DNA of 49,354 nt, filler included, from Catajapyx aquilonaris (lineage: Eukaryota): the NCBI GenBank assembly GCA_000934665.2. It is 2 parts of 2 records of this genome, joined end to end, with 100 filler letters (N's around TTAATTAATTAA, not from the genome) between each part and the next. Parts side by side here need not be neighbours in the genome. Positions count along the whole stretch, not along the records: positions 1 to 24,579 come from JYFJ02005485.1; 1 more part is not named here. One strand, 5' to 3'. The notes below the pieces were generated by a model that ran no database searches, was not told where the DNA came from, and saw nothing but the letters and a program-made list of their open reading frames with translations. A program made the position numbers and the translations under genes. Shown one piece after another: positions 1 to 49,354 of the stretch; the first letter of the stretch is position 1, and the number at the start of each line of letters is the position of its first letter.

Positions 1-498
1 GGGGGGGGGGCGCAGAACAGTTGGCCGGCTGCCAATTCACTCGCGGACTATTGGTCCAGCGCGTACAATTGGCTCACGACATATATATACTGTATAGTCA
101 TTATTATGCTATTTGTAACGATACCGTAATAATAATGCATGGGCGCCCTGGAGGAGCGCCATGCTCCAATGGAAAGCATTGTTTCATTGCAGGGGTTGTC
201 GGTTGTTGGTTGTCATTTACTCAAGCAAGTAACGGATGTGGTGTCACAGTCAAAATCTGTAAAGTGTCGAGCTATCGATTTTTTTTTGGCTAACGTGGCG
301 TGGACTGAACCAAATGAGCAAGTTTCACTAATACTATACTTTCCTCATTATATTATAATGATTTTGTAAGGCCTTCTCTGATATGGAGTTGGGTATGGAT
401 GAAGGGGAATCACTCTGGACGCGTCTTAATCACTCTTCCAGTTCCAGGCAGTTGAGTGAACAGTGAACAGAAGAGAGACCCACTCCCCAGCTAGCAAC

Positions 499-891
499 AT
501 GATGCAAGTGGGAAGATTCCAGTGCCCCTGCTGCCCAGACAAGGTGTTCACCAGGAAGATGGACCTGTTTGTACACAGCACCACCCACTCCAAATGGGAC
601 AGGGTCAAGGTGGAGCCAGAGGAGGAGGAACAGGAGGTGAGGGCCACAATCACCTTCACCAAGGAGGAGATGGACAAGCGAGGTTGGGAAGGAATCAGAT
701 GGGCTCTGAAGGTCAAGGAGGAGCCAAGGGAGGAGGAGGAGGAGGAGGAAGAGGGCAACTGCAGCCAGGAAGGCGACTCTGCTGGTGCAGCGGAAGAGGA
801 GGATGGCAGGGAAAGACATGATGCTGATACTGGTTCAGCCGGGGAGAAGGAAGCAGATGGTGGAACTGTACACAAGAGGAGTCAAAACCAG
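499..891 (+). CDS. C2H2 zinc-finger gene A, first coding exon: isolated atypical finger plus acidic linker
   Basis: ATG at 499 follows a pyrimidine-rich acceptor (cttccagttccag). Encodes FQCPCCPDKVFTRKMDLFVHSTTHSKWD and an E-rich tract. Ends at a phase-0 donor CAG|GTGAGA (GT at 892). Confidence 0.8.
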
Positions 892-1859
892 GTGAGAAAG
901 CAGATTGGACATGTTCGCATATTATGGAGGGAGAACTCGGGTGCCAAACGTAAAATGTCAACAGGTTTAAGAATCTTCAGGGATCTGTCCATGCATCCCC
1001 TTGTTTCCCGTAATGTATTGTTAGGCCTATCACACTAAAAGGTGACACTCTGTGTTTTCATAGCTGTGGCGTGGTGAAAATCCAATTTTGAATTTTCGAC
1101 TTTTTGAAGTGGTCAGATAATGTTCCAACAACATTCTGTATATTTTTTTTTTAATGGCAATGGTAAATCATGCTTTATTTTGTGAATCATGCGCTATTCA
1201 TTGAAACCGATTTTCAACAAAATCGTTCTTGCACAGGGATGTGCCGGTGTCACCATGGCTAATTTGTCCTGTTTCCACACCTCATGCAGCAACAATTAGA
1301 ATTAATATTAATTTTAACGTAAAATACCAGTAGCCTACATGATTTTAAACATAGGCTGGAGGAGCATCTAAAATATAGGCATTTTCCCATGTTCAAAAAT
1401 AGTGGCGCAGTGGCTTCGGTCTCCAGGACTGCCTCAGTGTCCTTCTCTTTCAGTATGGCAACGGGAAGAGGGCGACATGGGGCAGGAACATGGCCAGCCA
1501 TTTTGAAATCCTGCGGTTATATATTTTATGTGTGCGAAGCACTGGGTTACAGGGCCACTTGTTGGAGGCATGGAGAGTCTTGCATCAATACTCCAAGCGG
1601 AATTGAGTTGTTTATTTGCCAAAATGGAATGTCATGGGCACACTTCATGTTACATTTTTGAGATAATTTGAGGGGTGTGGGGGGAAAACAAGATAACTGA
1701 CAAAGGAGTAATTTTTCAGGAGAGCGAATTTAAGTTTGCACTCTTGTCACAAATCAGCATAATACCTCAACTTGTAACACTGGGTTTTATTATATTTCCT
1801 GACATTCTGTCTTGTTGTCCATAACTTTGGAACACTTATTCCTGTAATTAATGGATATA

Positions 1860-3594
1860 CAGGGTGTAACAAAAGATTCCGCCGCTACTTCCGCCTTGAT
1901 GACTCATGGATGACGTAATCGTAGGTTTTAAATTCCATATTTCACCATCGGCTCGTGTTAATAGCCATGTGCCTCATATATAATTCGAACCGCATTGAAA
2001 GGCCGCTCCCGCCAGATCCACTGCGCAGCTCCCATAGTCTAGGCCGTGCGTAGCATAACAGCTATAACTATATTTCTGAGGCTACTTGGGATTCATAAAA
2101 AACGTAGCGGTGAATTTCACGGGTCCAAAGAGCGATTTTACGCAAAATATTGCTTAGAAACAAATCTAATTATTAATTCCTAAATTCCCATAATAATTGG
2201 GCTAAGCTTCATACAATCTCTAGCACTGCGCAAAGATTCTTTTCCAATATAGCCACCTTGTAGCCAGCGGAAGATGGCTTCATACGATAAAGTCCGACAA
2301 AGCACTCGAGCATGTGATTTTTGTGGTGAATTCTACTGGTTTTTCTTGTGAATATGTCGAAAACCGCGTTCCTTTAGGACTGATCTAGATTCTTTGCAAA
2401 AAAACAAAAATTTTAAAGTGAGTGTCCGTAAATCATGGACACGTCGCGTCGGGGAGAGGGTTAATAATTTTTAAATTAACATAAGGTGTATATATGTGTA
2501 TAGTAAAACTTCTACGTATAGCCTAAGTCGAATCTCCAGGACCGGAAAAAAACTTCGAGTTATAGAAGATTCTAGTTAGAGAAGTTTGGCATATTTAACG
2601 CACATAACTCTATAAGGAAGCCTACCTTTGTATCCAGCGACGACAGGTGTTCAATACTTAAAAATAACTGTCACTATCACACAATGTTCCTCGCTGTTTT
2701 GTTGCAAAAAAAAACTCCCTTTGGTCATTTGCCTATACGCTTAGATTCAAGGATTCAATTGTCAAAATCGAGTCAAACACTTCTTTCGGTACGTCAGATA
2801 GACGGAGATCAGGACATTGAAGCCTGCCTTTCTGTACATGTGGCCTACTCTCGACCATTTGGCTGGGAAATGAGAAAATTTCGCCAACATGAACTTCGAC
2901 TTAGGGAGACAGCAAAAAGTGCATTGATACTGATCCCATCATAAGGCCCTGCCTGCACTTCGAGTTACGGTCATGGAGAACTTCGAGTTATAGAAATTCG
3001 AGTTAGGGAAGTTTATTTCCTATTATTTTACATTGTGACCAACCAAGCTCATTATTTTATTCCACTTATAGAGAACTTCGACTTAGGAAAGTTCGACTTA
3101 TAGAAGTTTTACTGAGTTCAACATGTATTCAAACAGGGAAGGATGTAAGGTGTGTTAATATAGTCAGTATGCATACCATTTTTCTCTCCAAAGACTGAGC
3201 TACACCTCTTCCCAAAGACCCAAACTGTCCACAAGTGTGAATGTACATCTCGTGTGACAGTTGTTGCTAATTCCTGGTCAACTCTCTTATTAACTGGTCG
3301 TGATTTTTTGGCCTGGCTTGCTTACAGACACTTGATCTTACACCTGGCCCACAATTATCAGACATTGAGAACGAAAGCACTTGCAAGGAATCTTCATGAC
3401 AGACAACACTTGCATTGCACACCTCTCATGAGCACAAAAGCAGAGTCAGTGAGGAATGGACGAGAAAATGAGTCACACAGGGGGTTATTACTTATGAGAG
3501 TTCAATATCTACATAAAAGTGACAGGTAACTTTTAAAGACTGAGAATTTCCTTTGTATAATATTGACTGGGACAGAAACCTTTGTTACACCCTG
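1860..3594. mobile_element. Tc1/mariner-type TIR pair enclosing nested insertions (intron of gene A)
   Basis: TA|CAGGGTGTAACAAA at 1858 and TTTGTTACACCCTG|TA ending at 3596. The two ends could belong to separate insertions. Confidence 0.45.
2501..3114. mobile_element. pogo/Tigger-like MITE
   Basis: Ends TAGTAAAACTTCTA ... TAGAAGTTTTACTG, with many internal TTCGA(G/C)TTA subrepeats. A matching fragment (tcgccaacatgaacttcgacttagggagac) lies near 17117-17160. Confidence 0.7.
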
Positions 3595-4307
3595 TATTAA
3601 ATGGAAGAATACGAAGCGTATAAAAATAGGGGCAGTTATCATGTTTTTCCATATGAAAAAGTGCCTGAAAATATGGCATGTTGGTTATCATCCAGCCCGT
3701 GTTGCCGTCTATAGTGCAGTGCATGATATGTGAACTTTGAGTATACCAAAATGTTTGTCATGTCTTTTACAGAGTTTAGTTCAAAAATGACAAAAATGTC
3801 AGATATCATGTTTTTCCACCACACCCCTCATTTTAGGTAAGAATAATTCAAACCGTCGATGTCGTATGACGACCAACAACTGTGCAGCAGAACGTTCACT
3901 TTTTAGATTGTTTTTTTTTATAAATATCAACTTCGCAGGATAATGTGGCAGCAGGGTTTGAAGTAGCTTTTACTCATGTGTCTGGATAATACCATTGACT
4001 TTTGAACAGAAACTCGTGGCATTCATCAGAAAATGGCGACATTAACTGTACCTGTCAGTAGACAACAACTCAGTAGGTGGCGAAGCAGGCCACAGAGACA
4101 AAAACCTATCAGTACTACGTAAATGCACCAAATGACAAATGTCGGAGAGGATGTGGATGAAGGACACCTGATGGCCCACCCCAAGTGGAATGTCCCAGTA
4201 ATAATATTTCACGTCATGCATTCCTAATTCCAAAATTTTCCCTTCAATAAACCTGCATTTACCTACTGTATATCAAGAATTAATAAGGTCACATTTACCA
4301 ATTTCAG

Positions 4308-5213
4308 AGAGAAGATTCTGAAAAGAAGATGGCGAATGGGATCCAGCCAGACATGGACAAAGGGAGACACTTGGAGGGGAATGCTTGTCAGGGGACATTT
4401 AGTGTCAGGAATGAGTTGAAGAGTCAAAAGGAAATTAATTGCAAAGACAAGCCATTCAGATGCCAGGTTTGCAAGAAGAACTTTAGGCGGTCAGGACATT
4501 TGAATGTACACATGAGGGTTCACACAGGGGACAGGCCATTCACGTGCCAGGTTTGCAATAGAAAGTTTAAACAATCATATGCTCTGACCATACACTCGAT
4601 GATCCGCACAGGCGAGAAGCCATTCACTTGCCAGGTTTGCAATAGAAAGTTTAAACCATCATCTGCTCTGACCAGACACTCGAGGACCCACACAGGCGAG
4701 AAGCCATTCACTTGCCAGGTTTGCAATAGAAAGTTTAATCGATCATCTGCTCTGACCATACACTCGAGGACCCACACAGGCGAGAAGCCATTCACTTGCC
4801 AGGTTTGCAATAGAAAGTTTAAACAATCATCTGCTCTGACCAGACACTCGAGGACCCACACAGGCGAGAAGCCATTCACTTGCCAGGTTTGCAATAGAAA
4901 GTTTAAACATTCATATGCTCTGACCATACACTCGATGATCCACACAGGCGAGAAGCCATTCACTTGCCAGGTTTGCAATAGAAAGTTTAAACAATCATCT
5001 ACTCTGACCAGACACTCGAGGACCCACACAGGCGAGAAGCCATTCACTTGCCAGGTTTGCAAGAAAACCTTTACTCAGACAGGAACTTTGAATTCACACA
5101 TGAGAACTCACACAGGAGAGAAGCCATTCACCTGCCAGGTTTGCAGTAAAAGGTTTGCTCACTCAGCAGGTTTGAAATATCACGAGAGAACACAGCACAC
5201 AAAAGAGAAGTGA
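4308..5213 (+). CDS. C2H2 zinc-finger gene A, terminal exon with 9 tandem Kruppel-type fingers
   Basis: Acceptor atttcag| at 4307 gives phase-0 REDSEKK, in frame with ORF 4329-5213. Nine CxxC-x12-H-x3/4-H units with TGEKP/TGDRP linkers; finger 2 has its last His changed to Arg. TGA at 5211-5213. Confidence 0.92.
   Translation, partial: REDSEKKMANGIQPDMDKGRHLEGNACQGTFSVRNELKSQKEINCKDKPFRCQVCKKNFRRSGHLNVHMRVHTGDRPFTCQVCNRKFKQSYALTIHSMIRTGEKPFTCQVCNRKFKPSSALTRHSRTHTGEKPFTCQVCNRKFNRSSALTIHSRTHTGEKPFTCQVCNRKFKQSSALTRHSRTHTGEKPFTCQVCNRKFKHSYALTIHSMIHTGEKPFTCQVCNRKFKQSSTLTRHSRTHTGEKPFTCQVCKKTFTQTGTLNSHMRTHTGEKPFTCQVCSKRFAHSAGLKYHERTQHTKEK
4521..5060 (+). repeat. 84-bp coding minisatellite (near-identical zinc-finger units)
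   Basis: cacacaggcgagaagccattcacttgccaggtttgcaatagaaagttt recurs every 84 bp. Confidence 0.95.
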
Positions 5214-5701
5214 TTTTGGTGTTTAAGATCTCATTCAAAAGGATGTACATTAGTCCAGTTATTAAACACACCACATCATCTAGAATGGCGACAATGGAAT
5301 TCAGCTACATGTAGTAAAACAAAATAATGACATAGAGAAAGTAACCGCGGCCATCTTTTATTCGAATTGAAAGACCGGCTGTGTGAGCGGCCATGAAACT
5401 AGAGGGAAAGAATTGAGGGAAGTTTTGCAACTAATTTTAAAATGAGGATTTGCTGGGACAACAAGTTAATATACTCAACAAATATTTAACTAACTATTTT
5501 AGTATTCGGATTTGGCATGTCAAAATCAATAGAGGATTCATCGCACGTCATTCGTTCATTTGTTCACTCATTTGACCCTATCCGCCAAGGTCAGGTCTAC
5601 CGGCCAGTAACCGTACGATTTACATTTAGAAATTAGTTCCCTTAAAAAACTACCAAAACCCCTAAATTCTGACAAGTAGCCTACAAGCAACCACACGCCG
5701 C

Positions 5702-5754
5702 CATGACACTGGAGGAATCAACAGACCTGGTCTGTTGATTCCTCCAGTGTCATG
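5702..5754. repeat. perfect 26-bp-arm palindrome with 1-nt spacer
   Basis: catgacactggaggaatcaacagacc-t-ggtctgttgattcctccagtgtcatg. Confidence 0.95.
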
Positions 5755-7409
5755 ACGGCCCCCTGTGGCCAAAGGGTTTTTCGGCTTCATGTTGATGGGG
5801 CTAGCGGCATTGGGCCGAGCGGTCTACCTTCACTACGTCATTGAGTAAAACCCTTTAACGCAACTGTACTAAATAATTCTGCCACTGGTTGAGAATCTTG
5901 CTGCCTAATCTATTATTTAGAACTAGTATTGTTGAATTGTAAGCAGAATAGTTGGGGCTTTTATAAGTGTCTGTAGAGCAATTTAGATGTATTTATAAAA
6001 AATAGAATCGTCCATTATACACGTGCAGAGTGCAGATATGTGGCAGAACGAGAACTTGGAGAGTCTGTTGTAAAAATAAAAATAAAAAAAAGTGCTGAAG
6101 TGAGAAGAAAAAGTACCCTACTCAAACTAAGCAATTTCAAAATCATTTTAAATTGATTAATTTAAAATTTTGATTTCTACTCTGGTCCTACCAGTGGAAA
6201 TTTATTGAAGGTGAGAGACTCGCTCTAAAAATAACATGCAAGCTTTTATAATGCACTATTATGCAATCAATATTTTGGTAAATTTAGTACTTTTATTGTT
6301 AGCAAACTGTAGGCCACGCTTTATTAGAAAAGTTTATTAAAATTATGTTGGCGGAAAAAATAGTTGTGCATCGATTTCTGTAAAAATGGTATATGAATTG
6401 TATATGAAAATAAAATAATTTCAGAAAAAAGTAGATAATTGGGTCACAGTTTTTTAGACACTAACTTCGAACTCGCATACATAAAATTGGTATTTCTATC
6501 AGTTCACTACAGTTACTCATATTAAATTTCTTATTCAATGAAAATCAATTAACAGGTGCGCAATTTATTTATTGAGAATCAGTTCTTGTCATATAAGTTA
6601 TGTGGATTTTCCAGAAAAGTTAGTTGCAATTTGCAAGTTTAAGTTTAACAATCATCAAGAATAAGGTCCAGTACAGGACGCGAGGAAGCGTTGTGACCTT
6701 GAACTGGAATTCGGGATTCGACGTGGTCAAGTGCTACACACTACCTAACCTACCTACGTGCATAACAACTTTCATTATTACCGAAGCACAACTGAGCATA
6801 ATCATGATTGATGTTCAGCAATTAATTTTGTATTTATTATTTTGCATCTTATAAAAATTATTAAGACGTGGGTGATGCATTTTTGTGGGGGGGATCTTTG
6901 ACTTTTCCCTTTAGACATTCCCAATCTGAACTGGCGTTATCAGCAGGAGATTGCAAACTGTTTTTCGCACCATTCCTCTCCTGGCCCAGTCGCGGTCAAG
7001 TCGTGGTCAAGTCGTGTGTTCACCTGCAGCCGTGGCATCATACGAGTACTTCAAGTTGACACGTCATGCACTGTGTAAGTATACAGCATGCATTGGCCCT
7101 TGTGCCAATTAGGGGGAAGAAGTCGCTTAATTTAAAATAAAAACATGCGCCTTTTAATCTGCTCATCGGACCATTTTGACTTTTTGAGAGTCCATGGGAT
7201 AAAACTTCCATATTCAATCACTGAAGGTCTTAAATTTGTGTAACTTGTGCTTGTAATATTTTGCAATCTTACCAGCATTTTTATTTCATTATCTGAGCTG
7301 AAACTCCCAAAAACATTCCACGGAAATGTCAACCTGACACTATTTTTTAAAATGTCACAATGGATGGATAGTTACAATGTGCAACAATCGTCCATGGTCA
7401 TTTTGTGAA

Positions 7410-7572
7410 CTCCCCCGGGTGGTTTAGTCTATTGGAAATACCACCCGAGACGAAGCCAGAGATGACCCCGAACTCTGCACGAGATGAAGGGGGTGTCCCC
7501 GGGCTGGGATCGAACCCGGGACCTTAACATCCGTGGGCGCATACTTTACCGCAGCGCCACTTCATCTCCCCT
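7410..7572 (-). mobile_element. tRNA-derived SINE fragment
   Basis: The minus strand has an A-box-like gtggcgctgcgg and a B-box GGGTTCGATCCC. No TSD found; the left boundary is approximate. Confidence 0.6.
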
Positions 7573-7826
7573 CACACTGCATTATTTTGTCGATTTGATT
7601 AGTCAGTTGCTGGCTATTCCTCTGAGGAACTGACAGTTGGTTGAGTCAATTTCTGTACGTAATTTTAAGTGACTTCATGAAGTGGTTGATGAGCATTATT
7701 TTACAAATCACGTTCTTCTTTTCAGATGCATTGCAATTATCCTTGAGACGTTGATGGTACGACCCTTCAACAACTGCGGACATCTAGTGCTGCTGACTTC
7801 AGAGGAATCTTCTATTCACACAGCCC

Positions 7827-7827
<1 letters not shown>

Positions 7828-7899
<72 letters not shown>
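7828..7899. repeat. (ATC)n microsatellite
   Basis: Uninterrupted atc run. Confidence 0.98.
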
Positions 7900-7900
<1 letters not shown>

Positions 7901-9339
7901 GTCGGGTGTCAACAAATCATCTGGACAAGACAGCAAATGTTATGCTGCATTTTACATTCAATTTTAATAGGACTGGTGCTGTGTGCTATGCAATGCAAGC
8001 AACTCTTTCTGTATGACTGGTATGCCCCGGTCATTAAATATTGCAGATCAGAGTCTTTTCGTTGCTCCTGTTAGCAAAAGTTAGAAGGAAATTGAATTTT
8101 GGATGCTTTCTGGTGAGGAAGGATATAAAAATATGATCCTGGAAGGCATTTTGCAATAATATTGTTAGTGGTTATGAAATGGCTGGTAATATTCGACCGA
8201 ATTAAATCATATTTTGTCCAACCTGTGAATTTCAATTAACTTGATATTGGAACAATTAATTATTGGCATCCTGCAAGAGTGCAAGGTGTGATGTCCATGC
8301 AATTGAATATTAACAGCTAATTCTTTTGATAACCACAAAGGATAAGTTTAATAACTATAAAATAAGCAGCTTGCGGTTAAGCCACGCACATTATTTCTTA
8401 CAGCCAGTATGCATTGTACAAAAATAGAAATAAAGGTATTTCCACAGTAATGTTCTTCTGACTGCTGATTTTTTGCAGGATCTTCAAAATAACTTGTGTG
8501 TTAGGCTGCTTGTTCCTTTCCAGGATGTGCAACACCGTGACGTGCAATAAAGATGTCCACAATAATTATAGTTCCTCTTCTGATTGCTACTCCATCTTTT
8601 CCAGGATGTACAAAACAGTTGTGCTTCAGGATGCCCAACAATCTAAAAAGGATAATTATTTTGGTAAGACTTACAATTTTAGGAGTAGAGGGAGAATTTC
8701 ATTGTGATTACTTTTCACAATGAATTTGACTGGAAATGCCGGAGGCTACATGTAACTTATTAACTTTCAAACACCAACTTAAGGCATTATTCGATCAGTC
8801 ACCACAATGCTGTTGAACCATCGTCTCAGAAATTAATGTTATTAGCAGACTACAAATTCCTGTTACTTCAAATCCTGTAAAATTATCATCACTTGACGCA
8901 ATCAAGATCTCAGTAATTGCCAAAATAATTTCAACATAATCACTTCTCCAGATGAGTCAAAGAACCCTTCCTTTGACTTAATTGGCGAATTTAATTCGCT
9001 GGTGAACTGAAAAATAATAATGAACTGACGCAAGGCAGCAAATAATTGTGAATAAAAAGCAATGGATTCAGGTATGACTGCTATTGAAATAATCTGCAAA
9101 TTTCTCCCCGCTATGTTTTGGCCCAAGGAATACACGCTGCGTCATACTGATGAAAAACACCCTGTATATTAATTTGATCGTTAGCAAACTGATATTTTGA
9201 TGCCAAAATGGCAGTACATGTGATAATATAGCTCCTGCCTCAGCATCCCATAAATTCTTGAAATCTCCCCATCATAATGTATTCAGCCTTATAGATTACA
9301 GTAGTACTGGGATCACACAAGGAAACCTAATACAACTGA

Positions 9340-9391
<52 letters not shown>
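9340..9391. repeat. (CAT)n microsatellite
   Basis: Uninterrupted cat run. Confidence 0.98.
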
Positions 9392-9392
<1 letters not shown>

Positions 9393-9699
9393 GTGCCACC
9401 AGCAATAATAAATTAATAATGCTTGTGACAAAATAAACACAAGCTTTCAAATTAACTGGTAGAATATTTCTCCCATAATTGCTGGAAAATAACATACGAG
9501 CGTAATTGTGGCACAAAGTGGCATAATAACTTTTAAAATATGTACTTTACTTCCAACCCATAGATAATACAATATATTGCATCAGAAAAATCATTGCAAC
9601 AAAAAAATTCAGCATTAAAAGACGTGATTAACCAATACCACTGCAATTATGAGTCTCTCCTTCACCTTCGACTGAAAATGTCCCTGGACTGTAACTCGA

Positions 9700-10448
9700 C
9701 AATGCTCAATTCTTTTTGAAATGGTTTACAAGCCTGTGCTGTCAACAATATTGTGGGCAGTGATAATTATACACCATTCATTTCAAGATGGAATTCATTT
9801 TCGAATTAACTATTTTAGATGAAATGTATGGAATGGAAATGAAGGCAATTAGGAAAAGGATTGGGGAGGATATATTGATGGAAAACAAATAGGACTGGAG
9901 AAAAAGTTGTTCGCATGCAATGATGCAAACTACTGATTTCACTACTGATTCTACAGAAAGTAAGTGGTAAAGAACAAGGAAAGAATGATGATATCCACAT
10001 ACAAAGTTTTTACTTATTCCTCTGACCATATAAATGACTAGCAAGTATGAAAGTGGAGTCAACCACAGCAGATTCAGAGTTCTCAAACCTAATGCCCAGG
10101 TATCATCGGAATGTCCTGATCTTTATAACCACAATGATGTACAGTTCTGGTCATATATCGAGGCAACTGCCAGCGACATTTTCCGAAGCGGCAGAAGAAG
10201 GAATCGAAGATAAGCATACTTCAAGCATGGGCGAGCAAGATTCCTTCTTCTGCCGCTTCGGAAAATGTCGCTGGAAGTTGCCTCGATATATGACCAGAAC
10301 TGTACTTCCCATTAAGGTCCCTAAGATGAAAGATGTAGAATCATTGCTGAAGTGTCTCACAGACGATAACGCAGCATACATTGCATCCAAGATGTTTCCT
10401 GGACCACCACAACATGATGACGAGGAACCAGAACCTGACTCTGAATGA
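9700..10448 (+). pseudogene. decayed DNA-transposase C-terminus (Sola1-like), interrupted by a MITE
   Basis: Removing the MITE at 10142-10302 restores LYNHNDVLPIKVPKMKDVESLLKCL, which resembles the LY..LPI...K..DL..LL terminal motif. The start coordinate is approximate. Confidence 0.45.
10142..10302. mobile_element. 161-bp hairpin MITE with TA TSD (Tc1/mariner/pogo type)
   Basis: 64-bp inverted arms (10142-10205 / 10239-10302) with one mismatch, flanked by TA on both sides. Confidence 0.9.
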
Positions 10449-10464
10449 CTGATTGAACGAGGAT

Positions 10465-10684
10465 GGGGAGGCACGGTGGCCGAGATGGTAACGTCTCGGC
10501 TTGCTATGCGAAAGGTGACAAAGGTCCCAGGTTCAAATCCCCAAACCCTTACCCCATTTCCTAGTATTCCTTGCACCGGAGTTCCAAGAAAAATACAATA
10601 GAAAGCTGTATGGTGGTCTGCCACCCCCCTATAACGACCAAGTGTTGTATCACGGGGTAAATAAAAAAATAAAAAATAAAAAAT
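10465..10684 (+). mobile_element. tRNA-derived SINE, family 1 (internally deleted copy)
   Basis: Head ggtggccgagatggtaacgtctcggcttgcta...ggttcaaatcc, A-rich tail, and TSD ATTGAACGAGGAT at 10452-10464 and 10685-10697. Confidence 0.9.
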
Positions 10685-11943
10685 ATTGAACGAGGATGTT
10701 TCTGTGCTGTTTGTATAAAAATATAATGGCAATAAGTGTGAAGATTTTCCTTGGAACCACATGGGAGTTTTGAATGGTCCTAAGTCCAGACACTTTCATC
10801 TGTTATGTCAAACATTTCCCACAACATAGCAACGTTTTACAGTGACTGTACAATGACTGCCAACAACAGCTATTCATTTATGTATTCAACTTTATTGTAC
10901 CGTATATAAATAATCATTAGGTCTACACAGTTTTTCTCTGTTTCCCAACAATGTGCTCTTCTGGACTTAGGCCCTTTCTATTCTCCTCGCTTCATTTAGA
11001 TACATGTGTGCGAGTGCATGCGAGTAGAGGCGGTAGAGTTTGTGAATTTCTGTTCACATAATAAATCGGGGTTTTTTAAAATTGCAAAGGTATGGGTATG
11101 TTGAGGGGGGCAAATGCACATTTCCCAGCCAATGCAAAGGTGGGATTGCAGATTGGTCGCAGGATATGTGAATGCACGGAGGAAAGGGTGAGGGTGGGGG
11201 GTTTGAATATGATTGGCATCATCACTGGCAATAAGTCCGAAGCGATTGAAAATATGGTGGGCACTGTAGGCTGCGGGCCTAGAAGCGAGTGGTTTTCTAG
11301 ACCAGCAATTTTAAAATGAGTTTAAAATGTGAAGAGAGTGCAAACTTCAATTCGCTCTCCAGAAAAATTACACTTTTGTGGGTCATCACATTTTTCCACC
11401 ACACCCCTCATTTTCTGGAACGTAACATCTGTTTGGCACAGACTGTCGCAATAGCTCGAATGTAATTTACTTCCCAGCCATAATCTCAACAGAAAAAATT
11501 AGCATCGAGAGACCGAATTTTTATCTAATTTTACTCCTAAACTACAGCTCTCCTACAAATTTCCTCCGTATCCTCCCATCAAGTACAGTATATACGTATA
11601 ATCAGTTTAATGAGAGAGCCTATTGTTGTCCTGAACATTCCTGCCAAACAACTTGGGACAGCAGCAGCACAAAGGTGCAGTACATGATGCTCACCATGGG
11701 TGTTGTGTTGCAAAAAACCTAGTCGAACAACAACCAAGATGAGTTTGACGCATCATCTGATTGGAGACGTGCGTGTGTAACCTGTGAGAGAATATACAGT
11801 TAGAAATTGTGTAAACAGAAACTACGATATCAAAGATGGTGTCCGAACCAACCCTGTGAAAATATTAATATGTAAGGGCAGGTGGGTTGTAACAGGAAAA
11901 AGAGAGAGCAGAATGTCATACAGGAAGGCAAAGGGGGCAGGAA

Positions 11944-12541
11944 GGCCTGTCCGCACCAAAGAGTGCCACCGATTTTTATAAGTTGGAACCAAAAGATGCA
12001 GGGTTGGCCCTTGTTAGTTCCACTTGTACCACTGCTCCTGCCCTCCCCTGCTTCTCACTCTTCCTATCGCATATGCTTCCAAACAGGAGGCCTATCCGAT
12101 TGCACAGGATTCCAGTTTGGAAGCATACTCTGTAGGAAGAGTGAGTAGATGGCGGCAGGGGGCAGGAGCACTGGTATAAATGGAACCAACGAGGCCCAAC
12201 CCTACACTTTTAATAGTCACTCGTTTTGGGTCCAACTTATCAAATCGGTGGCCACTTCAGCCTGAATGTCTCAAAATATACATACAGTTGCATCGCAACA
12301 TTTTCCCAACGCTGTTACGCGCACACACGCAATTGTTTCTTCTCTCTTTGTCTTCGATGCATCTATCTTATACACTGAATTTGTCTCTAAAAATTGGGTT
12401 AACCCCAGATTAATTCAGTGAGTAATTGTCACGCTTCATTAAGGCACTAGCACTAGTGGCCTCTCTGGTGGGTGTTTAGTACTCCATGTCAAAGTACTAT
12501 ACCCTTGGTACTACTACTGCCCTCTTTGGTGCGGACAGACC
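11944..12541. mobile_element. nested foldback/MITE elements
   Basis: Outer TIR ggcctgtccgcaccaaagag / ctctttggtgcggacagacc (19/20 match). Inner long imperfect hairpin about 11965-12252, including cagggttggccc...ggcccaaccct. Confidence 0.7.
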
Positions 12542-12982
12542 CTCATGCTCAACAGACAAGAAGACCAAGATCTAAAGAAGACGACTCAGATAAATGTGAC
12601 ATCACAGGAAGAAAATATCCATTTGGGACCTACAACACTGCACCCCTACCAAAAATAGCCACAAGCACCTGATGTTATATGGTACGTGTTAATTCAAGAC
12701 TTAATATTTCTTTAAACTCCTCATAATAAGGGTTAGCTGCAGCCTTCAAAATGAATGGGCAATTTACAACTAATCCAAGACTGATGCATTAGTGACATGG
12801 CTCAGGTTCAATCACAGCAACATATTTAGCCATATAATGCACATTAACACCAAACTTATGAAACTCCTAATGTACAAAGCGGCATGCAATTAGCTATGAT
12901 CCACTGTTACCATTATTGCAATAGCATTATGATTCCAGAAATTTCCACATTTGGAACAATTGGCATAATTGTAGCATGTTAA

Positions 12983-13348
12983 GGGCCGGTTTCACAAGGG
13001 GGTAATCACTTCGGTACTCCGGTGTACACCTGCAGTGGTACTCTTCGGTACTCCTTTGGTACTCCTTGGTACTCTTCGGTACTCCTCGGTACTCCTTGGT
13101 ACTCCTCGGTACTCCTCGGTACTCTTTGGTACTCTTTGGTACTCCTCGGTACTCCTCGGTACTCCTTGGTACTCCTTGAATTTGGTACTCCGGTGTACAC
13201 TTTTCAGTCGAGTGATTACCCCCTTGCGGTTTCACCGAGCTTGGTATATGATAAAACCAGGTTTCTTTAGGAAAATCCATACAAATAGATAGGGTTTTTG
13301 CTAAAGAACCGTGGTTTTATCATATACTGAGCTCGGTGAAACCGGCCC
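12983..13348. mobile_element. PIF/Harbinger-type MITE with TAA TSD, interrupted in its left TIR
   Basis: TAA|GGGCCGGTTTCAC ... GTGAAACCGGCCC|TAA. Removing 12995-13226 and one TSD copy restores a near-perfect hairpin of about 126 bp. Confidence 0.85.
12995..13226. mobile_element. CAAGGGGG-terminal MITE with 8-bp TSD (P- or hAT-superfamily)
   Basis: 16-bp TIR CAAGGGGGTAATCACT / AGTGATTACCCCCTTG. TSD CGGTTTCA at 12987-12994 and 13227-13234. About 14 internal GGTACTC(C/T)T(C/T) 10-mers. Confidence 0.9.
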
Positions 13349-13535
13349 TAAGTATTGCTTTCCTCTAGTAAAAATGTACTGAAATGTAAAATGTAAAAAA
13401 ATGCAGTAAATTAAAATAAATGGAAATATTTTACAGACGAACCTTAGTATTTTATGACCATATGTTCCTGAGAATGCCTGTCGTTTTGTCTCGTTGAATT
13501 CAGATGGAACAAGCGGATTGCATATTCCGTGTGTG

Positions 13536-13568
<33 letters not shown>

Positions 13569-13814
13569 GAGCAGGGAGAGGGGGGGGATTGCAATATACC
13601 GCAATAATTGTCACGTTAATTTTCTATAACGACGTAGCGCCTGTTATTAAAACATCTACAGTATACTACGTCGACAGGACACACCAGTCCTTCGTAGTAT
13701 ATTATTTCTGTATCATAATTATATGCTTAAAATAAAATACTTAGCAAATAATAAATCAAGCAATTATTGTAATATTCGAAATTTGCCGCCCATAGTTACA
13801 ACTAGTTCCAAAAT

Positions 13815-14052
13815 CTCTCACCAGATGGCAACCAACACCCGGGGACCGCTCTCGCCATCTGTTGGCAGAAAAAGGAACTGAGCATATTCGGACGCGACCA
13901 AAGAAACCGGTTGCTATTCGGACTGGACCAAGATGGCCGAACATTCCATCCTTTTCGTCCTGTTCTCTTCTGACTGGAAAAGTGGCTTGGATTCTGCCCC
14001 TTTGGATATGAAACCGGGGCTGTAGGAACAGGCCACGTCCACTCGGGAGCAG
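13815..14052 (+). promoter_or_regulatory. candidate promoter and 5' exon of zinc-finger gene B
   Basis: Two oppositely oriented AGATGGC motifs (CTCF-like), a CAAGATGGC motif (YY1/Pho-like) near 13929, and a strong donor CAG|GTAATG at 14053. Inference only. Confidence 0.3.
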
Positions 14053-14229
14053 GTAATGAAAACAGGGCAGGAGGTCCACAGCCTGACCCGCCTGCCCTAA
14101 TAATGCAGCTCTCTTTATTAGGTGACAAGTCTGAGCCAAATGCACGTCCCTTAACGACCTGACTACACTTGCTCTTCGCTCTGAGGCCATCAACTTACGC
14201 AGGGTAACACCCTGCATAACCAGCACATT

Positions 14230-14514
14230 CCCTGGAACCGTGCCGTGCCTACAAGTATTACGGCAACCGTGCCGTGGGGTCTTGTCGGACCCCACCATAT
14301 TTTATATTTTATTAATTATTATATAATACTTTTCAATGTATTGACTATATGCAATTATTCTTTGAACAATGCCTAAAATGATCGCTCATTCAAAATAAAC
14401 ATGCACTTCCTGTTATATACTGTAAAAAAAATGACAAAAGTTCATTGTAATCATCATTTTAATGCATTTTTTTTCCTTGGGGGTCCAAAAAGACCCCACG
14501 GCACGGTTCCAGGG
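14230..14514. mobile_element. piggyBac-type MITE
   Basis: TIR CCCTGGAACCGTGCCGTG / CACGGCACGGTTCCAGGG followed by TTAA at 14515. The left TTAA is not intact. Confidence 0.75.
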
Positions 14515-14613
14515 TTAATTACACTAGTCAACAAGGTTTTTGGCCCATGAACAATTTTAGCTGTTTCTATTGCATTCATACGGGTTGATTGCGAATAAGA
14601 AGTCAGAAAGTGT

Positions 14614-14926
14614 GGTGGCCGAGATGGTATAACGTCTCTGCTTGCTGTGCGAAAGGTCCGGGGTTCTAATCCCCGCCCAGGAGTGCCCTTTCGCCTGCGT
14701 CAGTGGGTCTCTGGTCCGCGCCTAAGGAGGCGTCTTGGCAGCCAGCCTCCTGGGGGACTGCACATGACCCTCTTCAGATATTGCACTTGCGTCCCCCTCC
14801 CAAATCCCCCCATCCTTACCCTACTTCCCTTATTGTCCTTGCATGGAGTCCGAAGAAAAACTGAAAATGATTCAAATGGTGGTAATCCACCCCCCCGAAA
14901 AGGCAATGGGTTAAACAAAAGAAAAA
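14614..14926 (+). mobile_element. tRNA-derived SINE, family 1
   Basis: Same head as the 10465 copy, A-rich tail, TSD AAGTCAGAAAGTGT at 14600-14613 and 14927-14940. Confidence 0.9.
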
Positions 14927-15504
14927 AAGTCAGAAAGTGTCCATCACCATCCATTTTTCTGTAACAGCCATACCTTATTTTGCGGAAAGTACACTGCACA
15001 TTACTCAATATGACTAATATATTATGGTCAACAATGGTTTTGTTAATCCTGTCATTTTCACTTTTTACCCTGTATTAGTATGCGCTGATTCTGAATATGA
15101 AGTCAAAATTTCAATATCGGCATCCATTTTCTTGTAACAGGCCGTACTCTACCGAGAATAGGTCTACTTTGCATAGCTCAATGTCATTAATTTTTTGGGC
15201 AACATTGGGTTTTGTTTAAGCCTTGTGAATATGAAGTCATAATTTTAATATCGACATCCATTTTCTTGTAACAAGCATATCCCTTGTTTTCTAGAATTAC
15301 TGAACATTGCTCATTTTCACATTTTGTAAACATTATTCCATATGAGGATTTTGGTATATCTACAATGGGGGAATCATAATTAATCCATACTACGCGCAAT
15401 ACAATAGGAATCGCACATTCATGTACATGGATTTTAAAAAAAAGTCCAATTTTGTTCCCTAGTGTTATCATGACACAAATACTGCTATTTTCCCCCCTCC
15501 AGTG

Positions 15505-15717
15505 ATGGATCCAACCTCCAGCACCCTGCACAAATGTCGCTGCTGCCTCCAAACATTCCCCACACACTTGGAGCTTCTGGTGCACAGCTTCACCCACAGC
15601 AAATGGGACGAGATCCACAGGAGAAAGGAGGAGGATGGGCCAGGTGGACCAGGAGATGGCCAAGTGAAGGAAGAAGAAGAGGATGGAGGAGGACTCCATA
15701 TGGAATTCAAAGTTGAG
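15505..15717 (+). CDS. zinc-finger gene B, coding exon 1 (paralogous to gene A exon)
   Basis: Acceptor tttcccccctccag| at 15502, ATG at 15505. Encodes HKCRCCLQTFPTHLELLVHSFTHSKWD plus an acidic tract. 71 codons, donor GAG|GTTGAT. Confidence 0.8.
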
Positions 15718-15805
15718 GTTGATTGCACTTGGATGGTTGTTTGTAGTGTTGGGGACATTGGAATGGTGGTAATGGACTCTTCTAATTATTTCAAATTGTC
15801 TTAAG

Positions 15806-15970
15806 GAGGAAGGCCCAGCTCTGTGGCCACATCACGTCAAAGGAGAGCAGGATGGGCCAGCTGACAGTGAAGTACTAGTTGCCAGGGAAGGCCTTGAAAT
15901 GCCTGGCAACTCACCATTGCAGAGTGGCAACTCAGAGGGAGAGGACAATGCCACCAATGAACCACCTGCT
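15806..15970 (+). CDS. zinc-finger gene B, coding exon 2 (acidic linker)
   Basis: ttaag|GAG...GCT|GTAAGT. 55 open codons EEGPALWPHHVKGE...NEPPA, phase 0/0. Confidence 0.75.
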
Positions 15971-16147
15971 GTAAGTATATTGGGTTTTTAATTCCGGGGT
16001 CGTTTCCGGAAAAAAAGGCCACAGCCGCTTCCTTCCGTCCCTATCCTATCCCACAAAGCTAAGTAAAATGAAAGCAAAGAGTTCCAGTCAAAACAAAATT
16101 GGGATGAACTCCCGCCCTAAAGAGCCCCCAGCTGATAACGGGTATGA

Positions 16148-16213
<66 letters not shown>
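16148..16213. repeat. (ATT)n microsatellite
   Basis: Uninterrupted att run. Confidence 0.97.
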
Positions 16214-16402
16214 TGCACTTGTTTTTTTCCCCCTGTTTGTAGGAGCAACAACTCCCCTTTCCTGCCGTCGAAAAGGAAATTGCTTCCTCACACTACTTTA
16301 TGCATGGGGTGAGTCACACTCTGGGTTGCAATGGGATTTGATGCAGTGAAATTGTTTTCATGATATTATTCAGTAATTAAAACAATGTAATTTAAATTCC
16401 AG

Positions 16403-16536
16403 ATAGAACTGAGGCGCTTTTCTATTGTGGTGGATCCCATTAAATTTTGCCAAAAATGCTCCAAGCCATTTGTGACAAAGAGGAATTGAAGGCACATGAG
16501 AGAGAAGAGCATTTGGAAAGAAGTTATGCAGAAAAG
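16403..16536 (+). CDS. zinc-finger gene B, exon 3 (one finger, 1-nt frameshift)
   Basis: ttccag|ATA...AAG|GTGAGG, 134 nt. Adding one A in acaaagagg yields CQKCSKPFVTKEELKAHEREEH and restores phase 0. Confidence 0.75.
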
Positions 16537-17722
16537 GTGAGGATAAATGACCAAGCATGGATTGGATTAGAGTTGAATTTGGGTTTATCATGGGTAACCC
16601 CATTCCTAATTGTAATTATTAAGGAGTAAGGCGGTGCAGTACCAATAAAATATGGTAACAATGCAAGTCCTTGGCGACGACCTAATCAAACTCGCTTATG
16701 CATGGCAGCATATGGGGATTCGACATGTCTACATTTCTGTGGGCGTACGACTGCAAAAATGGTTCAATCGACACAGAAATCGGATCAAAAAATAGTAGAT
16801 GATCTGGCGCAGGTGCCCTAGGTTGTCTTTTCCCCATTTTGGCCTAAAAGTGACATTTAGGACGAGTTGAAGTGAGTGGAAAACGTCGCTTTCGAAAAGT
16901 CCATTTGAATAACATGCGTGCAGAAAACCGGACACATTTCTTTGGCCGGATGTCCACAATTTTAATGTGATCATGCCGAGTATGGTATCATTGTAAAGGC
17001 CAAACCTTTGCGCAGGTGCCCTAGGTCGTGTTTTTTCAGTTTAATGCCGCGTTTCACCACAAAAAAATGAAAGTTCCCTCAAAAATGCACCTACCATATT
17101 TTTACTATTTCCGTACTCGCCAACATGAACTTCGACTTAGGGAGACTGAAAATGCATTGTTATCTCATTGCAATGTTTTTTGTGCCAAATATGTAGTTGG
17201 CGGTGCCGGCCGTGAAGTTGGCACCGCCAATTTATTTTTTAAATAAAAAGTTTCCGTGATTGGAACAAATTGATCTGGTGGTGGAACAATGTGGAACTCT
17301 CTTGGAACAAACTTACTTTCTGGTTGCGTCTTATAATATAGCAGAACTCTTAGATTGAAACAGGGATTGGGTAAGTTTTTCTCATTCCCAAGGAAATGTA
17401 AGTTGGGCAACGATGACATAGAATGTTGCAAGTCTCATTTATCTTTGCCAAGTAACCTAATTCAAATCATTTCTATAGTATGTAGACGTGACCTTGGAGG
17501 ATAGAGTGAACCTGGAAAACCAGTAGTTGTCGATCATAAAACCTATTTTAATCACACTGAATTCGAATCCGAAAACTGTTTGTCACTATCTTCTTCAGTT
17601 TAATCCCTAATAACTGTCCACAATCAGATAGACTGACAGACAGGTGTTCTATAAGACTTTATTTTTTAAATAAGAAAAAGTCTAAACTGACAATATCCTG
17701 ATATGATTTCCATACTTTTCAG

Positions 17723-19438
17723 GATTTTGCATCACCAAGCAAGAAGGTTAAGAAAGAGCAACCATTACTGGCTTGTGCTGAGTGTGGGAAAACCTTTAGC
17801 AAGCTGAATTATTTAATGATGCATAGGAAAGTGCACAAGGATAAATCTGTCAAGTGTAAACACTGTGGGAGAGTATTTACACATATGGGTAATCTCAGTA
17901 TTCATATTCGTGCAAAGACATGTCAGAAGTCGTTAACGTGTGATCAGTGTGACAGATCATTTAAATGTCACTCAGCCCTGTCTAACCATATGGCAGTTCA
18001 CTCTGATGACAGGCCGTTCAAGTGCGACAAGTGCAGTAAGTCCTTCAAGTATAATTACGGTTTGAAACAACATTTGAAGGACCATACAGGGAAAGGGTTG
18101 ATAGAAGCATTCAATAGAGTGTTTGGAGATGAAATAGGTCATACTGTTGATGAAGCTGAAAAATATCTCCGTTCAGGCAGTGGGAATGATGCGTATATCA
18201 GCTGTCCATATTGTGCACACATTTTGAAATCCAGCACTGGCTTATTGAAACATGTAAGATATTTACACAGAGGTGACAACGCATTTTCTTGTGAATTATG
18301 TTCTGAGAAATTTAATTCTTACCATCATTTGGATACGCACAAGAAAAGAGCTCATGACATTGGGAAAGTGCACACCTGCAAATATTGTGGTAAAGTTTGC
18401 CTCGGCACATCTGCACTTGCTGTACATGAGCGTAGTCACACTGGTGAGAGGCCATTCAAGTGTGATGTGTGTTCAAAGAGCTTGTGTTCAAATAGGTCCC
18501 TGCTGTCTCACAAGCTAGCAGCACATTCTGATGAGACTCCTCATTTCATATGTGATAAATGTGGAAAGGGGTTCAAACTGAGAGAATGGCTGAATGTTCA
18601 CATGAAGAAAGCACATGGTGCACATCACAGGGAGAAGCATGCTTGCAAACACTGCCCTAAAGTCTTCGCTAGTAAATCTAGTTTGCAGGATCATATGAGG
18701 AGGTTTCATGAGGGAGATATGTCCCACATCGGTTGCCCTGATTGCTCATGTAAATGTCCCAGCCGATCGGATCTAATTCGTCACAGACGAAAGTATCATG
18801 GTTATAAGACAAAGGGACATGAGGAACATAAGTGTCCCACTTGCAATCAAGTGCTATTTTCTAAGATCAAGTTTGACATTCATGTGAGACATCACACAGG
18901 AGAGAGACCATTCAAGTGCACTGAATGCAGTAAAGGTTTTATTTCCCGTAGAGGCCTTATTAGACACATGATTTATTTGCATTCTTCACAGCACAGTTGC
19001 CCAGATTGTTCATATAAAACTGGTACGAGATGGTTTCTAAAACGCCACATGCAAAGCATGCATGGCTACAAGTGTAAGGACTATAAATGTTCCATTTGCC
19101 ATATTGTGCTCGTGTCTAAGAGAAAGTTTCACATTCACATGTTACGACATCGCACAGGAGAGAGACCATTCAGGTGCACTGAATGTAGTGAAGGTTTTAT
19201 TTCGCGTCATCATTTGCATAAACACATGTTGACACATTCGCAAGGAAACTTTAGCAAGTGCAGAATTTGCTCCCAGAGTTTCAGTTCTCCTGCAAATTTG
19301 AAAAATCATAAATGTGAACACACAGATGCCGAGCAATTTGAATGTAATTGGTGTGGTAGGGTCCTCAAAAATCGCAACAGTCTTGTAAATCATTTGCAGA
19401 TATGCCAGATTGAAAATGGAGGAAAATGTGTTACTTGA
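17723..19438 (+). CDS. zinc-finger gene B, terminal exon with about 18 C2H2/C2HC fingers
   Basis: Acceptor cttttcag| at 17722 gives DFASPSKKVKKEQPLLACAECGK, in frame with ORF 17816-19438. TGERP linkers present. Confidence 0.92.
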   Translation, partial: DFASPSKKVKKEQPLLACAECGKTFSKLNYLMMHRKVHKDKSVKCKHCGRVFTHMGNLSIHIRAKTCQKSLTCDQCDRSFKCHSALSNHMAVHSDDRPFKCDKCSKSFKYNYGLKQHLKDHTGKGLIEAFNRVFGDEIGHTVDEAEKYLRSGSGNDAYISCPYCAHILKSSTGLLKHVRYLHRGDNAFSCELCSEKFNSYHHLDTHKKRAHDIGKVHTCKYCGKVCLGTSALAVHERSHTGERPFKCDVCSKSLCSNRSLLSHKLAAHSDETPHFICDKCGKGFKLREWLNVHMKKAHGAHHREKHACKHCPKVFASKSSLQDHMRRFHEGDMSHIGCPDCSCKCPSRSDLIRHRRKYHGYKTKGHEEHKCPTCNQVLFSKIKFDIHVRHHTGERPFKCTECSKGFISRRGLIRHMIYLHSSQHSCPDCSYKTGTRWFLKRHMQSMHGYKCKDYKCSICHIVLVSKRKFHIHMLRHRTGERPFRCTECSEGFISRHHLHKHMLTHSQGNFSKCRICSQSFSSPANLKNHKCEHTDAEQFECNWCGRVLKNRNSLVNHLQICQIENGGKCVT

Positions 19439-19446
19439 ATGGGGAA

Positions 19447-19704
19447 GGAGTAGGTCCTTTGGACACGCGAAAGGAGGGAGGGTGAGTAGTGTGGCAGGGG
19501 GGGAGCTTGGCTGTGTCGCTAAGGCAAGGATGCAAGTATTGGTTTTTTGGATTTTGGAAGGGGTATGCTGTACCATCTTAACCTCACCTAACCTTCCTTC
19601 CTTGCGGATACATGCCTATCCTTTATCCTTGCCTTTGCGACACATCCCGCTGCCCCCGCCGACTACTACCCTCCGTCCTTTCACATGTCCAAAGGACCTA
19701 CTCC
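19447..19704. mobile_element. foldback MITE immediately 3' of the gene B stop codon
   Basis: ggagtaggtcctttggacacgcgaaaggagggagggt pairs with accctccgtcctttcacatgtccaaaggacctactcc; the inner arms (tgtgtcgctaaggcaaggat / atccttgcctttgcgacaca) also pair. Confidence 0.8.
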
Positions 19705-20120
19705 AACCAAGAGCTTGCTCCAACTCATGAATGGTTGGATGTGTTCATTGTTGAGCATCCATGTTTTACATGTTATAGTTATGGAGATTTTTGGGCATAT
19801 TATGTCATGCAGAAAATATTTACTATAACACTATCATCTGCTGTTGGTACTAGACTTACAAAATACCGTGTCCAACGTGGCAGTGGCTGAGCTCCAGAAT
19901 AGTGCTCTCAATCCTGCCAAAGATAATGACCATGATAATGACAAAAAATGTATGTGGCCTTGTGAGCAGTGATAATAACTTATGATGAATAAAGAGGTCC
20001 CTTCACCCTGACATCTTGTAAATAAGCCTCACCTGGGTGTGCGTTTCGAAAGGGAGCAATGTGTGTGTATGTGCTATTATAGAGGGTGATTAGATGGGAG
20101 AAAATTAAAAACCTAGGAAT

Positions 20121-20390
20121 AATAATAATAATAATAATGGATACCATTGATAGGCCCCTTGGGTCTCTTAGGGGATCATCTTTTGAATAACCGTCTTTAA
20201 TCATTTGCCTGTAATGTGATGGATTTTGATAGTGGGAGGAAACGGGAGAACCCCGAGAAAACCCACGCGAACACGGAGAGAACCCATCGAAACTCTATCC
20301 ACATAAGTATCCTCCGTCCGACCTGGGGATCGAACTCGGGACCTTAGAGGTGGAAGGCTGCGGCGCTAACCATCCGGCCACCATGTCACC
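20121..20390 (-). mobile_element. tRNA-derived SINE with V-SINE-like central domain
   Basis: A and B boxes on the minus strand, segment gtgggaggaaacgggagaaccccgagaaaacccacgc, (TTA)n tail, TSD AAAACCTAGGAAT at 20108-20120 and 20391-20403. Confidence 0.88.
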
Positions 20391-20849
20391 AAAACCTAGG
20401 AATGGAAAGTCTGATATGTCATGTGCGGGCGTGCCAGGTTGAAAATGATGGAAAAAACCTTGTTACTTGAACGGTTGGCTTTGTTGGAACTCTGTATGTA
20501 TGTGGCATTGTGGCTCTAGATATTATATTTATGGGTACATTATTAGTTATGCAGAAAACAAGACCTCTTGCAATATTACCTGCTGTAGATTGCTGGCTCC
20601 CTCTAGCAGACTTTTGAAATATTTTATGGGAAATCCCTGTGGTCTACAAACGAGGATATGTTCCTGAGAATGTCTGTCATTTTGTCTCTTTGAATATTCA
20701 GTTGGACCAAATAATTTTCCACTTTTCCTAAATTTGCATCTCATTTATCAAAAATCTATATCAGGTTTTGATATTATTTTATCACAGAACCTGTCTCTCC
20801 TTTAAGAAGATAATATAAAAAGAATATTGCATATTAAAAATGGGTGTTT

Positions 20850-21425
20850 TCCAGATATTAATTTATTGAAATGTGCATGTTGTTGCTATGCATAAAAACA
20901 AAAATCACCGCTCAGTAATAAATTCGTATCTCACTTAATACAAATACATACCGAATTTTTATATATTTTAATAATATAACGCATTCTACTTCGTTATAGA
21001 AAAAATAAAGATTAAATATTTAAAATGGCTTCTTCGAGAAAATATTTATTTGAAGTGTGCATATTGTAGCACAATGACGAAAGTTGTCACCTTACAAAAA
21101 TTTGTATCTCACGTATAAGAAATATATACCTGGTTTTGACACTACTTAATTTTATAACATGTCCGTCCTTGTAAAATAAAAAATAAAAATAAAATATTAA
21201 AAATTGCTTTTTTGAGAAAATATTTATTTTAAAAAGTGTGCATATTGTAGCACAATTACAAAAGTTGTGACTTTTCAAAAATTTATATCTCACGCATAAA
21301 AAATATATTCGGGGTTTTGACGCCAGGTAATTTTATGCCATGCCTTTCCTTGTAAAATAAAAAATAAAAATAAATTTTAAAAAAATGGCTTTTTTGAGAA
21401 AATAATTTTTGAAATATGCATGTTT
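20850..21425. repeat. about 180-bp tandem repeat (about 3 units), probably inside a DNA transposon
   Basis: gagaaaatatttatt...gtgtgcatattgtagcacaat recurs near 21037 and 21214, with a partial copy near 21395 and a degenerate copy upstream. Confidence 0.8.
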
Positions 21426-21929
21426 TCGCTTGTTGCCATATTTTCACCTCGCATATCTCAACTACACGCGGAGCTAACGAGAGTTTTATTTCATAACCTG
21501 TAGGGGGTCACCGAGTATATCACAAAATATAATGAGCACAACCGTCACGTTTACCATAACGGCGTAATAAATTGCGAAATATGCGAATTTTGACCAAAAT
21601 ATGCAAGATTTGAGATTTTTATGACGGTGACTGTACCATTAAATAAGATAAATTTATGCATCACATAACAGTGCATTATTCCAAAAGCATGAGTTTAAAA
21701 TTTCATATTGGTTTTCAGAGCAGTTTCCGAGATATACTCATTGAAAGCAATGGAAAAAGTGTATCTGCCCGTGATTGTGATTTTGGTACACTTTAAAATA
21801 AATATTAATATCTCGATAACTAAATTTAAATTCGTAAAACTGATTGCTCCATAAGAGTTCAATATTGGTTGTGGGTTTCACATTTTTTTTTTTTTTTAAT
21901 AGATGACTGAATTGACACCTTTTTTTTTC

Positions 21930-22930
21930 ACTCACTGGCTGATCGGAAATGGAACCACCCTGATATTGACCACTGTGAGGCCATCACAACACAAAAAATG
22001 CTGTTGCAGCAGTGCACGGCAAGCGATGAGGTGCACCATTATCATTTCAATGTCAAAGATTGTCACTCGACATCCTTTGCCATTGCTCTGCTGTCGAGCT
22101 GGATTTAGCGGAGACACAACAATAAGGCCAATGAAACGCAGCCAACCAGCTCCGAATATATTACTGAAAGTGTATCACAACAATAATATTAATTTATTCA
22201 TTAAAAAATCCCCAACAGGACGATTGGACCAGCAGGTTATTAGACAGGGTTAAAATACGTCCAGATAAGTGATGTATAGGCAACATCATGCACGACATGA
22301 TTTGTGTGTGCTGACGAAAGCTGACCTTGGCTCAATATGCAGATATTGCTGTCTGTCGTCAAATATTCTGAAAACAAGAGTGGAGGACCATCAATCCATC
22401 ATGCATTGCACTGTACTCGCGAAGAGGCCTTGGAGCCTCGTGTCATACTCCAGCTGCATCAGACTAGTCAGATCGAATCAAAGCATTTTTCTGTAGATAT
22501 GACGTGTAAAGGGGGTGGGTGGATGGGGGGTAGGAACTGCCCAATCTTTCTTTCCCTGCCTGGAGTTGCCTGGAGTTGTTTTGAGAAGGTTCTCTCTGAC
22601 GACGGACCTGCACCATATGGTAAGCATCCCTAATTGCTGGGGGATAGTACAGCATGCATTGTGCATACGTACTATGCCATTGAACCAGTCAAGCACTTGT
22701 GAAATATTGCGGCATATATTATATCGAATATTGTTTCTAGGGGAGACAACACTGACTTGAAGGCCAGCACTTATTGGGTGCGAGGACGTGTCTCCATCGA
22801 CGCTGATGACTGTCAACATGGTCATCGGGATGTGTTGTCAACATTAAGCACTTGACGACCACCCTTACAACTCTGGTGAGTACCTGACAAACACAACCCT
22901 CCGACATCTTCCATGCTCAATCTTCCTGCC
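21930..22930 (-). pseudogene. decayed non-LTR retrotransposon ORF2 fragments
   Basis: Minus-strand VISVDGDTSSHPISAGLQVSVVSP resembles the RT GxPQGSxxSP motif. MVHLIAC resembles a C-terminal zinc knuckle. Confidence 0.3.
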
Positions 22931-23289
22931 AGTTCCCGTGTTTTTCCAGTGGGGATTGTAGATGAAGCGAAATATCGCAATAATTCCAAATTTTTTTCAT
23001 GCCTTGGTGAAAAGCAGGGTTTCAAATTCGGTAATCTGCGAATTTTTAACCTTGAAAATGGCTCCAGGAGACTATTGGAATGTGCGGAAAATTTTTATTG
23101 CCACATTTTCATTAATAGTAGAATATTCCAAATTTCTCGAGTCATAATTAACTAAAACTGGCAACAACTGACAGGAGCTGGCCCATTGTACCCCACTTGA
23201 TTAGGGTATTGTCATGAGGTTCCACTAGAATTGAACTCGTGTCATCCAGTTTGCGAATTATTTGACTCAAAATAGGGCATTGTTAAAAA

Positions 23290-23721
23290 GGATGTCTTCC
23301 AGCAGGATTGATTTTGCCGTGTGACATGATTATTTTTATTGGACGTTCTTAATATTTCATGAAATGAAACTGTTTTTTAAAAATGTCATAGTATTGAAAA
23401 CCGCTGGGCTCGAAAGTTGACAATTTGCAATTTTTGCATTTGAAATTGTCAAAGCATGTACTTTAGGTAGAATTCGCAATTTTTCAGGCAATGGTACGAC
23501 GACTGGCAATTTTTTTGTTAGTCCTAAAATATAATTGGCCATTCTCTGAAAAATTGAGAATAATTCTGGGAAGCTTCCTAGTGCCTGTCGTGGATGCAGA
23601 AATTGCAAATTCTAGACTTTCGAGCCCAGGTTTTCGCTACTCAACGGGCGTATTTAAAAACAGTTTCACTTCATTCATAATTTATCTTGTCAGACGGCAC
23701 AATCGATCCTGCAAGGCATCC
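23290..23721. mobile_element. degenerate foldback element
   Basis: Paired inverted blocks: atgaaatgaaactgttttt / aaaaacagtttcacttcat and ctgggctcgaaagt / actttcgagcccag. Confidence 0.7.
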
Positions 23722-24579
23722 TTATTGGACCATTTGGCCGATTATTAATTTTAAATCCAGATTCTTCAACTCAGCCGATGAATCACAAGCTAGAATTTTG
23801 AGTGAAATGCCAACTTGGGCACCACCCGTCATTTTGGCAAACTGTTAAATGATCCTGATTTGGCTTACCTGCAAAATTCTAAAAATTAAATCAGTGATAG
23901 GTCTAGTCAAATGTCTTCGCTCCAATAATCTATAATATTAAAATCCTTGCGGACGGGGGCCGAGCCCTCTGATTGGTCCGCCCCCGTAGTGTTGCCGCCA
24001 CCTCTTCCCATTGGCCCCCGTCCATTGTTGCTGCATCGTATCCATGGCGCATTGTTACCACGATGCCTCCGATTGGCCCCCGTTCCGAGCATGCGCAATG
24101 GGTGGGAGAACGCCACAGTCGCTTGCTGGACGTCAACGAGGACGCATATCATTCTCCTCTCCCGTGAAGACCCCTCTCACTGCCCCTTCCACCTACCCTT
24201 CTACCCACGTCTTATTCACGGCGACCTCACAACAGAGGAGGGGGAAAATAATGGAAGCCGTAAACAAGCCGAACACTGGACTACGGTCGATCGTTGTTTT
24301 AATGTCAGTGCAGTGGTGCCAAACTGCCAACTCCGTGGACGTTTACAAAGCAAAAGAATTTCAGTTTTTTAACCTTTTGACGGCGGAGTTTCTGAGCCAT
24401 TGCCTTATTACCCCAGGGCCTGAGTTCTTTTTCCCCTTTTCCGGAAATTTGATGAAGAGTGATATTAATGAATAATAATCCGCGGACTGCCCGGATTACC
24501 TATCGTTACCTGATCAAAATGACCCTGTGACCCATTTTTTAGGGGGGCAGAGGTCAAGTCATAAAATTCCGACCTCACC

Positions 24580-24679
24580 NNNNNNNNNNNNNNNNNNNNN
24601 NNNNNNNNNNNNNNNNNNNNNNNTTAATTAATTAANNNNNNNNNNNNNNNNNNNNNNNNNNNNNNNNNNNNNNNNNNNN
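24580..24679. other. artificial contig linker / assembly gap
   Basis: 44 N + TTAATTAATTAA (stop codons in all six frames) + 44 N = 100 bp. Confidence 0.93.
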
Positions 24680-25197
24680 AACAGCGACGATCGGGTGCTG
24701 TTGTGTGAGAGGCATGCCTTCGATGGCTCGGTGGAAATATATGATGTTGAGCTCCGCATGATCGTTCGGGCTTTGGCGATTGTGGGCGAGCGTGCCTCTG
24801 AAGGCGAGGTCACGTGGGTCGTATCCGATTCGTTGTCCCTATGGTCAGCACGGACAGACACGATCATGGGCACATGGCGCGATTTGTTTCTGGCCACGGC
24901 CCATTTAATGAGTATTTTGCGAGGTTCCGGTTGTTGGGGCGGAGACGGTCGCGGGACCTTTCTGGGGAATGTGAATGTGGAGGCGGTCAACAGACTCCGG
25001 CCCACTTGTTGTGGGACTGCGATTTGGGTGAGATCGTTGAGGCCTGCGACCGTCTTCTGGTGCAGGTTATGGTGAAGGGGGGGCTGGATTGGCCGTGTGC
25101 ACTGGCAGACCTGGTTCAGTTTCACTGGGCGTCACTTAGTCGTTTCTGTTTAGTCGATTCTGACACGATGGCGATCGTACAGCTCCAAAGCCTGTGA
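24680..25197 (+). mobile_element. 3' end of an R1-clade-like non-LTR retrotransposon ORF2
   Basis: FVSGHGPFNEYFARF...CECGGGQQTPAHLLWDC, a C-terminal CCHC motif. Confidence 0.75.
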
Positions 25198-25558
25198 CTA
25201 GACTAGGGCTACGCAAAACATAAAGCAATCATTTGGTTAACCAAGAATGACAACCATATTCATCCCAAATTGGGGAGATTATGCGATATTGGAAACGGGA
25301 TAAATGTGATATTTTATTTAAAAACACTGCCAAAACAGTCATGTGTTTATAATAGTTATTGATAGTTACAGACTACCGGGAGGTAGTACACCATGACAAT
25401 TATGGACGGCGAGGAGGACGGGAGCGAAGTGACTAAGACAGTTACATGGTGCAGGGAAACCCAATTCCACCTCTTCCCACCCTCCCACCCTCTCGGTGTG
25501 CCCTGCTATACCCATCAAGTCAGTGCAAATGGCCCATGTCTTTCCAGGGCACAGTCGT

Positions 25559-26450
25559 TTAGTCCTTGAATGGCTTACGGATAAGCCAATCTAAACCAAG
25601 GCCCTGAAGGCGACCATCAACAGGGAATTTGTAACATCCCATATTCTGACCCCCATGAAAAACAGACAACGAATACAGGAAGGAAAATTGAGGCATGTTT
25701 TGGTCCACAACCGAAAACATGCCAGAAAACAAGATAAACCGTCTGGCAGACTGCATAAAAGAGAACCTGGGGTTAAATCAGGAGGGAGAAACAGGACCAT
25801 CGACGACAGCCCGCGCCACATCCGGACCACAAGACATCGACTCGCCTTGGTTTAGACTGCCTCAACCCCTCCACACCTGGAGCATCCGGTGGGCATCCGA
25901 ATCTAATCTTGGTCCCAAGTCCTCAATCCTAATTAATAATTAATCCTCTAAACCGTTTCAATATCAGACAACTCACATGCGGCACCAGCAATGAACAGTG
26001 CCTGCGGTGTCAGCGTCCTTGAAACCCCTACTGCTGCCACCGCCAATGCACGACAGCGACAGTATGCCGAGGCTGAACAAGACAACGAGCCGAAGCTCTT
26101 TCCAATACGACAGTCTACCAACTGACTGGCCTATTCGACCAGGATGGACGTCAGCTACAATTAACAGAAGACATTGGAATAAACCGATGGACCTCGCACC
26201 TTGCTTCGAATGAGGCCGACTTGGTCATATGCAGAACCAATATCACAGAAAAAGGATGGCTCACAATCCAGCGACATCCATAAGGAAGAAACAGGCACAG
26301 TCGTCCACGCTATAGAAAATTTAAGCAATCCATCGCCCTACGGGACACGACCAATGGTTATCCAACTGAGGTACCTACACTTGGATGAGCATACACAAGG
26401 ATTGGAGGGGGGAATCAAAGCCGTCATAAAGTAAGCAGTATTTCGGAATT
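25559..26450 (-). pseudogene. decayed CR1/L2-like LINE 3' region
   Basis: Minus-strand FFMGVRIWD... terminal motif, plus degenerate GVPQG-like and YADD-like remnants near 26300-26360. Confidence 0.35.
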
Positions 26451-28808
26451 ACTCCAACATTTTGGAGTAGCTCTAACACGCCTCTGATAGTCAAAGTCCA
26501 CATGGCTACGAAATGTATTGTAGGCCTGACATACCGCTTGGAATTTCCCTCCTTTTGTGAGGTGAATACGCAAACAAGCTAGCTGGCTGATCGTCCTTTA
26601 TTTACGTTACACTGAAGCGTTAGACGTAACGAGTCTAACGACCTGAATTAATGATATAGATCAGGTTGCACAGAACGGAGGCTAGTGGCATGTCAAAGAA
26701 CGACGAAATGTTCCTGAACTATAGCGTCGAATTCGTAATTCTGAACGATAAAATATCATATTTACAGTCTATTTTTAACCGGCCAAATAGTGTGAGTTGC
26801 TGGCAGGTACGATATTGCTATTTATTCTATCCACGTGGTGAGATTGTTATGCATCACACCCATTGACTCTTTCATCATTACGAAATTAACAAATTGGAAC
26901 ATGGACTGAAGTACCAGTTGTTTCTATACGCTACACATGTATAGACTACGTATATGACACCACTGTTATCTATCTCTTGCTACAATACACTTCCCTTTAA
27001 CCTGAAGCGTACAGAAAAAAAAATATTCTCTGAGTCTCGACAGAGCAGAGTTTCCGGTCAAACCAAAAATATATTAGAAATCTCGATGTGACATACTAAA
27101 AACAGGGCAGAATATATTGGACAGACGGAAAGCACCCAACATAGCGATAACACTATACGCCCACAAGTTGAAAAGTGATTGCGAGAAGCGTATGATCTCG
27201 GTATTTGTGTACATTATTTGTAACAAGGTCAGACCCATTCCAGTGGCACGTGGAAACATGCGTATATGCCCATTGCAATGTATATTCTATGGCTTTAGGG
27301 ATGTCATATTCTGCACTTCTCCTCTTAATGGGTGCTATGGTACCGATAAGGCCTACCAACAAATTGGAAGAACAGTATCAAAAGAAAGATGATGAAAGCA
27401 TGTCAGTTGGTGTGTAAATTACTGGGATGAGACCTTGAAGGAATCGGCCGTATCACACTCCCCAGTGATGATGAGATTTGCTTGTGATCATGCTACCCTT
27501 TTGCCACGCAGGAAGACGATCCGCAGCTTCTATGGGCAAACTCCATCGTGTGCTCTCGTCGCTCTCCATCGTGTGCAACGCACTTCCCGACCAATCCATT
27601 CATTACAGTCCAGAGTGGTGGTCGTAGACGATCTTCTTTCTATCTTCCTCTCCTTCCATGTCGCCGGTGGAGGCTTCGTCCTGGGGGACCAAATTTCTTC
27701 GCCTTCTTGGTTGGTGTGTTGAGAGCGTGGTTGGATGTATTCATCATTCAATTCAGGGGTCAAATGAGAACAAAGATATCAAACTGAGCTCACATAGCAC
27801 ATGATCACAGCGTCTGGTATAGCACTAGCAAGTCACTGACCTTCTAACCTGAACTTATTATTTAACTAACATATCGATCATGACTAGCGTAAAGAGGGCC
27901 GGAAGAGCCAATTCATCTCTTTCTGTGACCCCACCAGGGTCAGGGTCATGATGCAACACCCAAGGTTACCTCAGTTATATCACAGAGCTACTCACTGAAA
28001 AGCACAATTTACTGAATGGTTTTTACCGGTCGAATCTCACTCAACTCGCCTATTTCTCGCATTCGAAGATTCGCAAAATTCCTTACTTATGACGATCTGG
28101 ATCACAACGTGCCGCTTGTGGCACGACGAAGCCTTCTGCACTTGAAAGATCAACTGACGGTCTTTCCTGACAGTTTTCAATGAACCAAGTAGGAATCCTA
28201 TTAATAATTCCTAAAAGTAATTCCCTTCACACTACAAAACCATGATACGAAACTGGGGACACTGCTGATTTCAATTCTCTTCTAAACCACAGTGCAGTTG
28301 ATCTACTGTTGCAGTATTGTCCTAATACCACACATATACAGACATGAAGTTACAGTGGACAAATATCTGTGTATGAAGTATCCGTGCATATAAAAAGGAC
28401 ACCATACGTATTTATACCAAATAGGAGACATTTGAGTACCTTAAAGGAACAGGTCTATGTTACAATTAAATTTACATTATTTAGCATTGCGCCCAACGCC
28501 GAGAAGGACATGCAAACTTTTACTTGCTGTAGAAGTGGGATATGTGTATGACTATTTGTGTAGGTACGTAGGAGGCCCTGAAATCATTATTACAAATGAA
28601 AGTTCCAGATGAAGGTGAGGAATAGTAGGGAATAGTGGGCACATAAGGGCACTTTTCCCATCCTCTTGCCTTAATAAATGTGGCACTTACGCGATGCGAA
28701 ACGTTGGTCCGATGGCTGATAGTATCGCCACAGAAATATTGTCATGATATTGCATCCCAAGCTGTGTACAGGAAGATTTTACACAATCACTAATGTAGGT
28801 TACTAGTT

Positions 28809-29250
28809 GTGATTATAGACAAGCACAAGAGATATTACAAGCAAGTTAATACCCCAGAAGAATGGTTTACCCTTGTTGAAGGGACTCGAAGGAAAAATCC
28901 TTTTCAGGGCCTACGAATGGATTTGCATAATTTCCAGACTGTTGAGAGTTCCCCAAGACAAACGGAAAACGTACCACCGACGATCAGACCGTGAATTGGA
29001 TTACAATCAGGTGCATGAAGTTTCGCAAGGAGAGTTCAACTTTTATGTTCTTCAAGATTACAACTTCATCTGAGGTCAATTTTCATGAGGTTTCCACCCG
29101 AAAGAAATGGAAGCAGGGAAGTCATGCGCAGTGACCTCATCACCCTGACACAAACTATTCCTAAACCATTGTCAGCGGAAAAGATAGTATCTGCAGAATT
29201 TACTCAGGTGGACTTACATGTCAGTTTATCAATCTATAGTGCAACAATCA
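28809..29250 (+). pseudogene. decayed Sola1-like transposase C-terminal fragment
   Basis: IDKHKRYYKQVNTPEEWFTLVEGTRRKNPF..M...NF and WITIRCMKFRK across frameshifts. Confidence 0.5.
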
Positions 29251-29734
29251 CAATCTTTTGTTCTTCAGGTATGTACCTCCCATTCACCATGGATTCTACA
29301 GGAAGTTAACAGCACCGCCTGAGATGGGGACCGCAGCAACGACATTGAGGTGGAGAACGAGGAACATCTTGAAGAAGTATTGCAGGAGGATCTAGCAGAC
29401 TCTTAACCTCCTGAGACCTGAAGAATAAATGCATATAGAATATACTTACCGTAGTAATTATTTTACCAAAATTATGACCATTTTCAAAATAGACAATATT
29501 CATGTTTACAGGAGAGCCGAGACCCACGTGGACACTTCTTCCCGTCCGCCATATTTTTTTATTACCTCACTTCAAGCGGCATGCCGGTATAAAACGAGGT
29601 ATAGACCGGCATGGCGGTATAACCCGGGGGTGTTATGGTGAAAAATGTGTTAGTACAGCCCTACATGGCTGTGTATCATGTGTTCATCTGTTGCACATGT
29701 TGTGGAGTGTGACAAATCCCATATTCAGCCTGCT

Positions 29735-30130
29735 CTTTTATTTATGGGTTGGTTTTATTGGAATAAGCCAAAACAACGACGGCTATAGGAACGTATATAA
29801 AGATGGATGGATGCATAATCCAATGATTGATTGGCAAGCAATTAAGGCTATCCGCCTACATATAATCTAAAACGTTAGTGACGTCCTACTGCACAGACGC
29901 AGCATATTGAAATCTTACTGTACAAATCCTGGTAAATATGTGTTAGAGCATTTACACATACCATTTTACGACTTTTACCATTCTGAGATGTTGTATATGA
30001 GAATTGTTGTACAGTAGTAGTGTATTGCACTGTACGAAATTTTTGAAAATAGAAACACAACGGTTTGTTTAGACTGCTGTTACCCTCCAATCCACTACTT
30101 ACGGTAAGGACATCATAGGATGTCGCTTGT
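29735..30130. repeat. dispersed repeat, second copy at about 41630-41873
   Basis: Shared blocks tttatgggttggtttt..ggaata.gccaaaac and gtttgtttagactgctgtta...ggacatcatag.atgtcgcttgt. Confidence 0.8.
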
Positions 30131-30922
30131 CAGGCAAAAAAATCTGCAATGCAATAATACGAGTTTATACACTGAAAATGCGGGTATCAACTACAGTTAT
30201 TGTTGTCTCGTTGCTATGAATATGAGCAGGCCAAATTAAGAAGTATCAGAAAGGGAAGCATAAATTATTTCAGTGTGAGGAGTAGAAAACCATAAAACTG
30301 CTGCAACTTCGCCTCAAAATAAAAAGGACACAAAATTTTGAAGGTAAGAATAGTTACACAATGAAACTGAATGTACGAAAACCATTGGTAGTTTTGGCAT
30401 GTGAAAATTGATTGATCGATTGAGTGGGGGCCTTTTTTTTTGGCACAACAGCGGCAGTGGCTATACTGCGCCGGGCACCTGTGACGTTGTAGGGCAGGGC
30501 AGGCGATGCCACCACCCCAACCTTAAACGTTAAATGAACAAAAGGTAAAATAAAAAATAAAATAAAAAAATCGAGACGAACATAGTCTCTAATAAGTCAC
30601 AATGAATTGGGTTGGCTGAGTCATTACAGAATTTTCGAAATTAAAAAAAAAAAAATGAATGGACTTATTCACTGTCAGTGTACACTTTGAAAACGTCTTC
30701 ATGGAATGACAATGTTGGGAAGAGTCCAGCTTTATTGTTAAGTCTCCAGTGTACTACCGAGATCTCAGTGAATATTTATGAAGTATGGAAAATTATTGAC
30801 CTATTTTGTCCTGCAGCTTAATGTTTCTGAATTTCTGTGCATGAATGTGATTCATGTGTGTTACGAATATGGATTACATTGCAATATTACTAATGCACAT
30901 CACAAAACACAATCAAATGACT

Positions 30923-31254
30923 TTTTACGTTACCCAGTGCTAAGGCTTAGCCTTTTTAGGGGGGTGGGATACCACCATTTTCACTCCTTAACTTCATTCA
31001 CCGGTGCAAGGAGTCAAAGATGTAGGGTAGGGATAGGGATTTTTGGGGAGGGAACATGGGTGCAAGGTGCAATGTCGTAGCTATGGGTCATGTGCTGTTC
31101 CCCAGGATATTAGGTTGCCAGACACCTCCAAAAAGGTGCAGGTCAGAGACCCTCCTGACGCAGGTTAAAGGAAAGTTCCCCAGGCGGGGATCGAACCTGG
31201 GGCCTTTCACTCAGCAAGCCGAGACGTTACCATCTCGGCCATCAACACCTCCCC
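30923..31254 (-). mobile_element. tRNA-derived SINE, family 1
   Basis: Minus-strand head gatggccgagatggtaacgtctcggcttgctg...ggttcgatcccc; TSD TCAAATGACT at 30913-30922 and 31255-31264. Confidence 0.88.
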
Positions 31255-31289
31255 TCAAATGACTATTTCATATTGTTGACTTCAGAAAC

Positions 31290-32858
31290 ATGCCATCTGT
31301 TAAAAAACCGCCTTCGCTTGAATCCATGAGTCTCCAGTGCATCGTCAACTGCATAGCCGACCTCTGCATGGACATTCCTCCAGAACGCTACTTAGACATC
31401 AGACATGTGGTCCACATGATCCCATCGCTTGGTTCCAATGCATACATCCAAGTGTTGCTAGAAACAGTCTCGAAAAGGCCCGGCTACCCCTGCATACGTG
31501 GTTCCTTGCACCACTGCACCACTCGGATTGTACTCACCCAAGGTAAAGTCAGCAGGTACGTCCTTTACGAAGTTCTAAAGCACTTAGGATCGATGCCTGG
31601 ATTGACCGAAGTGGAGGTCACGATGGACGAGAGTGAAGATGAAGCACGAGCTGCATCCCTAGTCGCCGAACATCTGCCAGTTCTCAGGAGGCTGCGAAAG
31701 CTGACACTCCACTGCATTGTCAGGGACGAGGATGAGGTGATTCAGAAGCTGATCAGATACTGTCGCAAGCTTCAAGAGCTGACAATGCTGTGGGGTCTGT
31801 CCAGGCCTCAGCCGATGTCGTTGGCTGACTGCCCTTCACTTCGACGTGTCCACATCATCTACCACGGAAACTCAGCCTACGATGTCATCTACATCCTTAG
31901 CACTGTTCCTCACTTGCAGCGATTGTCGTTTCCATCATACCTCACATACCAGGTGTTGCAAAACTGTGGCTCCTCCGAGGTCAGGAGTCTGGACGCTTCC
32001 GTGGAAGGGACCGAACTTCTGAACATCGTCGCGGCAAGGTTTAAGGAACTGGAGGAAGTGTTCCTGGTACGGTGTGATGACCTGTCCGCACTCAACGACA
32101 TGGAGTGCCTGGATGTCCTGACAATCGCAAAGTCTGAGCCGAAACCCATCAGTGAGGTGGCCAACAAGTGCTTTCCACGTCTGAGAAGCCTCACGTTAAT
32201 GTCGGTGTCCAGCATCTCCTCGGTGTTCAAAAAGGTCAAGCACGACACACTTCCAAGCGTGTCCCAGCTGTTTCTCCAGCAATGCACGGATGTGGACATG
32301 CCTCAAGTTGGCGCATTATTTCCGCACCTTAAACACCTCAGCATGACTGACTGCCATGTGACCAAGCGCACCAAGCGATTAAAACGCAGGCACATCTCAT
32401 TTCGCCACCTCCTGACCCTTAACATATATGACGGAGGTGACTTCATGCAATGGGACCATTTGGCATACGTGTTGGAACACTGCAGAGATCTGGAATTTCT
32501 GAAAATTGTTCAGAAACGCGCGATGGATGATGCCACTGTGAAGAGACTCCTCAGTGCCAACCCGATGACCGAGATGCGTCGTTTCTGCATAGAAAGCTTC
32601 GGATTGACATTTGGCGTCACGTCGGTCATATTCGATTTCTTCGGGCCCAAGCTGCGGGAAGTGCGGATTTACAACCGTCTGTTGCGGATACTTGAAGACG
32701 ATGCAGACCAATTGCGCCGAAGACTGATGCCTTTCGACGTCTACGTGGCTGTGGGCTATGAGGAATTTGGAAGCATGATTGATCGAGATGATGAGTCTAT
32801 GGCCACCTTTTCATGTGGTGAAGTCTTACGGTATGTTTACACCCAACACAAATTGTGA
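31290..32858 (+). CDS. intronless 522-aa protein: N-terminal BC-box-like motif plus RNI-like leucine-rich repeats (putative cullin-RING ligase substrate receptor)
   Basis: Acceptor ttcag| at 31285 then aaacATG. N-terminal PPSLESMSLQCIV and repeated xPxLxxLxL units (CPSLRRVHI, VPHLQRLSF, FPRLRSLTL, FPHLKHLSM). AATAAA at 32997. Confidence 0.8.
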   Translation: MPSVKKPPSLESMSLQCIVNCIADLCMDIPPERYLDIRHVVHMIPSLGSNAYIQVLLETVSKRPGYPCIRGSLHHCTTRIVLTQGKVSRYVLYEVLKHLGSMPGLTEVEVTMDESEDEARAASLVAEHLPVLRRLRKLTLHCIVRDEDEVIQKLIRYCRKLQELTMLWGLSRPQPMSLADCPSLRRVHIIYHGNSAYDVIYILSTVPHLQRLSFPSYLTYQVLQNCGSSEVRSLDASVEGTELLNIVAARFKELEEVFLVRCDDLSALNDMECLDVLTIAKSEPKPISEVANKCFPRLRSLTLMSVSSISSVFKKVKHDTLPSVSQLFLQQCTDVDMPQVGALFPHLKHLSMTDCHVTKRTKRLKRRHISFRHLLTLNIYDGGDFMQWDHLAYVLEHCRDLEFLKIVQKRAMDDATVKRLLSANPMTEMRRFCIESFGLTFGVTSVIFDFFGPKLREVRIYNRLLRILEDDADQLRRRLMPFDVYVAVGYEEFGSMIDRDDESMATFSCGEVLRYVYTQHKL

Positions 32859-34693
32859 AGTGTCATGTCACATGATGACTTTGTTGTCATTTACTCACTA
32901 ATGTAGTATAGGGGCACGCTCAGAATGTTGCACGCTTTCACCAATTTGCAATTTGGAAGCATCAAGGCATGCATCAAGTGTATTCGGGCCAATAGTAATA
33001 AAATTTTTTAGAGACACTCAAAAATTGAAGTTATTATATGAACAATTTCGCACCATTATTCTTAGCCTTTCGATTTGTTACACCATCAGGAGTGGAGAAC
33101 ACAGTTGAGATTAAAAGCTACGAATGTTGTGATCAACTCTACCTTTCCAAGGTGGATGGGCTTGTGTTTCTCCAGTTATCCCGAGAGATACATCGGCTGC
33201 GTCTACTGGCAGGGTCACCCAATGTCTCTTTGAGAGACGGATTTAGATTTTTTACTCTCTTCGTTTCTATCTCCATCTGTCGGATCTGTGTATCTTCTAA
33301 TAGCCAGATGGCTGCAGTTGCTTTGGCTCTTTCCCAATCAAACAATCAATCAAACTTGTGTTTCTCCCGTAAACCCAATAGCTACATTGGTGGTAGCTAT
33401 ATCTACTGGAAGGATCACCCAAACATAATAATAAAAGGATTTCTAAAACTTCTGGGGGCTGCTGTGGTTGGGGCCATTAGAAAGGAGGGAGAAATCCAAA
33501 GCTCTGCGAACTCTGGAAATAAAAAAGGGCCTTATTTTCAAAATAATGCAGTGTCACTTGTGCACTTCTTTCACTGAGCCTCCGCCACAGCCTCAACCGA
33601 TGTGTACAAGTGAACCAAACGTGCAGGGTTGGTGCGTGTGGAGATTGGAAGACGATTCTAGTTGTTTGGTTTGGTTTATTAGGAAGAAGCCAAAGCAACT
33701 ATGGCTATCTGGCTGTAAGAAGAAGCAAAGGTGGGACAGATGGAGAGAGAAACGAAGAGGAAAAAGAAGAGAGGAAAGACTGGCATCTCTCTTAGTCTGC
33801 CTCCTATCCCAAAGACCTGTCCGGCTTGGGTGGCCCTACCAGTAGACGAAGCTACCGCCGGCATAGCTCTTGGGGTCACGGGAGAAACGCAAACCCCACC
33901 ACCACGATAAGGTGGAGATACCAACGGGGGGATTCTAGTTGTCGCCATGTGTATCGGACCAACAGGGACTGAACTGCAAGCGGATGTTGACACCACCTCC
34001 TGCAAGTTGGTCATGGAAAAATGGCCTCTGTTTGCAGTGGAAATAAGGCCCTTTTTCATTTCCAAAGCGGAAGAGTTAGATTAGCTTAGGAAATGTATCA
34101 CTTTAGTAAGAAAAGCTATAATAACTAATGGGAGATGTTATCAGTTTAGTAGGAAAAGCTATCATTATTAGCTAATAGGAAATATCTTGGAAATATATTA
34201 TACTTCAGGAAGAGAGCTTGGGTTAGGAAAGGGTGTATTAGTTTAGCAGATGTTACACCAGCTTAGTATTGGAAAGAACAGTTATATTAGCTAAGTAGGG
34301 TAGATTATATTGTAACATTTCATACTAAACTAATATATAACAACCTAATGTAGCCTTTCCTCTTGAACTAATATAACTTTCTAGTCTAACACATTATTTT
34401 CTTAACCTAAGCTAATGTAACATTTCCTACCTAAGTAAACTAATACATTCGCCCAGCAGACCTAGAGCGGGATAGTCATTACTGCTCGAGCTCCGATCGT
34501 TATCAGTTTACCCGGACCCCTGCGAGCTCAACTTGGATAGGTGCCCTATTGATCCACTATTGATCAGACATCTTTGGAACAACTGACAAGTTTACTAGAT
34601 GACCGATTGGGAAGGCTCCAGATGGATTTCCAGGACTCGCTTACCAGATCATTAGGAACCATTTAAGTAAGTTAGGCAGCCAAGTTCTCTACA

Positions 34694-35028
34694 TTGTCAA
34701 CGGCAGTTGAAGAATCAAATAGGGCGAACGTGATACTGTTGAACCGTCTATATGCGCTAGAGGCACACGTAGATGGAATGGAAAACCAGTCAAGGAGGAA
34801 CAATCTGGTGGTGTATGGTCTGACAAAAGAAGGGGAGGAGACATGCGACCATTCCAATAGGATTTGTCGCTCCTTTATGGCAAAGTACAAGTTACATCCT
34901 AGACCAGAGGAAGTACAGTTGGAGAGGACACATCGCTTGGGAAGGGTAGCAGGAGTAAGACCGCTGGTCGTCAAATTCGCTTTCTACATGGACAGAGAAC
35001 AGGTGAAGAAGTACGCACCCATACTTAA
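34694..35028 (+). mobile_element. LINE ORF1 fragment (L1-type RRM-like), truncated by an insertion
   Basis: ENQSRRNNLVVYGL...ERTHRLGR...RPLVVKF motif. Confidence 0.8.
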
Positions 35029-35036
35029 GGCGTGAC

Positions 35037-35980
35037 CAAGGGGGTAGTCACTCCTCAAAAAAGTGTACACCGGCTCTCCGCGGTTCTCCGCGGTTCTCTG
35101 CGGCTCTCCCCCGGCTCACCAGCAGGCTCACCCACGGTCTTATGGGCTCACCGATGCCTCGGAGAGCCGCAGAGAGCCGAAGAAAAACTACGTCATATTG
35201 ACGTCATAAAATTACGTCATATGATGAGGAGCAAATGCGCATTTTGTAGGGAAAATCTGGGTTCAGTTCAGTTTGAAAGTTCCTTGGCAAATGCACCAGA
35301 AATACCTCCAGACAACCGATTTTGTTACGTATGCGACCAATATGGAAAACAGGTTTTAGTAAGGAAATCCAGCATCTGCTGGTTACTGAGTCAAGGGGAC
35401 AGTCACTTGAGCAGTGATCGGCTTCGTCGAGTTATGGTAGGGACCAAGGAAGGGACATTGGGAAGGGGAGGTGGCAAAAAGAAGCAAAAAGTCCAAAAGG
35501 GAGTGTCCAAGGGAGTGTCGGTTGGCCGGGGAAGGACGCGGACGCTGCCCAAGTGATTGTCCCAAGAATTGCTCCAAGTTTTAAGGATTGTTCCTGGATT
35601 GTTCCATTGATTGTGCCAAGGATTGTGCTTTTAATGAATCTTTCGATGAATGCTGGAGGAATGTTGCAAGGAATGTTGCAGGCAAGGTTGCAGGAATATT
35701 GCTTGCTTGGTTTCTTGGAATGTTGTATAAAATTCAGATATAAATAAAAAGGATAGAGCAGAGTTGCAGTTTTGGTGCTCTCATTGTTACAAAATGCGCA
35801 GCATAATGCCTTGCCCTTGCCCTTGCCTCTGTCCTCCCTTGTCCAAACCTTTGTTCAACCCGTTCAACCCAAGTTCAACCTTTGTCCCCACCCAGCCGGT
35901 TGTGACGTAGTTGGCTCTGCGGCTCTCCTCGGCTCACCAGTGAGGGTGTACACCGGCTCTCCGAAGTGACTACCCCCTTG
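35037..35980. mobile_element. CAAGGGGG-terminal DNA transposon with 8-bp TSD and transposase-like C-terminal remnant
   Basis: TIR CAAGGGGGTAGTCACT / AGTGACTACCCCCTTG. TSD GGCGTGAC at 35029-35036 and 35981-35988. Subterminal GGCTCTCC-type repeats. Encodes VRKSSICWLL...LSSDRLRRV. Confidence 0.88.
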
Positions 35981-36540
35981 GGCGTGACCATACTGAAAAT
36001 ATTGCGATTTTGACAGAAAAATGCGATTTTTAGCTTCTCTGGACCCTAAACTAATAGGAAACACCCACTTTAGTACCTGGCGACTCAATGAAAGTGTTTT
36101 AAAAATTCCCCCAAAAAATCACCCCCAAATCACCAAAATGCAGGGATTCCTTGATTCCTATTACTCAATTTTTCTGCATGGTCCCAAACCGTCTCATAAT
36201 TATGCATGATGAGCGACCAACTCAGATTCAAATTCCCGGCCGAAATCTTTTCTTTTGAGTGAGCCCAATAGATGGTGCTGGGGAAATGGGAGATGTCATA
36301 TCGGCGGAGAGGTGCATTGTCACTCCAGCAGCTAAGCATGCTGTCAGCTGTGCTGTCAAGAGGCAGTGATAGCAAAGAGGTTGAGTAGTAGTTTGTTGTT
36401 GTTGTTGAGACTGCGTCGTACTTGAGAATTGTGCTGTACTGCCGTTACCCGTACTCTTCTCCTGCGCTGCTGAGGAATAGCAAGTGGTGTGGGACTATCA
36501 ACCAAAACAGGGACCCAAATTTGCACCCAAAACACCGCTA

Positions 36541-36844
36541 CAGTAGGGGTAAGATAACTCATGCGTTTGGGGAGGTGGCTTGTGCCCTTGGCAACCATAA
36601 TTAGACCCGCTCCCTGTTGAGTTTTTTGTATGGAAGTTAGAACGATTGGTGGGGAAATATTTCCCCCCTTACCAATTGCATAAGAGTAAACAAACTCATC
36701 TCATTCTTGAGGTTTTAGACATAACGCCCATCTCCTTTGAAATCGAATCCGGATTGGTCAACCGGTAGGGGGCGGGACTAATAATTATGGTTGCCAATGA
36801 CACAAGCCACCTCCCAAAGCACATGAGTTATCTTGTCCCTAGTG
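36541..36844. mobile_element. TA-flanked MITE (pogo/Fot1-like) inside the Kolobok-like element
   Basis: TA|CAGTAGGGGTAAGATAACTCATG ... CATGAGTTATCTTGTCCCTAGTG|TA, with arms of about 70 bp. Confidence 0.8.
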
Positions 36845-37649
36845 TACAAGGGGAAGCCCTGTCTGAAGCCACCATTGCTCTTAGCAAGAGAAGGGATGAG
36901 AGGAGGAAGAGGAAGAGTGAGGTACAAAGTGAAGCTGTAGCCAAGAGACAGCGCAAGAAAATTCACAGGGCCAAGAAGAGTGCTGAAGCAGCCAAAAAAA
37001 GAGGAGGGACTAACATATGGGGCTGCAATGTTCTGAAAAATTGAACAAATCTGTTGATCAATTTTCAACTGTGTTTTTCTCAAAACAACCTTTTTCAGCG
37101 TTCCAAGCGTTCCAGGCGTCTCAGTTTTTGTCGTAGAGGGTTAGGTATTTGCACAAAGCATGTTGAAGGTGTGGGAACAAAACTGAGCATGGCCATTACC
37201 GTTACTTGACACCTTTTTTAAATGCAAATATTTGTTCAGGGATATTTGCCATATTTTGATATTTTACTTTAGTACATGCACATAAAAAAATCTGCAGATG
37301 AATTTGCTCAACATTTTGTGACACCAACATATGCCGCTTTGCACTATTGTTGTATACTAGTTGATTTAAGCGTGGGAGCCACGCGGGATTGAATTTCATT
37401 TGACCTTGACAAGACGTTCAAAGATGGCGGCGTTCAAAGACTGTTTTGGCCATAAAGCGGATACAAATCGGCCTATTGCGACAGTCGAAACACTTTTTCC
37501 GACTAAAGCAACCATACGAAATATCATTCTGACATTTATTTAAGTGCAGGAAAGGCCTACCTCCGAGGCGCAAAACCAACTACTTGAGTATTTGGGCTAA
37601 GTACGTCCCGATTTAGCGGTAACAATGTGTACGTGTGTCATTTTGAAGC

Positions 37650-38090
37650 ACGTTTGTCCCTTGATCCCCGTGATGAGAGCCACGAGCACAACAATGAAAA
37701 AATAGTGAAGGGAGATTGTGGAGCAATTAGTCTAACTGAAAACCCATCAGGTCTTCTACGATGGATGATTAGTGGACCTGCTGTGGCCAGAATGATTTCC
37801 AAATTCATGTCAATATTTCATTCACGAAGATAAGACCTGCACTGCTACTACGCTTTTCTACGAACGTTAAAAACTTAGTATCAACTTTGACGACCATGGG
37901 TAATCCGTTTTCTGACAGTTCTAATGCTGATTTAATGACGCTTGATACTAAGGTTGTTCAAGACATTACTGTTGTCAATGCTGTTCGTGTGATAAAAGAC
38001 ACAGGAACACAACAGGCTAATACTCTTTACGAGGAACGTTTCCTCAAATGCAGTGTGGCACTGGATCAGAAAATAAAAAAGAATAACTAC
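37650..38090 (+). pseudogene. Academ-like transposase fragment
   Basis: DESHEHNNEKIVKGDCGAISLTENPSGLLRWMISGPAVAR and MGNPF...EERF...IKKN motifs. Confidence 0.7.
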
Positions 38091-39779
38091 AATGCTTAAC
38101 AGTATAATAGTGCTTAACAGTATAATAGTATAGTAACACAATAGCTACAATGTATAACAGTGTAGTGTTGGGTTAGGTGTAGCTTTGGGTAGAGGAGCGT
38201 TGTAACAGTTTGTATTGTCCGCTTTCCCTGGCATGCCAGGAGAGCCACCTGGCGTGAGCGTCGGGGAAGCGGAGAGAGGGAGAAAGAGGGGTGAAGGAGG
38301 GGTGAGAGGGCAGCAAGGATTGCAAGGCGACTGTAGACCGAAATGTCGGGACGGCAAGAATTGACCTCAGGGATTTGTTTGGACTAGTTAGGAGGTAAAC
38401 ATACTAAAAGTCCCGGGACCTAGGAGGTGAGGCTAAGGGGGGAGGGGGGGAAGAAGGTACGGGTTTTTGGTTTTTCGATTATATCTCGAAAGCGGGTTGG
38501 TCTAGCCAGAATGTGGTAATGTACAAAGTTGTAGCTGGTAAAATTCCCTACAAGAATCCCTCTTTTCACTATTTATGTATCTGTTATAGTTTCAGAGATA
38601 CACGCTCGTCAAAATAGCAAATTCCCCAAAAAAAACATTCTTGCCTCCCGTTTGTTCACAAAATTTTCCTCTTATCTCATTTTCCGTTCATTTGAGAAGA
38701 AAGTCTTCAGAGAAGAAGTTGCAGAGAATTAAATTTCCTATCGTATGAGTATATTATTCCATATTGCATCCTCAACTGATCGAAAGTTCTGCAATTTTAA
38801 AAATTTGTGCAAATTCCGAGATATATGACGCAATCCCGTGTATTGCAATTTATCGTTATATAATGGTTATTCCATTTAAGAAATGCTATATATGGTGTAC
38901 GTACACCTCAATACCTGGGGAAAGCGTATTTATACCATACAATAAAAAACAAACATTCGTGGAAATCCCATAAAAATATTAAAAAGTGGCCTACATTCAA
39001 GCACGTTAGGTGTGGAAGTGCATCAAAAGTGAATCAGTTCGTAATAAATTACGTAACGAACGTAATAAAAATATGGCTACAAATGTAATTAAAGTCATGT
39101 TTTCCGCATTGGTATGTGTACCAGTCACAGACCTTACCAACGTATAAACTGGCAAATACCGTACGTTCCCGCCAGTGGGTCCAGTTGCACGGCTACCTTG
39201 AAAGGTGGCCACATCGCGGCGCTAAGGTCGTGAGAGTTTTGGTTTGGTTAGGTTGGGTAGAGAGGGGGTTGGGTGTTTTCCACCACGTGGTCAGATAAGT
39301 TTTCGAGCCGTGGCTGTGAAAATTAGCTCCACTCGCATTTGCTGCGCTGGGGCGGGGACTGAGGGTATTGCTTCATTCATTTTCCCCAAGTAAGTAAAGG
39401 ATCAGGAGCTATTCCGTGAATTGTGTCGGGGAGAGAAGATCTCCTCGCGATGGTATAGTTAAGTCGAGAAAACATATCGCATGTAACTTTTAACATGCAA
39501 GGTTACCTTAGTACTAGCAAACCTCCATTCCATGTGCATACTCACTATTTTATTGCTCCAACGTGCCCAGTACACTTCCTCCAACGTCCCAATACACTTC
39601 CAACCACCTCCCCACCTCGCCTACTCTACACCCCCTTTTTGAGCATTCATTGCCTGGACTAGTACTATTCAGGTCACGTCGCACAAGACAAGTACCTGAA
39701 TTCAAACAAGACCTCAAACCTCTACGAGCGGAAAGGAGCTTCTACTTGCGAATGTACATCGGATGTCTCACAAAAGTTG

Positions 39780-40200
39780 ACAAAAGTACGAAAGCTGACG
39801 AAAACAAGGAAGATGTGTTCTGCTTCTTGGGAACAGAGATAATCAGAAACCAATATCCATGCCATAGATAACCTTCTTAATCTATGAACCAGGCATAGTT
39901 GTCGTAACAGCCTCAGAAAAAGTCCAGTCCAACATACAAGATTACTTTGCAAACATTCGGCCGGGCAATCATGAAGAAGCCGATACGCGAATGTTCCTAC
40001 ATGCTGCTGATGGCCTTTCCCGCGGTTGTCGAAGTATCCAGATTTGTACGGTTGATACCGATGTTGTTGTTCTGGCTGTGAGTTTCTTTAAATCCTGCAG
40101 CAATGATATCTGATGCATTACCTGCTCTGTAGATGAAGCACGAATCGAGCTCTTTGCAAGAAAAAACAGAGAACTTGAAAATATTCCACCTACAACGGGT
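39780..40200 (+). pseudogene. Academ-like XPG/PIN-domain fragment
   Basis: NHEEADTRMFLHA...VDTDVVVLA and VDEARIELFARKNRELENIPPT. Confidence 0.72.
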
Positions 40201-40211
40201 CTACTGCGGGT

Positions 40212-40601
40212 CAGTTTCCCAATTTCGAGGAGCAGGAGAGGGACGTGCTAGTGGACCTTGTCGTTGACCTCCTGGACATCCTGGAATGTAAGAAGACTGA
40301 CGCCCTCAGCAACAGGGTGAAGGAGGAGAAGTGGGAAGAATTGGCCCGAATGTTTTCCATCCAATCGTCGGGGATAGCACGCGACGTGGTCCAGTTGAGG
40401 CCCTGCTGGGACAACATCAAAAATCGAAGCAGAGGACGAGCCAGGACAAGGTCCCACGGTGGGGGACAGGCGGAGGGCCATACCTCCAGACCAGCAATGA
40501 CCTGGACTCAAAAGTGGTGGGAATGCTGGGAAACAGGGTCACCACTCTCCCTTCACCCAATGACTCTGATACGGCCTGCAGTGGTGAAGGGGAGAACTAA
40601 A
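40212..40601 (+). pseudogene. Myb/SANT-like DNA-binding domain fragment (Harbinger accessory ORF or MSANTD-like), frameshifted
   Basis: PNF...ERDVLVDLV...ILECKKTD...KEEKWEELA...R...QLRPCWDNIK, then GTGGGP in another frame. Donor gtaagt at 40602. Confidence 0.75.
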
Positions 40602-42060
40602 GTAAGTATCATGTGCGAGTTCCGTCAACCTGTCACTGTCCACCTTGCCACACATGTAGAAACAGTGCAGTAATCATGGCAATTATTACAGATCCGAAGA
40701 AGGCTCCGGAATCGGAACTTCAGAACTCAACATTGCCACACAAATTTGCTTTGACTCAAGTCGACTGCAGCGGGATGTCAGAGTCCAGCGAGGTCCCAAG
40801 TAATCAAGCAATGTACACCCTCATCTTCGCTGAACATTTTTGCACGTTTCACACTTTTTTGGCGATGCACACCTTAAAAAGGCATGTGTGCTTCGTGTTT
40901 CCGAAAAGTCAAGGAGGTGCCTTTTGGAATTTCACCCGCTAGAGAGCGACAACGCAGCAGGTGCGAGCTCTGGACCGTACGCTGGTCACTTGTGAGTGCT
41001 ATATTTCCTCAGTGGACTACATGACAGATCTCTGATTTTGGTACCAAAAAATGCAGAATGGCCACAAGATGGCAGAACCACCCATGACTCATTTTCGCCA
41101 AAAGTGGACTTATCCGGTGTTTGCACCAACCCCTTCAATTATTACAAACTTACTTTCACCTCAATGTGAGAGTATTACCTTTGTATCCACATTGAGGGGA
41201 TAAAAAGGTAATACTCTCCTTATTTTTTCATGGAAAATAATAATGCTGACTGGTGCATCGTCATGTCAGTTACTGATGACATTATAGCGACAATACTCAT
41301 GATGCATTTTACCGTCAATATCTACTAGTAACATCCCCATTACGACATTCCATCATACTGTTACGTCATTTAGTTTACGGTTGGCGTTTAATGATAACAT
41401 CTATAGCATCCAGCACGAGCAGCATCAGAAACAAAAATCGCAGCATCCGACATAATGGCGTTATCCCAGAAACACACATTTTGAACTGGCCAGAAAGAAA
41501 TAGATACACGTACGAAATAGCTATTGCTTCACTTCCCACACTATCGTCGTTAATGACTTTGGCGAAGCTTACATTACTGTACTTAATTTTCTAAATTATT
41601 ACTTATGCGTAATTGTACGAGCAATGTCGTATTTTATGGGTTGGTTTTCTTGGAATATGCCAAAACGACGATGACTGTAGGACCGTATATAAAGTTTTAC
41701 CTAAAGTTATGAGATGTTGTATAGGAGAAGTGTCGTACAGTAGTGTATTGTACAGTACGACAATGTTGAGAAAATATATATATAAAAAAACAGAAAATAT
41801 CAGTAGTTTGTTTAGACTGCTGTTACTCTCCCATCCATTAATTACAGTTAGGACATCATAGAATGTCGCTTGTGGTTGTTTTGAATTTGAACACGTGACC
41901 CATTCCCGCGGCCGCTCGAGTCGCCCACCCCACCACCTGCCACCACTCCTCGTTTCCAGGCCTTGAATAACAAAGGCGTCGCGTGGTCAAATCTGTAACT
42001 CTGCAATGTTTGCTCAGTTTTCAGTGCCGTTTCAAGTTTTTGTTGTTATGTGCCTGCATA

Positions 42061-43920
42061 ATGTCTCGTCCGGAATGTGTAATTTGTGACAAACTGTTAG
42101 AAGATGGGACACAGACGAGTGTTGTGAGAGAAAAAGGATTGAAATCTTTCATACAAGCCAGTAAGAAGACAGGATGGTAAGGTTGTAATATTTAAGAGGA
42201 ACACTGAATTTGAAGTTCATGACAAATGCAGGAAGCATTACGTGACAGAGAAGTCTATTGCTGCTTATTTGAAGAGGGCGAAAGAAAATCCTGAATCAAA
42301 ACCGCTTCTGCGTTCCAGTATCCCTGACTTTGCCTTTAAAACTCAGTTTTTTTGTGTGGACAGGAGGTGCCTCTGGACTATGCCAAGAAACAAATCAAAA
42401 AACCTCCCTCAAAACGCAATTTGGTATACCCTGTGAGGAAATTAGCCGTTAGAAAAAATGTGCTCACACTCGCGAGAAATCGAAATGATGAATTTGGGGG
42501 AAGTATAGTACAACGCGTAGAGCCAGTTACTGACTTGGTAGCAGATGCTCAGTACCACTTTCTGTGCATGAAAACTCCTGCACCAGCCCCCACGGACTCT
42601 CCATGAAGTTGGCAGACCCCCTGGAGTTGAGGTGGAAGATGCTATGAAAGCAGTTTACTGTTTTCTAAAAAACAGTGACGAGGAATGTCAATTCACCATG
42701 GAAGAATTGATGGAGCAGATGGAAGGTGATTTCCGTCCGCATCCGAGCACTATCAGAAGACACCTGCTTCAGAAGTACGGCGACGATATTTTGGTTACAA
42801 CAAGCAAACCTTACGTTGTATGTTTCAAAGCCACTGGACACGAAATCATAAATGAATCCTGGCATCGAGATGTTCAAAGGCTGCCAGAAAAAGAAGAAAA
42901 TCGTGCGAAAGTTGAAGCAGCCGCTGCCGTAATTATGGAAGACATGATCGCAAGTATATAATTTGACTAAATACCCCCTTCAGAAATGTTTCTAGATGAA
43001 ACTGAGGATCTCATTCCTGAGACTCTTCGAGTGTTTATGGACGCTGTTGTGCTCAGCAAAAAGCGAGGGGATCTGGAGAAATGGAATAAAAAGTCAGCAG
43101 CCATTGCACATAGCGTGATTAGTGCTATGCGGCCTGCGTCATTCCTCTCACCTCTTCAAATCGGTTTAGCAGCATTTCTTTACAAAAAATATGGTTCTCG
43201 CAAATTCATAGACGTCTTGTCTTCCATGGGGTTTTGTTCCTCGTACAATGAAGCAACTCGCTTTGAAGTGTCGTCAATTATGCGTCCTCCCCTGGCTGTT
43301 AACAAACCAGCACTTTGCCAGATGGTCTTTGACAACGCCGATTTCAACATTCAAACTCTGGATGGACGAAACACATTCCACACAATGGGGGGGGGGGGGN
43401 GGGGGCATCCGATGTGTCACCCCAAAAAAATGTTGTTTTCCCGGGTCAAAAGGTTGCACGGCTTAAGGATGTACCATCAGCACAAATGGTTGGAAGCTGT
43501 ACCACTGAAACATTTTGAAAAGAACAATGATGTCGGTTTAGACGCTATTCACATCAATGACCTAAGTAAGTACATCGTTCCCTGATACTGAGACCATCGT
43601 TCCATCAGTACCACTCTTGCTGTGGCTGTACAGCAAATCTAAAAATCTTCCAGGAATTTATGGATGGAATGGTTTTATGGAGGAAGTAACCAAAGAAGTA
43701 CCTTACCAAACAACATCATTCATACTTCATAGACTGCATGCCAACATTTTATGAATGCGCCTCCCGGGGAATACGACACAATATACACATCATTGTTGTC
43801 TGCCGTTGAATTGACACATTCGTTGGGGCAGCGAACAACTTTCGTCACGTTCGATCAACCTCTCTACCTCAAGGCGCGAGATGTGATAGCCAGTCGTGGG
43901 GGAGACCCTGAGCTACCTGA
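42061..43920 (+). pseudogene. Academ-like transposase N-terminal and catalytic region, multiply frameshifted
   Basis: CVIC...VHDKCRKHY, DAQYH, SPLQIGLA...GSRKFIDVL...GFCSSY, DNADFNIQTLDGRNTFHTMG, VTFDQPLYLKA. Confidence 0.8.
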
Positions 43921-44049
43921 CCAGATTTCATATTCAGCTTTATATTCAGTGTCATGCACCTAATACGTTGTAAGTTTGTTAATGTTTTCATCAAGCATGC
44001 TTTGCCATCTATACATTCTAAACAACCTCTTTTAAGCGTAATACATCGA

Positions 44050-44451
44050 AAGTATAGCGCCGGTGAGAGATAGACAGGTGGGAGTAGGCGTTTTTGACGT
44101 TTGCGCAGTAGGGCCAAAAAAATCGCTGATTTTCAGCGCGCTCTAGAGCCGAAACCGCTTGTCATAAAATCTAAGTTGACTAGTGAATTTTGTAGGAAAT
44201 TTTGTCTACTTTAATTTTGTACAGGGTGCTCATCTTCGAAAAACGCATAGTCTTCGAGAGATGAGCGAAAAACTGAAAAAAATGCGAAAATTTCGCGGTT
44301 TTTTGCGTTTTTCGTTGTGAAGCCGACCTCTTACAAGGCAGCAAACTTGAAATTCGGATTCAGCGCCTCAAAACACATAGAACCATTGAGAAAAAAACTT
44401 CCGAAATTTGGTTACGAAAACGACAGTTTTGAACACCTATTGACTGGACTA
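44050..44451. mobile_element. probable right terminus of the Academ-like element
   Basis: Ends ATTGACTGGACTA (reverse complement TAGTCCAGTCAAT, a TAG-start terminus). No matching left end was found. Confidence 0.4.
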
Positions 44452-44593
44452 TAAAGGAAAAGCTCTGCCAGGTGGCGAAACTTGTGGAAATCCATTAATT
44501 TCCACCACTGTTACACTATGTCCATTCTGTCAGCTGATCCTTTGCATCAGTGCCTAGGGAAAGTGTGGTGGCAGTTATTTGTAACTGTTGTTT

Positions 44594-45059
44594 CCATTTC
44601 AGTTCAGGTGCGAAGAACTCCTAGTCCAATTCATCAATGTATTGTGCATAATGCAATTGAGGTGCGGGACTTCCCCCATGATTGGGAAGCAGAAGACGTG
44701 ATGGTAATTTGCACTGCCATTTTTCATAGATTGTATTTAGCTCTATTTTTCACTCATAAATATGTTTTTCATTACTCAATTTGTAGTGCAAGATGAGGTG
44801 CAAGGGTACCGCTGGGACCATACCCATTTCAGTTCAGGAGCGAAGTCCACGAACGCCTAGTCCAACTCATCTTTGTATTGTGTATAATGCAATTGAGGTG
44901 AAGGACTTCCCCAGTGATTGGGAAGCAGAAGACGTGATGGTAATTTGCACTGCCATTTTTCGTAGATTGTATTTAGCTCTATTTTTCACTCATAAATATG
45001 TTTTTCATTACTCAATTTGTAGTGCAAGATGAGGTGCACGGGTACCGCTGGGACCATAC
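44594..45059. repeat. two-copy tandem duplication (230 and 236 bp) containing a Sola2-like transposase motif
   Basis: Units start with ccatttcagttcagg at 44594 and 44824. Encodes FVVQDEV(Q/H)GYRWDHT, continuing QATVHP. Confidence 0.85.
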
Positions 45060-45347
45060 CCAAGCAACCGTTCACCCCTCTTGGTTTATTACCGTTCTCC
45101 TGACAGTGACCGCCAGAGCAAGTCTGCAGTCCTACCAACTCCCAAATTGTAACACCGAAGGATATGCTAGCCTACAAAGCCAAACATAAGGTTCCCAGAA
45201 ACCCCTTTGCCACATGTCCACTTTATGACTTCAATAATGCTGCATACTGCACCACTGCTGGATTATTGACATATTACTCAATACCTTTTATGAATACTCA
45301 GCTGATGAACTTCAGCCGATAAAAATTCTCATGAGGCTGAATGGCTC

Positions 45348-45866
45348 ATGAAGACCCAGGTTCTGATTCCCATCTATGACCGGTGCATCATGGAGTTGAG
45401 GTCACGCTTTGGGGGTCCATCTCTTCAGGTCTTCAAGTCCATAAGTTACCTGAACCCGGAGAATTTCAAGGAGATATCTGCAGGTGGCATTCCTAAAGGC
45501 TCTTTGGGACCCTTGTGCAAGCCAGCTGGAGTATATGAGGATGAAGTATTGGCAGAAATGCTGCCCTTTGCGAAATGGAGACGCGCTGGCATTCCAGCAT
45601 GGATATGGTGGAGAGTTTGTTGGCCGTGCAAGGTCGTCAAGGAGGCTCAGCTAGAGAAGCGTGGTCAGAAAATTCTCTTGGCCGAGGCGGAGTGGAATTA
45701 CTTGTCAGACATCGCGGGCAGCTTGTTGCCATCAAAAATCTGCACAAAGTGTCTCCAGGGCGCGCAGCTGACTGCGGGTGACTTCATCGCAGCATGGATG
45801 AGATGCAAGCTGAGATCCTACCAAGGTCGATTCGCACAATTCGAAGTGACCGTGAAAGGCTCATGA
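45348..45866 (+). pseudogene. fused fragments of two hAT transposases
   Basis: IPIYDRCIMELRSRF...LNP (ZMYM1-like), followed by ETRWHSSMDMVE and EWNYL...LLP...TKCLQ...TAGDFIAAW (ZBED-like). Confidence 0.65.
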
Positions 45867-45879
45867 GATCCAAAAGCTA

Positions 45880-46338
45880 ATCAAATTACTCAGCAAATTA
45901 AGGATTTGAATGATGTAAGAGAAATTTATTTTAATTATAATCTCCCTATCAAAATAACTAGATTTTTGGCAAATCTAAGAAATAATACACAGTCAATTTG
46001 GATTAATAACTACAAGTTTGCTTTTGCACCTCAGAATATATGTACTTTATGTAACACGCTGCAAGCTTTTGATCTCTTCCACGTAATGTATGTCTGCCCT
46101 TTTTTTAATACACAAAGAATCGACCTAAAAAATATGTTCTCATGTTCCCCCACAACAAATGTTCTCAATTTTTCAAGATATACCACCATATGCACTGTAC
46201 CAGTTATACAGATTTTTTTGCGAGATTTGTAATAAGCTAGTTTTTTGTGACATTATATTGGACTATGTTCCGTGCGAACCACCCGCCCATACGGCCTAGG
46301 TCACAGGTGCGGCAAATAACACATCATCATCATCATCA

Positions 46339-46391
<53 letters not shown>
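45880..46391 (+). mobile_element. 3' end of a non-LTR retrotransposon with (CAT)n(TAT)n tail
   Basis: FLANLR...CTLCNTLQAFDLFHVMYVCP...R zinc knuckle, a short 3' UTR, then the microsatellite tail at 46323-46391. Confidence 0.7.
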
Positions 46392-46392
<1 letters not shown>

Positions 46393-49354
46393 GTCCGATA
46401 AAATACTGCCTAATCTTGACTTTTCCACACCACCTGCAGAAGCATGATCATGCATTTTATGATCATGGACAGCATAGATATTAATATTAAGAGGGCAAGT
46501 GAACCCCATTTTTAGTAATAGATCAATTTGAATCACTCCAACTGGTCAATCTGGATTTCATTCAACGCCAATAGTCTACAATATAATATCAGCTGAAGAT
46601 CAACCTGAATATTAAGGATGAATTATGCGGCATTTACAATGTGACATATTTGGAAGCACATAAGGATGAATGTGTACATGGCAAATTATTTCCATTTCAA
46701 CTCTTACAAATTTACCATAATTACTTGTCAGTGAATATTGTGTGCTTGCTAATAATAGATTGGATTATCTTGGGTCAGTTGAAGAGACTGGTATGGGCAA
46801 AGTGATGGGAATGCAACAAGCATTGGTGTGACGTGTTGGCTAGGTGACAACAGCCGGCATAACCGACCAAACCCTGGTCGAAGAAGAAGAGGCCACACGC
46901 CCGGACACAGGCCCTACCCCAGGACTTGATAGTCCGAAGGTAAGGCATTCACAAAATTTGTACCTCCCAAAGTTCCAGTTTAGTATCGCAATGGGATCAG
47001 AGAGCACAAACTTCACATGTGGAGAAATAGCCAACATACTACTGGATCTAGCTTAGCACAAAAGTCTGGCTTTAGCCTAATAGAGCTGACCAGTAGTTGT
47101 AAAAATCATGAGAGCAATTAACAAACATTTGATTCTTAGTACAGGAAATTAGAAAATTGAACTCAACTTATAAGAAAAAAATAAGCATTTGTTTCATCAG
47201 CTTACCCCCAAAAAATAATATAGCCTCTAGTGTTATTCTGTATTCAAGTAGATTCAATGTTGTATGGTATTTAGGATGTAACATGCCTTGAAAAAATATT
47301 ACCTCAGATCATTATCCGAAGCATACAGTACATATTACACTAGAAATAGTATTACTAATATTTGAACCCAAATGGTACCTCTTACAGCAAGGATGCCAAC
47401 GGACTGGAATCTTGTACTTAGTCCCTTGATTGTAATGCGATTGTTTGTACCTCGATTGTATGAGCCATTCAGTCTGTGGCCATTGCACAGATAGGTCCAG
47501 TGCAATCACACTTCCGTTAAGAACCAATTACAGTACCGGAGCAGACCAATAAGCCATCAATATCATACCAGAATACAACAGTGTAGCTGCCATTAATGGG
47601 GTGGATGGCGATAAAGAGAGAAGAACCCAAGCGCCAACAGCCACTCAATCTTATGATCACAGAGAGCTGATGCGGATCAACATGCTGTACTGCAGCAGAC
47701 GACAGAAGGCTGAGTGTAAATTGCGGAATGTCGAAGGCAGTAGCAGTTGGCACATCAACACTTTACCAACAAGTATTATGCTTGCTTTCAAATTTACAAC
47801 CAGTAAATGCAATATACCTTATAATCAACATCATCTGAAAAACATTGTAGATGTATATTGCATGGCTGTATAATTATGTCCAAATAGACATTATAATATA
47901 AATATTGAAGAGCATGCATTTGCATACAAGCTAAAGTCATCTCCCTTTCATATGGCTGTAGTACATAAACGTAATGCAATCAAGTTGCCATTCTCACTGT
48001 GAACAAACAATATTCCAATATGCCAAATTATATGCCAGCACAACACAAGTCCCATATACTTCAACTTTTTGAATAATATGATCCAGAGTCTAGACAGCCT
48101 ATTGTGTTCACTGCAAAAAATCACAAAATCGAAAGCAATGCAAATTATAAAGATAAATTCATCATACAAGTAATTATCATGCTAATGCAACATGGCACAG
48201 TACTGGAAAGTTTGTTTTCTGGCCAGACTTGCTGTATCTCTGTAAATAAATAGCAGGGCTTTTAGGATGCAGGACCTCATTGGTTGGGTCAGCCTTCAAT
48301 GCTCTTTACAGGTATTGGAAGACACAGAGTCGGAAGGTAATGAGCAGGTGAAACAAAAGGCAATACATATTATTAGCAGATAACAAAGCTAAGTTGTAGT
48401 GAGATTGCACTTGGTTTGAACATTGCAATCAACTTTACAATGATTGCCACCCAAAGAATTCCTGGGAAAACTTCATTACCATTGCAATGCTTTTGTTGAA
48501 ATGAATTCAAAAAAGTATTTAACATTCTGATGCAACTAATAAATTTGATGATATCTTAGGTAAGTCAAGAAAAATATTCCATGGATCCTCTATATTGCAT
48601 AATAACTTTTGTCGCATGATCCACTGCTTGATCCTGGCATCCATTTTGTAGTTATAACTTAGTGACTTACACTATACAGTTCTTTGAACAAAATCATTTT
48701 CACAGGGATATTAGTCCAACCTTAGTGCAAGGTGTGGGCCACCTCACTCTGCCAATAAATAACTAATATACACCACCTGTTCAGGAGAAGCAGCAATGGC
48801 AGTCTACTTCCTCTGGCGTAATGTCCAACTCAACAGCGACTACTACAAGAACCAAAACCAAAACCAAAAGCACTGTACCACTTGTGCAGAGTCTTCCTTC
48901 GTGGCAATCCCAGCTGGATAATAGTTTGGGAGAACTTGACAGCATTGGACAACCACCACAACCTGCCAGATATTTCTTCTAAATTACCAAAAGAGCATAC
49001 CATGGACATCTCACCAGAACAAGCTCCCCTGGAAGTAGACCTTGTTGACAAACTAGTCAAACCCTGGACATCCAGCGGATCCAGGTCACCCAAGTTGACA
49101 TATTCAAATCTCATTTCTGCTTTAAACACATACAGGATCCTGCAACTTTCCTGCAGCTTCCAACAGATCAGCGCAGATTTCGATCCCACTATTTGGAGGT
49201 CACACCATGACACTAAGATGGTATAATGTTCCTTCTACCTTGTGGATTACCTATGACATAGGCTACATCAGGTTTGCCCCTAATGAGGTCTCCCAGGAGC
49301 AATCGTCGGGAATGTAACTTGTTAAAGGGATTAAAACCATACATGAGCTAATTT

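Follow-up and report, generated by a model that had tools for sequence, protein, structure and literature searches.

A two-exon zinc-finger gene from a large lineage-specific family in Catajapyx aquilonaris, with probable selection on its DNA-contact residues

Here, we propose that a zinc-finger array in Catajapyx aquilonaris is the DNA-binding exon of a gene with two coding exons, one of a large lineage-specific family in which a constant module exon is joined to variable fingers. We hold this to be highly probable. The array, nine C2H2 finger units of 84 bp (28 residues each) at 4455-5210 on the plus strand, lies in a stretch of 49,354 nucleotides (here called the window), which is two contigs joined at an N gap, so that linkage past 24680 is not established. 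Diversifying selection on binding specificity in the subfamily to which the window gene belongs is likely, and the best explanation overall, in which we place moderate confidence, is that of a two-exon gene resembling KRAB and FiNZ zinc-finger genes whose array is being retargeted under selection. An earlier note on this DNA had instead framed the array as PRDM9-like.

Gene structure and the N-terminal module

The features on which the argument rests are as follows, with the basis of each in brackets.

499-891, plus strand: first coding exon, 131 codons, from ATG to CAG/gt in phase 0, with the N-terminal module and an acidic tail (sequence, paralogs)
517-621, plus strand: conserved core of the module, a lone C2H2-type finger (residues 7-30) with HSKWD and VKVE (alignment of copies)
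604-723, plus strand: the psi-K-x-E motifs VKVE and VKEE, with an acidic run after each (motif count)
892-4307, plus strand: putative intron of 3416 nt with GT..AG ends and a nested transposon insertion inside (splice ends, paralogs)
4308-5213, plus strand: last exon, with a 49-residue linker, nine C2H2 fingers (F1-F9) and a stop (phase-0 acceptor)
4539-4622, plus strand: F2, in which the last zinc-binding His is replaced by Arg (unit alignment)
4539-5042, plus strand: F2-F7, a six-unit amplified block of one finger type with alternating I(+6) and R(+6) lineages (clade in tree)
15508-15648, plus strand: the module of another, distantly related member of the family, also on this contig (profile match, E=2e-9)

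We infer the splice between 891 and 4308 from sites conserved among paralogs. The ATG context and the phase-0 donor of the first exon are kept in eight of the ten closest paralogs, and an array lies 1.3-4.3 kb downstream of the module exon on the same strand in eight of ten as well. The acceptor context at 4308 is the same in three paralogs (C5955, C5293 and C7867), and others have open frames with the same beginning as the array exon. Both frames of the window gene are open, that of the array running from 4287 to 5213. The contig begins only 498 nt upstream of the ATG; in the paralogs this region shows frame-breaking length differences and a stop, and so is taken to be untranslated. Six or more of the close paralogs have, ahead of the ATG exon, a decayed second module-like exon with the same donor (L089:781-1107, L092:169-591, L097:340-612 and equivalents in C5293, C7452 and C5955), frameshifted in some of them, the expected place of which here falls before the start of the window contig. 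Within the intron, an insertion at about 1669-3830, which we take to be Sola-like, has terminal inverted repeats beginning GAGGGG and is flanked by what seems to be a 4-base target duplication, ATTT; three paralogs have the empty site. Nested in it at 1857-3597 is an element with inverted repeats flanked by TA (presumably Tc1/mariner-like), and a very high-copy repeat occupies about 2424-3131.

The earlier note had seen no KRAB, SET or ZAD domain. Domain searches agree, giving no such match on either exon, but an accessory part does exist in the form of the module of exon 499-891. Six of its residues (C9, C12, F17, L23, H26 and H30) are invariant in all 30 diverse module copies, and against Pfam it yields C2H2 matches below threshold only, none reaching a cut-off. 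An AlphaFold2 model gives a strand-strand-helix finger with pLDDT 74-82 over residues 1-30, dropping to about 50 after them, which suggests a lone finger with a disordered remainder; a fold search returned weak C2H2 matches only, none at E<=0.001. The psi-K-x-E motif is the SUMO consensus, and two such motifs are present in 20 of 21 aligned members, compared with 0.21 per shuffled sequence; 27 of 30 diverse cores have one or more. Given a pN/pS of 0.13 among close paralogs and about 0.25-0.4 within other subfamilies, the module is, by this sequence measure, under purifying selection.

The module exon has at least 150 matches in the genome by protein search. Three such searches gave at least 150, 112 and 101 places, with a union by hand count of at least about 200, five of which match the acidic part only. 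In two clusters, on contigs C53 and C337, every module is followed by a same-strand frame of 10-19 fingers in head-to-tail order (8/8 and 10/10, together 18/18), and a wider count found this pairing at 30 of 50 places hand-chosen from the at least 150, a selection that excludes its use as a rate. In C6763 and C3301 the module is itself repeated in tandem inside a single frame, with three and two units respectively (loci L070:278-874 and L069:331-702). In protein libraries that hold few animal proteins, no outside homologue of the module appeared at E<=0.001 among 7999 candidates, and the three matches at E<=1 among 8000 were all ordinary multi-finger proteins. A profile search reached 4276 proteins at E<=0.001, the best 150 of which included none with an HSKWD-type tail, and an Atlas search returned generic single-finger clusters only. 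A literature search, mostly at the level of titles and the starts of abstracts, found no published description. The module thus appears to be an undescribed front-end part common to about 200 related zinc-finger genes.

The second member of the family in the window is of the subfamily that forms the clusters on C53 and C337. Its finger exon is at 17724-19438, with diverged fingers in a frame of 578 codons, and a small finger-like exon near 16403-16540 is out of frame, the whole (15508-19438) being possibly disrupted.

History of the array and selection at contact codons

The earlier note had described F3-F7, by eye, as identical at silent sites and different mostly at helix positions -1, +2, +3 and +6, and alignment of the 84-bp units confirms both statements. 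F3-F7 are 1-6 nt apart in pairwise comparison with no synonymous difference. Their nine distinct changes are all non-synonymous (9/9), and six fall at contact codons, where the residues are exactly those given before (-1, P/R/Q/H/Q; +2, S/Y; +3, A/T; +6, R/I); the remaining three are K/N at -2, and R/M and T/I between the histidines. The alternation I,R,I,R,I,R at position +6 across F2-F7 and the recurrence of the Y..I..MI variant four fingers apart, in F2 and F6, were also read correctly. F2 adds one synonymous change to the F3-F7 set. Homogenisation, which the note had attributed to the array as such, applies to F2-F7 and fails for F1, F8 and F9, which are 21-38 nt from the core and limit the homogeneous fingers to six of nine. 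F2 is, from its lost ligand, probably a non-binding finger, and internal units lacking a zinc ligand also occur in 10 of 112 other arrays; the Pro at -1 of F3 is seen in none of 1016 background fingers. Together the two have the look of damage or error.

How unusual is this pattern? The lack of synonymous changes among nine is not significant under neutrality (P=0.09, or P=0.07 with the local mutation spectrum). Six of nine changes at four contact codons give P=0.0004 against all codons, P=0.01 against non-structural codons and P=0.0006 in a simulation that leaves contact codons neutral and puts the others under purifying selection at the background level, P values to be read in the knowledge that the array was singled out for its extreme look. 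With the genome-wide contact excess as the null, P is 0.02-0.06, and the window array is therefore an extreme draw from a general pattern. F3-F7, with a mean difference of 3.7 nt, form the most homogeneous five-finger block of the 103 arrays with at least five fingers, the best of the other 102 standing at 6.0 nt; the background is a sample of 126 arrays from chosen loci, and the genome has many more (6136 candidates, 150 of which were scored).

F2-F7 form one clade with support 0.99 in a tree of 70 subfamily fingers. Several paralogs hold between one and three copies of the finger type from which they arose. Of the 11 variant codons in F2-F7, 10 do not occur in 11 fingers of this type from outside the block. 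Single-unit changes account for seven of these variants; the other four are shared, and only two of the four lie at contact codons. The mean unit difference is 3.75 nt at lag 2 and 2.5 nt at lag 4, compared with 4.8, 5.3 and 7 nt at lags 1, 3 and 5, which bears out the higher-order duplication that had been suspected. No four-gamete conflict was found among 10 variable sites of F2-F7, so that recent tandem duplication suffices and within-array conversion is not needed; the idea that concerted evolution continues inside the array thus finds no support. A recent two-finger and then four-finger block duplication from one finger type explains the block, which was amplified six-fold by unequal exchange in steps of two and four fingers. 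Taken alone, the array is an extreme yet ordinary case of known zinc-finger evolution. Other recent multi-finger block duplications are seen in arrays at L140, L144, L146 and L008, for instance in C1603, where a block of four fingers is repeated, and in C4553, where the block has three.

The number or order of the F2-F7 units, or their single-unit differences, might instead be products of short-read assembly of a near-perfect repeat, a danger that the earlier note had raised. The assembly is indeed fragmented (20,583 contigs). Read support was sought in assembled contigs of public runs, which by their nature cannot show unit number or allele variation, and among the contigs listed none runs across F3-F6 or reaches the codon in F2 that has changed from His. 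A stretch at 4409-4574, which takes in F1 and the beginning of F2 together with its silent change, is matched by contigs of sample S1, which may be the source of the assembly. A second sample, from a second study, has contigs that agree at every base with 4949-5062 and 5033-5351, confirming F7 (Thr at +3) and the F7-F8 junction with no variation there. Moreover, errors would not favour contact codons or yield a tree-compatible alternation, and the selection signal in the paralogs is independent of the window array. We consider an assembly artefact highly improbable.

That signal comes from the nine closest paralogs with the window gene excluded, where the ratio of non-synonymous to synonymous change at contact codons is 3.46 (p=6e-7) or 2.97 (p=3e-9) at two distance cut-offs for closely related fingers. 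These ratios are counts on minimum-spanning pairs rather than likelihood tests, and exchange between copies breaks tree assumptions. In the same paralogs the ratio is 0-0.27 at positions +1 and +5 and 0.06-0.08 at structural positions. By the same method the C53 and C337 clusters give 0.64 and 1.16, with no excess; hence the contact excess is specific to the window subfamily, and the method does not always return values above 1. Young within-array duplicates in 126 arrays give 1.8-2.2, and 92 arrays chosen by family search alone give 1.64 (p=0.054, closest pairs) and 2.11 (p=4e-12). The contact-residue diversification described by the earlier note is thus seen both in the six changes here and in a ratio of about 3 in nine paralogs.

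An account by birth and death without positive selection has to be weighed against this. It would have a redundant, perhaps decaying paralog whose array expanded by slippage, with contact codons unconstrained and the scaffold purged of change, the most extreme array having been picked. The His-to-Arg change of F2, the Pro at -1 of F3, the modest P of 0.07-0.09 for 0/9 synonymous changes alone and the middling rank of the whole array in the diversity statistic considered below all suit it, as does the state of the close relatives, four of 11 of which look broken: C4036 has a frameshift in exon 1, C5821 a truncated exon and a stop, C7867 frameshifts, and C2045 no intact array after the module. 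Given the broken F2, the Pro at -1 and these four relatives, the window copy may itself be decaying. Relaxation, however, predicts a contact ratio near 1, and the nine paralogs show about 3 with +1 and +5 held fixed; the simulation with neutral contact codons gave P=0.0006; and both frames of the window gene are open, with a module under purifying selection. We therefore judge birth and death alone to be unlikely, and favour selection on specificity in the window subfamily.

The module exon has a different history from its surroundings. At fourfold sites in 499-720, 7 of 661 comparisons differ (1.1%) over all pairs of the eight intact close genes, compared with 1918 of 9631 intron sites (19.9%) in the same genes, the pairs not being independent in either count. 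The window gene and C274 differ at three of 393 exon bases and at 15-18% of intron sites, and the tree of the last 132 exon bases is incompatible with that of the 270 intron bases that follow, each being rejected by the other (AU p=6e-27 and 2e-4). Across the wider family, silent sites of the module vary (pS 0.33-0.67). The module exon is thus homogenised, and gene conversion between paralogs is the simplest cause. RNA structure as the reason for silent-site conservation was ruled out (z=+1.5, no Rfam match, silent sites varying family-wide). Third-position GC, at 0.53 for the array exon and 0.39 for the finger exon next to it, reaches 0.78 in 499-720; this could come from GC-biased conversion, but is confounded by amino-acid composition. 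Finger 9 (5127-5207) differs at 0 of 81 bases from the last finger of paralog C7452, the other segments of which are 6-13% different from the window gene, and is likely another conversion tract.

Comparison with PRDM9 and with expanded zinc-finger families

PRDM9 is defined by KRAB, SSXRD and PR/SET domains ahead of its array, as described in the available parts of two reports (PMC12047536; PMC5519329). Neither exon of the window gene has a match to PR/SET, KRAB or SSXRD. The PRDM9 diversity statistic (PMC5519329, part available), computed here with positions -1,2,3,6 and -1,3,6 and with our array sample as background, is 0.31-0.34 for the whole array (rank 34-60 of 127) and 0.57-0.66 for the core block, and the best five fingers reach 0.657 (rank 3 of 103, two other arrays being higher). 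With no SET, PR, KRAB or SSXRD match, a family of about 200 and a mid-ranked whole array, PRDM9 membership is ruled out, and the PRDM9 framing of the earlier note must be given up.

A looser form of that idea would have the gene be a piece of PRDM9, or else a hotspot specifier without SET that brings in a methyltransferase in trans. The core block is within the range of true PRDM9 arrays (PMC5519329 Table 1, in the part available), full-length PRDM9 is recorded in termites (PMC12047536, part available), and the nearness of the contig start leaves little sequence ahead of the ATG. However, the 8 PR and 28 SET places in the genome all lie off the window contig (C3228) and off the ten closest paralog contigs, KRAB and SSXRD have no match genome-wide (in searches run without a positive control), and the sequence ahead of the ATG does not code in frame. 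The gene also has some 200 relatives in its family, and two other arrays exceed its best-five-finger value. We find this form barely credible. Like a PRDM9 array, F2-F7 consist of 84-bp units that are almost identical and vary chiefly at contact residues; unlike PRDM9, the window gene lacks KRAB-SSXRD-SET and belongs to a multigene family, and its array has three of nine fingers diverged, is not top-ranked and gives no within-array conversion signal. PRDM9-like finger blocks thus arise in ordinary expanding families, and the signature alone does not identify PRDM9. At four PR-domain loci (L061-L068: C1578, C99, C7660 and C360), one of which looks to us like Blimp-1, no uniform finger array follows in the parts examined.

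The zf-AD domain has no match on either exon or on the module, and the nine zf-AD places of the genome are on other contigs. ZAD spans about 75 residues and has four cysteines. The window family resembles insect ZAD-ZNF genes in bearing a zinc-binding N-terminal module on lineage-expanded finger genes, and differs in that its module is a single C2H2-type finger.

The likeness to young KRAB-ZFP arrays drawn by the earlier note has fared better than its PRDM9 framing, and gains from the module exon and the paralog contact ratios. An effector exon and a single array exon stand in tandem clusters, with splicing read from conserved sites, and contact residues are under apparent selection in young paralogs (ratio about 3 in nine paralogs, by counting), the KRAB domain itself having no match on either exon, in the module or genome-wide. 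As the available part of PMC2604467 describes them, tetrapod KRAB genes share with the window family paralogs in tandem, whole fingers gained or lost, selection at -1, 3 and 6 and short conversion tracts between paralogs, with homogenisation of the module exon here far stronger than the 'short regions' reported there. The same source gives positive selection at -1, 3 and 6 in vertebrate paralogs and none found in fly and mosquito expansions, from which the contact selection in the present arthropod subfamily differs (PMC2604467).

Cyprinid FiNZ-ZNF genes, in the part of PMC10547256 available, likewise carry a short acidic module at the N terminus, encoded by a separate exon ahead of the array exon, and have hundreds of clustered copies, with base-contact selection in some clades only. 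The FiNZ domain is there cyprinid-specific and without similarity to known domains, a 28-residue sequence, in contrast to the C2H2-type finger with HSKWD found here in a genome with ZAD genes; the module is probably set apart from FiNZ, given that published description and its zinc ligands. TE repression has been tested for FiNZ-ZNF genes (PMC10547256), and the window family is known here from sequence alone. Hemipteran ZF271-like/APEZ genes are similar in their lineage-specific tandem-finger expansion, clusters, pseudogenes and array shuffling, and are described in the available part of PMC6444547 as having no domain besides the arrays, unlike the window family with its conserved N-terminal module. 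The best reading is that of a KRAB/FiNZ-like lineage-specific family, one subfamily of which appears to be retargeting. Comparable families are to be expected across animals, and dozens of uncharacterised families are spoken of in the available part of PMC10547256.

Proposed role of the family

What might the role of such a family be? The array would bind DNA, with new specificities arising by finger duplication and contact-codon change and being favoured in the window subfamily. Fast-changing targets would drive this selection, transposons or other repeats being the likeliest. The lone finger may be a protein-contact module and the two psi-K-x-E sites may be SUMOylated and recruit silencing machinery, so that a constant module would link all members to one partner and many specificities would feed one effector route. 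Sequence exchange between paralogs keeps the module exon near-identical while introns and arrays diverge. By analogy, the partner route is probably SUMO-dependent silencing as for the fly corepressor, for which SUMO-dependent recruitment of SetDB1 is described in the available part of PMC10672805.

That the targets are repeats and the outcome repression is a tentative suggestion, to which we give somewhat less than even weight. A target motif predicted with a rough recognition code is not enriched in the genome (49 matches, compared with 102 for the reversed control); many matches are simple GTA/GTG repeats, and the 20 of the 49 loci that were compared had no repeat in common. With so rough a code, the missing enrichment is no argument against repeats as targets. 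An acidic tail would suit an activator as well, and the same family under the same selection could consist of ordinary regulators or insulator-type factors with host targets and a module that activates or dimerises. The acidic tails and the failure of the rough motif to find a repeat target both favour this alternative. So does the case of Hemiptera, where repeat content and ZF271-like expansion are reported to be unlinked (PMC6444547, part available). Turnover, broken copies and contact ratios near 3 nevertheless fit conflict better, and the conserved SUMO-consensus sites lean towards repression; a role as host regulators is in our judgement decidedly unlikely.

More speculatively, the family could be a counterpart of the KRAB system invented independently in arthropods, in which a recycled, non-DNA-binding finger and two SUMO sites would feed about 200 arrays into one silencing pathway and, in a subfamily in conflict with a repeat, paralog conversion would lock the effector exon while amplification and contact selection retarget the array. 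As a complete scheme we consider this unlikely.

These findings bear on how animals without KRAB and KAP-1 use large zinc-finger repertoires, and the partners of insect zinc-finger expansions have been asked for (PMC6444547, in the part available). What the family provides is a well-delimited module shorter than 50 residues, two consensus lysines, and a subfamily of some dozen genes in which the signal of selection is clear, in contrast to its sister clusters.

Elsewhere in the window, on the second contig, the single-frame 531-codon protein at 31263-32858 is leucine-rich-repeat and F-box-like, a homologue search with this frame having found none. At 40179-40673, 42572-43585 and 45309-45866 there are a Myb/SANT-like frame and frames that by eye resemble transposase fragments, with no Pfam match.
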